DNA from: a virus
Taxonomy: Duplodnaviria > Heunggongvirae > Uroviricota > Caudoviricetes
IMG/VR virus record: IMGVR_UViG_2698536485_000013
Length of the DNA stretch: 5,416 bases
Direction: 5' to 3' (one strand)
Part shown: piece by piece, positions 1 to 5,416 of the stretch
Layout: each line of letters starts with the position of its first letter
Position numbering within the stretch: position 1 is the first letter of the stretch
The notes under the pieces: model-generated
Told to the model about the DNA's origin: nothing
Seen by the model: the letters and a program-made list of their open reading frames with translations, nothing else
Databases searched by the model: none
Position numbers and translations under genes: made by a program

Positions 1-1
1 A

Positions 2-808
2 GTCTCCAGGATTTCCGGGGCGGTTCAACAATCAATTGCAAATTATATCAGCCCAATGGCCCAGCTATGGGAGTTAGCTTCATCACGTTACCACGATGCA
101 CCAGAAAGGGCGCTCTCCTCCTGGCGAGGGCATAGGCTTGATGTGGCACAAAGTAGAGAGAGCTATGAGGCATTTTCTAACAAAGAGCTATTGCAGGTGT
201 TGCAAGTATTTTCCGGTAATTCAGCAGAAAACAAAGAAATGATAGCTTTGTGTCTTATCGGTGCTTATACAGGTATGCGGATCAATGAGATAGCAAGTCT
301 CACAATAGACGATGTGAAAGAGATCGAAGGTGTGCTGTGTTTTGAAATCACACAGGGAAAAACGAAAGCTGCGGCACGTGTTGTGCCTGTGCATAGCCTT
401 ATCACTCCATTGGTGTTATCTCTTCGTGAAAAGCCTCACAATGGCTTTTTGTTCTATCACGCCAGCATTACAGAGCGTGCTGATGGTAAACGTTCCACGT
501 GGCACACGCAGAGATTTACAAGAGCTAAACGAAAGGCTTTAGGGGAAAAGGGAACAGAAAGGAAGGTGTTTCATTCTCTGAGACACGGAGTAGCACAGCT
601 TCTTGATCGAAATCAAATTCCAGAAGACAGGATCGCCCTTCTCCTGGGCCATACACGCGGCAATACAGAAACATTCCGCACATATAGCAAGAATGCAGCT
701 TCTCCAGTAGAGCTTAAAAAATATATTGAGCTTCTACGCTACCCTGAAATAGAGAAAGGCTTATCAATCAATAAAAAATCAAATTTAAGGCGTAAAACAA
801 CGCCATAG
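2..808 (+). CDS. int: Tyrosine-type site-specific recombinase (phage-type integrase), C-terminal catalytic portion; 5'-partial, the reading frame is open to the left window edge
   Basis: The translation carries the tyrosine-recombinase catalytic signature in the right order: box I Arg (AYTGMRINEI), a Lys-containing beta-turn (TQGKTKAAARVVPV), HxLRH (FHSLRHGVAQLL), LLGH, and a C-terminal Tyr (TETFRTYSK). The frame containing ATG 56 has no stop between position 2 and 56, and 250 aa is short for this family, so the N-terminal arm/core-binding region probably lies upstream of the window. Stop is TAG at 806-808. Confidence 0.88.
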   Translation, partial: VSRISGAVQQSIANYISPMAQLWELASSRYHDAPERALSSWRGHRLDVAQSRESYEAFSNKELLQVLQVFSGNSAENKEMIALCLIGAYTGMRINEIASLTIDDVKEIEGVLCFEITQGKTKAAARVVPVHSLITPLVLSLREKPHNGFLFYHASITERADGKRSTWHTQRFTRAKRKALGEKGTERKVFHSLRHGVAQLLDRNQIPEDRIALLLGHTRGNTETFRTYSKNAASPVELKKYIELLRYPEIEKGLSINKKSNLRRKTTP

Positions 809-815
809 ACGCAAT

Positions 816-855
816 AAAGAGGCTCCAACATAGATTGGTAGCCTCTTTTATAATT
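816..855. terminator. Putative bidirectional intrinsic terminator between convergent int and the minus-strand operon
   Basis: Seen in sequence: 816-824 AAAGAGGCT pairs with 840-848 AGCCTCTTT, and the inner 825-828 CCAA pairs with 835-838 TTGG (one bulged T at 839, 6-nt loop). On the + strand it is followed by TTTTATAATT; on the - strand the A-tract at the stem base supplies the U-run. It sits 8 nt after the int stop and about 40 nt after the 237-aa gene stop. Confidence 0.5.
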
Positions 856-889
856 ACATCGTTACAGAGCGTTTTAGAGGCGTTTACGG

Positions 890-1603
890 CTATTCCTGTT
901 TAAAGGCAGGAGTAATAGTGTCTTCACCTTCACTACTTGATTTTTCAGTGTTAACACGTTTTTTCATATTAGCCCCGATGTTCTTAGATGGCTGTGTTTT
1001 GATAGCTACAGTGTTCACAGTGCCATAAGAAACTAATCTTATTTGCTCAAAGCTAAGATCAAATACCAGGGATTCGCTTGCCTCTTCTGTGTATTCGATT
1101 CCTGTTAAAACAACGTTCTCAAAAGTTTTATTTTCTGTAACAAGAAGAAAAGGCTGTCTACTGTCCATAATCTGATTCAGGTAGTCGATAGCTAATGATC
1201 TTCTGTTCCCGTTCACCCCTGCACTCTTTAACAAGCCAGGATCGCTTTTAATCGGTGTTTCAGTGATCCTTCCTTTAAGAGAAAACTTATTGTTTTTAAT
1301 TTGAACGTGATCAGACACAGTAGCACCATTTTCTACGGGGTAGCTTGTAACATCTGCCGAACGTCTCACGTTCACATCGTCAACACTATCAAAGGCCAGT
1401 GCCATATAATTTTCATAAACATCATTGCCAGAAGATGCCAAGCCACTGGTAACAATAGCAAATCCGTTCTCTCCTTTTGTTTTATTGGCTTTGCTATTTT
1501 CGTTTTTTGTAGAGTTTATATCTTGTTCTGCTTTGTAAACAGCCTGAACGTGTTGTTCTGGAGTATTTGCTGCACGTATGGTTAAAATCCCGGCGGTCGC
1601 CAT
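890..1603 (-). CDS. Hypothetical protein, 237 aa, last gene of the minus-strand operon; function unknown
   Basis: ATG at 1603-1601, with AAGGAAA about 13 nt upstream on the minus strand. Long uninterrupted ORF; the start lies 34 nt downstream of the 609-aa gene stop, same strand. The protein is rich in Ser/Thr/Asn/Val with a Lys-rich N-terminus and acidic C-terminus. No catalytic motif recognised. Confidence 0.7.
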   Translation of the reverse strand: MATAGILTIRAANTPEQHVQAVYKAEQDINSTKNENSKANKTKGENGFAIVTSGLASSGNDVYENYMALAFDSVDDVNVRRSADVTSYPVENGATVSDHVQIKNNKFSLKGRITETPIKSDPGLLKSAGVNGNRRSLAIDYLNQIMDSRQPFLLVTENKTFENVVLTGIEYTEEASESLVFDLSFEQIRLVSYGTVNTVAIKTQPSKNIGANMKKRVNTEKSSSEGEDTITPAFKQE

Positions 1604-1637
1604 AATAATAATTTTCCTTGTAATGTTATGGCGGGAA

Positions 1638-3467
1638 TTACCCGCCGTTGGATTGTCCTGATAAGCTGGTTAATGTTAATGATTTCAAGAAGCTATCCCG
1701 ACTTGCTCTCGCTGTAAAATCCACATAATCGCTTAATCTTGATGTGTCTGAATTAATAGTAAGAGGAACCTCTGTTACCACTTCAAATGTAGGATTCAGA
1801 TTAAACACAGGAGATAAATTATAAGCCGGAGTTGTCATTGCAAGATTATTTAAAGCACCCTGTTTGAGATTGGTTATCGGTGCTTCGCTGACTGACATTT
1901 TTACATCTGACACAGAAGAATTATCATCGAAAAGCAATCCCTTAATCGTGTTAAAGAGAGAATGACTATTATCAGGTGTAGTTGTTGCAGTGCCAGCGCC
2001 TTTATATTGGTCAGGAACGAGATTAGAAAGATGCTGTTTCATCCCTTCATTGCTTAATGGCGGTGCATCACCTAAATTTTTCTGAATAGCATCTGTCTTA
2101 TCATCATTACGATTAAACCAGTTTACAATCTTCATAATAGCTTCAAAGAGACTTCCTACAGCTTCTCCCAGCTTCGTAAAATACGGAGTGAGATTAGAAA
2201 GGTTTTTCAAAAACTCTTCCGTTACTTTTGGATCGAGAGATTTCATAAAGCCGTCTACGAATGCTACTTGTCTTGCATCAGAAAGCTGTGAAAGCTGTCT
2301 GTTTAGTTCTCTGAATTTAACAATAGAGTCTTGCTGTGTTTCTGTTAGCCATTTTCCAGAGGCTTTTTGCTGATTAATACTTTCTTGTACATCTTTAACG
2401 GAACGTTGCCAATATTTTGACGTAAGCATCAAATCATCGCCCAGGTCTTCTAAACGTTGTCCAATTTGGGAGTCTGAAAACCCTTTTTTCATCATTCCAT
2501 TAACAGCCTTAGAAATTAATCCAGCCGGATTATCAGCAAATTTTTTAAGGTCGCTTTTGTTAATAACACCGATGTTTAGAAGTTCATTAATAGCATTATC
2601 ACCGCCTTTCCATTCAGATTTTCCGGTTTTCTTGTCTTTCACCAATTCAGCTTCACTGTAGGATTTTGCGGCACGTTCCCTAACATCTTTCATCTGATCC
2701 AGGTATTTCCTAGCCCCTTGATCACCCATCATAGAGTCAACGCCGTTTCTATAGGCCCATTCTGTAATGTTGTACATCTGGTTAACGTCTACACCGCCAA
2801 GCCTTGCACGTTGAATTAGCTCTCCTTGTGTCTCAGCATTGGCAAAACTATTAGCCATAAATTCACCGGTTTTACTAACCGCCATCACGCCAGCAGCAGC
2901 CGTAGCGCCTCCAAATAACAGAGCGCCCATAGTGGCGGAATTCCCTGATCCTCCCTTAACGGGGGCTAATTGAACTTTTCTGTTGCCATTAATCTTACGT
3001 TGTTGTTGTTGTAAGCGTTTCATCTGGCTATTCATACGTGCAAGCGAGATAGCCCCTTGCTCATATTGTTTCGCTATCTCTCTAGCCTGTGCAATAGCTT
3101 TGTATTGTTCCGCTACAGAGAGGCGGTGCATTGCACTGATAGAGCTTGACACATCAAGGAGCTTTAATTCTGCTTTCTCTTTACGTGCTGCTATTTGTTG
3201 CTGTTGCCTTGCCTGTGCTCTTGCTGCGGCAGCTTGTGCTCTTTGATTCTGTTTTTCTGTTTTGGCTTTCTGTTGAGCAATCTTATCTACTTCGCTTTGT
3301 GCTTTCTTATAGCCTTTAGTGACATTATCAAATCTTAATTTAGCTGGCTTGATGTTTTCTGCGAATTCCTTTAAGCCTGTAATAGAGTCTTTCGCTTTTT
3401 TCAAGCTGTCTTTATCTACACTAAATGTAACTGTGTTCTTAATTTTAGAAGTGTTAATTTCTAACAT
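1638..3467 (-). CDS. Hypothetical large protein, 609 aa: N-terminal Lys/Gln/Ala-rich predicted coiled coil, a Gly/Ala-rich hydrophobic segment, then a large C-terminal domain; function unknown
   Basis: ATG at 3467-3465 preceded by AAGGGGA about 8 nt upstream; stop TAA at 1640-1638. Residues ~55-165 (nt ~2970-3300) are heptad-like and charged (AQQKAKTEKQNQRAQAAAARAQARQQQQIAARKEKAELKLL, RLQQQQRKIN). Residues ~172-200 (nt ~2868-2954) read GGSGNSATMGALLFGGATAAAGVMAV. The start lies 18 nt downstream of the 66-aa gene stop. Confidence 0.8.
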   Translation of the reverse strand: MLEINTSKIKNTVTFSVDKDSLKKAKDSITGLKEFAENIKPAKLRFDNVTKGYKKAQSEVDKIAQQKAKTEKQNQRAQAAAARAQARQQQQIAARKEKAELKLLDVSSSISAMHRLSVAEQYKAIAQAREIAKQYEQGAISLARMNSQMKRLQQQQRKINGNRKVQLAPVKGGSGNSATMGALLFGGATAAAGVMAVSKTGEFMANSFANAETQGELIQRARLGGVDVNQMYNITEWAYRNGVDSMMGDQGARKYLDQMKDVRERAAKSYSEAELVKDKKTGKSEWKGGDNAINELLNIGVINKSDLKKFADNPAGLISKAVNGMMKKGFSDSQIGQRLEDLGDDLMLTSKYWQRSVKDVQESINQQKASGKWLTETQQDSIVKFRELNRQLSQLSDARQVAFVDGFMKSLDPKVTEEFLKNLSNLTPYFTKLGEAVGSLFEAIMKIVNWFNRNDDKTDAIQKNLGDAPPLSNEGMKQHLSNLVPDQYKGAGTATTTPDNSHSLFNTIKGLLFDDNSSVSDVKMSVSEAPITNLKQGALNNLAMTTPAYNLSPVFNLNPTFEVVTEVPLTINSDTSRLSDYVDFTARASRDSFLKSLTLTSLSGQSNGG

Positions 3468-3485
3468 TTAAAATCCCCTTATTAA

Positions 3486-3686
3486 TCATTTTTTACCACC
3501 TTCTTTGCTTAAGAAATGGTGTAGAGCCTGATCAATACTCTCGTTTAGTCTGAACATACGGGCTTTTACTCCTTCATATGGAACATCTAAGAGAGAACAT
3601 AGATATTTCAGATTTAACAAGCCTCTAGAATCATTAGCATCTAAATGTACGTGTACACCATTTTTTGATTTCAGAATCACTTCCAT
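3486..3686 (-). CDS. Small hypothetical protein, 66 aa, tightly linked upstream of the 609-aa gene
   Basis: ATG at 3686-3684 with GAGAGGTGA about 7 nt upstream on the minus strand; stop 18 nt before the 609-aa gene start. Confidence is lowered by the short length and lack of recognisable motifs. Confidence 0.55.
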   Translation of the reverse strand: MEVILKSKNGVHVHLDANDSRGLLNLKYLCSLLDVPYEGVKARMFRLNESIDQALHHFLSKEGGKK

Positions 3687-3710
3687 ATTTTAATCACCTC
3701 TCAAAATTTA

Positions 3711-3755
3711 AAAATAAATAAAAAAAGGCGAAGCGTGTTATTCACGCCACGCCTC
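3711..3755 (-). terminator. Putative intrinsic (rho-independent) terminator or attenuator on the minus strand, between the 342-aa gene and the 66-aa gene
   Basis: Seen in sequence, read on the minus strand: GC-rich interrupted hairpin (3726-3730 AGGCG with 3751-3755 CGCCT; 3733-3737 GCGTG with 3743-3747 CACGC; loop TTATT), immediately followed by a T-rich run (reverse complement of 3711-3725 = TTTTTTATTTATTTT). It begins 18 nt after the 342-aa gene stop. Confidence 0.55.
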
Positions 3756-3772
3756 TATTACACGTTAAAATA

Positions 3773-4801
3773 TTATTTAACAGTGATTTGAACGGAGAAG
3801 CCAACGCCGTGGTTTACAACCATCTGGCTATTCTCTGTAACAACGTTAACAGCATCACCACGAGAAGATTCATAGCTGTAGCTATACACCTCAGCAGGAG
3901 CGGCATTGATCAGTTCAAAGGTGCTGGAAGCAGCCCCGTAGATGTTCTGATATACATTAGAGCCTTTAGCAAACTTCGGAACCGCTACAGCGTCTGCGGT
4001 CATATGTGCAAGGTGTAGCGGATCTACCAGTTTAACAACATCAATGTTAGTTCCTGGAATAGTGAACGCTGTCACCCCCGGTAGCAGGTCACGACGCTGA
4101 TACACAACGTTCCCTTCTTCCAGTGGGCTTACATACTGGAATGCGTTTGCCATACCCGCAGAGAATCGAATTGCAGAGAAGGCTTCAGGTTTACAGAACA
4201 CAACAACACGCTCAATGGTTGCAGCCTGTTTTTGTGCCTTAGCAATCATATCCGTAGCAATCTGATCAAATTCTTTAAAAATCTTCGTGGTGTCAGTGCT
4301 GGAAGCGTTCACAGTGGCTTTCATAGCTGATACGTTAAACAGCTTGCCCCATTCGATAAGAACATCATCAGTTTTAGGCGTGTAAGTTTTACCGCTAAAC
4401 AGAGATGCAGCCAGCACGCTCTCTTTTGTACGCTGATACGCTACGTGGTGTTTAGCAACATAGTCAGCATAGATATCAGTGAGTGTTTCCTGAAAATCAG
4501 TGCCAGGCTTACGCTTGCCTTGAACATCAGAAGGACGGATCACATCTTCACGAAGAAAATACGGGATTTCAATAAGCCATTCTTTACCTTGTTCTCGCTT
4601 AGTAACGTTGTGTTCAGAAGAGAAACGAGAGGTTTCTTTGTTAAAGAGAGATTCGTTGCTTTCGACAAGCTGGGAAACAGCTACTTTATGAGAACTAACG
4701 CCCACCGGATCAGTGAAGTCGAGGGTAGAGAGCAGAAAGTTACGCGTGCTGTGTGTCTGGAAAAGCGGAGCTAAATCAACGTAATCATTACCTAGAATCA
4801 T
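3773..4801 (-). CDS. Hypothetical protein, 342 aa, second gene of the minus-strand operon; function unknown (structural versus enzymatic not resolvable from sequence)
   Basis: ATG at 4801-4799 preceded by AAAGGAA about 7 nt upstream; long clean ORF, with only a 15-nt gap to the upstream gene remnant. Followed by the terminator-like hairpin. C-terminal third is rich in beta-formers (Val/Tyr/Ser/Thr). Confidence 0.8.
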   Translation of the reverse strand: MILGNDYVDLAPLFQTHSTRNFLLSTLDFTDPVGVSSHKVAVSQLVESNESLFNKETSRFSSEHNVTKREQGKEWLIEIPYFLREDVIRPSDVQGKRKPGTDFQETLTDIYADYVAKHHVAYQRTKESVLAASLFSGKTYTPKTDDVLIEWGKLFNVSAMKATVNASSTDTTKIFKEFDQIATDMIAKAQKQAATIERVVVFCKPEAFSAIRFSAGMANAFQYVSPLEEGNVVYQRRDLLPGVTAFTIPGTNIDVVKLVDPLHLAHMTADAVAVPKFAKGSNVYQNIYGAASSTFELINAAPAEVYSYSYESSRGDAVNVVTENSQMVVNHGVGFSVQITVK

Positions 4802-4816
4802 TTATTATTCCTTTTA

Positions 4817-4998
4817 TTAAGAAGTGAAAACAGAATGGAACCCTTCAAGCTGAAAGCCTTTTTTAATTAATGCTGTTTTTGCTGCTTCACTTACAGCATT
4901 CAGGGCATCAGCTTTGATGCATACAAGCCCAGCATTGCTACGTAGCACATCTACAGGCTTGTTTTCCCCAGCCGTTACAAATTCACTCAGAACAACAT
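4817..4998 (-). pseudogene. 3' remnant (~59 codons) of the operon's 5'-proximal gene, interrupted by the IS3 insertion
   Basis: The minus-strand frame is open from the IS3 junction (4999) down to TAA at 4819-4817 and continues into IS3 sequence. The only start in the ORF track (5014) lies inside the IS3 terminal repeat, so it is fortuitous. Tight 15-nt spacing and an RBS for the next gene support a real, formerly longer gene. Confidence 0.5.
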
Positions 4999-5037
4999 TG
5001 ATCTTACCCAGCAATAGTGGACACGCGGCTAAGTGAG
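4999..5037 (+). repeat. IS3 left terminal inverted repeat (IRL), approximate extent
   Basis: Established knowledge: the IS3 terminal inverted repeats are about 39 bp and begin with 5'-TG. The exact inner boundary is not verifiable here because the right end is outside the window. Confidence 0.6.
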
Positions 5038-5063
5038 TAAACTCTCAGTCAGAGGTGACTCAC

Positions 5064-5363
5064 ATGACAAAAACAGTATCAACCAGTAAAAAACCCCGTA
5101 AACAGCATTCGCCTGAATTTCGCAGTGAAGCCCTGAAGCTTGCTGAACGCATCGGTGTTACTGCCGCAGCCCGTGAACTCAGCCTGTATGAATCACAGCG
5201 CTACAACTGGCGCAGTAAACAGCAAAATCAGCAGACGTCTTCTGAACGTGAACTGGAGATGTCTACCGAGATTGCACGTCTCAAACGCCAGCTGGCAGAA
5301 CGGGATGAAGAGCTGGCTATCCTCCAAAAGGCCGCGACATACTTCGCGAAGCGCCTGAAATGA
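5064..5363 (+). CDS. insE: IS3 transposase OrfA (helix-turn-helix DNA-binding and leucine-zipper component)
   Basis: The protein MTKTVSTSKKPRKQHSPEFRSEALKLAERIGVTAAARELSLYESQ...LKRQLAERDEELAILQKAATYFAKRLK matches IS3 OrfA as I recall it. ATG at 5064 has GAGGTGA 5 nt upstream. The ORF track's start at 5055 is an in-frame GTG and is probably not the real start. Stop TGA at 5361-5363. Confidence 0.9.
   Translation: MTKTVSTSKKPRKQHSPEFRSEALKLAERIGVTAAARELSLYESQRYNWRSKQQNQQTSSERELEMSTEIARLKRQLAERDEELAILQKAATYFAKRLK
5326..5363 (+). promoter_or_regulatory. Probable programmed -1 ribosomal frameshift region of IS3 (A-AAG slippery motif near the orfA 3' end, upstream of the orfA/orfB overlap)
   Basis: Seen in sequence: CAA AAG at 5325-5330 in the orfA frame, followed by GC-rich sequence and the ATGA overlap. 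Established knowledge: IS3-family elements make the OrfAB transposase by -1 frameshifting. The exact slip site is assigned from memory and is not verified. Confidence 0.4.
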
Positions 5364-5416
5364 AGTATGTCTTTATTGAAAAACATCAAGCTGAGTTCAG
5401 CATCAAAGCAATGTGC
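5360..5416 (+). CDS. insF: IS3 transposase OrfB (DDE catalytic component), first 19 codons only; 3'-partial at the window edge
   Basis: ATG at 5360-5362 overlaps the orfA stop (ATGA) in the -1 frame and encodes MKYVFIEKHQAEFSIKAMC, the recognisable N-terminus of IS3 OrfB. Confidence 0.85.
   Translation, partial: MKYVFIEKHQAEFSIKAMC

Follow-up and report, generated by a model that had tools for sequence, protein, structure and literature searches.

The analysed stretch of DNA (the window) consisted of 5,416 nt and showed a 100% match to Escherichia coli 13E0725 (NZ_CP020092.1, 4105076–4110491). Strain 13E0725 originated from cattle in Germany. The analysis was conducted on the window together with 20 kb on either side (locus L001, in which the window occupies 20001–25416), and the E423 locus (L002), which carries an IS-free copy of the same element, was used as the intact reference. 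The G+C content across the window ranged from 33 to 49%, well below the roughly 51% of the E. coli genome. A single frame remained open without a stop from position 2 to a TAG codon at 806–808 on the forward strand, and the next four genes were all located on the complementary strand. This confirmed the reading of the initial annotation, in which an integrase is read from left to right and the cargo genes run toward it.

Alignment with the intact gene revealed that positions 28–808 (forward strand) represent the 3′ 781 nt of int (nt 498–1278, including the stop codon). The intact int of E423 consisted of 425 codons (L002 13506–14783), and its domain architecture determined using Pfam comprised DUF6538, Phage_int_SAM_5, and Phage_integrase. 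The match of int to PF00589 was above the cut-off (E 1e-17), and int also matched PHROG 1, integrase. Some of the core-binding domain and the complete catalytic domain were encoded in the window part of the gene, including the catalytic residues R (TGMR motif, 278–280), HxxR (HSLR, 572–583), H (LLGH, 650–652), and Y (RTY, 683–685). By its PF00589 match and its R...HxxR...H...Y signature, int is a member of the tyrosine recombinase/phage integrase superfamily. The hallmark of the P4 family, Arm-DNA-bind_3 (DUF4102, PF13356), could not be found in int using Pfam, and by sequence int does not belong to the P4 integrase family. Searches of the element against NCBIfam returned only sub-threshold Xer-like matches, and a PDB sequence search returned only distant XerA and XerC-like matches. 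Among the E. coli copies, the dN/dS of int was 0.05–0.33 (NG86).

The true int sequence began at window position 28, which corresponds to int nt 498. Positions 1–27 (complementary strand) were identified by alignment with intact int as the terminal inverted repeat of an IS3-family element interrupting the gene, and positions 28–30 (ACA; int nt 498–500) as its 3-bp target-site duplication. The insertion sequence was 1310 bp long (L001 18718–20027) with ends reading TGAACCGCCCCGG..., was inserted after int nt 500, and contained an annotated IS3-family transposase (L001 18760–19973). By its length and ends, it is presumably similar to IS629. The junctions read CACAACA/TGAACC...GGTTCA/ACAATCAATTGC, compared to CACAACAATCAATTGC in the intact gene, and the E423 int could be read uninterrupted across the same site. 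The N-terminal 166 codons of int were located 1.3 kb further left (L001 18218–18715), where they are annotated as a DUF6538 pseudogene. In the sister strain 2014C-3061, which is 99.9% identical, the 425-codon int was unbroken, and the insertion is therefore recent. The 5′ end of int had been described as lying outside the window; it does lie to the left of it, but its absence from the window results mainly from the IS that splits the gene. An open frame at the edge of a window may in fact mark an IS junction, which calls for caution.

A second insertion, an IS3 copy, was represented by its left end and orfA at 4999–5416 (forward strand; annotation and alignment) and ran off the window. It carried the inverted repeat TGATCTTACCCAGC... 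with the target duplication CAT, and an HTH_Tnp_1 domain was detected by Pfam in the ORF at 5055–5363. This IS3 truncated the 120-codon gene that precedes the capsid gene; the 3′ part of that gene remained at 4817–4998 (complementary strand) as an annotated pseudogene and could be recognized by alignment with its intact counterpart (L002 18804–19166). Decay thus affects single copies of the element: in 13E0725, int and the 120-aa gene carry IS, and in E423 the tape-measure gene is frameshifted.

All cargo genes in the window were encoded on the complementary strand. The last gene of the cargo operon (890–1603) encodes a Dit-like tail protein (PF21821, E 3e-29), a homologue of phi92 gp135 sharing 58–61% identity with the ‘tail tube initiator’ found in Justusliebigvirus and Phapecoctavirus phages. 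Upstream of it, a 609-aa tape-measure-like protein (1638–3467; phrog_16051, E 9e-54) was homologous to phi92 gp134, with 53% identity across the N-terminal 66 aa and 28% across 372 aa. A 66-aa ORF (3486–3686) between the capsid and tape-measure genes had no family match in Pfam or PHROG; its position was conserved, being occupied by a 62–64-aa gene in Klebsiella, Enterobacter, and Serratia. The 342-aa major capsid protein (3773–4801; PF03864, E 6e-14) belonged to the lambda-E/HK97 class. Pairwise comparison with phi92 gp124 demonstrated 22% identity over 352 aa, end to end (E 1e-8), and no close capsid homologue was found among 50,697 phage records. The only phage relatives of the tape-measure and Dit-like proteins were virulent myophages of 146–150 kb; such phi92-like myophages are not known to have a lysogenic cycle. 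The many structural genes which sit between the capsid and tape-measure genes in phi92-like phages were absent from the island, and no terminase, portal, protease, adaptor, sheath, or tube gene could be found in it using Pfam and PHROG. Among the E. coli copies, dN/dS values (NG86) were 0–0.04 (Dit-like gene), 0.09 (tape-measure gene), and 0.07–0.08 (capsid gene), which indicates that the structural homologues are under purifying selection.

The spacer between the convergent genes (809–889) contained a hairpin at 816–848, identified by folding, flanked by an A-tract and, on the opposite side, by a T-tract. The hairpin appeared as a stem in the centroid structure with an MFE z-score of −3.96, and none of 200 shuffled sequences folded as well. 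It was not called by a simple terminator scan because the stem is bulged; the bidirectional-terminator reading is therefore only inferred, and the hairpin is regarded as a candidate. The terminator hairpin noticed initially was thus supported as a well-folding structure but was missed as a terminator by the scan. ARAGORN detected no tRNA in the window, and the 19-nt att core had no match anywhere in the window, including 809–889, at up to 3 mismatches. The spacer is thus free of the tRNA and att-like repeats that the initial annotation had also failed to see there, and the lambda-type layout, with an att core directly 3′ of int, does not apply.

The sole tRNA gene within 20 kb on either side of the window was thrW, tRNA-Thr(CGU) (L001 33071–33146, complementary strand; ARAGORN). 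It is located at approximately window coordinate 13,100, at the island end opposite int and some 12 kb further right. A 20-nt direct repeat corresponding to the 3′ end of thrW, ACTCCTATTATCGGCACCAT, marked both limits of the element. The last 19–20 nt of thrW read ACTCCTATTATCGGCACCA, followed by T, and one further copy was found, on the int side. In 13E0725, the repeats were located at L001 18056–18074, with a 3-nt deletion, and at 33071–33089; in E423, they were perfect 20-mers (L002 13344–13363 and 26543–26562) enclosing 13.2 kb. The number of such matches expected by chance was 0.00–0.02. The size of the element is accordingly 13.2 kb, and 15.0 kb in 13E0725 with its two IS copies. The repeat copy which completes thrW lies beyond the right edge of the window, at a distance of about 7.7 kb. 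The int-side copy adjoins yagP′, diverges from int, and is located about 140 nt upstream of the int start codon; it is found as far as about 1.9 kb to the left of the window because the 1310-bp IS is inserted in int.

The spacer between yagP and int showed no differences among 13E0725, E423, and K-12 through the end of the repeat, and past the repeat it diverged sharply between the thrW element and CP4-6; the left edge of the element could therefore be fixed to the nucleotide. An empty site was built by fusing the proA–thrW sequence directly to what lies past the int-side repeat; its predicted attB junction reads thrW/TTAAAATCAAAGAG. Of 5426 complete E. coli genomes, 948 contained the empty thrW/yagP junction, matching 579/579 nt in one piece with 99.8% identity. 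The thrW element occurred in about 4% of the complete genomes of E. coli. The uninterrupted junction in 948 genomes therefore established the limits of the island. With repeats of the tRNA 3′ end on both sides and an exact empty site, the element is a tRNA-integrated genomic island, and its integration occurred by recombination within the 20-nt core at the thrW 3′ end. The order across the locus was paoD, yagP′, att, int (rightward), cargo (leftward), accessory genes, att, thrW, and proA. From int, the cargo was arranged as the Dit-like gene, the tape-measure-like gene, the 66-aa ORF, and the capsid gene, followed further on by a rep-like gene, iterons, and accessory genes. Window positions 28–808 very probably cover the last two-thirds of a tyrosine-integrase gene that lies at the tRNA-distal end of the thrW element of 13E0725.

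The same site is used in K-12 by CP4-6 (thrW ... intF-ptwF-yagP), whose yagP-side flank is identical up to the repeat and whose int is likewise tRNA-distal, diverging from a tRNA-fragment repeat located about 110–140 nt upstream. The two elements differ in the extent of tRNA identity, which exceeds 47 nt in K-12 compared to the 20-nt repeat of the 13E0725-type element, and in their cargo, which in K-12 consists of 34 kb of unrelated metabolic, toxin-antitoxin, and IS genes. The integrases also differ, being only 24% identical across 162 catalytic-domain residues; int was rejected on this basis as an allele of K-12 IntF, and thrW thus serves two unrelated integrases in the same geometry. Together with the 20-nt tRNA fragment, int forms a divergent ‘OD’ pair like ptwF-intF. 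In a survey of 1273 tRNA-integrase pairs by Panis et al. (2010), 736 were of the STI shape and 438 of the OC shape, and the SIT and OD shapes together accounted for less than 8% (PMC2951348). The boundary itself can be considered routine, being that of one more tRNA-integrated island, and an integrase at the far end already has a studied precedent at thrW. The conserved family to which the island belongs, with its unexpected links to virulent phages, is of greater interest.

Full-length capsid homologues of 341–348 aa with 37–98% identity occurred in at least eight genera, namely E. coli, Citrobacter, Klebsiella, Enterobacter, Cronobacter, Dryocola, Sodalis, and Serratia. In every genus examined, a DUF6538-type integrase was the last gene and converged on the capsid/tape-measure operon. 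In Klebsiella, Enterobacter, and Citrobacter, the 5′ end of int faced a repeat of a tRNA 3′ end, located about 70–160 nt from the int start. The tRNA gene at the far end was tRNA-Gly(CCC) in Klebsiella (L004; repeat of 24 nt) and Enterobacter (L022; 28 nt), and tRNA-Leu(CAA) in Citrobacter (L023; 41 nt). In Serratia (L007), the gene order was kept; no att repeat was found, the locus having no tRNA and only 12-nt matches. At leuX in Citrobacter, the element was arranged in tandem with a genuine P4-like element, and a P4-like integrase with PF13356 was located beside the same repeat in the classical tRNA-to-int orientation. The int-distal layout is thus a trait of the family.

Beyond the window, an HTH protein of the island matched replication-initiator PHROGs, and an ORF-poor stretch contained four tandem 22-nt iterons together with dispersed CCTGTGTAAT motifs. 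Directly upstream of the rep-like gene, E423 carried a 55-aa gene whose protein was 100% identical to the phage muut protein muut_153 and, within residues 1–53, to its counterpart in phage inny. At the DNA level, 241/242 nt (99.6%) were shared with muut. Among phage records, the gene was present twice for muut and once for inny, and in no others. The 13E0725 element carried a diverged allele at the position of this gene, and the Klebsiella and Enterobacter elements carried similar-sized genes there. The gene may have moved recently from the element to the phage, since few phage records hold it while the elements keep a gene at the same position. A Rfam search of the element returned nothing. 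Ten element proteins compared with PADLOC-DB 2.0 produced no meaningful match and one weak HTH match, which did not identify a known defence system. The IMG/VR matches were all prophage calls from isolate genomes, with none from virome particles, and the IMG/VR scan provided no virome evidence for packaging.

Comparison with known satellites was conducted using the definitions of SatelliteFinder. P4-type satellites resemble the thrW element in having att 5′ of int, a small size (about 13 kb for the element), tRNA integration, and a replication gene. They differ in the position of int, which in the thrW element is found at the end away from the tRNA gene, and in the integrase, which here combines DUF6538 and SAM_5 rather than Arm-DNA-bind_3. 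The P4-like core set comprises psu, delta, sid, alpA, epsilon, alpha, and the integrase (PMC10085698). No P4-type primase (alpha) or AlpA was matched by Pfam or PHROG among the scanned ORFs, and no gene of the element was annotated as psu, delta, sid, or epsilon. With the integrase as the only core gene found, the element would not be classified as a P4-like satellite. Like a cfPICI, the element is a small integrative island with its own major capsid protein, integrase, and replication functions. A PICI is defined by int, a regulator, pri-rep, and terS, to which a cfPICI adds portal, adaptors, terL, and HNH, and tail genes are forbidden in both models (PMC10085698). Unlike cfPICI, the thrW element had no portal, protease, head-tail adaptor/connector, terS, terL, or HNH; it carried the tape-measure and Dit-like tail genes that are ‘forbidden’ in the PICI and cfPICI models, and its phage relatives are virulent, not temperate. 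On its gene content it would therefore fall outside both definitions.

PLE of Vibrio cholerae and PICMI are chromosomal islands tied to strictly virulent myophages, a dependence that the thrW element would share. Neither is known to encode capsid or tape-measure homologues of its own. ICP1 has acquired PLE-derived sequence, and the 242-nt segment in muut recalls such an acquisition. The gene content of the island thus appears to fit none of the P4-like, PICI, cfPICI, and PLE definitions. Across the four SatelliteFinder families and the literature searched, no small Enterobacterales island with conserved, selected capsid, tape-measure, and tail-initiator homologues of virulent coliphages was found, and the same literature yielded no E. 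coli satellite of 146–150-kb virulent coliphages.

The initial annotation had proposed an island end with the attachment site upstream of int, to the left of the window, in the order tRNA-attL-int-cargo. The island end was borne out by the direct repeats of thrW at both ends and by the exact empty junction, which were the checks it had suggested, and the attachment site was found where it had been expected, as the 20-nt thrW copy 5′ of int. The proposed order did not survive: the ARAGORN scan over 20 kb upstream of int found no tRNA gene, yagP′ and paoD occupy that side, and thrW lies at the other end. An att upstream of int should therefore not be equated with a tRNA next to int. A P4-type island, with an intact tRNA gene directly left of int and in the same orientation (the STI shape), would agree with the att position and with the commonest tRNA-integrase arrangement of the survey, 736/1273 pairs (PMC2951348). 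It is scarcely conceivable here, since the left side holds only host genes, the only tRNA sequence near int is a divergently oriented 20-nt fragment, and Pfam assigns DUF6538 and not Arm-DNA-bind_3 to the integrase. The tRNA scan, the annotation, and the empty-site junction together refuted this layout at the thrW locus. Nearly as improbable is a lambda-type att or an element junction within 809–889, which would make int and the phage-like genes unrelated tandem neighbours. Convergent orientation could suggest two units, and tandem arrays do occur, as a P22-like prophage adjoins the element at thrW in E423 and a P4-like satellite adjoins it in Citrobacter. Against this, the window contains no att core, the repeats enclose int and cargo together, and int and cargo remain adjacent and convergent in Klebsiella, Enterobacter, Citrobacter, and Serratia, where capsid identities are 37–63%.

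A decayed prophage remnant, in which the capsid, tape-measure, and Dit-like genes are functionless and the integrase end is a fossil, deserves more weight but is still unlikely. The missing terminase, portal, sheath, and tube genes, the two IS of the 13E0725 copy, the frameshifted tape-measure gene of E423, and the cryptic remnant CP4-6 at the same site in K-12 would be in conformity with it. However, the same compact gene set, in elements of the same size, recurs in at least five genera with full-length capsid genes, dN/dS remains at 0–0.09 for the structural homologues, and the rep-like gene and iterons are retained. Moreover, the sole phage relatives are 146–150-kb virulent phages which are not known to have a lysogenic cycle, and no full-size prophage with the capsid of the element was found. 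The island would instead most likely be a replicative, phage-dependent element, either a satellite or an anti-phage island, aimed at phi92-like virulent myophages. This reading draws on the phi92 homologies, the rep-like gene and iterons, the purifying selection, and the 241/242 nt shared with muut. A satellite in the functional sense would excise, replicate, and be packaged into particles built from helper-phage proteins, for which int, att, the rep-like gene, the iterons, the structural homologues, and the DNA shared with muut provide indirect evidence. Its assignment to an undescribed family of about 13 kb in Enterobacterales that exploits or hinders Stephanstirmvirinae (phi92-like) myophages is proposed tentatively, at somewhat less than even confidence. 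Members integrate by a tRNA-distal DUF6538-type integrase and would replicate from the iteron origin with their own initiator. They also carry divergent homologues of the capsid, tape-measure, and, in part of the family, tail-tube-initiator proteins of the presumed helper phage. These homologues could build satellite-sized particles or poison phage assembly, and the 242-nt segment, 99.6% identical in muut and inny, may reflect an arms race that is still under way. Phi92-like phages are widely used in phage-therapy collections, and an island parasitising or blocking them would, if this is true, be of practical interest for phage therapy.

The position of attP 5′ of int suggests how the integrase may be regulated. 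The int promoter and the Int arm sites would overlap, and int is probably negatively autoregulated, by analogy with the identically arranged ptwF-intF of K-12, for which negative autoregulation was shown experimentally (PMC2951348). After integration, the int promoter region would stay with int at the tRNA-distal junction, where binding of Int to the arm sites would repress it, and the hairpin at 816–848 may end both convergent transcripts, those of int and of the cargo. A promoter scan of the 142-nt att-int spacer revealed no sigma-70-like promoter on the int strand. Candidate arm sites in the reconstructed attP were limited to one 10-nt inverted pair, GCGTTTGTAA and TTACAAACGC; by a rough estimate, about 0.1 such pairs are expected by chance, and the pair could be a chance occurrence. 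The 13E0725 copy is probably fixed in place, because its Int is without the first 166 residues and the int-side core is shortened by 3 nt.

The structural cargo of the island was homologous to genes of phi92. The region of the window between 890 and 4801 contained three recognisable cargo genes, which were homologous to phi92 gp135 (60%), gp134 (28–53%), and gp124 (22%), corresponding to a Dit-like tail tube initiator, the tape measure, and the capsid protein, respectively. These homologues retained the gene order of phi92, while all the structural genes that lie between them in phi92 were absent from the island. The dN/dS values of the three genes were 0–0.09. A full IS3 copy (window 4999–5416; 24,999–26,257 of the 13E0725 locus, L001) with a CAT duplication disrupted a gene of 120 codons located just before the capsid gene in the cargo operon. 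Since the sister strains H2–H7 share this insertion, it is older than the IS element in the integrase gene.

The E423 island, which is free of IS elements, also shared DNA with a virulent phage. Alignment of 21,566–21,807 bp of the E423 locus (L002) with 3989–4230 bp of the virulent Justusliebigvirus muut (L021) revealed 241 identical nucleotides out of 242. This stretch spans a 55-amino-acid ORF, designated muut_153 in the phage, directly upstream of the rep-like gene of the E423 island. The encoded protein had 100% identity to phage inny over residues 1–53, and among the 50,697 phage records searched, the gene was found only in those of muut and inny. The 13E0725 allele of the 242-nt stretch had just 67% identity.

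An ORF-poor stretch of 2–2.6 kb was located inside the island (L002 22,003–24,614, equivalent to L001 29,287–31,317, right of the window). It contained four tandem 22-nt iterons, TAGCTCACTATGACCTACCCCC (L002 23,231–23,315), and at least six scattered CCTGTGTAAT motifs, and no match to it was obtained in Rfam. The stretch represents a candidate replication origin.

Gene content near the tRNA-proximal end differed between the E. coli copies and their relatives. The Klebsiella (L004 2968–3585), Enterobacter (L022 4166–4726), Citrobacter (L023 4021–4599), and Serratia (L007 3138–3689) relatives each carried a second, short Phage_integrase-domain protein (183–205 aa) together with a 63–68-aa gene, whereas the genes at this position in the E. 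coli copies were unrelated: a resolvase/invertase in 13E0725 (L001 31,317–31,856) and a 183-aa protein in E423. At the opposite end, the host flank adjoining the att site was yagP (L001 17,594–17,932). Its annotation was that of a LysR pseudogene lacking the N-terminus in all strains examined, including empty-site genomes; thus, the truncation is not due to the island.

Tandem neighbours were also observed. A P22-like prophage with gtrABC and tailspike genes occupied the thrW side of the E423 island (L002 26,544–32,985). In their shared repeat, tRNA identity extended further on the prophage side, which fits the expectation of a longer P22-type core. In Citrobacter, a P4-like satellite encoding an Arm-DNA-bind_3 integrase, AlpA, and primase was found at tRNA-Leu(CAA), directly beyond the int-side repeat (L023 15,337–16,806), and the integrases of both elements diverged from one common 41-nt repeat.

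Follow-up and report, generated by a model that had tools for sequence, protein, structure and literature searches.

A thrW-integrated element of Enterobacterales with capsid and tail genes, probably a satellite of phi92-like virulent myoviruses

Introduction

The cos site of the satellite P4 matches that of P2, so the helper terminase packages P4. In satellites of the SaPIbov5 type, a satellite-encoded homologue of the capsid protein, Ccm, redirects the capsid size of the helper. The SaPIbov5 system is Gram-positive and has a temperate siphovirus as helper, and to our knowledge it carries no tail module. PLEs carry genes for a tape measure protein, a tail assembly chaperone and a baseplate hub of their own and form chimeric tails on ICP1, from which the tape measure of the helper is excluded (PMC12987554). 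Some cf-PICIs have been reported with putative tape measure genes (PMC12987554, Extended Data Fig. 10 legend). cf-PICIs are reported to encode everything for making and filling small capsids and to steal only tails (10.1101/2022.09.08.507074). EPIP satellites of Mycolicibacterium have been reported with major capsid and tape measure proteins (preprint PMC12822802).

The DNA analysed here is a stretch of 5,416 nt (the window) with a compact operon next to an integrase. A sequence-only reading had taken the genes to be uncharacterised and of unrecognisable function, and had proposed a cargo system; a virion structural or morphogenesis module of a small integrative element was among the roles it listed.

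Results

Reading frames and state of the window copy

All four ORFs of the sequence-only reading (342, 66, 609 and 237 aa), their gaps and their own Shine-Dalgarno sequences were re-found (Table 1). The intergenic gaps are 34, 18, 86 and 15 nt, and a purine-rich SD-like motif (AAGGAA, AAGGGGA, GAGAGGTGA, AAGGAA) precedes every start codon. GC content is 0.32-0.49. The ORFs are real genes, since they are annotated in RefSeq, other strains carry intact versions, and their dN/dS of 0.01-0.19 indicates purifying selection on all four. Two of the four proteins were already named by NCBI's pipeline.

Table 1. Coordinates of the features found in the window
Feature	Position	Strand	Remarks
Integrase C-terminal fragment, tyrosine type	26-808	plus	Pfam Phage_integrase, 1.1e-17
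Hairpin with flanking T/A runs	816-849	no strand	AAAGAGGCTCC...GGTAGCCTCTTTT
Tube-initiator ORF	890-1603	minus	237 aa
Tape measure ORF	1638-3467	minus	609 aa
Small-protein ORF	3486-3686	minus	66 aa
Terminator-like hairpin with T-run	3720-3754	minus	AGGCGTGGCGTGAATAACACGCTTCGCCTTTTTTT
Capsid ORF	3773-4801	minus	342 aa
p120 3' remnant, ~60 codons	4817-4998	minus	translation matches the C-terminal end of the intact L002 protein (120 aa)
IS3 left end	4999-5416	plus	orfA/InsE-like at 5055-5363; Pfam HTH_Tnp_1; RefSeq: IS3-like element

The alignment with uninterrupted copies ends at position 4998, where the upstream gene p120 is cut by IS3, as the truncated 5'-proximal gene of the sequence-only reading implied. 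The insertion disrupts p120 and separates the operon from its promoter. The neighbouring integrase is likewise present, but as a C-terminal fragment only. Its N-terminal DUF6538/SAM-like part is split off by a second IS3-family element just left of the window; RefSeq describes the gene as 'incomplete, missing N-terminus' and annotates, upstream of it, a DUF6538 fragment and a transposase of the IS3 family. The intact integrase, of 425 aa, is found in the L002 copy, and the window gene is a pseudogene. Thus, with integrase and p120 each split by an IS element, the window copy of the element is disabled.

Of the two hairpins, the one between the convergent integrase and tube-initiator genes is likely a bidirectional terminator. 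The other follows the capsid gene, within the gap of 86 nt, and is probably an attenuator setting the ratio of capsid to downstream products. The same site is called in L002 as well (21732-21716).

Three of the four proteins are homologues of phage virion proteins

Of the four proteins, the one of 342 aa is a major capsid protein with the HK97 fold. It matches Pfam Phage_cap_E (PF03864) over residues 23-341 at 5.7e-14 (52.3 bits, cut-off 22.9) and phrog_29, major head protein, in the PHROG scan. The top PDB match of the family profile is phi92 gp124 (3.3e-18), to which the protein is 22% identical over its full length. When a low-confidence AF2 model (pLDDT 57) was searched with Foldseek, the top matches were all capsid proteins of myophages, among them those of PhiTE, ICP1, Sf14 and Bas63 (E down to 9e-9). 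Homologues in Enterobacterales form 53 cluster representatives that are 37-98% identical, and nearly all full-length representatives measure 341-348 aa.

The 609-aa protein belongs to the tape measure proteins and is a homologue of phi92 gp134. It matches phrog_16051 (8.8e-54) and, in the profile search, PDB 21vq_V (1.8e-37); tblastn matches were obtained in 134 Stephanstirmvirinae-type phage records. The BLASTP alignment with gp134 is collinear from residue 1 to the C-terminus. Identity is 69% in residues 1-45, 41% in 251-350, 39% in 561-609 and 16-30% elsewhere, and at the N-terminus the DNA is 85% identical to phi92 over 87 nt. The conserved C-terminus is the segment that docks in the phi92 baseplate, where residues 631-656 of gp134 are located (PMC13450770). 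The dN/dS of the gene is 0.07-0.15. In the Klebsiella element, the tape measure is 40-42% identical to those of Phapecoctavirus. The gene is frameshifted in strain E423.

The 237-aa protein is a tail-tube initiator, a Dit-like baseplate protein homologous to phi92 gp135, and the order tape measure-gp135 homologue is that of gp134-gp135 in phi92. It matches Pfam Dit_like (PF21821) at 3.4e-29 (101.9 bits, cut-off 24.2) and is 60% identical to gp135 over 205 aa. Profile matches in the PDB were 21vq_N, Phi92_gp135 (2.1e-78), 9cuy_K, 'tube initiator' (2.7e-13), and Pam3 gp17 (1.4e-6). In the cryo-EM structure of phi92, gp135 is the hexameric tube initiator (PMC13450770). The closest phage matches are Stephanstirmvirinae-type phages of ~130-153 kb, and the whole family spans a wider phage range. 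Its dN/dS is 0.01-0.19. Variants of the element in Klebsiella, Kluyvera, Citrobacter and Serratia lack the gene, which is thus accessory.

With three of the four proteins identified by profile and BLAST searches, the genes are neither uncharacterised nor unrecognisable in function, and the capsid, tape measure and tube-initiator homologies bear out the virion-module role. The sequence-only reading had named clear homology to known phage head or tail proteins as a ground for denying novelty, and on that ground the genes, taken singly, are not novel.

The small protein and p120

A protein of 62-67 aa (s65/s66) is conserved directly upstream of the tape measure gene. It is found at the matching position in aligned elements of Escherichia, Klebsiella, Serratia, Buttiauxella and Scandinavium, and tblastn gave matches at the corresponding position in the Kluyvera and Citrobacter loci. 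Its dN/dS is <=0.06. The AF2 model (pLDDT 75.8) has a beta-hairpin and three helices and gave no significant match in a fold search. Weak matches to HTH families of Pfam are seen in members of the family, and the 66-aa protein is possibly a small helix-turn-helix DNA-binding protein. The p120 gene, of about 120 codons, precedes the capsid gene in every locus that covers the region. Its position is that of the phi92 cement protein gp123, to which no sequence similarity was detected.

Anatomy and distribution of the element

The element measures 12.0-13.4 kb and is integrated in the 3' end of the tRNA-Thr gene thrW. It is bounded by a 20-nt direct repeat, ATGGTGCCGATAATAGGAGT, that equals the 3' end of thrW. 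As would be expected of a satellite, it carries its own tyrosine integrase and att sites, the integrase being IS-split in the window. A replication-initiator-like wHTH protein (phrog_270, 2.6e-9) and an iteron origin with 3.4 perfect 22-bp iterons are also present. The replication protein of the E. coli element is a short wHTH initiator; other modules are found elsewhere, and replication modules are swapped among elements of different genera while the structural core is kept.

The window operon is, in our judgement, probably the late (virion-morphogenesis) operon of this element. Its order is p120 (truncated in the window), capsid, small HTH-like protein, tape measure and tube initiator. Upstream lie a sigma-70-like promoter, a leader and a strong intrinsic terminator, an arrangement conserved across genera. 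Synteny of the core from p120 to the tape measure gene extends over at least seven genera of enterobacteria, namely Escherichia, Klebsiella, Serratia, Buttiauxella, Kluyvera, Scandinavium and Citrobacter; the co-occurrence that the sequence-only reading had proposed to check is therefore conserved.

The capsid, tape measure and tube initiator are the sole phage structural homologues found in the intact copy by Pfam, PHROG and tblastn against phi92. No terminase, portal, protease, sheath, tube or fibre gene was detected with Pfam and PHROG among its annotated genes or by tblastn of all ORFs against phi92. Without the full complement of genes for virion formation and packaging, the element cannot be autonomous.

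A site shared with phi92-like phages

A 40-nt sequence, ATCGGGGGGCGCTGAAAATCGCGTTA|AGCACCTCTCGCAA, is identical between phi92 (nt 318-357) and the element, both in L002 and in the window's own strain (L001, 29893-29932), where it lies ~6.5 kb outside the window within the same island. In phi92, where a direct terminal repeat of 343 bp is annotated, it straddles the cleavage site at the right end of that repeat and occurs once per concatemer junction. It is conserved in 54 records of phi92-like phages. A second shared box, TTGATATTTG, has an equal 19-nt spacing in phi92 and the E. coli elements. The Klebsiella element has a TTGATATTT box at a similar position and a diverged copy of the 40-nt site at the syntenic position. 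No match to the left boundary of the phi92 terminal repeat was found in the element, and only the right boundary is mimicked. The surrounding DNA is otherwise unrelated between element and phi92; perfect identity over 40 nt in such a context points to a selected site and not to random leftovers. We infer that it functions as a packaging site. In genera other than Escherichia, the tie to a packaging site of a helper is weak, with a match in Klebsiella phage FKP3 at E=0.02.

The site region is present in 423 of 5426 complete E. coli genomes (~8%), as a single chromosomal copy.

Discussion

Relation to known satellites

The PLEs offer the closest functional parallel. Like them, the element is a small integrative island that would exploit a large virulent myovirus. 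At the functional level, it likewise has an inner-baseplate protein and a small protein encoded upstream grouped with its tape measure homologue, and its tape measure is also shorter than that of the helper (609 vs 659 aa, a difference of 50 aa). The inner-baseplate partner is a tube initiator in the element and a hub in PLEs. PLEs re-size the coat protein of ICP1 through the external scaffold TcaP, whereas the element has its own HK97 capsid protein. Its hosts are Enterobacterales and its probable helpers Stephanstirmvirinae, in contrast to Vibrio and ICP1. No relatedness to PLE genes surfaced in profile searches, and the likeness is one of predicted function.

With cf-PICIs the element shares an HK97-fold capsid gene of a lineage distinct from that of the helper, but cf-PICI helpers are temperate. 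Membership in this group was rejected because only the capsid protein was detected and no portal, protease, connector or terminase subunit appeared in any scan. A lone capsid-protein homologue without portal or protease is also the situation of SaPIbov5 Ccm, and such a protein must cooperate with the head-assembly machinery of the helper. Ccm is closer to its helper's capsid protein.

P4 resembles the element in carrying a copy of the packaging/cleavage site of its helper and in being an integrative element of ~11-13 kb in E. coli. The site is a cos in P4 and a terminal-repeat boundary in the element, and P4 is without capsid or tail genes, uses Sid and Psu, and has a temperate helper. A classical PICI or P4-like identity was set aside, as no Pfam, PHROG or NCBIfam match linked the element proteins to the marker families (alpA plus primase-rep with TerS, Ppi or Rpp for PICIs; Sid, Psu, Delta and alpha primase for P4). 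EPIPs likewise code for both a major capsid and a tape measure protein. Unlike the element, they add a small terminase, head-tail adaptors, a scaffold and a serine integrase, and they are actinobacterial, extracellular and prophage-inducing, with an unrelated sequence context.

Proposed lifestyle and the alternatives

The identities of the proteins, the anatomy and conservation of the element, the selection on its genes and the identity of the site are best explained, with reasonable likelihood, by a family of phage satellites that parasitise phi92-like virulent myoviruses (Stephanstirmvirinae). We infer induction, capsid size, chimeric tails, packaging and transfer from sequence as follows. 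On infection, the island would be excised by its own integrase and would replicate from the iteron origin with its own initiator. The late operon would be switched on by read-through of the terminator behind the strong promoter. The capsid protein of the element may then build or re-size a shell for a genome of roughly 13 kb, drawing on the portal, scaffold and protease of the helper. Its tape measure and tube initiator would take the place of their counterparts in contractile tails otherwise built by the helper, and the result would be chimeric tails of the kind demonstrated in Vibrio PLEs. The helper terminase would cut and package the island at the copied terminal-repeat boundary site.

Several observations count against the satellite reading. 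The capsid protein is only 22% identical to that of the presumed helper, no portal, protease or scaffold can be recognised in the element, and many copies bear IS insertions or frameshifts. Mimicry of the right terminal-repeat boundary alone, the accessory state of the tube initiator and the weak helper link outside Escherichia also speak against it. The excised attP junction was not found in metagenome or viral contig collections, and all IMG/VR matches to the element are integrated copies. The failure of these searches to reveal packaged or excised forms would also suit an anti-phage island that acts by poisoning assembly, in which the structural homologues are dominant-negative decoys and the site copy is a terminase trap, so that a phi92-like infection is aborted and the island is not transferred. 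A tape measure with helper-like termini and a diverged core, together with a tube initiator 60% identical to that of the helper, would fit such decoys, and interference of a satellite with tape-measure-dependent tail assembly is documented for Rta of PLE11 (PMC12987554). Yet ten element proteins gave no defence family at E <= 0.01 in PADLOC-DB 2.0, and the integrase, the att sites, the replicon and the uniform size of 12-13.4 kb across genera suit mobilisation better than static defence. Known satellites pair interference with transfer, which makes poisoning more a sub-function than a true alternative; as an explanation in its own right we regard it as unlikely.

The damaged copies, with frequent IS3 insertions and the frameshifted tape measure gene of E423, and the combination of an integrase at a tRNA site with phage structural genes would also be expected of a temperate phage, akin to phi92-like phages, that is in decay and kept a few structural genes by chance. 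This seems improbable, since a minimal set of the same genes, in elements of the same size, is found again in at least seven genera and all four genes are under purifying selection. In the phage collection, the matches of the tape measure and the closest matches of the tube initiator are Stephanstirmvirinae-type phages of ~130-153 kb, such as the virulent phi92, and the perfect 40-nt identity amid unrelated DNA again speaks for selection. Non-virion cargo (defence, secretion or a surface factor) merely carried by the integrative element, the cargo system of the sequence-only reading, could draw on the conserved p120 and 66-aa protein that remain without an assigned function, but it is very improbable given that three of the four intact proteins can be assigned to virions with confidence and that the defence-system models found no match.

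No published description of this element family was found. What appears to be new here is the family itself and its proposed lifestyle as a satellite of virulent myoviruses, rather than the individual genes.

Organization of the late operon and of the complete element

The four intact ORFs of the window lie on the minus strand where the sequence-only reading had placed them, with gaps of 34, 18, 86 and 15 nt, and each start codon is preceded by an SD-like motif. The GC content of the window ranges from 0.32 to 0.49, and the chromosome of E. coli 13E0725 is 100% identical to it. In this copy IS elements split both p120 (the gene directly before the capsid gene) and the integrase gene, and sever the operon from its promoter, the four ORFs being still intact. 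p120 is cut by an IS3 that starts at about 4999. The 'integrase' at 26-808 is the C-terminal part only, as the gene is split by another IS3-family insertion, which lies immediately beyond the window. The targets of IS3-family insertions vary by strain: integrase and p120 in the strain of the window, integrase in PT62 and the tape measure gene in 1919D3. These scattered insertions suggest either recurrent inactivation or a target preference for the AT-rich island.

Coordinates of the features of the island. Positions are those of the window unless a locus is named; L001 is the locus of the window's own strain, L002 the copy in strain E423, and L021 and L022 are further loci.
Feature	Location	Strand	Remark
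Tail-tube initiator ORF	890-1603	-	237 aa
Tape measure ORF	1638-3467	-	609 aa
Small-protein ORF	3486-3686	-	66 aa
Capsid ORF	3773-4801	-	342 aa
Truncated upstream ORF (p120)	ends 4817	-	
IS3-family insertions	1-25 and 4999-5416; L001 16760-17973; L021 166-1328; L022 3489-4651		
Promoter, ~200-nt leader and strongest intrinsic terminator of the element	L002 23679-23444	-	directly upstream of the p70-p120-capsid operon
ORF-poor stretch, almost without ORFs	L002 26003-28614		holds the iterons and the copy of the phi92 terminal-repeat boundary

Uninterrupted copies, such as that of E423, begin with attL and the integrase, followed by a late operon read leftward throughout. Listed from left to right, it holds the tube initiator and tape measure, s65 (the small protein, 66 aa in the window), capsid, p120 and p70. 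Beyond it lie a gap and an early operon encoding p112, p136, p92, a 229-aa wHTH replication-initiator-like protein (phrog_270, 2.6e-9), p55 and p62, and then the ORF-poor stretch of ~2.6 kb, a few small genes and attR. The element is bounded by a direct repeat of 20 nt, identical in sequence to the 3′ end of the tRNA-Thr gene thrW, and three measured copies are 12.0, 12.6 and 13.4 kb long. Within the ORF-poor stretch there are 3.4 perfect tandem copies of the 22-bp iteron-like unit TGACCTACCCCCTAGCTCACTA (L002 27241-27315), and short AT-rich 10-bp repeats directly follow the phi92 boundary copy. Scans of the element with Pfam, PHROG and tblastn against phi92 detected no gene for a terminase, portal, protease, sheath, tube or fibre, and PADLOC, NCBIfam and Rfam scans gave no informative matches. 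The reading as an autonomous mini-phage is rejected, as terminase, portal and tail tube/sheath genes were missing in these scans.

E. coli strains with an intact copy include 89-3156 (NZ_CP027366) and Res13-Lact-PEB08-01 (NZ_CP062865). In E423 the tape measure gene is frameshifted (L002 19616-21453), and the adjoining capsid, small-protein and tube-initiator genes are intact. The same strain carries a P22-like prophage (L002 30543-40985) with gtrABC, tailspike, ejection proteins and its own integrase. It lies in tandem at the same thrW site, directly beside the island, with another copy of the 20-nt att core between the two.

Capsid protein of the late operon

The 342-aa protein is a major capsid protein by its matches to phrog_29 and, over its full length, to Pfam Phage_cap_E (5.7e-14). 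A profile built from 19 members of the capsid family has the solved phi92 capsid protein gp124 as its best match (3.3e-18), to which the 342-aa protein aligns end to end with 22% pairwise identity. The AF2 model is of low confidence (pLDDT 57) and of supporting use only; its top Foldseek matches (PhiTE, ICP1, Sf14, Bas63) are all HK97-fold capsids. The family comprises 53 cluster representatives, 37-98% identical, from Escherichia, Citrobacter, Klebsiella, Enterobacter, Cronobacter, Dryocola, Sodalis and Serratia, and its full-length members are nearly all 341-348 aa long.

The phi92 head, solved by cryo-EM, is a T=13 shell of gp124 and the cement protein gp123 (PMC13450770). p120 occupies the same gene position as gp123, and a relationship between the two is not demonstrable (BLASTP E=1.0, hhalign probability 1%). 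The p120 profile had no match in the PDB, and the truncated p120 fragment used as query returned truncated E. coli proteins only. A distant capsid relative of 352 aa and 29% identity is encoded at 3478-4536 of IMGVR_UViG_2869437394_000005 (L051) in a comparably compact layout, where two genes of ~110 aa lie upstream of the capsid gene and two small genes and then an integrase downstream, without a tape measure gene. This locus may represent a sister family of capsid-only islands.

Tail proteins and the 66-aa protein

By homology, the 609-aa protein is a tape measure protein: it matches phrog_16051 (8.8e-54) and PDB 21vq_V, the phi92 tape measure gp134, and in tblastn it hit 134 phage records, mostly Justusliebigvirus and Phapecoctavirus. 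Its similarity to gp134 is mosaic, with identities of 69% over residues 1-45, 41% over 251-350, 39% over the last 49 residues and 16-30% over the remainder; both termini are therefore among the best-conserved parts. For the region of residues 1-45 the DNA is 85% identical to phi92 over 87 nt. In the phi92 cryo-EM structure the tape measure gp134 forms a trimer whose C-terminus lies within the baseplate (PMC13450770), and the C-terminus is the part that touches helper structures. The protein is 50 aa shorter than gp134, which by our rule-of-thumb estimate would correspond to roughly two tube rings.

The 237-aa protein is identified as the tail-tube initiator from its matches to Pfam Dit_like (3.4e-29) and PDB 21vq_N (2.1e-78) and its 60% identity to phi92 gp135, the hexameric tube initiator of the cryo-EM structure (PMC13450770). 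The order of tape measure and tube initiator is that of gp134-gp135 in phi92.

The 66-aa protein matched no database family in Pfam, PHROG, PADLOC and NCBIfam scans. Its AF2 model, a β-hairpin with three helices, gave nothing significant in Foldseek against PDB and BFVD, and members of its family have weak HTH Pfam matches only. It shows no similarity to phi92 gp133. In the Klebsiella and Serratia elements (L004 2768-2971 and L007 2932-3123, both minus strand), but not in the E. coli one, there is a gene for a protein of 63-67 aa with 37-48% identity to phi92 gp086, which is small and has a predicted signal peptide. This is one more gene that these elements have in common with the putative helper lineage.

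Conservation of the element across Enterobacterales

Gene context was taken from the encoding contigs, GTDB genomes and IMG/VR. All loci spanning the region have the order (p70)-p120-capsid-small protein-tape measure beside an integrase. Both E. coli types possess the tube initiator, as do Buttiauxella (L014) and five unassigned IMG/VR loci (L039-L043) with 63-64% identical capsid proteins; the variants of Klebsiella, Kluyvera, Citrobacter and Serratia lack it. The elements differ in replication module (the 229-aa wHTH protein, a protein of 274 aa or a Walker-A protein of 485-497 aa) and in integration site, tRNA-Thr or tRNA-Gly. Phapecoctavirus tape measures, that of Klebsiella phage ZCKP1 included, share 40-42% identity with the tape measure of the Klebsiella element. 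Pairwise dN/dS against other E. coli copies was 0.01-0.19 for all four genes.

A copy of the phi92 terminal-repeat boundary

The phi92 genome was joined from three loci and compared with the element by BLAST. Besides coding matches, an exact match of 40 nt was found, ATCGGGGGGCGCTGAAAATCGCGTTAAGCACCTCTCGCAA, which is present in E423 and in the window's strain (L001 29893-29932, ~6.5 kb past the right end of the window). It corresponds to phi92 nt 318-357 and is unique in that genome, and the annotated 343-bp direct terminal repeat of phi92 ends within it (...CGCGTTA|AGCACC...). The site is kept in 54 phi92-like phage records, at positions 318-357 where the record starts at the repeat. The surrounding sequence in the element is unrelated to phi92, save for a second box, TTGATATTTG, which phi92 and the E. 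coli elements share at identical spacing. The Klebsiella element has a diverged site at the syntenic position and a TTGATATTT box upstream at a similar position; compared with phages, its site region had a single marginal match, close to the end of FKP3 (E=0.02). The variant site of locus L030 had no match in phages, and the left boundary of the phi92 terminal repeat had none in the element.

Of 5426 complete E. coli genomes, 423 have the site region, each of them once and on the chromosome. Viral contigs with the site were phages and contigs of 14-76 kb, at least nine of them carrying the integrated element and none resembling a free genome of ~13 kb; the 44-nt attP junction of the excised form was absent from the metagenome and viral contig collections. 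Alongside E. coli Stephanstirmvirinae, five 'Campylobacter phage' records of ~146-151 kb with C. jejuni as host (MG065639, MG065645, MG065650, MG065656, MG065689) have the phi92-type site or a tape measure that matches those of the element family, and their host labels look doubtful. A 9.4-kb contig of a 'Bacillota bacterium' MAG (JAEWTL010000083.1, L017) holds an E. coli-type island with the exact phi92-type site and is probably a mis-binned enterobacterial contig.

Regulation of the late operon

Between the early operon and p70 there is a near-consensus sigma-70 promoter (TTGACA, 17 nt, TAATAT, extended TG), followed by the leader and terminator. The equivalent arrangement lies in L001 ~1.7 kb past the right end of the window. 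Promoter and terminator hairpin recur in elements of five other genera, with longer leaders of 300-560 nt, and the consensus fold of four leaders, a small sample, has some compensatory pairs. Downstream of the capsid gene there is another terminator-like hairpin (window 3720-3754). The layout resembles lambda pR'/tR' and suggests that the late operon is under antitermination control or that of a leader RNA.

The element as a candidate phage satellite

With slightly more confidence than doubt, we read the window as the morphogenesis module of an undescribed satellite family that occurs across Enterobacterales, with copies in ~8% of complete E. coli genomes. On virulent Stephanstirmvirinae it would be the first such parasite to be known, combining three hijack strategies in one 13-kb element with a gated late operon. 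A phage satellite of phi92-like helpers is favoured because of the size, the integrase, the replicon, the absence of most virion genes, the selected synteny and the copy of the cleavage site. The element would supply its own capsid protein, build PLE-like chimeric tails with a tape measure and a tube initiator of its own, and mimic the terminal-repeat cleavage site of the helper. Its late operon would be gated by promoter, leader and terminator in the manner of lambda pR'/tR', and phi92-like and Phapecoctavirus-type phages would serve as helpers. Everything beyond the gene identification is what we infer: that the element is induced, how large its capsid is, that its tails are chimeric, that it is packaged at the site and that it is transferred.

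A static defence island whose structural proteins serve as decoys is a less probable alternative, and may be one part of what the element does. That the element is a decayed prophage is unlikely, since the minimal architecture recurs, the genes are under purifying selection and the helper lineage is virulent. The earlier proposal of a cargo system of four or five uncharacterised genes was not borne out, as the homology results contradict a non-virion role and point to virion proteins.

As a satellite, the element can be compared with known systems. SaPIbov5 Ccm is a satellite homologue of a capsid protein, and the lone capsid homologue of the element, without a portal, resembles Ccm more than it does the cf-PICIs. 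These are described as carrying a complete head and packaging set (10.1101/2022.09.08.507074). PLEs, satellites of the virulent myovirus ICP1 in Vibrio cholerae, encode their own tape measure, chaperone and baseplate hub, and their chimeric tails exclude the phage tape measure and are ~10 nm shorter; putative tape measure genes have been noted in other satellites (PMC12987554). The tail genes of the element have direct experimental precedent in PLEs. To our knowledge, satellite-built chimeric tails have so far been demonstrated only for Vibrio PLEs. We rate the element as a new family within the known class of phage satellites and not as categorically new; cf-PICIs with putative tmp genes have been noted (PMC12987554 Extended Data Fig. 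10) and may include members of it. Open-access papers and bioRxiv gave no prior description of it (satellite, phi92, Stephanstirmvirinae, thrW, accessions).

The element explains the recurring 'major capsid protein / phage baseplate protein / hypothetical' clusters beside thrW that prophage finders call fragments. phi92-like phages are large, virulent and widely isolated for therapy and biocontrol, and those of the Phapecoctavirus type are likewise popular therapy candidates. If the satellite reading is true, about one in twelve E. coli strains carries a parasite of phi92-like phages, and the islands could cut phage yield, change tail composition and cross strains or genera during phage treatment. 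It would extend chimeric satellite tails from Vibrio PLEs to Enterobacterales and add a satellite in which tail-core genes accompany a lone capsid gene. In addition, E. coli K-12 with the BASEL phages would offer a tractable system for satellites of virulent phages.

Follow-up and report, generated by a model that had tools for sequence, protein, structure and literature searches.

In capsid-forming PICIs (cfPICIs) the head and packaging module is complete, consisting of a major capsid protein (MCP) of the PF05065 type, a protease, a portal, head-tail connectors and TerS, and tail genes are absent. In PLE, the scaffold TcaP remodels the helper's own coat protein (PMC10945586). The element analyzed here is likewise a small integrative island, but it differs from both in the structural genes that it carries. 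No published description of it was found in the literature, and its proteins showed no sequence homology to the listed satellite and defence families (PADLOC hits = 0).

The window, i.e. the whole stretch of 5,416 nucleotides analyzed, was matched at 100% identity by the chromosome of E. coli 13E0725, with paoD/yagP' and thrW-proA at the flanks. It consists, practically beyond doubt, of an AT-rich integrative element (positions 28–4998) and an IS3 insertion. The low-G+C genes are almost certainly the capsid and tail (late) operon of a 12.5-kb integrative element at thrW (tRNA-Thr) of E. coli. The features of the window are listed below, L001 and L002 denoting two compared loci, the latter uninterrupted by IS3.

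1–27: end of a second IS3-family insertion sequence (matches in other genomes start at base 26 of the window)
28–808, plus strand: 3' part (about 250 codons) of a tyrosine integrase gene (Pfam PF00589, E = 1e-17)
890–1603, minus strand: Dit-like tail tube initiator of 237 aa, closing the late operon (Pfam PF21821, E = 3e-29)
1638–3467, minus strand: tape measure protein (TMP) homologue, 609 aa (phrog_16051, E = 9e-54)
3486–3686, minus strand: conserved 66-aa protein, role not assigned, in the slot directly upstream of TMP that corresponds to the position of gp133 in phi92
3732–3748, minus strand: hairpin resembling an intrinsic terminator, followed by a T-run, directly past the capsid gene stop and at the same position in L002 (terminator scan and sequence)
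3773–4801, minus strand: HK97-fold MCP of the Phage_cap_E family, 342 aa (PF03864, E = 6e-14)
4817–4998, minus strand: C-terminal half of a 120-aa gene directly upstream of the capsid gene, cut by IS3 (intact copy at L002 24798–25160)
4996–4998: left copy of the 3-bp target-site duplication CAT (comparison of L001 and L002)
4999–5416, plus strand: left-hand 418 nt of an IS3 that is complete at 1258 bp, comprising its left inverted repeat (TGATCTTACCCAGC...) and orfA (annotated from 5064, stop at 5363)

The island is bounded at thrW by the direct repeats ATGGTGCCGATAATAGGAGT, which are 20-bp att sites spaced 12.5 kb apart. Comparable att repeats bracket relatives of 13.8–13.9 kb in tRNA-Gly genes, and the island family uses at least three different tRNA genes over many genera. 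The cargo region adjoining the tRNA differs between island copies. Besides the integrase and the att repeats, the island contains a replication initiator, matching phrog_270, with iterons that co-vary with the initiator type over the family. The early unit includes a near-consensus sigma-70 promoter, small proteins and the initiator, with the iterons upstream of the unit. The late unit is formed by a promoter, a structured leader of about 200 nt with a terminal terminator, and then, in this order, the genes of a 70-aa protein, the putatively decoration-like 120-aa protein and the MCP, a hairpin (3732–3748) that is a probable attenuator between capsid and tail genes, and the genes of the 66-aa protein, the TMP and the tube initiator. 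Among the island proteins, Pfam/PHROG-type profile matches did not include portal, terminase, sheath, tube or lysis families, and neither a protease nor TerS was found. The island showed no recognizable small terminase subunit or pac/cos site, nor was a repressor or AlpA-type regulator identified in it. PGAP labels the island genes as ordinary phage proteins. In the strain Res13-Lact-PEB08-01, a retron-carrying P4-like element is present in tandem at the thrW site, and psu, delta and the primase belong to that neighbour, not to the island.

In strain 13E0725 the island is disrupted by two IS insertions. The IS3 divides the 120-aa gene: L001 reads ...AACAACAT, then the IS3 (TGATC...GGATCA) and then CATAGA..., while the uninterrupted L002 reads ...AACAACATAGA... 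at this point. PGAP describes an IS3-like element with programmed frameshift, and orfA matches HTH_Tnp_1. The second IS, annotated in L001 as an IS3-family transposase at 18760–19973, ends in ...GGGGCGGTTCA and has the flanking duplication ACA. It interrupts the integrase gene, of which the 5' half is located beyond the IS, outside the window; the intact integrase (425 aa, L002 19506–20783) includes an N-terminal DUF6538, a SAM-like domain and the catalytic domain. Because the second IS splits the integrase, the 13E0725 island copy is probably crippled. Other copies have an IS in the MCP or TMP gene.

The compositional discontinuity that the first-pass annotation had reported from hand counts is real, but smaller than estimated. 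The 237-aa (890–1603) and 609-aa (1638–3467) genes are AT-rich as claimed, although at exactly 39.4 and 40.1% G+C, respectively, and not at 32–38%. For the 342-aa gene (3773–4801) the exact value of 45.0% agreed with the estimated 45–47%, whereas the IS3 orfA (5055–5363) has 50.8% instead of 55–57%. The errors arose because single 60-nt tiles span 27% to 58% inside genes. The 609-aa gene is uneven, rising from 31.1% at its 5' end to 45.7% in the middle, which is rich in Ala, Gln and Arg, and falling to 37.5% in the C-terminal portion. Within the window the contrast is modest (890–4998 with 40.5% vs 4999–5416 with 48.6%; chi-square p = 0.0017), and beside the 45% capsid gene the step is barely visible. 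The contrast with the host is stronger: the 200-nt operon tiles had a mean of 40.4%, compared with 52.6% for the core DNA that flanks the island in the same strain (25.7 kb; Mann-Whitney p = 1e-9), and the neighbouring host core genes have 53.4%. A host averaging about 40% G+C is excluded by the 53% flanking DNA. The full IS3 (L001 24999–26256) has 53.7% G+C, and its GC3 is 58.5%, compared with 58.0% for host core genes and 34.6% for the operon. The low-G+C block ends physically at the left inverted repeat of IS3 (4998/4999), and not at the start of orfA. At the other end the low-G+C block extends to the left of position 890, where it had been taken to begin, via the integrase fragment (43.6–44.4%; 43.6% for 28–889). 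The compositional step is thus the junction of two mobile elements of different origin, the AT-rich island and the host-like IS3.

Also the codon usage of the operon is unlike that of the host (RSCU r = 0.13), while that of IS3 resembles it (r = 0.77 against host core genes). The operon correlated with the AT-rich coliphages phi92 (r = 0.81) and T4 (r = 0.77), and because T4 is about as close as phi92, the codon usage is not helper-specific. The att-flanked 12.5-kb island at thrW and this coliphage-like codon usage bear out the earlier suggestion of horizontal acquisition and a relation to phages. A plasmid origin, proposed as well, finds no support, as the 604 places identified in E. coli all lie on the chromosome. 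Silencing by H-NS is plausible for DNA of about 40% G+C in E. coli.

Among phages, the TMP and the tube initiator had relatives only in Stephanstirmvirinae (phi92, phAPEC8), AT-rich E. coli myophages of roughly 142–153 kb. These phages are virulent and do not lysogenise. All 134 phage records matching the TMP were of the phi92/phAPEC8 type, and the same number was obtained for the TMPs of both island types. The tube initiator has 60% identity to phi92 gp135, the solved structure of which (21vq_N) also matched it (E = 2e-78); in the phi92 baseplate, gp135 forms the hexameric tube initiator (PMC13450770). Its identity to the Stephanstirmvirinae copies was 58–61%. The tube initiators of some islands are 68–70% identical to those of phi92/phAPEC8 (69% between these two phages) and only 52–53% to the window copy, and the phage and island tube initiators therefore interleave. 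In the TMP, residues 1–66 are 55% identical to phi92 gp134 (31/41 in the first 41), and the rest, to the C-terminus, 26%. Among solved structures, the MCP family profile matched phi92 gp124 best (21uy_N, E = 1e-18, over the full length), and the pairwise identity to gp124 is 22%; identity to any sequenced phage was at most about 26%.

The 66-aa protein is kept across the family with 33–55% identity, without nonsynonymous changes in comparison to L002, but shows no sequence similarity to phi92 gp133. Its AF2 model (pLDDT 76) consists of a beta-hairpin and three helices, and the fold search gave no informative match. The 120-aa product, for which neither phi92 gp123 nor any phage genome searched gave a sequence match, may tentatively be a beta-tulip-type decoration protein: the best match of its AF2 model (pLDDT 76; one of the five models confident) was to the Sf14 gp33 decoration chains 9c2d_P/J (probability 0.97, TM-score 0.46).

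Relatives were sought in a collection of 5.8 billion proteins and in one-genome-per-species GTDB contigs. The family was present in 553 of the 5426 complete E. coli genomes. At least 13 enterobacterial genera share its gene order, which was kept in all 38 loci examined; carriers of the same minimal set in the same order include E. coli, Klebsiella, Serratia, Citrobacter, Enterobacter, Buttiauxella, Kluyvera and others. Within the family, identity goes down to 36% in the MCP and 23% in the TMP, and the tube initiator is absent from about half of the members. Every relative of named source was enterobacterial save one, a 'Bacillota' MAG contig with an MCP 73% identical, probably mis-binned. Circular forms were not detected among the 25 whole metagenome contigs tested. 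Several of these contigs start within the tRNA gene, as would be expected if the assembly had broken at the edge of the island. The late genes had dN/dS of 0.04–0.09 (tube initiator 0.04, TMP 0.09, MCP 0.09) at dS 0.10–0.20, and hence the island is no decaying prophage.

With moderate confidence, judging from its genes, we infer that the island is an undescribed phage satellite, or a satellite-like defence island, of phi92/phAPEC8-type myophages. Infection by the helper would trigger excision of the island and then replication from its own origin, and its transcription would pass the leader terminator. The island would assemble a small capsid shell of its own from MCP and decoration protein, sized for 12–14 kb, and its TMP and tube initiator would enter tails otherwise made of helper parts, the helper supplying portal, terminase, sheath, tube, baseplate and lysis. 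Low G+C and coliphage-like codons would fit co-expression and exchange with phages of 38% G+C. This reading is supported by the Stephanstirmvirinae link, the replication module, the missing packaging and tail genes, purifying selection, late-operon control and wide occurrence. Against it speak the decoration call, made from one of five AF2 models at a TM-score of 0.46, the roughly half of the family without tube initiator, and the presence of an own TMP, for which a satellite has no obvious need. The absence of circular forms among the 25 contigs, of a repressor or AlpA-type regulator and of a codon usage specific to the helper also weighs against it. So does the lack of a recognized small terminase subunit or pac/cos site by which the DNA would be packaged, and with an identity of no more than 22% between gp124 and the island MCP, co-assembly with the phi92 portal and scaffold is far from assured. 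The true helper may be an unsequenced phage.

A less probable reading, though one deserving consideration, is a pure anti-phage defence island that does not transfer, in which the diverged MCP, TMP and tube initiator would act as poison or decoy subunits, entering or nucleating phi92-like assembly intermediates, aborting virions and so protecting the clonal population. The clearest phage homologues are indeed subunits that must fit phi92-type assemblies. The TMP N-terminus has 55% identity to phi92 over 66 aa (26% for the rest), and the tube initiator 60–70% to phage copies. The unrecognized packaging gene or site, the undetected circular forms and the variable cargo region adjoining the tRNA, as in defence hot-spots, point in the same direction. 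However, the integrase, att sites, own initiator, iterons and use of at least three tRNA sites over many genera are equipment to move and replicate, and a full-length MCP that is under purifying selection and accompanied by a decoration-like protein suits the building of a shell more than poisoning. At 22% identity the island MCP is not likely to co-assemble with that of the phage, and PADLOC did not recognize the island. This explanation overlaps the satellite reading and does not exclude it, because known satellites also interfere with their helpers.

It is improbable that the island is a cryptic prophage remnant, i.e. a temperate myophage at thrW with most genes deleted, the leftovers non-functional and the low G+C ancestral. 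In favour of this, K-12 has its cryptic prophage CP4-6 at this site, the PGAP annotation is that of ordinary phage proteins, and IS are present both in this strain (two) and in the MCP or TMP gene of other copies. However, the same minimal set and order recur over genera, with MCP identity down to 36%, own att repeats and a size of 12.5–14 kb each, and independent decay would not converge on a recurrent gene set. The dN/dS values also contradict decay, the phages to which the TMP and tube initiator are related are all virulent, and no larger parent prophage was found among 553 E. coli genomes, 29 IMG/VR loci, 80 metagenome loci and 50,697 phage genomes.

A recent import from a low-GC bacterial donor outside Enterobacterales, a source also proposed in the first-pass annotation, is very improbable: the composition is 10–13 points under the flanking host DNA, but relatives of named source are enterobacterial apart from the one MAG contig, the deep divergence of the family indicates long residence in enterobacterial hosts, and members examined in E. 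coli, K. pneumoniae and Serratia stay at 39–44% G+C in hosts of about 50–57%, so that low G+C is a trait of the element and related AT-rich phages and not of a foreign bacterium.

Of the known systems, CP4-6 of E. coli K-12 shares with the putative satellite the thrW attachment site and an integrase at the yagP/paoD-side end. The K-12 end, however, holds yagJ, yagK, yagL, yagM, ykgV, yagN and intF and none of the capsid and tail genes of the window; the two are different elements sharing one site. P4-like satellites of P2 are similar in size (P4 11.6 kb), tRNA integration, autonomous replication and, as proposed for the island, small capsids, but P4 has no structural genes and makes its small capsids from the helper MCP via Sid and Psu. 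Like PLE, the island is a chromosomal integrative island (12–18 kb for both) with its own integrase and replication module. As with PLE, its inferred partner is a virulent myophage and not a temperate one, and both would be expected to parasitise the helper virion and interfere with the helper. Unlike PLE, it brings its own MCP, decoration-like protein, TMP and tube initiator, and it showed no sequence homology to the listed families. With cfPICIs it shares the small integrative form, an own HK97-fold capsid protein and, as proposed, tails borrowed from the helper. It differs from them in having only MCP (PF03864) and a decoration-like protein as head genes, in lacking recognizable portal, protease and TerS, and in carrying two tail-core genes, TMP and tube initiator.

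The phi92 module differs from the island by its genes for portal, scaffold, connector, sheath, tube, chaperone and baseplate, located around and between those that correspond to island genes, and by the sequences of gp123 and gp133, which the 120-aa and 66-aa proteins do not resemble; the island, for its part, is an integrated element with an integrase and an origin of replication. Nevertheless, the island order is a syntenic subset of gp123 cement, gp124 MCP, gp133, gp134 TMP and gp135 tube initiator, with identities of 22% in the MCP, 26–55% in the TMP and 60% in the tube initiator. Phi92 proteins are the best solved-structure matches of the island MCP and tube initiator, and the phi92 module has 38% G+C compared with 41% in the island operon.

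The G+C content of the genes in the window was calculated exactly and is listed below with the estimates of the first-pass annotation.

G+C content of the genes, by window coordinates
890-1603, minus strand: 237-aa gene, 39.4% (first-pass estimate 32-38%)
1638-3467, minus strand: 609-aa gene, 40.1% (first-pass estimate 32-38%)
3486-3686, minus strand: 66-aa gene, 34.8% (no first-pass estimate)
3773-4801, minus strand: 342-aa gene, 45.0% (first-pass estimate 45-47%)
5055-5363: IS3 orfA, 50.8% (first-pass estimate 55-57%)

The first-pass annotation had described an AT-rich operon beside a GC-richer IS3. The direction of this contrast was right, but both extreme estimates were overstated (exact values 39.4% and 50.8%), because 60-nt tiles span from 27% to 58% within these genes. 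The full calculation, which had been proposed as the check, showed significant differences between the segments and also between the operon and the host flanks. Within the window the step is modest, 40.5% in 890-4998 against 48.6% in 4999-5416 (chi-square p = 0.0017), and the main contrast is rather that between the operon and the host: in 200-nt tiles the operon had a mean G+C of 40.4% against 52.6% in 25.7 kb of flanking core DNA of the same strain (Mann-Whitney p = 1e-9). The GC3 was 34.6% in the operon, 58.0% in host core genes and 58.5% in IS3. In the IS-free copy of the island in E. coli Res13-Lact-PEB08-01 (NZ_CP062865; L002), the whole 12.5-kb element has 39.2% G+C and its flanks 53-60%. 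The operon is AT-rich relative to the host (40.5% against 53.4% G+C), as is H-NS-silenced DNA, and the island is absent from K-12; the operon may possibly be silenced by H-NS.

The RSCU of the operon correlated with that of the host at r = 0.13, with that of phi92 at r = 0.81 and with that of T4 at r = 0.77. The codon usage resembles that of AT-rich coliphages generally, unlike that of the host. As a fingerprint of a helper phage it was rejected, since the fit to T4 nearly equals the fit to phi92 and codon usage is therefore not helper-specific. In the tape measure protein (TMP) gene, window 2601-3300 rises to 45.7% G+C, the 5' end of the gene having 31% and the part downstream 37.5%. This rise coincides with Ala/Gln/Arg-rich coiled-coil and Gly-rich segments, and is an effect of amino-acid composition, not a recombination boundary.

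It is well supported that the compositional discontinuity is the junction of an AT-rich integrative element and a copy of IS3, the boundary lying at window 4998/4999. The window matches the chromosome of E. coli 13E0725 (locus L001) with 100% identity, and in L001 the complete IS3 occupies 24999-26256 (1258 bp). It has the length, the TG...CA inverted repeats (ends TGATCTTACC... and ...GGATCA), the 3-bp target duplication (CAT) and the orfA/orfB -1 frameshift of the IS3 group of the IS3 family; PGAP labels it an IS3-like element with programmed frameshift, and orfA matches HTH_Tnp_1. Its G+C content is 53.7% and its RSCU correlates with that of host core genes at r = 0.77. The gene split by IS3 is the 120-aa gene preceding the capsid gene. 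Seven genomes match unbroken across the junction at 99.9% identity or more, and therefore share the same IS3 insertion. A second IS3-family element (L001 18716-20027), whose end TGAACCGCCCCGG... resembles that of IS629/IS1203, interrupts the integrase gene; it extends to window 27 and made a 3-bp ACA duplication. What the window shows as a 250-aa 'integrase' ORF is thus the 3' half of this interrupted gene and did not arise by deletion. Through the two insertions this copy of the island is doubly disrupted: the integrase is broken, and the late promoter is cut off from the genes for capsid and tail. Insertions of ~1.3 kb were also present in other copies: within the TMP gene in two IMG/VR contigs (L020, L025; 12227-13504), and, as IS3, within the major capsid protein (MCP) gene of one genome (hit H124, NZ_CM130731) and at other positions in hits H8-H12. 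The island seems to be a repeated target of IS3.

The window is located between yagP'/paoD and thrW-proA. In K-12 the same attachment site is used by the unrelated cryptic prophage CP4-6, which was rejected as the same element because its genes are different. In L002 a 20-bp direct repeat, ATGGTGCCGATAATAGGAGT, forms the 3' end of thrW, and its second copy lies 12.5 kb away, just past the integrase gene. The integrase matches PF00589 and DUF6538, and the thrW element, with its integrase and att repeats, is within the ~7-20 kb of satellite-type integrative elements. A resolvase gene and a small ORF adjoin thrW. Relatives of 13.8 and 13.9 kb that sit in the tRNA-Gly(ccc) genes of E. coli and K. 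pneumoniae are bounded by att repeats of their own (22 and 27 bp), and another element lies beside tRNA-Leu.

The early unit begins with a near-consensus sigma-70 promoter (TTGACA, 17 nt, AATAAT, with a TG motif), followed by small proteins, a 217-aa protein and three further small proteins. The 217-aa protein matches the replication initiators phrog_270/391, described as lambda-O-like. Upstream of the early unit of L002, a gene-free stretch of ~2 kb holds 4-5 iterons, TAACAGAATTCTGTGGGGGT, and across the family the iteron sequence varies with the type of initiator. An own replication module of initiator and origin is thus predicted. The iteron arrays found in this stretch were located as follows.

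Iteron arrays in the gene-free ~2-kb stretch
29178-29321: IS-free thrW island, L002
19346-19480: second thrW subtype, L013
5138-5403: family locus L005
16240-16285: family locus L014

The Klebsiella element has two distinct sets of four 32-bp repeats.

The late operon of L002 has a near-consensus promoter (TTGACA, 17 nt, TAATAT) at the start of a ~200-nt leader (25683-25425, minus strand). The leader includes a 12-bp perfect hairpin (TTATGCATACAT...GTATGCATAA), folds with z = -5.4 relative to shuffled sequence, and has an intrinsic terminator at its end, just ahead of the first late gene. The layout of promoter, leader and terminator is kept in diverged relatives whose sequences no longer align; the family-wide leader alignment was too diverged for a covariation test, the architecture being the only common feature. 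When the entire island was compared with Rfam (E up to 1), thrW was the only match. From the layout of the leader we infer a likeness to antitermination-controlled late operons, and the leader may act as a switch for antitermination or as a small RNA.

The AT-rich genes, all on the minus strand, are separated by gaps of 15-86 nt. The order of transcription is the 120-aa gene (only its 3' half being in the window), the 342-aa gene, a terminator-like hairpin directly after it, and the 66-, 609- and 237-aa genes. The 342-aa protein is by homology an HK97-fold MCP: it matches PF03864 (Phage_cap_E) at 52.3 bits (cut-off 22.9) over profile positions 18-329 of 329, and the best solved relative of its family profile is phi92 gp124 (21uy_N; E = 1e-18, whole length), with a pairwise identity of 22%. 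The AlphaFold model of the 120-aa protein best matched the beta-tulip decoration protein gp33 of Sf14 (Foldseek probability 0.97, TM-score 0.46, one of the five AF2 models being confident), and its gene lies directly upstream of the MCP gene as does that of gp33 relative to its own MCP gene. The evidence for this candidate beta-tulip decoration protein, a class to which lambda gpD and phi92 gp123 also belong, is only moderate. Comparisons of it with phi92 gp123 by BLASTP, hhalign (probability 1%) and PDB profile search were negative, as was tblastn against phages. For the 66-aa protein the homologue search was shallow (nine close relatives) and the AF2 model had no informative fold match.

The 609-aa protein is a myophage TMP, both by homology and because its gene lies between the slot of the chaperone and the tube initiator gene. 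It matches phrog_16051 (E = 9e-54) and is collinear with phi92 gp134 including both termini, with 55% identity in the first 66 residues and 26% in the remainder. Codons 1-41 (window 3345-3467) are 76% identical to phi92 gp134, by residue count from the alignment, and the rest 26%. The Klebsiella-type island TMP has the reverse pattern, matching phAPEC8-type TMPs only over the C-terminal two thirds; different island lineages seem to conserve different TMP interfaces. The 237-aa protein, by homology a tail tube initiator, matches Dit_like PF21821 at 101.9 bits (cut-off 24.2) and is 60% identical to phi92 gp135 (21vq_N, E = 2e-78); also the initiators 9cuy_K and Pam3 gp17 match. In the phi92 baseplate gp134 is the trimeric TMP and gp135 the hexameric tail tube initiator (PMC13450770). 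Pfam and PHROG scans of all island ORFs found the MCP, TMP and tube initiator as the only virion genes, and no portal, terminase, protease, sheath, tube, baseplate wedge, holin or endolysin. The virion, packaging and lysis set is incomplete, as in satellites.

The phi92 module runs from gp123 (cement) and gp124 (MCP) to gp133, gp134 (TMP) and gp135 (initiator), and the island holds a syntenic subset of it. In a set of 50,697 phage genomes, the island TMP of the E. coli type and that of the Klebsiella type had matches in 134 records each of the phi92/phAPEC8 type, both phages being Stephanstirmvirinae myophages. In the phage genomes the highest identity for the island MCP was about 26%, and neither the 120-aa nor the 136-aa protein had a match. 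As these three proteins are without a close phage counterpart, the island is not a fragment of any sequenced phage. The tube initiators of three family loci (L031, L033, L046) are 68-70% identical to those of phi92 and phAPEC8, which are 69% identical to each other, and 52-53% to the copy in the window; island and phage tube initiators thus interleave. This pattern would imply repeated exchange with Stephanstirmvirinae phages or strong co-adaptation to them. The exchange is not recent, since similarity to the phages at the DNA level is only about 70%.

Homologues of the MCP (36-98% identical) were found in Escherichia, Citrobacter, Klebsiella, Enterobacter, Cronobacter, Serratia, Sodalis, Dryocola, Buttiauxella, Kluyvera, Scandinavium, Leclercia and Pluralibacter, on chromosome-sized contigs wherever the contig was long enough to judge. 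A relative was present in 553 of the 5426 complete E. coli genomes, and none was plasmid-borne. One gene order was found in all 38 loci examined (proteins named by length in aa): p62, p55, a variable initiator, p92, p136 and p112, then p70, p120, MCP, p66, TMP, tube initiator (present in about half of the loci) and integrase. Between the window and L002, dN/dS was 0.04 for the tube initiator and 0.09 for both TMP and MCP, with dS of 0.10-0.20. Modules have also been shuffled between lineages. The second thrW subtype (L013, NZ_CP032892) has in the MCP slot a 343-aa gene (13798-14829), diverged to the point that PGAP labels it 'hypothetical' and without a DNA match to the window; the TMP and tube initiator of this subtype share 59-63% identity with those of the window. 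Four other loci (L027-L030) pair that tail module with a 75%-identical MCP, a combination that shows the shuffling. The island is a member of a family and not debris.

Many of the metagenome contigs with the island measure 12.5-15 kb. The terminal overlap of an excised circle was found in none of the 25 whole contigs tested, and several begin inside a tRNA gene; the clustering of lengths is therefore probably an assembly artefact. The IMG/VR matches lie on longer contigs, many of which, to judge from their identifiers, may be prophages called in isolate genomes. One 9.4-kb contig (L049, JAEWTL010000083.1), which carries typical island genes and an MCP of 73% identity, was assigned to a 'Bacillota bacterium' MAG, most likely through a binning error and not because of a real host.

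We consider the chances about even that the island is a satellite, or a satellite-like defence element, of phi92-type myophages. This reading rests on a predicted ability to integrate and replicate, on the lack of most virion genes, and on the retention under purifying selection of the shell (MCP and putative decoration protein) and the tail-core pair (TMP and initiator). Somewhat less probable is the fuller proposal that the 12.5-14-kb tRNA-integrated islands form a previously undescribed satellite family with large virulent Stephanstirmvirinae (phi92, phAPEC8 and relatives, which find use in phage therapy) as helpers, unique in replacing only the size-determining parts of the virion. The island's own MCP and decoration protein would then form a small head and its own tape measure and tube initiator the tail core; all other virion parts would come from the helper, the yield of which would be lowered. 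A head of T=3 or T=4 would suit a genome of 12-14 kb, by comparison with P4, which packages 11.6 kb in a T=4 capsid. A purely defensive role as a decoy, which overlaps with the satellite-like reading, is unlikely as the whole explanation. That the island is a prophage remnant is contradicted by the family-wide conservation and considered improbable. That the low G+C came from a low-GC bacterial donor, as the first-pass annotation had suggested, is hardly credible.

On its surface the finding is routine, an AT-rich island beside a host-like insertion sequence. If the family is a satellite or defence element directed against phi92/phAPEC8-type phages, it would be the first of its kind for virulent coliphages and a new hijacking design, in which capsid protein and tape measure are the element's own while portal and terminase are lacking. 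For phage therapy and biocontrol, where phi92/phAPEC8-type phages are popular candidates, it would be a variable of practical weight: about a tenth of complete E. coli genomes carry the island, O26 and O111 strains included, and it occurs in twelve or more other enterobacterial genera. The thrW 'CP4-6 site' would be shown to be home to several unrelated elements, and capsid and baseplate genes within small islands should not be read automatically as prophage debris.

In the literature on phi92/rV5-type satellites, on thrW/CP4-6 capsid-gene islands and on the RefSeq protein accessions, the family was not found described, nor does a preprint on small HK97-fold viruses, the nearest lead, cover it. 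PADLOC and NCBIfam scans of ten island proteins gave no usable match, and no similarity to PICI or PLE gene sets was found. The island is not P4-like: neither psu/sid/delta nor alpA nor a primase-helicase was found in it. A separate P4-like satellite lies in tandem at thrW in L002 (11720-19179), between yagP' and the island, with primase-helicase, an Ogr/Delta fragment, Psu and its own integrase, and with a retron-type reverse transcriptase as cargo (32-37% G+C). In its general structure the island, as known here from its genes, fits a phage satellite. It differs from the cfPICI: these have a full set of genes for capsid and packaging (MCP, protease, portal, connectors, TerS) but none for the tail, whereas the head parts of the island are the MCP and the decoration-like protein only, and genes for the tail core are present.

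Follow-up and report, generated by a model that had tools for sequence, protein, structure and literature searches.

Introduction

Phage satellites were long believed to take the tails of their helpers unchanged. Only in 2025-2026 were the PLEs of Vibrio cholerae, small integrative elements that live on the large virulent myovirus ICP1, shown to put a tape measure protein (TMP) and a hub protein of their own into helper tails (PMC12987554). Each PLE has genes for a TMP and a chaperone, and in many cases also for a baseplate hub protein, their identity to the ICP1 counterparts being 19-41%; the satellite TMP (582 vs 677 aa) is incorporated into the tails, these tails are ~11 nm shorter, and deletion of the PLE tmp gene decreases transduction by ~99.9% (PMC12987554). 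The EPIP satellites of Mycolicibacterium are reported to encode both a major capsid protein (MCP) and a TMP, with an altered tail length (bioRxiv 2025, PMC12822802).

The TMP of the virulent E. coli phage phi92, gp134, has been described by cryo-EM. It forms a trimer inside the contractile tail tube, filling its lumen, and the number of tube rings, 24 in the phi92 tail, is determined by the length of the protein; its C-terminal helix docks within the baseplate hub, where residues 631-656 are located, below the hexameric tube initiator gp135 (PMC13450770). We consider here a gene related to that of gp134, found in a window of 5,416 nt, by which we mean the whole stretch of DNA analysed.

A tape measure protein of the phi92 family

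The 609-aa ORF proposed in the original prediction is present at exactly 1638-3467; it starts with ATG, has an AAGGGG Shine-Dalgarno sequence 8 nt 5' of the start, and lies on the minus strand, which the prediction had left unstated. Its product, accession WP_032314455, matches PHROG 16051, "tail length tape measure protein" (E 8.8e-54), and chain V of PDB entry 21vq, that is, phi92 gp134 (E 1.8e-37). In the BLASTP comparison with gp134 the match (E 8e-34) is collinear to the last residue, and a separate one covers the N-terminal 66 aa (55% identity). The Pfam scan of the protein gave no match. In the Foldseek search, which had been suggested as a check, no PDB entry was found at E<0.001, and the search against viral models returned TMPs.

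The gene directly 3' of the ORF (890..1603, minus strand) encodes a 237-aa tube initiator, accession WP_000179449, annotated as "phage baseplate protein" and assigned to Dit_like (Pfam PF21821, E 3e-29). It is 60% identical to phi92 gp135 and 53-60% identical to its counterparts across Stephanstirmvirinae, and in the PDB it matches 21vq_N (E 2e-78) and also the tube initiators 9cuy_K and 7yfz_a. The order of the two genes is that of gp134 and gp135 in phi92. Thus, given the full-length homology to gp134, the match to PHROG 16051 and the adjoining tube-initiator gene, the ORF product is, as judged by sequence, a tail TMP of the phi92 gp134 / Stephanstirmvirinae family. From the four unranked options of the original prediction this retains the tape measure or internal virion protein, while the homology to gp134 speaks against a membrane sensor or effector and against a defence scaffold.

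Other features by which a TMP is usually recognised were considered as well. The adjoining tube-initiator or baseplate-hub gene is present, being the downstream one described above, and the protein is long and mostly alpha-helical, with a C-terminal docking segment according to the AlphaFold2 (AF2) model and the alignment to gp134. A chaperone gene (G/GT-like) 5' of the TMP was not recognised: tblastn against the phi92 region revealed no gp132 homolog in the island that carries the gene, and, unlike in phi92, neither gp132 nor gp133 has a homolog 5' of the TMP. A helper-encoded tail assembly chaperone may be used instead.

Domain architecture

The island TMP, phi92 gp134 and the orthologs of the latter in Justusliebigvirus and Phapecoctavirus are collinear over their entire length, sharing an N-terminus of ~40 aa, helices, a Gly/Ala segment, a central domain, a variable region and a docking helix. 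All parts described below are on the minus strand. The N-terminal module (residues 1-41; 3345..3467) is 75% identical to phi92 gp134 and 62% identical to the TMP of phage phiWec188, whereas its identity to other island-type TMPs is only 32-65%, below the phi92 figure. Two of its residues, N11 and D18, are near-invariant across the family.

It is followed by a helical "ruler" region rich in Ala, Gln, Lys and Arg (residues 46-162; 2982..3332), most of which AF2 models as long helices (46-111, 118-136 and 142-162; pLDDT of 83-98). The original prediction described residues ~55-165 as low-complexity and Gln/Ala/Lys-rich, and both the composition and an entropy minimum bear this out: Ala, Gln, Lys and Arg constitute 58% of residues 55-165 vs 24.5% of the remainder (Fisher p = 5e-11), there are no Pro and two Gly, and the 40-residue window of lowest entropy, starting from residue 61, has 2.66 bits vs the median of 3.65. 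The three motifs quoted in support of the description are located at residues 79-104, 151-160 and 172-197. The claim of a heptad-like coiled coil holds only in part. The helices are long, and within residues 46-111 the hydrophobic periodicity reaches significance at a period of 3.6 residues (p = 0.008) and not at the heptad period of 3.5 residues (p = 0.3). Thus, a helix at 46-111 is supported, and we refrain from calling it a canonical coiled coil.

In the aligned family, variation in length is confined to the region N-terminal of the hydrophobic segment. The TMPs from the six loci with a confirmed island context have 596-625 aa, and the phage TMPs, 651-659 aa, so that the island proteins are shorter by ~40-60 aa; relatives with phage-type inserts have 634-659 aa. 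The inserts are additional Pro/Gly-rich and Arg/Glu-rich stretches in the helical region of TMPs from Stephanstirmvirinae-type phages, and the island protein differs from gp134 in lacking them in its N-terminal half (609 vs 651-659 aa).

The Gly/Ala-rich hydrophobic segment (residues 172-204; 2856..2954), as delimited by the Kyte-Doolittle profile and the alignment, is real: the hydropathy maximum of the protein is at 179-197 (19-residue mean of 1.6), and a conserved hydrophobic segment is found at the equivalent position in 37/37 aligned family members, phage TMPs included, with 19-residue means of 0.8-1.85. AF2 assigns it pLDDT of 31-41 and leaves most of it (172-188) without secondary structure. 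If this segment were a transmembrane helix, the protein could be a membrane-anchored coiled-coil sensor, effector or defence scaffold, and indeed it is a single hydrophobic segment at the Kyte-Doolittle threshold (1.6) preceded by long helices. However, the full-length collinear homology to a virion TMP already contradicts this explanation, the segment is common to phage TMPs too, no sensor, enzyme, output or defence domain was found, and the neighbours are virion proteins; we regard a membrane-anchored protein as hardly credible.

The remainder was originally described as one C-terminal domain of about 400 residues; in the AF2 model it resolves into three parts, of which only the first, residues 205-400, is confidently folded, the second, 403-575, is of low confidence, and the third, 579-605, is a helix. 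The first is a conserved all-alpha central domain (2268..2855) with pLDDT above 90. The second is a variable region (1743..2261) with pLDDT below 50 and with identity of 13-28% to all relatives. The C-terminal helix (residues 579-609 by alignment; 1641..1733) aligns to gp134 residues ~630-658 and is thus equivalent to the baseplate-docked end of gp134, as the alignment spans the resolved residues 631-656. There is no beta-rich domain in the model.

The two ends of the protein and its body show different degrees of conservation. Residues 566-607 are 69% identical to the TMP of phage phiWec188 and 71% identical to the island homolog P0126, and only 24% identical to P0122, the closest relative overall. 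Compared with TMPs of E. coli phages, the termini are 69-75% identical and the body, 17-32% (17% in the helical body, 31-32% in the central domain); for phi92 gp134 and its orthologs the identity is just 26-28% overall, yet 69-75% at both ends. Such an end-matched, body-divergent pattern may be read as a map of the TMP parts that touch other tail components.

Neighbouring genes in the window

Directly 5' of the TMP gene (3486..3686, minus strand) is a gene for a conserved 66-aa protein, with a homolog at the equivalent position in 6/6 island contexts examined. It has no similarity to phi92 gp133 and no family match above noise in Pfam or PHROG; the Pfam scan of its family yielded single weak HTH-type matches only. 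Upstream of it is the gene for the MCP (342 aa; accession WP_032314456; 3773..4801, minus strand), a protein of the HK97 fold (Pfam Phage_cap_E, E 6e-14) that matches PDB entries 9zbi_A and 21uy_N and is 22% identical over the full length to the phi92 MCP gp124 (E 4e-10).

Further 5' is the C-terminal remnant of a gene for a ~120-aa protein (4817..5002, minus strand), interrupted by an IS3 insertion and annotated in RefSeq as incomplete, with the N-terminus missing. The 120-aa gene is intact in two related loci, L002 and L012, and is conserved across the island family; the protein does not match the phi92 cement protein gp123. The insertion itself, the start of an IS3 element (OrfA; 5055..5416, plus strand; HTH_Tnp_1, RefSeq IS3-like transposase), is missing from related islands and is not part of the system. 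At the other end of the window is the C-terminal part of an integrase (DUF6538 and tyrosine recombinase; 26..808, plus strand; Pfam Phage_integrase, incomplete in RefSeq). Its N-terminus was removed by a second IS3-family element, distinct from the one at the 120-aa gene, and the intact integrase, of 425 aa, is retained in L002 and L012.

The window copy is crippled for mobility, as both the integrase and the 120-aa gene are interrupted by IS3-family insertions.

The 12.5-kb island

The TMP gene resides not in a phage, as does its homolog in the 148-kb virulent phi92, but in a 12.5-kb element integrated at a tRNA-Thr gene (thrW). In the intact copy, two 20-nt att repeats corresponding to the tRNA-Thr 3' end are spaced 12,522 bp apart, and the att core is ATGGTGCCGATAATAGGAGT. 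E. coli Res13-Lact-PEB08-01 (NZ_CP062865) and the O26:H11 strain 11368 are among the strains whose island is intact. An ORF-poor gap of 2 kb contains an array of four to five iteron-like repeats, and a 217-229-aa HTH_36 protein is similar to replication-initiator PHROGs of phages (E 3e-9) and is a putative replication initiator.

The CP4-6 element of E. coli K-12 is also located at thrW. We rejected the identity of the island with CP4-6, which has no homolog of any island gene, the integrase included.

The original prediction spoke of an operon whose nature would follow from that of the protein. There is no phage tail module here: the locus is a minimal integrative island in which the capsid protein, the TMP and the tube initiator are the only virion-type genes. 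Pfam and PHROG searches with the island proteins revealed no portal, terminase, sheath or tube, and in the 12.5 kb there is no hub, spike, wedge, fibre or lysis gene either; the remaining ORFs, of 50-230 aa, have no matches to structural proteins, nor could we recognise a tail assembly chaperone or a packaging determinant such as a small terminase. Since a capsid protein, a TMP and a tube initiator are encoded together, one could think of a self-sufficient particle, such as a tailocin, a gene transfer agent or a very small phage, whose TMP measures its own tail. Given that neither sheath, tube, hub, spike, wedge and fibre nor portal, terminase and lysis genes are found, and that a 609-aa TMP would imply a tail of ~90 nm built from hundreds of tube and sheath subunits not encoded by the island, this explanation is very improbable.

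On the other hand, several features are those of a satellite. Most virion genes are missing from this small integrative element, which has att sites and, in L002 and L012, an intact integrase; its own TMP and its hub-type protein are homologous to and yet divergent from those of virulent phages. Thus, going by its gene content, the island has the layout of a phage satellite that has not been described; searches of full-text literature retrieved no account of it, nor of any satellite that depends on phi92- or rV5-type phages. This island context is more interesting than the identity of the protein itself.

The same genes could serve defence by interference with assembly. If the TMP and the tube initiator were dominant-negative decoys poisoning tail assembly of an infecting phage, their co-assembly with the phage hub, chaperone or tube would protect the population, whether or not the island is transferred; this possibility is compatible with a satellite rather than exclusive of it. 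As expected of a poison subunit, the TMP ends, which contact the tail, are close to those of E. coli phage TMPs, and the body is divergent and shorter. Interference with tail assembly is documented for Tai, for Tab (PMC10884400) and for Rta of PLE11 (PMC12987554), and an island with intact structural genes persists in a strain with a destroyed integrase. However, the conserved full-length capsid protein, att sites, integrase and putative replication module would be superfluous for pure interference, and no known defence family is matched: with PADLOC, the TMP gave nothing beyond a coiled-coil match to JetC of 12 bits (E 0.007), and nine neighbouring proteins gave none. In PLEs, moreover, the TMP serves the satellite virions, and it is a separate small protein that interferes (PMC12987554). 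Hence we consider the decoy explanation unlikely, though still deserving attention.

Distribution and conservation

The gene was found in 313/5426 complete E. coli genomes, always on the chromosome, and 299/313 of these retain at least 80% of it; the island is thus present in ~6% of complete E. coli genomes, EHEC O26:H11 among them. A search of genome contigs with 10 island-type TMP sequences yielded homologs in Buttiauxella, Phytobacter, Citrobacter, Kluyvera and Enterobacter. The island gene order (~120 aa, MCP, 62-76 aa, TMP, with or without Dit_like) is repeated in five further contexts, all from other Enterobacteriaceae, where the TMPs are 30-39% identical to that of the E. coli island, and in 4/5 of them the integrase closes the order. 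The tube initiator is missing in 4/6 island contexts and hence is not a core part of the island. In IMG/VR, 12 loci matched; all of them are prophage calls from isolate genomes and not virus-particle data, and so are uninformative on packaging.

These observations bear on a further alternative, namely that the island is a decaying prophage remnant, in which the TMP, tube-initiator and capsid genes are functionless leftovers of a complete phage. Signs of decay do exist: in the window there are two IS3-family insertions, and the integrase and a neighbouring gene are truncated; in one strain the TMP is frameshifted; and thrW is a site where cryptic elements, among them CP4-6 of K-12, are known to accumulate. 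However, among E. coli variants dN/dS of the TMP is 0.07-0.09 at dS of 0.13-0.17, other genera, with TMPs that are 30-39% identical, have the same few genes in the same order, which independent decay would not produce, and the intact copy keeps the att repeats 12.5 kb apart, the iterons and the putative replication gene. Moreover, the homologous phages are virulent, with genomes of ~148 kb, and no integrase was found in the structural-gene stretches of ~19.5 kb examined in phi92 and phiWec188, which makes a lysogenic ancestor of the phi92 type unlikely. We therefore consider a prophage remnant improbable.

Comparison with known satellites and a possible mode of action

The PLEs of V. cholerae, with their TMP, TAC and BhuB module, are among the closest described systems. 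In both cases, a small integrative element is associated with a large virulent myovirus (ICP1 for PLEs, a presumed helper for the island), it has its own TMP, which is shorter than that of the helper and ~20-30% identical to it, and it may have a homolog of the hub or tube initiator with a higher identity (41% in PLE, 60% in the island). The differences are in the capsid, which PLEs produce by remodelling the stolen ICP1 capsid protein with TcaP, whereas the island encodes its own capsid protein, and in the absence from the island of an identified equivalent of TAC or Rta. The function has been demonstrated experimentally for PLEs (PMC12987554), and for the island it is deduced from the genes. 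No sequence relationship between the two emerged: when the phage collection was searched with the TMP, no Vibrio phage was among the matches listed; the phages listed infect Escherichia, Klebsiella, Citrobacter, Salmonella and similar bacteria, and the host range of the island is Enterobacteriaceae.

EPIPs, which are small satellites, resemble the island in the reported presence of both an MCP and a TMP, but they are actinobacterial, their siphovirus helper is a prophage, and we found no counterpart in the island of their small terminase, scaffold and head-tail connectors. Capsid-forming PICIs (cf-PICIs), similarly, are integrated satellites of Enterobacteriaceae with their own capsid protein, and some have putative tmp genes; however, their full head and packaging module comprises a portal, a protease or scaffold, connectors and a small terminase with HNH besides the capsid protein, and of all these only the capsid protein was found in the island.

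The most likely interpretation is that the gene encodes a satellite's alternative TMP, which would build chimeric tails in the manner of the Vibrio PLEs. Taken as a whole, the explanation in which a phi92-family TMP encoded by a 12.5-kb satellite-like island builds chimeric tails on a helper is probably correct. The process would start when a virulent phi92-like or Phapecoctavirus-like myovirus infects an island-bearing cell. The TMP would then come from the island, as would, in E. coli, the tube initiator; on helper-encoded hubs these would nucleate polymerisation of the tube and sheath, and the resulting chimeric tails would join capsids made of the island capsid protein. As the island TMP has ~42-50 residues less than the phage ones (609 vs 651-659 aa), the difference being entirely in the N-terminal helical region, the chimeric tails would be shorter than the helper tails by ~7 nm, or about two tube rings, which would leave ~22 instead of 24, at 1.5 Å per residue and presuming that the folded central domain keeps the proportionality. 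In line with the general biology of TMPs, the Gly/Ala-rich segment of the island TMP probably acts after ejection, when the DNA passes through the membrane, rather than as a resident membrane anchor; this is the weakest step of the scheme.

A broader proposal, which we consider nearly as plausible as not, is that the islands form a new family of Enterobacteriaceae satellites exploiting virulent ~148-kb phi92- and Phapecoctavirus-type myoviruses, which would make small capsids from their own capsid protein, re-program the contractile helper tail with a shorter TMP and a tube initiator of their own, and keep the TMP termini matched to those of the helper. The match of the termini has possibly been achieved through recombination with the helper.

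Implications

Taken alone, the protein is ordinary: the question that the original prediction posed is answered by a plain tape measure protein. The consequences would lie in the island. If the chimeric-tail interpretation is true, this would be the second independent lineage of satellites with chimeric tails after the Vibrio PLEs and the first in E. coli, a case apparently unrelated to PLEs in sequence and residing in ~6% of complete E. coli genomes. Phage therapy and phage typing make use of large virulent phages like the presumed helpers, and strain-specific resistance to such phages, or their hijacking, would then be expected. With the tail shortened by a measurable two rings, the island would also provide a tractable E. 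coli system in which to study the reasons why satellites alter tail length and the way in which the TMP to be incorporated is chosen.

Architecture and identity of the tape measure protein

The ORF at 1638-3467 lies on the minus strand, starts with ATG and encodes 609 aa, and the three motifs quoted from it in the original prediction were located at residues 79-104, 151-160 and 172-197. Residues 55-165 indeed form a low-complexity stretch: Ala, Gln, Lys and Arg make up 58% of it, vs 24.5% of the rest of the protein (Fisher p = 5e-11), Pro is absent and Gly occurs twice, and the lowest-complexity 40-residue window of the protein falls within it. The strongly heptad-like character claimed for this stretch was not borne out: in residues 46-111 hydrophobic periodicity reaches significance at 3.6 residues (p = 0.008), whereas at 3.5 it does not (p = 0.3). 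The Gly/Ala-rich hydrophobic segment is, as claimed, the hydropathy maximum of the protein (Kyte-Doolittle 19-residue mean 1.6 at 179-197). In an AlphaFold2 model built from a 35-sequence alignment (mean pLDDT 68.5), helices at residues 46-111, 118-136 and 142-162 (pLDDT 83-98) are followed by a low-confidence stretch (172-204), a confidently folded all-alpha domain (205-400; pLDDT 92-98), a low-confidence region (403-575) and a terminal helix (579-605). The C-terminal part of about 400 residues thus exists, but comprises three distinct parts rather than one domain. The observation is confirmed in substance, with the heptad pattern and the single C-terminal domain corrected.

A Pfam search with the 609-aa protein gave no match, while PHROGs assigned it to family 16051, "tail length tape measure protein" (E 8.8e-54). 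In a tblastn search against 50,697 phage records we obtained 134 matches; those listed are large myoviruses (~145-151 kb) of the Stephanstirmvirinae, namely phi92 and other Justusliebigvirus, and Phapecoctavirus, with many of the matches annotated as a tape measure protein (TMP). The protein is collinear through the last residue with gp134 (659 aa) of the virulent E. coli phage phi92, the identity being 55% in residues 1-66 and 26% in residues 86-609 (E 8e-34), and its PDB match is the same protein (21vq chain V, E 1.8e-37). In phi92, whose tail has 24 tube and sheath rings, gp134 is a trimeric TMP with C-terminal residues 631-656 resolved inside the baseplate, and gp135 is the hexameric tube initiator (PMC13450770). 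The gene downstream of the TMP gene (890-1603, 237 aa, Pfam Dit_like) shares 60% identity with gp135 and matches 21vq chain N (E 2e-78) and further solved tube initiators; hence, the gp134-gp135 order is kept in the window. These comparisons show the 609-aa protein to be a TMP homolog, adding a member to an already known family, and this homology contradicts its being a membrane sensor or a defence scaffold. The family is narrow: among 1.84 billion representative proteins, scanned exhaustively with HMMER, only 73 clusters matched, some 40 of which are full length (584-715 aa).

In the alignment of 37 family members, including two phages (phi92 and phiWec188) and six members with a confirmed island context, we distinguish a conserved N-terminal module (~40 aa), a helical region of variable length, the Gly/Ala-rich hydrophobic segment, a conserved central domain with invariant D257, K260, D261 and E340, a variable region, and a conserved C-terminal stretch (~45 aa). 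The hydrophobic segment is present in every member and is almost always its hydropathy maximum. Since the phage TMPs have it too, it belongs to TMPs as such and does not mark a membrane-anchored cellular protein; by analogy with other TMPs, it may act after ejection, in crossing the membrane. Between the central domain and the C-terminus the spacing hardly varies (about 300-370 residues), and members differ in length only N-terminal of the hydrophobic segment. There, phi92, phiWec188 and similar relatives of unconfirmed origin (634-659 aa) carry extra Pro/Gly-rich and Arg/Glu-rich inserts; the six TMPs with a confirmed island context (596-625 aa) lack them.

Gene content of the island

The whole window matches the chromosome of E. 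coli 13E0725 at 100% identity. The minus strand carries, in order, a truncated ~120-aa gene, a 342-aa capsid protein, a 66-aa protein, the TMP and the tube initiator, after which comes a tyrosine integrase on the plus strand. The capsid protein (3773-4801, minus strand; HK97 fold, Phage_cap_E) is 22% identical over its full length to the phi92 major capsid protein gp124 (E 4e-10), vs 60% for the tube initiator; therefore, the structural genes of the island differ in history. The best phage matches of the capsid protein are in Pseudomonas myoviruses (20-25%). Some 25 nt past the capsid gene stop there is a GC-rich hairpin followed by a T-run (3732-3748, minus strand), such sites being no more numerous in the window than in shuffled sequence. 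Phage late operons are often attenuated after the capsid gene.

The 66-aa protein (3486-3686, minus strand) is encoded directly upstream of the TMP, and each of the six island contexts has a counterpart at this position. The C-terminal half of the protein is helix-turn-helix-like (LCSLLDVPYEGVKARMFR), with only weak, single-member HTH matches. Candidate roles are those of a chaperone, of a factor for packaging specificity, or of an inhibitor like PLE11 Rta.

Two IS3-family insertions have affected this copy (regions 4817-5416 and 1-808): the first interrupts the conserved ~120-aa gene that precedes the capsid gene, and the second took away the N-terminus of the integrase, leaving the capsid, TMP and tube-initiator genes intact. 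This copy of the island cannot move by itself. In E. coli Res13-Lact-PEB08-01 (L012) the island is intact, flanked by 20-nt direct repeats with the sequence of the tRNA-Thr 3' end, 12,522 bp apart. Four to five iteron-like direct repeats (TAACAGAATTCTGTGGGGGT; L012 21178-21321, outside the window) sit there in ~2 kb that are poor in ORFs, with the small-gene block on one side and a 179-aa recombinase-family gene on the other, and look like a candidate replication origin. A comparable ORF-poor gap is seen in four related islands (L005, L007, L008 and L010). A 217-aa protein of the intact island has a 229-aa counterpart in strain E423 (L002) that matches phage replication-initiator families; the series of small ORFs gave no matches. 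At L012 3720-11179, a P4-like satellite (integrase, retron-type reverse transcriptase, psu, an ogr/delta fragment and primase) lies in tandem with the island at the same thrW site, so that two satellite-type elements are stacked there. Identification of the island with CP4-6 was rejected, as none of the island genes has a homolog in the K-12 region beside intF.

The intact island contains no portal, terminase, protease, sheath, tube, hub, fibre or lysis gene, and no tail chaperone or packaging determinant was recognised in it. This gene content excludes a self-sufficient tailocin or phage.

Conservation of the island

That the island is a decayed prophage is contradicted by several observations. 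Among three E. coli variants (dS 0.13-0.17) the TMP has dN/dS of 0.07-0.09, with no nonsynonymous changes in the last 49 codons, showing purifying selection. Among 5426 complete E. coli genomes, 313 have the TMP gene, always on the chromosome, with at least 80% of its length present in 299; E. fergusonii and E. albertii contribute protein clusters as well.

The nearest relatives outside Escherichia are 29-39% identical. The five of these whose contexts were examined lie in the arrangement of the window, with proteins of ~120 aa, 343-348 aa (capsid), 62-76 aa and 596-625 aa (TMP), with or without Dit_like; the integrase adjoins the TMP in four of them. Both small neighbours are conserved members of the island family. 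A scan of one genome per species found homologs in Buttiauxella, Phytobacter, Citrobacter, Kluyvera and Enterobacter. Prophages decaying independently would not repeatedly arrive at one minimal gene set. Where the contig reaches the far end of the island, it carries variable replication genes, the ORF-poor gap and a 186-aa recombinase-like gene. Between related islands the replication gene varies, its product being a DEAD-like 482-aa protein (L008 4830-6278), an unrelated 332-aa protein (L010 4277-5275) or an HTH_36 initiator-like one (L002 21887-22576), with the capsid-TMP block remaining constant; this resembles modular swapping in PICIs. The phages homologous to the island TMP are virulent, and no integrase was found in the structural-gene stretches examined of phi92 and phiWec188. 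The low dN/dS, the prevalence in E. coli and the recurring arrangement argue for a function of the island.

Terminal mosaic and proposed role

With the window TMP as the reference, we compared segment-wise identity to phi92, phiWec188 and island TMPs. The N-terminal 41 aa are 75% identical to phi92 and 32-65% to other island TMPs. The N-terminus of a TMP is taken to contact the chaperone or the head-proximal tail end. The helical body is 17%, and the central domain 31-32%, identical to phi92/phiWec188. The C-terminal 42 aa are 69% identical to phiWec188 and 71% to the island protein P0126, vs 24% to P0122, the closest overall relative. The C-terminus is the baseplate-docking part, as in phi92 gp134 (PMC13450770). 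Termini resembling those of E. coli Stephanstirmvirinae, on a shorter divergent body, fit a protein that has to plug into the tail parts of another phage, and also fit repeated island-phage exchange. In phiWec188/190 the last ~45 residues of the TMP (phiWec188, L004 9001-10956) are 69% identical to the island TMP, whereas exactly this piece is different in other Phapecoctavirus TMPs (34% for P0137); this suggests that island and phage have exchanged the baseplate-docking end.

The TMP homology, the island context, the purifying selection and the end-matching of the TMP are established. We infer that the island is probably a satellite of phi92- or Phapecoctavirus-type phages, and that its TMP, together with the tube initiator in E. 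coli, would replace those of the helper during tail assembly, yielding chimeric tails. Taking ~1.5 Å per residue, as is common for tape measures (1.6 Å, after Katsura 1987, in the PLE study cited below), the 42-50 residues by which the TMP is shorter would be expected to shorten tails by ~6-8 nm, or about two of the 24 phi92 rings. The end-matching, as well as known tail-interference defences, is also compatible with the TMP and the tube initiator being a decoy that poisons helper tail assembly, but such a decoy leaves the capsid, integrase and replication genes unexplained; the two roles may coexist.

The proposed satellite role has an experimental precedent. Every Vibrio cholerae PLE, a satellite of the virulent myovirus ICP1, encodes a TMP and a chaperone, and many also a baseplate hub protein, with 19-41% identity to the ICP1 proteins; PLE virions contain the PLE TMP (582 vs 677 aa) and exclude that of ICP1, tails measure 94 nm vs 106 nm, and tmp deletion reduces transduction by ~99.9% (PMC11838301, published as PMC12987554). 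As the hub gene is not in all PLEs, so the Dit_like gene is optional in the islands. The EPIP satellites of Mycolicibacterium combine a capsid protein with a TMP, as the island does (PMC12822802), and the SaPIbov5 capsid homolog Ccm sets a precedent for a satellite-encoded capsid-protein homolog. The IMG/VR matches to the island are prophage calls rather than particle data, and in literature weighted away from subscription journals we found no published description of it. The main interest lies in the element rather than in the TMP fold: the setting of this TMP would add a new form to the recently recognised satellites that encode their own tape measure.

Follow-up and report, generated by a model that had tools for sequence, protein, structure and literature searches.

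A small conserved gene with a putative helix-turn-helix module precedes the tape-measure gene in an apparent family of phage satellites of Enterobacteriaceae

The stretch of DNA analysed here, a window of 5,416 nucleotides from the viral record IMGVR_UViG_2698536485_000013, belongs to an island on the Escherichia coli chromosome, flanked by the pao (paoABCD) genes on one side and by thrW, a tRNA-Thr gene beside proA, on the other. The whole minus-strand operon of the island in the window extends over positions 890-4801, and the features considered in this work are the following:

26..808, plus strand: C-terminal fragment of a tyrosine integrase of the DUF6538 type, its N-terminus split off by another IS3-family element
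890..1603, minus strand: 237-aa Dit_like protein (tube initiator), 60% identical to phi92 gp135
1638..3467, minus strand: 609-aa homologue of tape-measure proteins (TMP), PHROG 16051 'tail length tape measure protein', E = 9e-54
3468..3485, minus strand: 18-nt spacer between the 66-aa ORF and the TMP gene, holding the Shine-Dalgarno (SD) site of the TMP gene, AAGGGGA, at 3480-3474
3486..3686, minus strand: 66-aa ORF, with ATG at 3686-3684 and TGA at 3488-3486, RefSeq WP_001308407.1 'hypothetical protein'
3694..3702, minus strand: SD site GAGAGGTGA, 7 nt before the ATG of the 66-aa ORF
3714..3753, minus strand: intrinsic terminator between the capsid gene and the 66-aa ORF, an imperfect GC-rich hairpin at about 3727-3753 followed by a T-run
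3773..4801, minus strand: 342-aa major capsid protein (Phage_cap_E), 22% identical to the phi92 capsid protein gp124, the first complete gene of the operon in the window
4817..4998, minus strand: 3' remnant of a 120-aa gene, interrupted by an IS3 element from about 4999; in intact islands this gene stands ahead of the capsid gene

The IS3 elements are located at about 4999-5416, where the 120-aa gene is cut, and at 1-25, where an IS3-family element has disrupted the integrase; the structural genes of this copy are intact, but the copy is probably immobile. The preliminary description of the window, made from its letters without database searches, had drawn attention to a small ORF with a good ribosome-binding site, directly upstream of the 609-aa gene across a gap of 18 nt and downstream of an attenuator. 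The coordinates agree with this account: the SD site is a strong one, the gap has the length described, and the 'attenuator' corresponds to the intrinsic-terminator-like hairpin that follows the capsid gene. A scan for the terminator consensus gave one site against 0.3 expected, a promoter scan found no sigma-70 promoter between the terminator and the 66-aa ORF, and an Rfam scan of the window matched no RNA family.

Chance ORFs are plentiful in this AT-rich window, which contains 47 ORFs of at least 30 aa, and since the size of the 66-aa ORF is easily reached by chance in such DNA, its reality rests on conservation. Of 5426 complete E. coli genomes, 294 carry the segment with 95-100% nucleotide identity, on the chromosome every time. 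All ten E. coli copies that were examined (the window, L002 and L015-L022) have the ORF intact and annotated, and the stops and frameshifts that had been named beforehand as a refutation are seen in none of them; disrupted variants are rare singletons. The comparison of synonymous with non-synonymous substitutions, likewise proposed at the outset, yields a population pN/pS of 0.042 for the E. coli copies (Nei-Gojobori), which is below the values of all the neighbouring genes (capsid, 0.14; TMP, 0.13; Dit-like, 0.08), and 12 of the 17 segregating sites fall at third codon positions. The sole length variation comes from an A-run at the 3' end of the ORF (window 3489-3494), which is A3, A5 or A6 among the E. 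coli copies and sets the C-terminal tail of the protein as ...GGK, ...GGKND or ...GGKK; the same polymorphism shifts the spacer to the TMP start, between 14 and 19 nt, and never opens the ORF further. The 66-aa ORF is a genuine, strongly conserved gene.

The 609-aa product had been described as a large coiled-coil protein; as the neighbour of the small gene it stands, whereas its identity is corrected to a tape-measure protein homologous to those of phi92-like myophages. In tblastn searches it matches TMPs of Stephanstirmvirinae, from myophages like phi92, rV5 and Phapecoctavirus; with phi92 gp134 it has 53% identity over the N-terminal 66 aa, and with the TMP of phiWec188 it can be aligned over its full length (E = 8e-58). 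The TMPs of the islands measure 609-632 aa, versus 651-659 aa in the phages (659 aa in phi92). According to a cryo-EM study of 2026, gp135 is the hexameric tail-tube initiator and gp134 the trimeric TMP of phi92 (PMC13450770). The TMP gene of one E. coli island (L002 16616-18453) and the capsid gene of another (L016 2934-3963) are annotated as frameshifted, with the 66-aa ORF intact in both, which may reflect either decay or an assembly error.

Islands of this family are about 10-12 kb in size, with intact copies found, for example, at 14506 to about 26000 in L002 and at about 2400-13300 in L010. The gene order in the intact island of L002 is integrase, (Dit-like gene), TMP gene, small ORF, capsid gene, 120-aa gene, small uncharacterised genes and a gene for an HTH_36 replication-initiator-like protein. 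For the family in general, in which the small ORF is a core gene, the usual order is integrase, replication-initiator-like gene, small uncharacterised genes, 120-aa gene, capsid gene, terminator, small ORF, TMP gene and, in some islands, the gene of a tube initiator. Portal, terminase, sheath, tube and lysis genes were found in none of the islands examined; what they do have, namely integrase, Rep-like protein and some of the virion genes, is the gene content of a satellite. Among complete E. coli genomes about 5% carry the family, as do many Klebsiella, Enterobacter, Cronobacter and Pantoea. Its gene content makes a phage satellite the most likely identity of the island, one that would assemble part of its own virion with a phi92/rV5-like lytic myophage, among the large lytic phages of E. 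coli and Klebsiella, as helper; we infer the identity of this helper solely from the 60% identity of the tube initiator and the 53% identity of the TMP N-terminus. In the literature, which we have covered incompletely, so that an earlier account is possible, no description was found of the island, of its RefSeq proteins or of satellites of phi92/rV5-like phages, and the island family has apparently not been described before.

Two further features of the islands deserve mention. At the far end of the L002 island, a gene-poor region of about 2.6 kb (23003-25614) contains about four tandem 22-bp iterons (TAGCTCACTATGACCTACCCCC) at 24231-24315, which may be an origin for the Rep-like protein; Rfam gave no family match on this region, and similar gene-free regions of 1.6-2 kb occur in Klebsiella, Cronobacter and JGI loci. 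Secondly, a cargo gene for an EAL-domain protein (c-di-GMP phosphodiesterase) is located between the tail genes and the integrase (L007 12079-12750, L024 11778-12449); the islands with this cargo are L007-L009, whose small-protein cluster is named 'Enterobacteriaceae', and L024, with a cluster of the Cronobacter type.

Among known systems, the closest are the PLE satellites of Vibrio cholerae, which carry tmp and tac, in some cases a hub gene as well, and form chimeric, shorter tails on ICP1 (Mathur, Boyd et al., Nature 2026, PMC12987554); the genes are clustered as tac-tmp-bhuB, and the PLE TMP is essential for transduction (PMC12987554). Both groups are chromosomal islands, and the E. coli island appears to parasitise, as the PLEs do, a lytic myophage. 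Both encode a TMP of their own, that of PLE11 being 95 aa shorter than the ICP1 protein and that of the window 609 aa long versus 659 aa in phi92, and both have, besides a small gene next to tmp, a gene for a homologue of a central part of the baseplate or tube. They differ in island family and in host, and the E. coli island adds its own capsid gene. The cf-PICIs and P4-like satellites of Enterobacteriaceae are likewise small, integrase-bearing islands with structural genes; cf-PICIs produce their own capsids and some have putative tmp genes (PMC12987554, Extended Data Fig. 10). The present island, however, has neither the portal, protease, head-tail connectors and terminase that are the hallmarks of cf-PICIs nor the Sid/Psu/Delta/primase set of P4, and its tail genes suggest large virulent myophages, not temperate phages, as helpers.

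The arrangement around the small gene was compared across eight lineages (the window, L007, L010, L013, L024, L025, L026 and L027), and the coupling to the 609-aa gene that the preliminary description proposed is upheld as a conserved linkage: in all eight, the small ORF is directly upstream of a TMP-like gene of about 620 aa, and it is downstream of the capsid gene in every lineage whose contig extends that far. The Dit-like gene is present in some of the eight lineages only. In six (L007, L010, L024, L025, L026 and L027) the stop codon of the small ORF overlaps the TMP start, a TAATG overlap that was read directly in L007 and L010 and is apparent from the coordinates in L024-L027; the E. coli alleles have a spacer of 14-19 nt and Pantoea one of 50 nt. 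The spacers preceding the small ORF in the window, in Klebsiella/Enterobacter L007 and L010 and in Pantoea (the near-identical L013 and L014) were folded, and a hairpin followed by a T-run was obtained in all four island lineages, with different sequences. The small ORF is thus grouped with the TMP gene behind a terminator, which implies that it is expressed together with the TMP and at a level below that of the capsid.

An exhaustive HMMER search identified homologues of 62-67 aa at 35-55% identity, those in other genera having 30-55% identity to the 66-aa protein, and a profile search collected at least 130 protein clusters, none of them named. The family is represented in Klebsiella, Enterobacter, Cronobacter, Pantoea, Raoultella and Pluralibacter. 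A search of genome contigs with the capsid protein added one further Escherichia locus only, which ends before the 66-aa ORF, and a metagenomic homologue, P0008, was left out because its contig is full of errors. No family member was found in a phage, a tblastn search of phage genomes with the small protein (E <= 10) giving only noise, and Pfam, NCBIfam and PHROG assigned no family to the 66-aa protein. An alignment of 50 sequences (A2) reveals invariant I4 and K6 and nearly invariant L5, S7, L33, Y37, R43, A54 and K61, and the N-terminus, MxLILKS, is nearly invariant as a whole. The AF2 model calculated from this alignment consists of a short N-terminal β-hairpin and helices at residues 20-32, 37-46 and 51-62; its confidence is moderate (mean pLDDT 68.6, with 75-81 in the core), and the conserved MxLILKS N-terminus is unmodelled. 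Some members of the family are near neutral in net charge (pI 6.8-8.9).

Several comparisons link the predicted helical part of the protein to helix-turn-helix (HTH) domains. Against PDB sequences, the sole matches of the family profile are HTHs of sigma region 4 and of CAP, at E = 0.05-1, and in this alignment helix 37-46, on which the nearly invariant Y37 and R43 are located, falls on the sigma recognition helix. Family members have weak, sub-threshold matches in Pfam to Sigma70_r4_2 (best E = 0.007), HTH_17, HTH_29 and Rv2175c_wHTH, and in PHROGs weak matches to transcriptional repressor, HNH endonuclease, TerS and excisionase families, all of them DNA-binding; no tail chaperone family is among the PHROG or Pfam matches of the members. 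The A2 profile also retrieves the multi-repeat proteins P0021, P0023, P0016 and P0022 with E values of 8e-23 to 6e-10, referred to a library of 1.8 billion proteins, and these consist of 3-9 tandem copies of a module of about 40 aa akin to residues ~21-62 of the 66-aa protein. Two of them pass the Pfam cut-off of 27 bits for the I-HmuI_NUMOD-like family (P0021, 42.3; P0023, 30.3) and P0022 is below it with 21.6; the Sigma70_r4_2 matches of P0022 and P0023 are under the cut-off of that family. The link from the 66-aa protein to the NUMOD-like family is transitive, through the multi-repeat proteins. On inspection, P0021 (515 aa), P0023 (429 aa), P0016 and P0022 are almost wholly composed of a tandem module of about 50 aa, 'F.F.G..Y.S..ECC...GV....V..R..R.GCS.EEAI.HF', which is shared with the body of the 66-aa protein.

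From these sequence matches and the structure model, which together give moderate support, residues ~21-62 of the 66-aa protein would form a module of the HTH type. The resemblance to NUMOD-like/I-HmuI-type and sigma-70 region 4 modules consists in the alignment of the segment of about 40 aa and in the predicted three-helix topology. The 66-aa protein differs in being a stand-alone protein with an additional conserved N-terminal hairpin; its direct matches to the curated families are sub-threshold, and DNA binding is putative.

The evolution of the small gene is distinct from that of its neighbours. In a test of the mirror-tree style on seven lineages, the identity of the small protein did not correlate with that of the capsid protein or the TMP (r about 0). 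Between L007 and L026, the capsid proteins are 90% identical, the TMPs 62% and the small proteins 31%; at the nucleotide level, identity drops from 70-98% to 33-58% exactly over the terminator and the small ORF (L007 9930-10200) and recovers inside the TMP gene. The terminator and small ORF are the most divergent, cassette-like segment between these two islands, and capsid and TMP types are reassorted among lineages as well. Such lineage-wise turnover argues against tight co-evolution with the TMP. A gene that is under strong constraint within a lineage and is replaced, or has rapidly diverged, between lineages behaves as specificity determinants typically do, among them repressors and DNA-recognition subunits.

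Among the possible functions, we tentatively favour, with a confidence somewhat short of even, that of a small HTH protein, expressed together with the satellite TMP, which acts through DNA binding as a specificity or regulatory factor. The preliminary description had suggested chaperone, adaptor or regulator roles, including antitoxin- or immunity-like ones, which the analysis did not support; sequence and predicted fold point to an HTH module. The protein would be produced from transcripts that read through the terminator behind the capsid gene, and translated from its own strong SD site, with translational coupling to the TMP gene in six lineages out of eight. Built from a β-hairpin and then a three-helix HTH-like module of NUMOD-like/sigma-70 region 4 type, the protein would bind DNA at the late stage and might then act as a lineage-specific recognition or regulatory factor that marks the island DNA or tunes the late (tail) genes; it would not be a classical tail assembly chaperone (TAC). 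DNA binding is suggested here by sequence likeness, and the target and role just outlined are speculative. Several observations weigh against this assignment: every single HTH match is below its family threshold, the AF2 model is only moderate and leaves the conserved N-terminus out, the charge of some members is close to neutral, and in tailed phages and PLEs the slot just 5' of the TMP gene, translationally coupled to it, is that of the tail assembly chaperone.

That last observation is the starting point of the strongest alternative, which we regard as clearly less probable though still substantial, namely that the 66-aa protein is a dedicated assembly partner, a mini-chaperone or adaptor, of the satellite TMP. 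Made in a fixed ratio with the TMP, it would keep this protein soluble, or would steer the satellite rather than the helper TMP into tails nucleated on the helper baseplate, as the functional equivalent of the TAC encoded by PLE tac-tmp or of the T-domain of phi92 gp132-133. The genomic context is in agreement with such a role: the gene is immediately 5' of the TMP gene in all eight lineages, with a stop/start overlap in six, is grouped with it behind the post-capsid terminator and holds the slot of phi92 gp133; PLE satellites, in which the TMP is required for transduction, carry tac beside tmp (PMC12987554); and the nearly invariant but unmodelled N-terminal strand (MxLILKS) could fold on a partner.

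The phi92 slot upstream of the homologous TMP gene, which is followed by the tube initiator gene (gp134, gp135), is occupied by gp132 (160 aa) and gp133 (75 aa). The gp133 frame is open over the 85 nt that precede the gp132 stop, and in phi92 as in phiWec188 this stretch contains the heptamer T TTT TTC; from this sequence, gp133 extends the tail assembly chaperone gp132 by a -1 frameshift of the classical lambda G/GT type. The database records list gp133 as a hypothetical protein of its own, starting at TTG, and leave the frameshift unannotated (phi92 L005 5622-5981, phiWec188 L006 4632-4985). The 66-aa ORF shares this position. Homology to gp133 was rejected, as BLAST, which gave no similarity to gp132 either, and a profile-profile comparison with an alignment of 11 gp133 sequences (hhalign probability 0.3%) gave nothing and the shared N-terminal tetrapeptide 'EVIL' is too short. 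There is no G-like partner ORF upstream and no usable slippery site for a frameshift, the ORF has its own SD site and ATG, and upstream of it are a terminator and a capsid gene rather than a tube gene. A fusion with the TMP by frameshift or readthrough was rejected as well: the two ORFs are in the same frame but a TGA and a TAA lie between them, and beyond the A-run a stop follows within a few codons in either of the shifted frames.

The chaperone role suggested in the preliminary description accordingly finds no counterpart in similarity to known tail assembly chaperones, whether gp132/gp133 or the PLE/HK97 TAC fold; the PLE1 and HK97 TAC structures are absent from the structural matches of the 66-aa protein, and the Pfam and PHROG matches include no TAC family. 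With 62-67 aa, the proteins are about half as long as known TACs, and they do not co-vary with the TMP, as the pair L007/L026 illustrates. Compared with PLE tac, then, the 66-aa gene encodes no recognisable TAC and is half as large and apparently HTH-like. Lacking gp132/gp133-type similarity and a partner ORF, the 66-aa ORF is at most a positional analogue of a chaperone gene, and because TAC similarity and co-variation are both missing, a partnership with the large protein is suggested only by context.

In a further proposal, which we consider unlikely, the protein would be a new kind of tail-hijacking factor, a minimal HTH-derived adaptor that couples the satellite TMP, and possibly the end of the satellite DNA too, to helper tail assembly, and that takes the place of the frameshifted G/GT-type chaperone of the helper, with rapid cassette turnover setting the helper or the DNA that is served.

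A special case of DNA binding, to which we assign a distinctly low probability, is a role in packaging specificity. The island has a capsid gene and neither terminase nor portal, so that it must somehow get its own DNA chosen for packaging, and a protein with TerS-like or Rpp-like DNA recognition could direct the large terminase of the helper to island DNA. The HTH resembles TerS N-termini, two members weakly match a PHROG TerS family, and lineage-specific cassette behaviour is what would be expected of a specificity determinant. Yet the protein is too small to hold a TerS oligomerisation domain, the TerS matches are marginal (E about 0.01, in 2 of the 50 members), no pac or cos site was identified, and a slot between the capsid and TMP genes is unusual for packaging genes.

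Still less probable is a function as excisionase, antitoxin, immunity protein or late activator of the Ogr/Delta type, to which the small size of the protein would be suited. Two members weakly match HTH_17 and one the PHROG 'excisionase and transcriptional regulator', but the gene is 2-2.7 kb from the integrase, separated from it by the TMP gene (and the Dit-like gene), and belongs to a late structural operon; expressed behind the capsid gene, it would come too late for excision. The antitoxin- and immunity-like roles suggested earlier lose their footing with the identification of the neighbour as a structural TMP rather than a toxin, and no toxin domain was found in the genes neighbouring the 66-aa ORF. 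Satellite P4 has a small activator gene, delta, within its morphogenetic operon and so provides a precedent for a late activator, but the zinc-binding Cys pairs of such proteins are missing here, where a single Cys is semi-conserved. The antitoxin, immunity, excisionase and zinc-finger activator readings thus fail their defining features.

Finally, that the ORF has no functional protein product, being spurious (the preliminary description allowed for an overcalled ORF) or a leader in which translation alone counts, would fit its shortness in AT-rich DNA with many ORFs of similar size, and coupling to the TMP could in principle be its sole function, but a pN/pS of 0.04 and an amino-acid pattern kept at 30-55% identity across genera, at constant length and in at least 130 homologous clusters, stand against it, and by these conservation data the reading is already effectively refuted.

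Satellite-encoded tape-measure and tail-chaperone genes were demonstrated only in 2026, in the Vibrio PLEs (PMC12987554). The island family considered here is widespread in Enterobacteriaceae, and its capsid protein, TMP and sometimes tube initiator are related to those of lytic phages of the type used in therapy (relatives of phi92 and rV5). The 66-aa gene is the single invariant uncharacterised component of the tail module of these islands, and, being small and simple to delete and to purify, it makes the question of its function directly testable. Should the protein prove to be a tail-hijacking factor, the islands would be the first family of satellites in Enterobacteriaceae that exploit large virulent myophages (phi92/rV5-like) and form chimeric tails and a capsid of their own. 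Whether DNA or the TMP is its binding partner would reveal how the islands redirect the assembly of their helper, and the role of the gene could also account for strain-specific failures of phi92/rV5-like phages.

Follow-up and report, generated by a model that had tools for sequence, protein, structure and literature searches.

Weak terminators inside operons, and hairpins between cistrons, set the ratio of gene products in several known systems: in phage phiX174 they follow genes J, F, G and H, the pap pilus operon has the papA hairpin, and the rpsU-dnaG-rpoD operon is a further case. Internal terminators are read through when an operon is under Q control of the lambda type. Gene 10 of phage T7 encodes the major capsid protein and is followed by the tail genes. 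In single-round assays with T7 RNA polymerase, termination at Tphi, the terminator after gene 10, amounts to 78% (PMC2952870). What might an element of this kind be doing in a chromosomal island of Enterobacterales? We analyzed a stretch of 5,416 bases (the window), which comes from the E. coli chromosome, matches strains such as 13E0725 at 100% identity and carries a hairpin directly after a capsid gene. This hairpin is a well-supported further case of a known device, the terminator placed after a capsid gene. It is probably an intrinsic terminator that serves both as an intra-operon attenuator and as the 3'-end former of the capsid transcript, with the result that more capsid protein than tail protein is made.

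The GC-rich hairpin and T-run that the initial annotation had placed on the minus strand between the 342-aa and 66-aa genes are present (3756-3724, then U7), within a spacer of 86 nt (3687-3772). Written as minus-strand RNA from 3772 to 3687, the spacer reads UAUUUUAACGUGUAAU-AGAGGCG-U-GGCGUG-AAUAA-CACGCU-U-CGCCUUU-UUUUAUUUAUUUUUAAAUUUU-GAGAGGUGAU-UAAAAU, and then comes the AUG of the 66-aa gene at 3686-3684; the individual elements are listed in Table 1. The stem begins 16 nt 3' of the TAA of the capsid gene, U7 lies directly 3' of CGCC with a T-tail score of 5.7 over the first 15 nt, and the start codon of the 66-aa gene lies 34 nt beyond the T-run. The initial annotation placed the ribosome-binding site of this gene just after the T-tract, and the Shine-Dalgarno sequence is indeed found there, beginning at 3702 where the U-tail ends at 3703. 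With a GC-rich stem, a loop in the 3-8 nt range, an adjoining U-tract and a position past a stop codon, the element has the set of features by which intrinsic terminators are recognized. Transcript 3' ends are predicted at about 3718-3722, inside the interval of 3711-3725 where a step down in transcript coverage had been anticipated. Read on the plus strand, the complementary hairpin has CTCTATTAC 3' of it and no T-run, and the element is therefore unidirectional.

Table 1. Coordinates of genes, insertion element and RNA elements in the window, in ascending order.
Feature	Position	Strand	Description
Tyrosine integrase, C-terminal part	56..808	+	Pseudogene here; Pfam Phage_integrase, 1.1e-17
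Convergent-gene hairpin	816..848	both	Likely bidirectional operon-end terminator; between integrase and 237-aa genes
Dit-like / tail-tube-initiator-like gene, 237 aa	890..1603	-	Operon end; Pfam Dit_like, 3.4e-29
Tape-measure-like gene, 609 aa	1638..3467	-	phrog_16051 tail length tape measure, 8.8e-54
66-aa gene	3486..3686	-	First gene past terminator; conserved; homologues M-x-[LVI]-[IV]-L-K-S...
Shine-Dalgarno sequence of 66-aa gene	3693..3702	-	GAGAGGUGAU; near-consensus; 6 nt 5' of AUG
U-rich tail	3703..3726	-	U7 (3726-3720), A, U3, A, U5, AAA, U4
Terminator hairpin	3724..3756	-	AGAGGCG-U-GGCGUG [AAUAA] CACGCU-U-CGCCUUU; 13 bp, 1x1 mismatch, 5-nt loop
Hairpin 3' arm	3737-3732 and 3730-3724	-	
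Hairpin loop	3742-3738	-	AAUAA
1x1 U/U mismatch in stem	3749/3731	-	
Hairpin 5' arm	3756-3750 and 3748-3743	-	
Major capsid protein gene, 342 aa	3773..4801	-	Pfam Phage_cap_E, 5.7e-14; phrog_29 major head protein
120-aa gene, 3' half	4817..4998	-	Truncated; precedes capsid gene in intact islands
IS3 element, left end	4999..5416	+	Inserted into 120-aa gene; orfA 5055-5363; putative boundary

Folding of the whole 86-nt spacer gave a free energy of -24.8 kcal/mol (z -4.25), and 0 of 200 shuffled sequences were as stable; folded alone, the hairpin reached -19.6 kcal/mol (z -5.45). A weak fold had been named beforehand as the result that would count against a terminator, and the fold is not weak. 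A generic terminator scan of the window returned 5 sites compared with 4.1 expected, which overall is not above chance, and the post-capsid site is one of the five. A stricter scan, which required a closed hairpin with a free energy no weaker than -12 kcal/mol and at least six T immediately 3' of it, was applied to both strands of the 5.4-kb window and returned one site only, the post-capsid hairpin. In 300 dinucleotide-preserving shuffles the same scan found 0.063 sites per window, with 6% of the shuffles containing any site. Given this expectation and the single strict site, it is very unlikely that such a structure would have fallen by chance into the 86-nt gap and onto the coding strand. 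The full-spacer fold also showed a second hairpin in which the U-tail would sequester the Shine-Dalgarno sequence of the next gene. It was discarded as a candidate: folded alone, the pairings between U-tail and Shine-Dalgarno sequence are worth -3 to -6 kcal/mol, and they did not beat shuffles in any of five clade representatives. Rfam returned nothing at the gathering threshold in the window or in six related loci, the best sub-threshold match being caiA RNA (27 bits vs a threshold of 55.5), and an Rfam search of the spacer of one relative found nothing.

The initial annotation called the attenuator pattern typical of an abundant structural subunit encoded upstream of the hairpin, and the Pfam, PHROG and Foldseek results show such a subunit here. 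The AlphaFold model of the 342-aa protein, built with 21 homologues (pTM 0.73), retrieved solved HK97-fold capsids in Foldseek, with PhiTE at the top (E 1.4e-17, TM 0.66) and further matches to the capsids of Bas63, Sf14, ICP1 and lambda (gpE). The 342-aa product is an HK97-fold major capsid protein, and is thus the most abundant virion protein. The minor components proposed to lie downstream are there in part: two of the three downstream genes, those for the 609-aa and 237-aa proteins, encode low-copy tail proteins, and the 66-aa protein has no family match in Pfam, PHROG, NCBIfam or PADLOC. The 609-aa protein shares 34-37% identity with tape-measure proteins of phi92-like phages, and the 237-aa protein shares 58-61% identity with phi92 gp135 and its homologues, which are annotated as tail tube initiators. 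A single-sequence AlphaFold model of the 66-aa protein consists of a beta-hairpin and two helices (pLDDT 77) and gave no significant fold match; profile searches against PDB sequences returned hints of sigma region 4 that are weak and non-significant (E 0.09-0.5). The other setting that had been considered for such a hairpin, a toxin/immunity or defence operon, found no backing, as none of 10 island proteins had a PADLOC match. The operon ends at the 237-aa gene, where the 81-nt spacer (809-889) containing the convergent-gene hairpin has folding energies of -21.5 (minus strand) and -22.8 kcal/mol (plus strand), with z of -3.6 and -4.1, the hairpin being followed by UUUAUUG on the minus strand and by UUUUAUAAUU on the plus strand.

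All four genes are under purifying selection, with dN/dS values of 0.10 for the capsid gene, 0.07 for the 66-aa gene, 0.12 for the tape-measure-like gene and 0.07 for the Dit-like gene, and the values of 0.07-0.12 in the three downstream genes indicate that these are functional. In the interval from the T-run to the start codon of the 66-aa gene, a promoter scan made no sigma-70-like call. The best candidate found by eye, TTCGCC-16-TAAATT, has 7 matches in 12 positions, and a transcript from it would begin within the Shine-Dalgarno sequence; it was judged unlikely to be an internal promoter. Since the downstream genes are functional, their transcripts must cross the hairpin and the 34 nt offer neither space for a promoter nor a match to one, read-through must occur.

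To see how far the arrangement extends, 110 related loci were collected from genomes, IMG/VR and metagenomes, and the sequence following the capsid stop codon was extracted from 107 of them. Capsid homologues were found only in Enterobacterales, none being detected outside this order; the hosts include Escherichia, Citrobacter, Klebsiella, Enterobacter, Kluyvera, Buttiauxella and other genera, and capsid identity ranges from 55 to 100%. In 106 of the 107 loci the interval from the capsid stop codon to the homologue of the 66-aa gene contains a hairpin of -17.7 to -32.9 kcal/mol and a T-rich tail, which mostly adjoin the ribosome-binding site of that homologue; in every clade the 66-aa homologue sits 3' of the terminator. 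The spacers themselves cannot be aligned between clades and fall into several unrelated sequence classes, and nhmmer searches with profile HMMs of the relatives' spacers gave no match at 3687-3772 of the window. Across clades it is the structure and its position that are conserved, and not the sequence. Within the clade of the window (clade A; 33 sequences, capsid identity 88-100%), the stem arms have 0 variable columns of 28, compared with 201 of 600 (33%) in the last 600 nt of the capsid gene. The loop varies at three of its five columns and has two alleles, AAUAA and UAUU, the T-run is polymorphic in length from T6 to T19, and the Shine-Dalgarno sequence GAGAGGUGAU is invariant. The hairpin stem is under purifying selection.

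The clades with 55-77% capsid identity (B-D) have spacers of 85-120 nt with additional conserved structure. Clades B and C contain an H-type pseudoknot, whose hairpin S1 starts 7-9 nt past the stop codon and whose helix S2 is formed by the S1 loop pairing with sequence 3' of a conserved GGAAAUAA linker. Examples of S2 are AGCUCUUC/GAAGAGCU, AGUUCUUC/GAAGAACU, AGCCUGA/UCAGGCU and CCUGU/ACAGG; the cases of 7-8 bp each have P of about 0.002 by shuffling, and a compensatory change from C-G to U-A is seen together with its U-G intermediate. The terminator hairpin of the relatives is extended by an apical stem of 4-5 bp with a conserved nnGCAA(A/U) loop. All five pairs of the apical stem show two-sided changes, and the covariation score of 0.78, compared with 0.19 in shuffled alignments, was reached in 0 of 500 shuffles and was far lower in slid registers. 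Loop and linker lengths differ between clades, and a MAFFT alignment of whole spacers put the helices out of register; the pseudoknot statistics therefore come from helix-anchored scripts with shuffling controls, and formal covariation refers to the loop-anchored, gapless alignment of the apical stem alone. On the sense strand of the loci there is no site complementary to the GCGCAAA loop of the relatives. The pseudoknot also raised the idea of recoding at the capsid stop codon, which was set aside: there is no conserved slippery heptamer, and the alternative-frame extensions past the stop range from 1 to 100 codons, mostly 2-47, and differ even between near-identical members.

The 86-nt spacer of the window has neither the pseudoknot nor the GCAAA loop, and some members of clade C have deleted the apical stem and kept the terminator. 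The pseudoknot and the apical stem being absent from one clade and the stem lost within another, the core function does not require these extras; what stays invariant is the hairpin with its U-tract. By eye, GUGAAUAACACGC in the window resembles the UGGAAAUAA(A/U)CAGG linker of the relatives, a likeness for which homology is unproven. Neither the pseudoknot nor the GCAAA loop is needed for plain termination, and their presence is a hint of additional roles in the family.

The copy of the island in the window is a decayed one. In RefSeq the integrase has no N-terminus and adjoins a second IS3-family element. At the other end, a 65-aa ORF (4817-5014, minus strand) matches residues 60-120 of the 120-aa protein from E. 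coli strain NC101 at 97% identity, and the remaining half of that gene lies beyond the insertion element, which RefSeq annotates as 'IS3-like element IS3 family transposase'; its orfA matches Pfam HTH_Tnp_1 and falls below the cut-off of NCBIfam transpos_IS3 (33 bits vs 160). The IS3 element separates the capsid operon of this copy from its native promoter and leader, and the post-capsid element may currently see little transcription here. The insertions are lineage-specific, and the same hairpin is found in intact copies. Intact islands include those of NC101 (about 12 kb, between yqeG and tRNA-Gly) and E423, and the family is present in 332-428 of 5426 complete E. coli genomes (about 6%), with a median of one copy per carrying genome and up to three places occupied, at different tRNA-linked sites. 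A phage collection contained no DNA match to the island beyond a piece of 79 bp, and literature searches, including searches by protein accession, found nothing on it. Its capsid gene is private to the island, and its tail genes have relatives in virulent phi92-like phages.

Intact islands also suggest how the operon might be controlled. Directly past the upstream gene lies a near-consensus sigma-70 promoter (TTGACA-17-TAATAT) with TG 5' of it, followed by a leader of 280-1000 nt that is free of ORFs and rich in hairpins, and the leader ends in a hairpin and T-run of its own just 5' of the gene that opens the capsid operon. This layout of promoter, leader and terminator was seen in at least six diverged members, in a superficial look at a region that lies outside the window. 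A leader of this layout is typical of antitermination control, and by analogy the intact islands look like candidates for it; antitermination may in turn modulate the effect of the post-capsid terminator. A Q- or N-like protein was not found with Pfam, PHROGs, NCBIfam or PDB sequences, the small proteins of the island matching nothing, and no qut-like site was identified.

How, then, would the post-capsid element work? RNA polymerase arriving from upstream would transcribe the capsid gene and pause on the U-tract during formation of the 13-bp hairpin; a large share of the complexes would then release their RNA at about 3718-3722. The short transcripts would end in a 3' hairpin, which would shield them from 3' exonucleases. 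The minority that reads through would carry the 66-aa gene with its strong Shine-Dalgarno sequence and AUG, followed by the tape-measure-like and tube-initiator-like genes, so that a single promoter would yield high capsid-protein and low tail-protein output. We infer partial termination from the conservation of the downstream genes, and the stoichiometric purpose is likewise a matter of interpretation. The terminator looks strong, with a perfect U7 and a GC-rich stem base, and read-through could be small unless it is assisted. The attenuator interpretation put forward in the initial annotation is supported, in that all of its parts that are open to in silico testing hold up.

The apparent strength of the terminator also speaks for an antitermination model of the lambda pR'-tR'/Q type, in which the hairpin is a conditional full stop and not an attenuator. 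Polymerases would halt at the leader when an antiterminator encoded by the island or by a helper phage is missing, and any that escaped would halt after the capsid gene; an antiterminated polymerase would ignore both terminators, and the hairpin would be a barrier to leaky expression of tail proteins. The promoter, leader and leader terminator of at least six diverged intact members fit such a scheme, and a processively modified polymerase would in any case bypass the post-capsid terminator and cancel its stoichiometric effect. We nevertheless consider a full stop unlikely, because no Q- or N-like protein came to light in the searches described above, though a helper phage could encode such a factor, and because a barrier to leaky transcription could sit anywhere, yet in all clades, and also in phi92, the hairpin comes exactly behind the capsid gene. 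That exact placement fits better with a stoichiometric role.

It is less probable again that the main role of the element is at the RNA level, with the capsid 3' UTR acting as a stabilizer, as the source of a 3'-UTR-derived small RNA or as a site bound by a phage or island protein, and the hairpin serving as its scaffold. Termination alone needs neither the pseudoknot of the relatives nor their covarying apical stem with its GCAA(A/U) loop, but the clade of the window lacks both features, some clade-C members have lost the apical stem, no Rfam family matches and the conserved loop has no partner in the loci. Could the hairpin simply be a chance structure, or a relic with no present function in a decayed copy? 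The generic scan shows no enrichment (5 sites vs 4.1 expected) and two IS3-family elements disrupt this copy, but the strict scan expects a mere 0.063 sites per window, the stems are invariant in 33 relatives next to coding sequence with 33% variable columns, the architecture recurs in 106 of 107 loci, and the insertions are lineage-specific, the hairpin being present in intact copies too. We regard chance or decay as highly improbable, and attenuation after the capsid gene remains the preferred reading.

As a terminator the hairpin is useful for annotation of the island and for predicting its transcripts. The island context matters more than the hairpin. It brings together a private capsid and tail genes akin to those of virulent phi92-like phages, and the sites at which transcripts stop are a first step toward understanding how the island is switched on and whether phi92-like phages are parasitized or blocked by it. 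A more ambitious idea, which we put forward as speculation and think unlikely, is that the hairpin is the stripped-down form of a modular post-capsid regulatory RNA, and that the leader and post-capsid terminators together form a switch with two checkpoints that is read by a factor from a helper phage or from the island. If this were true, the switch would set both the timing and the ratio of capsid and tail-hijacking proteins in previously undescribed integrative islands of Enterobacterales, about 12 kb in size, that are satellite-like with respect to virulent phi92-like phages.

The intact islands are reminiscent of the lambda late operon (pR', 6S leader, tR' and Q): their structural genes are preceded by a strong promoter that looks constitutive, and between the two lies a non-coding leader with a terminator. 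The lambda leader is 194 nt long compared with 280-1000 nt in the islands, and the islands have no identified Q-like gene or qut-like site. With phiX174, the pap operon and rpsU-dnaG-rpoD the island operon shares a common order, in which the abundant subunit comes first, a terminator or stabilizing hairpin follows, and the minor components are reached by read-through. This likeness is one of analogy only; the gene families and the organisms are different. T7 Tphi, the classic analogue, is likewise a hairpin-plus-U terminator directly past a capsid gene and before co-directional tail genes, and its incomplete termination causes capsid mRNA to exceed the mRNA of later genes. Unlike Tphi, the island element would act on the host RNA polymerase, it has no sequence similarity to Tphi, and its efficiency is a predicted one.

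A further comparison is with phi92 (Justusliebigvirus); phi92-like phages encode the closest relatives of the tape-measure-like and tube-initiator-like proteins of the island. The phi92 gene order is decoration protein, capsid protein gp124 and then a gap of 72 nt to the next ribosome-binding site, and this gap contains a terminator-like hairpin, AAAAAGCCUGCCC-CUUGC-GGGUGGGCUUUUUU. Homology between the island and phage capsid proteins is distant and spans their full length (22% identity, E 4e-10), and the two loci share the succession of capsid stop codon, hairpin and ribosome-binding site of the next gene, although the hairpin sequences are unrelated. They differ in what follows: in phi92 the head-completion and neck genes come next and the tail genes later, whereas in the island the hairpin leads to the 66-aa gene and then directly to the tape-measure-like and tube-initiator-like genes.

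What kind of element carries the terminator-like hairpin that lies on the minus strand between the capsid and 66-aa genes? The window is part of an integrative island of approximately 12 kb, represented by the related loci L112 (E. coli NC101), L001 and L113, whose insertion sites adjoin tRNA genes (glyU, thrW). About 6% of complete E. coli genomes carry the island, as do other Enterobacterales. Its six-gene operon encodes proteins of 70 and 120 aa, the capsid protein, the 66-aa protein, a tape-measure-like protein and a tube-initiator-like protein, and the remaining genes encode an integrase, small unknown proteins, a resolvase, and either a helicase or an HTH protein resembling a replication initiator. 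Portal, terminase and protease genes are absent from the island, and none of its proteins matched a defence family. The island looks like an undescribed satellite-like element that is kin to phi92-like virulent phages. A long island stretch containing only short ORFs adjoins the resolvase-type recombinase gene.

The window contains a degraded copy of the island, in which the 120-aa gene directly upstream of the capsid gene is interrupted by an IS3 element that severs the capsid operon from its promoter. The integrase is broken by a second IS3-family element. The T-run of the hairpin is polymorphic among otherwise near-identical islands of clade A, the window's own clade, ranging from T6 to an uninterrupted T19, and this variation in length could alter termination efficiency. 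In two metagenomic copies, deletions or rearrangements start directly 3' of the T-run and take out the start of the 66-aa gene along with its ribosome-binding site.

In clades B-D, the related islands with longer post-capsid spacers, the terminator hairpin bears a strongly covarying apical stem of 4-5 bp that is capped by a conserved nnGCAA(A/U) loop; this stem is deleted in L094, L095 and L096. No partner complementary to the conserved loop was found in the loci searched. Loci of clades B and C contain an H-type pseudoknot that begins 7-9 nt 3' of the capsid stop codon, with covariation in both helices, which are joined by a conserved A-rich linker, GGAAAUAA; the window's clade is without it. 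The types of pseudoknot and of terminator occur in mosaic combinations among the loci, which suggests recombination between modules. The clade C linker, CUGGAAAUAA, is exactly complementary to UUAUUUCCAG, located just 3' of the terminator's T-run, and from this complementarity a candidate long-range helix around the terminator is possible. In one subtype G-U pairs weaken this pairing, and clade B lacks it.

Coordinates of RNA features and rearrangements in the window and related island loci (L-numbers)
Feature	Location	Context
Integrative island	L112 7086-19350	
Promoter and leader region	L112 12910-13230 (minus); L005 6727-7330; L006 6740-7340; L104 4940-5330; L057 4530-5350	
Disruption of island copy	window 4999-5416 (IS3), 4817-5014 (120-aa gene); L113 6941-8154, 13245-14407	
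T-run	window 3703-3726	
Deletion or rearrangement	L031 1554-1640; L043 2830-2914	3' of T-run
Pseudoknot	L072 7030-7090; L026 9030-9080; L057 7027-7082; other clade B/C loci	
CUGGAAAUAA and UUAUUUCCAG	L072 7060-7075 and 7146-7156	clade C
Apical stem and loop	L026 9100-9120; L006 9095-9115; L104 7075-7095; L057 7100-7120	
Stable hairpin	window 816-848	between convergent integrase and 237-aa genes; T-rich sequence, both strands
No annotated gene, short ORFs only, 1.9 to 2.6 kb	L112 15690-17520; L001 22209-24820	inside island

The stable hairpin beyond the 237-aa tube-initiator-like gene probably closes the operon as a bidirectional terminator; the 81-nt spacer in which it lies has folding energies of -21.5 and -22.8 kcal/mol on the two strands (z -3.6 and -4.1). 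In intact islands the capsid operon is preceded by a near-consensus sigma-70 promoter and, after it, an ORF-free, hairpin-rich leader of 280-1000 nt, for which Rfam returned no match and which ends in its own intrinsic-terminator-like hairpin. This arrangement, which may point to a long leader RNA or to control by antitermination, is similar in layout to the lambda pR'-tR' region.

Follow-up and report, generated by a model that had tools for sequence, protein, structure and literature searches.

The 342-residue protein encoded at positions 3773-4801 (minus strand) of the window, the 5,416-nt stretch of DNA analyzed here, is a phage major capsid protein of a familiar kind. However, it lies within a compact E. 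coli island of ~12.4 kb which also has homologs to the tail tape-measure and tube initiator proteins of large virulent phi92-like phages and a copy of sequence from the end of their genome, and it is therefore probably the shell protein of an undescribed phage parasite. The protein itself is already annotated as "major capsid protein" in RefSeq (WP_032314456.1), and what we believe may be new is the element around it, a candidate for the first E. coli satellite of virulent phages. Literature searches on satellites of phi92-like or Vequintavirinae phages, on satellites at thrW, and on satellites with a capsid and a tape measure gene returned nothing describing this element, although their coverage of subscription journals was poor and an earlier description cannot be excluded.

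A major capsid protein of the Phage_cap_E family

The observation on which this analysis was based held in full: the ORF starts with ATG, encodes 342 aa and is the first intact gene downstream of an IS3 insertion. The gene just upstream (window 4817-5014/5002, minus strand) is only the C-terminal 65-aa stump of a conserved 120-aa gene that has been split by IS3. The attenuator noted after the capsid gene in the original prediction is a real intrinsic terminator (window 3715-3756, minus strand), as positions 3724-3756 form a 13-bp interrupted stem followed by U7, with a dG of -24.8 kcal/mol (z = -4.3) and none of 200 shuffled sequences folding as well. A hairpin plus U-run is at the same position in every island variant, in E. 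coli, Klebsiella, Serratia and Yersinia relatives, although the sequences differ, a pattern that argues for function. The inference that the capsid protein is the most abundant product is reasonable in light of this terminator.

The original prediction, which was made from the sequence alone, described the fold as unknown and left open whether the protein was a capsid-like structural protein or an enzyme. This interpretation was partly supported, as the capsid alternative is correct. The protein matches Pfam PF03864 (Phage_cap_E) at E=5.7e-14, with 52.3 bits relative to a gathering threshold of 22.9, over residues 23-341 and profile positions 18-329 of 329, and the precomputed Pfam hit is present on all homologs. 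It also matches PHROG 29 (major head protein), and a profile of 24 family members matches the solved phi92 capsid protein gp124 at E=2.7e-18 over its full length, along with four other solved capsid proteins. A word-indexed profile search found no relatives beyond the island clade, but an exhaustive HMMER search found 246 clusters at E≤1e-3.

Structure prediction and fold comparison, which had been proposed as a check at the outset, supported the same assignment. An initial AlphaFold2 model from a shallow alignment of 24 family sequences had a pLDDT of only 57.5, whereas a 76-sequence alignment that included distant representatives produced a model with a pLDDT of 87.3 and pTM of 0.83. The latter has the hallmarks of the HK97 fold, including a 30-residue spine helix (residues 107-136), a β-hairpin (residues 74-88) and A- and P-domain sheets, with no fused scaffold domain. 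In a Foldseek search of the PDB the top hit was the PhiTE capsid protein (9cul_M; E=1.2e-20, TM 0.76/0.79, rmsd 4.0 Å), followed by the ICP1 coat protein, Bas63, Sf14, YSD1, Chi and lambda gpE, and the viral library (BFVD) also returned only capsid proteins. Encapsulins, which share the HK97 fold, were far lower in these lists, with TM values of 0.43-0.51 relative to 0.70-0.79 for the phage capsid proteins. While its length (~340 aa) and predicted fold are those of the lambda gpE/Phage_cap_E proteins, such as phi92 gp124, PhiTE, ICP1, Sf14 and Bas63, the protein is only ~15-25% identical to any phage capsid protein (~23% to gp124) and belongs to a separate clade found in chromosomal islands of Enterobacterales that lack portal and terminase genes.

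The decision in the original prediction not to assign a P-loop on the basis of a minimal A-x4-G-K-T match (AASLFSGKT, residues 131-139) was correct. The lysine, K138, is replaced by Q, T, E or R in 19 of 24 family members, and the motif is situated at the C-terminal end of the spine helix where it turns into a strand (residues 138-140), which is the reverse of the strand-loop-helix topology of a Walker A motif.

The ORF is well beyond chance, and the gene is functional rather than a relic, based on the fact that all 30 copies recovered are intact (342-345 aa) and under strong purifying selection, with a median dN/dS of 0.10 (range 0.04-0.18) over 114 pairs. The capsid gene was found in 393 of 5,426 complete E. 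coli genomes (about 7%), in up to three copies, never on plasmids, and with 70-100% nucleotide identity. Homologs with ≥37% identity are present in Citrobacter, Klebsiella, Enterobacter, Cronobacter, Serratia and Sodalis, and a 28% identical homolog is present in a genome that shares the flanking genes of the Serratia island and is probably a Yersinia.

The island and its similarity to phi92-like phages

In strains without IS insertions, such as E. coli O26:H11 11368 (NC_013361, 321,428-333,881), the gene is part of an element bounded by 24-nt repeats of the 3' end of thrW that are 12,430 bp apart. A sister element with a different integrase is at a tRNA-Gly gene, with 24-nt tRNA-derived repeats 12,163 bp apart. 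Both are within the size range of phage satellites (7-20 kb). From the tRNA end, the element has about 3 kb with no convincing ORFs, two tiny ORFs, a 230-aa HTH protein resembling phage replication initiators (PHROG 270, E=2.6e-9; also PHROGs 428 and 391), four small unknown genes, a 70-aa gene, the 120-aa gene, the capsid gene and its terminator, a ~66-aa gene, genes for proteins of 609 and 237 aa, and a divergently oriented tyrosine integrase, which in its intact form is 425 aa (DUF6538 + Phage_integrase). The ORF-free stretch contains five 22-bp iterons (CCCCCTAGCTCACAGTGACCTACC) next to an AT-rich stretch, which is the signature of a replication origin, and other variants have different iterons at the same place. 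An Rfam search found nothing in the island except the IS3 frameshift pseudoknot and thrW.

No ORF other than the integrase, capsid and tape measure genes exceeds 240 aa, and searches of the island ORFs against Pfam, PHROGs and NCBIfam found no portal, terminase, protease, sheath, tube or baseplate genes. The proposal in the original prediction that a capsid fold would make the operon a morphogenesis module is therefore only half right, as this is not a phage head module but a three-piece set (capsid, tape measure and tube initiator) inside a small integrative replicon, which points to a satellite rather than a prophage. The alternative of a defense or effector role for an enzymatic product has no support, since no protein matched any PADLOC defense model and NCBIfam returned nothing relevant.

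The 609-aa protein (window 1638-3467, minus strand) is a tape measure protein homologous to phi92 gp134. It matches PHROG 16051 at E=8.8e-54 and the solved gp134 (PDB chain 21vq_V) at E=1.8e-37, and a local tblastn alignment had 53% identity over residues 1-66 and 28% over residues 86-451. Its best phage relatives by tblastn are all phi92-like myoviruses of ~146-150 kb, of the genera Justusliebigvirus and Phapecoctavirus and their kin, and include Klebsiella phage 05F01. The 237-aa protein (window 890-1603, minus strand) is a Dit-like tail-tube initiator (PF21821, E=3.4e-29) that is 60% identical to phi92 gp135, and matches the solved gp135 chain 21vq_N at E=2.1e-78 as well as the PhiTE "tube initiator" (9cuy_K). 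In phi92, gp134 and gp135 are encoded by adjacent genes. The 66-aa protein (window 3486-3686, minus strand), whose gene is always between those for the capsid and the tape measure, had no family hit, and none of the small island ORFs had a hit to the phi92 structural region. Similarly, the 120-aa protein had no homology to the phi92 decoration protein gp123 (hhalign probability 1%), and its profile had no PDB sequence hit.

The most telling similarity to these phages is in the non-coding DNA of the island, outside the window. A blastn search of this region against 50,697 phage records had hits to 62, all of which belong to this same group of phages (~146-154 kb), with one short segment matching. 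In the window strain this segment is identical at 40 of 40 positions to phi92 nt 318-357. As nt 1-343 of the phi92 record are annotated as the left direct terminal repeat, the shared sequence straddles the inner boundary of the repeat, with AATCGCGTTA ending at the boundary and AGCACCTCTCGCAA following it. A 27-nt core, GAAAATCGCGTTAAGCACCTCTCGCAA, is identical in phi92, Klebsiella phage phi1_175008 and Citrobacter phage Tr1, while the flanks have diverged, indicating that it is a constrained cis element of these phages. The island shares a wider block of ~72 nt that starts at TGATATTTGGGG, and island variants become unrelated exactly at its left edge. Only the right edge of the phage repeat is copied, as a search of the island for the left edge found no match.

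Among the 5,426 complete E. coli genomes the block is present once or twice in 427, always in unannotated chromosomal DNA, and in every case inspected it is in a capsid-bearing island, about 5.6-6 kb from the capsid gene. The single hit among GTDB species representatives was a mis-binned fragment of the same island. While the E. coli thrW and tRNA-Gly islands have the block, it is absent from the E. coli variant at the yqeG site and from the Klebsiella, Serratia and L031-L035 island variants, and searches of the non-coding DNA of the Klebsiella, Serratia, yqeG-site and L033-type islands against phages found no match.

The gene order of capsid, ~62-66 aa, ~600-630 aa and integrase is conserved in E. 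coli, Klebsiella, Serratia and the Yersinia-like genome. The capsid and tape measure genes are in every variant, and the 120-aa gene is in all but the Yersinia-like one, in which an IS3-family element (rve transposase) is immediately upstream, whereas the tube initiator is in only some variants and is missing from the Klebsiella, Serratia, Yersinia-like and yqeG-site islands. Synonymous divergence between islands at the same thrW site (0.2-0.4) looks far greater than would be expected for E. coli core genes, and the element thus seems to circulate horizontally.

Interpretation as a candidate satellite

Our analyses establish that the protein is a capsid protein of the HK97 fold under selection (an assignment we consider nearly certain), that it is encoded in a small integrative element with its own integrase, a replication-initiator-like protein and iterons but no detected portal, terminase, protease, sheath or tube genes, and that two further genes and one cis element are homologous to parts of phi92-like virulent phages. 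All that follows is inferred from these data, including shell assembly, replication activity, and any excision, packaging or transfer of the element. The best reading is that the element is a satellite of virulent phi92-like myoviruses (Stephanstirmvirinae), and that upon infection by such a phage it would excise and replicate. Its capsid protein, probably together with the conserved 120-aa partner, would build shells sized for 12 kb on helper portals, the helper terminase would recognize the element through the copied repeat boundary and package it, and the tape measure and tube initiator of the element would be built into tails otherwise made by the helper. In this view the terminator after the capsid gene would keep capsid transcripts in excess over tail transcripts. 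We estimate a probability of about 0.6 for this chain as a whole. The role of the phage sequence as a terminase site is inferred only from its position and conservation, and compatibility of the capsid protein with a helper portal and scaffold, which in phi92 are gp120 and gp122, is presumed despite an identity of only ~23% to gp124. In addition, the IMG/VR hits were provirus calls from isolate genomes and so provide no evidence of encapsidation, the block is missing from several island variants, and there is no clear reason for a satellite to have its own tail-core genes.

Of the known systems, the element would work most like PLE of Vibrio cholerae, a small integrative island that parasitizes the large virulent myovirus ICP1, whose capsid protein is of the same structural clade (8g1r). 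Both would have their own replication initiator and origin and depend on the packaging machinery of the helper. However, PLE uses the coat protein of its helper and reshapes it with an external scaffold, TcaP (PDB 8g1r; PMC12846349), while this element has its own coat protein, tape measure and tube initiator, and the two have no sequence homology. In encoding its own HK97-fold capsid protein, and in presumably taking other virion parts from a helper, it resembles the capsid-forming PICIs (cfPICI). These reportedly have a whole head module (portal, protease, head-tail connectors and small terminase) and use temperate helpers (de Sousa et al., 2023; PMC10085698), whereas here the capsid protein is the only head gene detected, two tail genes are added and the presumed helper is virulent. 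P4-like satellites are of similar size (~12 kb), likewise integrate at tRNA sites and have a helper-derived packaging site, as is inferred for this element, but P4 remodels the P2 capsid protein rather than encoding its own, and no homologs to psu, sid, delta, epsilon or the alpha primase were detected by Pfam, PHROG and NCBIfam searches. The element does not fit the gene-content definitions of cfPICI, P4-like satellites or, as far as tested, PICIs.

P4, SaPI and PLE reshape the coat of the helper and cfPICI have a full head module, while this element would replace just three helper virion parts and capture the helper terminase with a copy of its terminal-repeat boundary. We consider it about as likely as not that it represents a previously undescribed family of satellites, in E. 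coli and other Enterobacterales, of virulent phi92-like myoviruses of ~148 kb. The E. coli satellites of known kinds (P4-like, PICI and cfPICI) use temperate helpers, and such a family would be the E. coli counterpart of the PLE-ICP1 system. Phi92-like phages (Justusliebigvirus and Phapecoctavirus) are widely isolated as candidate therapy and biocontrol agents, and the island in about 7% of complete E. coli genomes might interfere with those phages or ride on them. A satellite supplying only the coat, tape measure and tube initiator would also be a new solution to the problems of capsid size and entry, and a minimal system for asking what a coat protein needs from a foreign portal and scaffold, while the 27-nt core is a candidate for the packaging site of this phage subfamily.

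The main rival, which we consider unlikely but not excluded, is that the island is a non-transmissible interference element whose structural proteins and terminase site act as decoys that poison the assembly and packaging of infecting phi92-like phages, thereby protecting the population. This reading is not mutually exclusive with that of a satellite and fits the homology to three phi92 virion proteins and the repeat boundary as well. Satellites and prophages do block helper assembly, as in the Tai tail-assembly inhibition systems (PMC11364771), and the element has a variable cargo slot next to the site, with a recombinase-family gene, a 183-aa protein, or Dam in Klebsiella. However, there was no match to a PADLOC model, and a full-length capsid protein with every HK97 element intact in the model and a dN/dS of 0.10 is more than a decoy would need. 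The integrase, att sites, putative origin and deep sequence diversity at the same att site also indicate frequent horizontal movement, which needs a vehicle.

It is also possible, although less likely still, that the element is a satellite of some other, unsampled helper and that the phi92-like genes and the repeat block are recent additions in the E. coli lineage only. This is consistent with the capsid protein being equally distant (~23-25%) from all known phages, and with the absence of the tube initiator and the repeat block from the Klebsiella, Serratia, Yersinia-like and yqeG-site islands. Against it, the tape measure gene, present in all variants, has its best matches in the same phage subfamily, and the best solved relative of the capsid profile is phi92 gp124.

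A decaying remnant of a larger prophage is improbable. While RefSeq annotates the genes as phage genes, the window copy has two IS3 insertions and a truncated integrase, and some copies have a frameshifted or IS-disrupted tape measure gene, the same compact 12.2-12.4 kb architecture with clean att repeats recurs at different tRNA sites, with different integrases, and in four genera, and all 30 capsid genes are intact and under strong purifying selection. In addition, phi92-like phages are virulent and are not known to have lysogenic forms from which such a remnant could derive. A P-loop NTPase is ruled out by the lack of conservation and the topology of the motif, and an encapsulin is contradicted by the low TM values and by the absence of an adjacent cargo-type gene, as the neighbors are tail genes and an integrase.

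The copy in the window

The window is 100% identical to E. coli 13E0725 (NZ_CP020092.1, 4,105,076-4,110,491), and in this strain the element, which is inserted at thrW, is probably inert. One IS3 has removed the N-terminus of the integrase, of which window positions 26-808 (plus strand) are the remainder. The left end of a second IS3, including its orfA transposase, is at window positions 5040-5416 (plus strand), and is not part of the island. This insertion splits the 120-aa gene and separates the capsid, tape measure and tube initiator genes from the rest of the operon and its promoter. Several cattle and human isolates share this second insertion.

Sequences shared with phi92-like phages

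A 72-nt non-coding block was found outside the window, at positions 26865-26936 of L001, the island locus of the window strain (NZ_CP020092.1 ~4,116,940-4,117,011), and at 5110-5185 of a second locus, L008. This block includes 40/40 nt that are identical to phi92 nt 318-357, spanning the inner edge of the 343-bp terminal repeat of the phage, and its 27-nt core is identical in E. coli, Klebsiella and Citrobacter phages of the subfamily. A second, weaker match between island and phage was identified between L001 24764-24785 and phi92 147,334-147,355 (21/22 nt: TTTAGACC(C/G)CTTATTTTTAAT), in non-coding DNA near the right end of phi92. While this second match is present in three E. coli island variants, its E value was about 7e-4 in a small search and its significance is therefore uncertain.

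Origin-like repeats and other non-coding elements

Five tandem 22-bp iterons (CCCCCTAGCTCACAGTGACCTACC; L001 25515-25627) lie next to an AT-rich stretch (25440-25510), an arrangement that looks like an origin. Other island variants have different iterons at the same place, with GATACCCCTATCAA repeats in variant L033 and three copies of TTCCTACCTACCCAGGAAATGAG in variant L009. Just beyond the iterons, at L001 ~25250-25400 (minus strand) and in the equivalent stretches of L009 and L033, there is a non-coding element that is conserved between otherwise diverged island variants (…CCGCTCAC…GCGTTACT…GCGCTGTGCGCAGAA…). This element had no match in Rfam. It could be a priming site or a structured RNA. 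In addition, at L001 24290-24440 (minus strand), and also in L009 and L033, a near-consensus sigma-70 promoter (TTGACA…TAATAAT) is followed by a short conserved hairpin plus T-run (TTTGAGCCGTCAGGCTGCAAGGTGT-TTTT) immediately before the first small ORF of the operon. This looks like a leader terminator that might need antitermination.

Insertions, variable cargo and a neighboring prophage remnant

Two IS3-family insertions flank the structural genes in the window strain (window 1-25 and 5040-5416; L001 13760-14973 and 20064-21226), of which one truncates the integrase and one splits the 120-aa gene. In other strains the tape-measure gene is frameshifted (E423) or interrupted by ISKpn26 (MSI001). 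A variable cargo slot lies between the putative origin and the repeat-boundary block (L001 26317-26856; L002, the locus of strain E423, 25614-26165; and a third locus, L003, 4394-5083) and holds a recombinase-family gene, a 183-aa secreted-looking protein, or, in Klebsiella, a Dam methylase. This slot resembles the accessory hot spots of other satellites. In strain E423 the island sits in tandem with a P22-like prophage remnant (gtrABC, tailspike; L002 27880-34985) at the same thrW site.

Related records in sequence and structure databases

The second-best sequence relative is PDB 9zbi_A (profile E=2.8e-16), a 344-aa solved "Capsid protein" of unstated origin that has the same length as the island capsid protein family. 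Among the phage records matched by the non-coding region of the island, several ~146-kb records named "Campylobacter phage" (A150, A145, C3, and A110a) carry the same phi92-type repeat-boundary sequence, and "Campylobacter" records were also among the tape-measure and tube-initiator hits. These records look like phi92-like coliphages that were deposited under another host name.

Follow-up and report, generated by a model that had tools for sequence, protein, structure and literature searches.

An IS3 insertion divides a putative head decoration gene in the late operon of a phage-like island of Escherichia coli

Introduction

The stretch of viral DNA analysed here (5,416 nt in all; hereafter, the window) carries a run of minus-strand genes that stops, near its right edge, at the left end of an insertion sequence, which raises the question of what the element has done to the gene at the boundary and to the genes that lie downstream of it. 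An earlier note on this DNA proposed that IS3 had inserted into the first gene of an operon, probably cutting the operon off from its native promoter, and it offered two readings of the event, the silencing of a costly or toxic accessory system and neutral decay. The explanation that accounts best for the locus, and in which we place high confidence taken as a whole, is that IS3 splits a gene for a cement protein, that the genes downstream are probably silenced, that the insertion had a single origin, and that the allele reflects neutral decay.

Results

The window differs at 2 of its 5416 bases from E. coli 13E0725, a cattle isolate from Germany. The left end of IS3 occupies positions 4999-5416 (plus strand), beginning with the left inverted repeat at 4999 (first bases TGATCTTACCC) and running through orfA (5064-5363; Pfam HTH_Tnp_1, E 8.9e-8) into the start of orfB; the remaining 840 bp fall past the window edge. 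In the 13E0725 record (L001) the full element is 1258 bp long (10300-11557) and ends in ...GGGTAGGATCA. The reverse complement of this right end (TGATCCTACCC...) and the left end (TGATCTTACCC...) form imperfect terminal inverted repeats of the form TG...CA that agree at 28 of 40 positions, counted by eye on both ends. RefSeq annotates the element as 'IS3-like element IS3 family transposase, programmed frameshift', in a feature joined from two pieces; the fusion of orfA and orfB by a programmed -1 frameshift is taken from that feature, the domain scan having covered orfA. The part of IS3 that lies in the window matches 3575 E. coli records at ≥99%, and the copies in two other records (L003 and L004) are likewise 1258 bp long, with 3 mismatches each. 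In its ends, its length, its 3-bp duplication and its orfA/orfB organization the element agrees with known IS3 (IS3 family, IS3 group; insE/insF of K-12), from which it does not differ at all; only its insertion site is particular, the same junction being found in 7 of 5426 complete E. coli genomes.

The trinucleotide CAT that borders the element on the left (4996-4998) is repeated directly after the IS3 right end (L001 11558-11560), and the IS-free allele has one CAT only. On the minus strand, the reading frame that closes with the stop codon at 4817-4819 remains open over the first 16 codons of IS3 sequence and meets an in-frame stop only at 5045-5047. When IS3 and one CAT are deleted in silico, the flanks join into an in-frame ORF of 120 aa, the first 61 codons of which lie beyond IS3 and outside the window. 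The IS-free allele of strain E423 (363 nt, WP_089649532.1) has the same length, with amino-acid differences, and its frame is continuous across the insertion point. Seven complete assemblies, each independent of the others, share the junction, which rules out an assembly artefact. We therefore confirm the insertion of IS3 into a gene at 4999, and with it much of what the earlier note had read from the window: a frame running from 4998 into IS3 without a stop, an IS3 end exactly at 4999 (supported by TGATCTTACCC and by the 1258-bp element in the full record), an upstream gene whose 5' part lies past the element, and an orfA transcribed away from the operon. The note had also suggested looking for a 3-bp target-site duplication, joining the flanks in silico and searching for IS-free alleles; the first is the CAT on both sides of IS3, the second gives the 120-aa ORF, and the third are present in about 290 complete E. 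coli genomes, with the E423 allele colinear.

What the insertion leaves behind are two fragments of one gene. The 3' remnant (4817-4998, minus strand), delimited by the in silico reconstruction and frame analysis, is 182 bp long and consists of 59 complete codons, two bases of a split codon, and the stop, which lies 15 bp from the start codon of the capsid gene; this C-terminal remnant of 59 codons is without a promoter. The 5' half now encodes 61 native residues followed by five IS-encoded residues (VILPT) and a stop. The structure is that of a canonical 1258-bp IS3 transposed into codon 61/62 of the 120-aa gene, with duplication of CAT.

From its predicted fold and its gene neighborhood we infer that the interrupted gene probably encodes a head decoration (cement) protein of the type represented by lambda gpD, P21 SHP and phi92 gp123. 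Approximately 97 database homologues of the 120-aa protein were found, most of the full-length ones 117-127 aa long, with close homologues in Citrobacter, Klebsiella, Leclercia and Kluyvera as well. The family is tiny, an exhaustive profile search of 1.8 billion clusters yielding 20 representatives at E ≤ 0.001, and it is confined mainly to islands of Enterobacteriaceae. Neither the 120-aa protein nor the intact allele nor distant relatives matched any family in Pfam, PHROGs, PADLOC or NCBIfam, and for the 120-aa protein Pfam gave no match even at E ≤ 1. A family profile compared by hhalign with lambda gpD and phi92 gp123 was not significant, tblastn with the 120-aa protein as query detected no homologue in 50,697 phage records, and a profile search of PDB sequences with the cement family yielded a chance-level match at best.

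An AF2 model was built on the intact allele P0001, which is 97% identical to the reconstructed protein, and reached a pLDDT of 81.5 and a pTM of 0.74; with a shallow alignment of 22 sequences the pLDDT was 48.9, and the better model was obtained only once distant homologues had joined the alignment. In a Foldseek search of the PDB with this model, ranks 1-12 were all phage capsid chains or SHP (prob 0.93-1.00, TM 0.47-0.60), among them capsid chains of Sf14, Bas63, PhiTE and YSD1 and the crystal structures of P21 SHP, which is a homologue of lambda gpD. The best fold matches in BFVD are annotated 'Head decoration protein' (E 2.7e-4). The Foldseek E-values behind the decoration assignment are modest (3e-3 to 3e-4), and the query is itself a predicted structure. 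Synteny points the same way: every relative examined, the distant ones from other hosts among them, has the gene directly 5' of a PF03864 capsid gene, and this order matches that of gp123 (cement) and gp124 (capsid) in phi92. Lambda has the same arrangement in its genes D and E. The island protein thus resembles gpD, SHP and gp123 in size (~110-130 aa), in its place 5' of a gpE-type capsid gene, and in predicted fold, whereas it has no detectable sequence similarity to gpD, to gp123 or to curated decoration families such as Pfam HDPD. The assignment as a decoration protein is accordingly made on predicted fold and synteny, sequence giving it no support.

The split gene appears to be one of six in a likely late structural operon that encodes, in order, a 70-aa protein, the cement protein, the capsid protein, a 66-aa protein, a tape measure protein and a tail-tube initiator. 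The 70-aa gene lies 5' of the cement gene, and its stop codon overlaps the cement start (ATGA), so that the cement gene is the second gene in the operon. The 342-aa major capsid protein (3773-4801, minus strand) belongs to the lambda gpE-type HK97 fold family (Pfam Phage_cap_E, E 5.7e-14; also PHROG 29, 'major head protein') and is 22% identical over its full length to the phi92 major capsid protein gp124 (E 4e-10). Just 3' of the capsid gene, the terminator scan found a hairpin with a U-tract (3715-3756, minus strand), which folds as RNA at -20.6 kcal/mol (z = -4.67) and is followed by UUUUUUUAUUU. An ORF for a 66-aa protein with no assigned role comes next (3486-3686, minus strand); it has no family match in Pfam, PHROGs, PADLOC or NCBIfam and no similarity to phi92 gp133, and distant relatives have a gene of 59-60 aa at the same place after the capsid gene.

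The last two genes of the operon have relatives among the phi92-like virulent myophages. The 609-aa tape measure homologue (1638-3467, minus strand; PHROG 16051, 'tail length tape measure protein', E 8.8e-54) matches the phi92 tape measure gp134 (659 aa) by BLASTP from approximately residue 86 to the C-terminus (E 8e-34), with a separate gp134 match over its first 66 residues (55% identity); it is 50 residues shorter than gp134. The 237-aa Dit-like protein, encoded last in the operon (890-1603, minus strand; Pfam Dit_like, E 3.4e-29), is 58-61% identical to gp135 of these phages, which is the tail-tube initiator in the cryo-EM structure of phi92 (PMC13450770). At the nucleotide level, a blastn search of the island against phages gave matches (~70%) in two places only, in the tube-initiator gene and at the 5' end of the tape measure gene, and none for the late leader.

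This leader, 5' of the 70-aa gene, is an intergenic stretch of 333-350 bp that is nearly invariant in five islands. It contains the best promoter-like site (TTGACA-17-TAATAT with a TG extension, L001 12264-12236), which stands approximately 0.7 kb past the far end of IS3, followed in the 5' to 3' direction by a GGGGAG...CUCCCC hairpin, a palindrome, and a strong terminator-type hairpin (-18.1 kcal/mol, z = -4.8, then UUUUAUUUU). The likely unit is therefore promoter, leader terminator, 70-aa gene, cement, capsid, terminator, 66-aa gene, tape measure and tube initiator, a layout of leader and internal terminator hairpins that suggests control by antitermination. The promoter scan found no promoter-like site on the minus strand of IS3, in the 182-bp remnant, or between IS3 and the capsid gene; it is a crude consensus match, and sites in the region were fewer than expected from shuffled sequence.

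These results change two points of the earlier note and leave a third standing. The interrupted gene is not the first of its operon, being preceded by the 70-aa gene with its ATGA overlap and by a promoter-like site further 5'. Nor is the operon a costly or toxic accessory system: it encodes cement, capsid, tape measure and tube-initiator proteins and so is structural, part of a phage-like island. Scans against Pfam, PHROGs and PADLOC detected neither a toxin-like nor a defence domain in it, and a defence or toxin operon was ruled out for want of any supporting domain. That the operon has been separated from a promoter beyond the window is plausible; the candidate site ~0.7 kb past IS3 makes this a reasonable conclusion, as does the lack of any promoter-like site between IS3 and the capsid gene.

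The operon belongs to a phage-like island of approximately 12-13 kb that is integrated at tRNA-Thr of E. coli, flanked by paoD with a LysR pseudogene at one end and by tRNA-Thr with proA at the other. Its tyrosine integrase is present in the window as a 3' fragment (28-808, plus strand; Pfam Phage_integrase, E 1.1e-17), a pseudogene that amounts to the 3' two-thirds of the gene and is annotated 'site-specific integrase, missing N-terminus'; the intact form, of 425 aa, is found in record L002. The first 27 bases of the window (1-27, minus strand) are the terminus of an IS629-like element of the IS3 family that is inserted in this integrase gene. The element is 1310 bp long (L001 4019-5328), has the ends TGAACCGCCCCGG...CCGGGGCGGTTCA, is annotated as an IS3 family transposase, and, compared with the empty site in L002, shows a 3-bp overlap. 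Among the seven carriers of the IS3 junction only 13E0725 has the IS629-like junction; the other six have an intact integrase there, indicating that the IS629-like element arrived later than IS3.

Beyond the late operon and the integrase, the island encodes a 229-aa HTH protein that matches PHROG replication initiators, and it has a 3-kb, ORF-poor, AT-rich stretch with five or six tandem 22-bp iterons and two more approximately 230 bp further on. An Rfam scan of the island, this stretch included, found nothing. No portal, terminase, protease, head-tail connector, sheath or tube protein was recognized in the island in Pfam, PHROGs or NCBIfam, a screen in which several small island proteins had no family match. 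The same gene order is found with another integrase at tRNA-Gly, and also in relatives from metagenomes and draft assemblies. For the intact family we rejected the idea of a random prophage remnant, because E. coli and these relatives share a conserved set and order of genes and because the island is found at two different tRNA sites. In IMG/VR, 12 loci were retrieved with the capsid protein as query, their contigs measuring 19.6-76.3 kb and bearing per-genome UViG identifiers; no stand-alone contig of island size was among them, and so IMG/VR offers no evidence of packaging.

At the IS3 junction, the seven carrier genomes are 99.9% identical to the window. They are 13E0725 and 13E0780 from German cattle, four bovine isolates of the OkiPb series, and one isolate of human origin, 2014C-3061. 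Among IS-free alleles, the closest share only ~95% identity. Seven near-identical carriers are consistent with a single ancestral insertion, and the simplest history would be one event in the common ancestor of a small, mostly bovine lineage. The region around the cement/capsid junction has matches in 343 of the 5426 complete genomes, of which 298 have it contiguous at ≥80% coverage, while parts of the late operon match in approximately 535 of the 5426. About 290 complete genomes have a near-complete, closely related late operon, and 287 cover ≥80% of it in one place.

Other insertion sequences have entered the same operon elsewhere. IS3 has inserted independently in the 5' part of the tape measure gene in strain 1919D3 (duplication GGC) and in the capsid gene in strains IAL7252 and IAL7254 (duplication GAT), and in other strains the late operon is interrupted by IS5, IS600 and ISKpn26. 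Of 32 full-length operon copies in a sample drawn at even spacing, 4 contained an IS; truncation affected a few others. The three IS3 insertions in the operon share one orientation, which could hint at something non-random; with n = 3 the agreement is not significant.

Discussion

The most direct consequence of the insertion would be loss of the cement protein. The capsid, tape measure and tube-initiator genes would be largely silenced as well: a transcript coming from the native promoter would reach them only after 1.26 kb of antisense IS3 RNA that is not translated. Rho-dependent polarity is expected on untranslated RNA, and because translation of the split gene stops five codons into the antisense IS3 RNA, polarity on the genes downstream would be expected here, a view drawn from sequence scans and general knowledge.

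Were there no real silencing, the capsid and tail genes would still be expressed and the cement protein alone would be lost, an outcome that we consider unlikely. Two routes could lead to it, and neither seems probable: the native promoter could be read through across IS3, or a promoter could lie in or near the IS3 left end. For read-through, the terminator-like hairpin in the native leader suggests that the operon may be transcribed by an antitermination-competent polymerase, which might ignore signals in IS3. Loss of decoration alone could also be borne, as the D mutants of lambda illustrate, many phages tolerating it when they package short genomes. The halt in translation, however, leaves ~1.25 kb of untranslated RNA ahead of the capsid gene, and for the second route neither the minus strand of IS3 nor the 182-bp remnant has a promoter-like site. 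In the literature on IS3 and IS911, moreover, the outward-facing promoter element of IS3-family elements is at the right end, not the left. Probable silencing of the downstream genes thus fits the locus better.

Whether such silencing was selected is a separate matter. If the late operon were costly or harmful to its host, an IS that disconnected it from its promoter would be favored and the allele would be adaptive, a reading to which we give little probability; the cost would then come, for example, from leaky expression of the capsid or tape measure protein or from abortive interference. In favor of selection, at least six separate IS insertions (three of IS3, and IS5, IS600 and ISKpn26) fall within one 4.5-kb operon in different strains, full-length copies with an IS make up 4 of the 32 sampled, the three IS3 copies have a common orientation, and the IS3 allele persists in strains from Germany and Japan and in the human isolate 2014C-3061. 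Yet most copies of the operon are intact (298 of 343 contiguous at the cement/capsid junction; 287 genomes covering ≥80% of the operon), the insertions are scattered across genes instead of clustering by the promoter, and the scans of the operon detected neither a toxin-like nor a defence domain. The integrase has been hit too in 13E0725, which fits general decay, and in IS-rich cattle and STEC lineages IS copies commonly build up in dispensable DNA.

Insertions spread over several genes, a majority of intact copies, and the lack of a toxin or defence domain together favor decay over selection, and tolerated, neutral IS decay of a dispensable element is the most likely explanation. Neutral decay, which the earlier note had put forward as an equal alternative, is the better fit, given the several IS types in the operon elsewhere and the IS629-like element in the integrase. 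The case is like IS-mediated prophage decay in IS-rich E. coli, in which structural and integrase genes are hit by IS3-family elements and the results are inherited clonally. It differs from an IS-decayed lambdoid or P2-like prophage in its target, a compact island that has no portal, terminase or protease genes. That the gene was never interrupted, a short one beginning naturally within 4817-4998 with IS3 just upstream, is vanishingly improbable, as the 65-aa ORF in a mechanical ORF list that would speak for it has its TTG start at 5014, inside the IS3 inverted repeat, while a gene of ~120 aa spans the insertion point in every IS-free relative and the missing 61 codons are present in frame beyond IS3, with the CAT duplication.

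The nature of the island invites a more tentative proposal. It has general features of satellites, namely an integrase, a replication module (a Rep-like protein and iterons) and an incomplete set of virion genes, and the homology of its tail proteins to those of virulent phi92-like myophages suggests that it might be an undescribed phage satellite, or a satellite-derived interference island, of such phages (Stephanstirmvirinae and relatives); from gene content we rate this as possible but doubtful. In the literature searched, coverage of which is incomplete, neither this island nor any satellite of phi92-like phages was found described. If the island is a satellite, its late operon might supply only four virion parts (cement, capsid, a shorter tape measure and the tube initiator), although we hold this loosely. 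It is conceivable, with similar reserve, that the satellite would build its own small shell and that the tail would be re-measured or seeded by the island. Portal, terminase, sheath, tube and baseplate would perhaps be taken from the helper, a suggestion that we offer with the same caution.

Compared with known satellites, the island does not fit the definitions of cf-PICIs, P4, PICIs or PLE. Like cf-PICIs and the PLE of V. cholerae, it is small, is integrated at a tRNA gene, and combines an integrase of its own with a replication-initiator-like protein, iterons and a partial virion gene set, and as in PLE the nearest phage relatives of some of its genes are virulent myophages. PLE, however, lacks a capsid protein, and the island encodes one. 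The cf-PICIs have portal, protease, connector and small terminase genes, which the island does not, and they have no tail genes and use helper tails, whereas the island encodes homologues of a tape measure and a tube initiator; with the defining genes absent and tail genes present, membership in the cf-PICIs was ruled out.

Conclusion

As an event, this is ordinary IS3 pseudogenisation, already flagged in RefSeq, and it leaves views on IS elements and operon polarity unchanged. What it provides is a clean natural mutant allele in seven sequenced strains, with the putative cement gene knocked out and a probable polar effect on the genes downstream, and closely related strains whose island is intact, such as O26:H11 strain 11368, exist for comparison. 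If the satellite reading is true, the IS3 allele would be a natural knock-out of the capsid and tail machinery of such an element. The follow-up also exposed a compact and widespread family of islands, the virion genes of which mirror a subset of the genes of phi92-like phages, and this family deserves separate attention. If the island proves to be a satellite of large virulent coliphages, the biology of E. coli satellites would extend beyond temperate helpers.

Insertion Sequences in the Island

The late operon has been entered repeatedly by mobile elements, and independent insertions of IS3, IS5, IS600 and ISKpn26 were found in the late operons of other strains. An IS3 copy lies in the tape measure gene of strain 1919D3 (L003 7001-8258; target duplication GGC) and another in the capsid gene of strain IAL7252 (L004 7324-8581; target duplication GAT), and further strains carry IS5, IS600 and ISKpn26 (matches H110, H113, H116 and H131). 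The orientation of IS3 relative to the late operon was identical in all three copies, which at n = 3 is not significant.

A 1310-bp IS629-like element (L001 4019-5328), inside whose terminal repeat the window starts (window 1-27), splits the island integrase in strain 13E0725, the only strain with this insertion. The empty site shows a 3-bp overlap. The integrase is intact at this site in the six other genomes that carry the IS3, indicating that the IS629-like element arrived later than the IS3.

Integration Sites and Distant Relatives

In strain IAL7252 (L004 2877-16445) the same island gene set adjoins a tRNA-Gly gene, not tRNA-Thr, and the integrase is a different protein of 406 aa, indicating that the cargo module has been combined with different integration modules. 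The most distant relatives (L005-L007; 8001-9653 and 314-5889), found next to trpE/yciO-type chromosomal genes, retain a trio of cement, capsid and 59-aa genes, preceded by a 2.1-kb stretch in which no genes were called; the proteins of the divergent block opposite the trio include a TMP_3 tape measure together with a Phage_phiTE_211 protein. This is a different layout, possibly of an element of the same type.

A Candidate Replication Origin

Every island contains an AT-rich region of 2-3 kb that is nearly devoid of ORFs (L011 16143-19149, L002 13321-15932 and L001 14588-16618), for which Rfam returned zero matches. Within it are five or six tandem copies of a 22-bp repeat (CCCCTAGCTCACTATGACCTAC; in L011 at 17360-17492), a further two copies some 230 bp beyond the array (L011 17706-17749), and other sets of short repeats. 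The region is probably a replication origin for the adjoining 229-aa Rep-like HTH protein, although 3 kb is much non-coding DNA for one origin. In some island copies, including that of 13E0725, the region also holds a gene for a 179-aa "recombinase family protein" (L001 16618-17157; L003 15061-15600), which is absent from the copies in E423 and O26:H11 11368.

The Late Operon: Predicted Expression Signals and Likeness to phi92

Upstream of the 70-aa gene, outside the window, is a minus-strand leader (L001 11951-12294). Across five islands, with coding regions that diverge by 5-7%, this leader is nearly unchanged. Its elements are a promoter-like site close to consensus, a GGGGAG/CUCCCC hairpin, a ATGCATAC/GTATGCAT palindrome and, ahead of this first gene, a terminator-type hairpin (-18.1 kcal/mol), a layout reminiscent of antitermination-controlled late promoters. 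A second strong terminator-type hairpin, followed by a U-tract (window 3715-3756, minus strand), separates the capsid gene from the 66-aa, tape measure and tube-initiator genes. The terminator predicted at this position would allow one promoter to give high capsid expression and lower expression of the tail genes.

Only four phi92 virion proteins have homologues encoded in the late operon (window 890-4801), and these keep the relative order of their phi92 counterparts (L012 6809-16410). The cement protein is matched by fold only, the capsid protein is 22% identical to gp124, the tape measure homologue has 609 aa where gp134 has 659, and the tube initiator reaches 58-61% identity to gp135. Searches of the island turned up no gene for a portal, terminase, protease, sheath or tube. 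This gene content, with four phi92-like virion genes in phi92 order and none of those others, suggests that the island is an undescribed satellite of, or interference island against, phi92-like virulent myophages.
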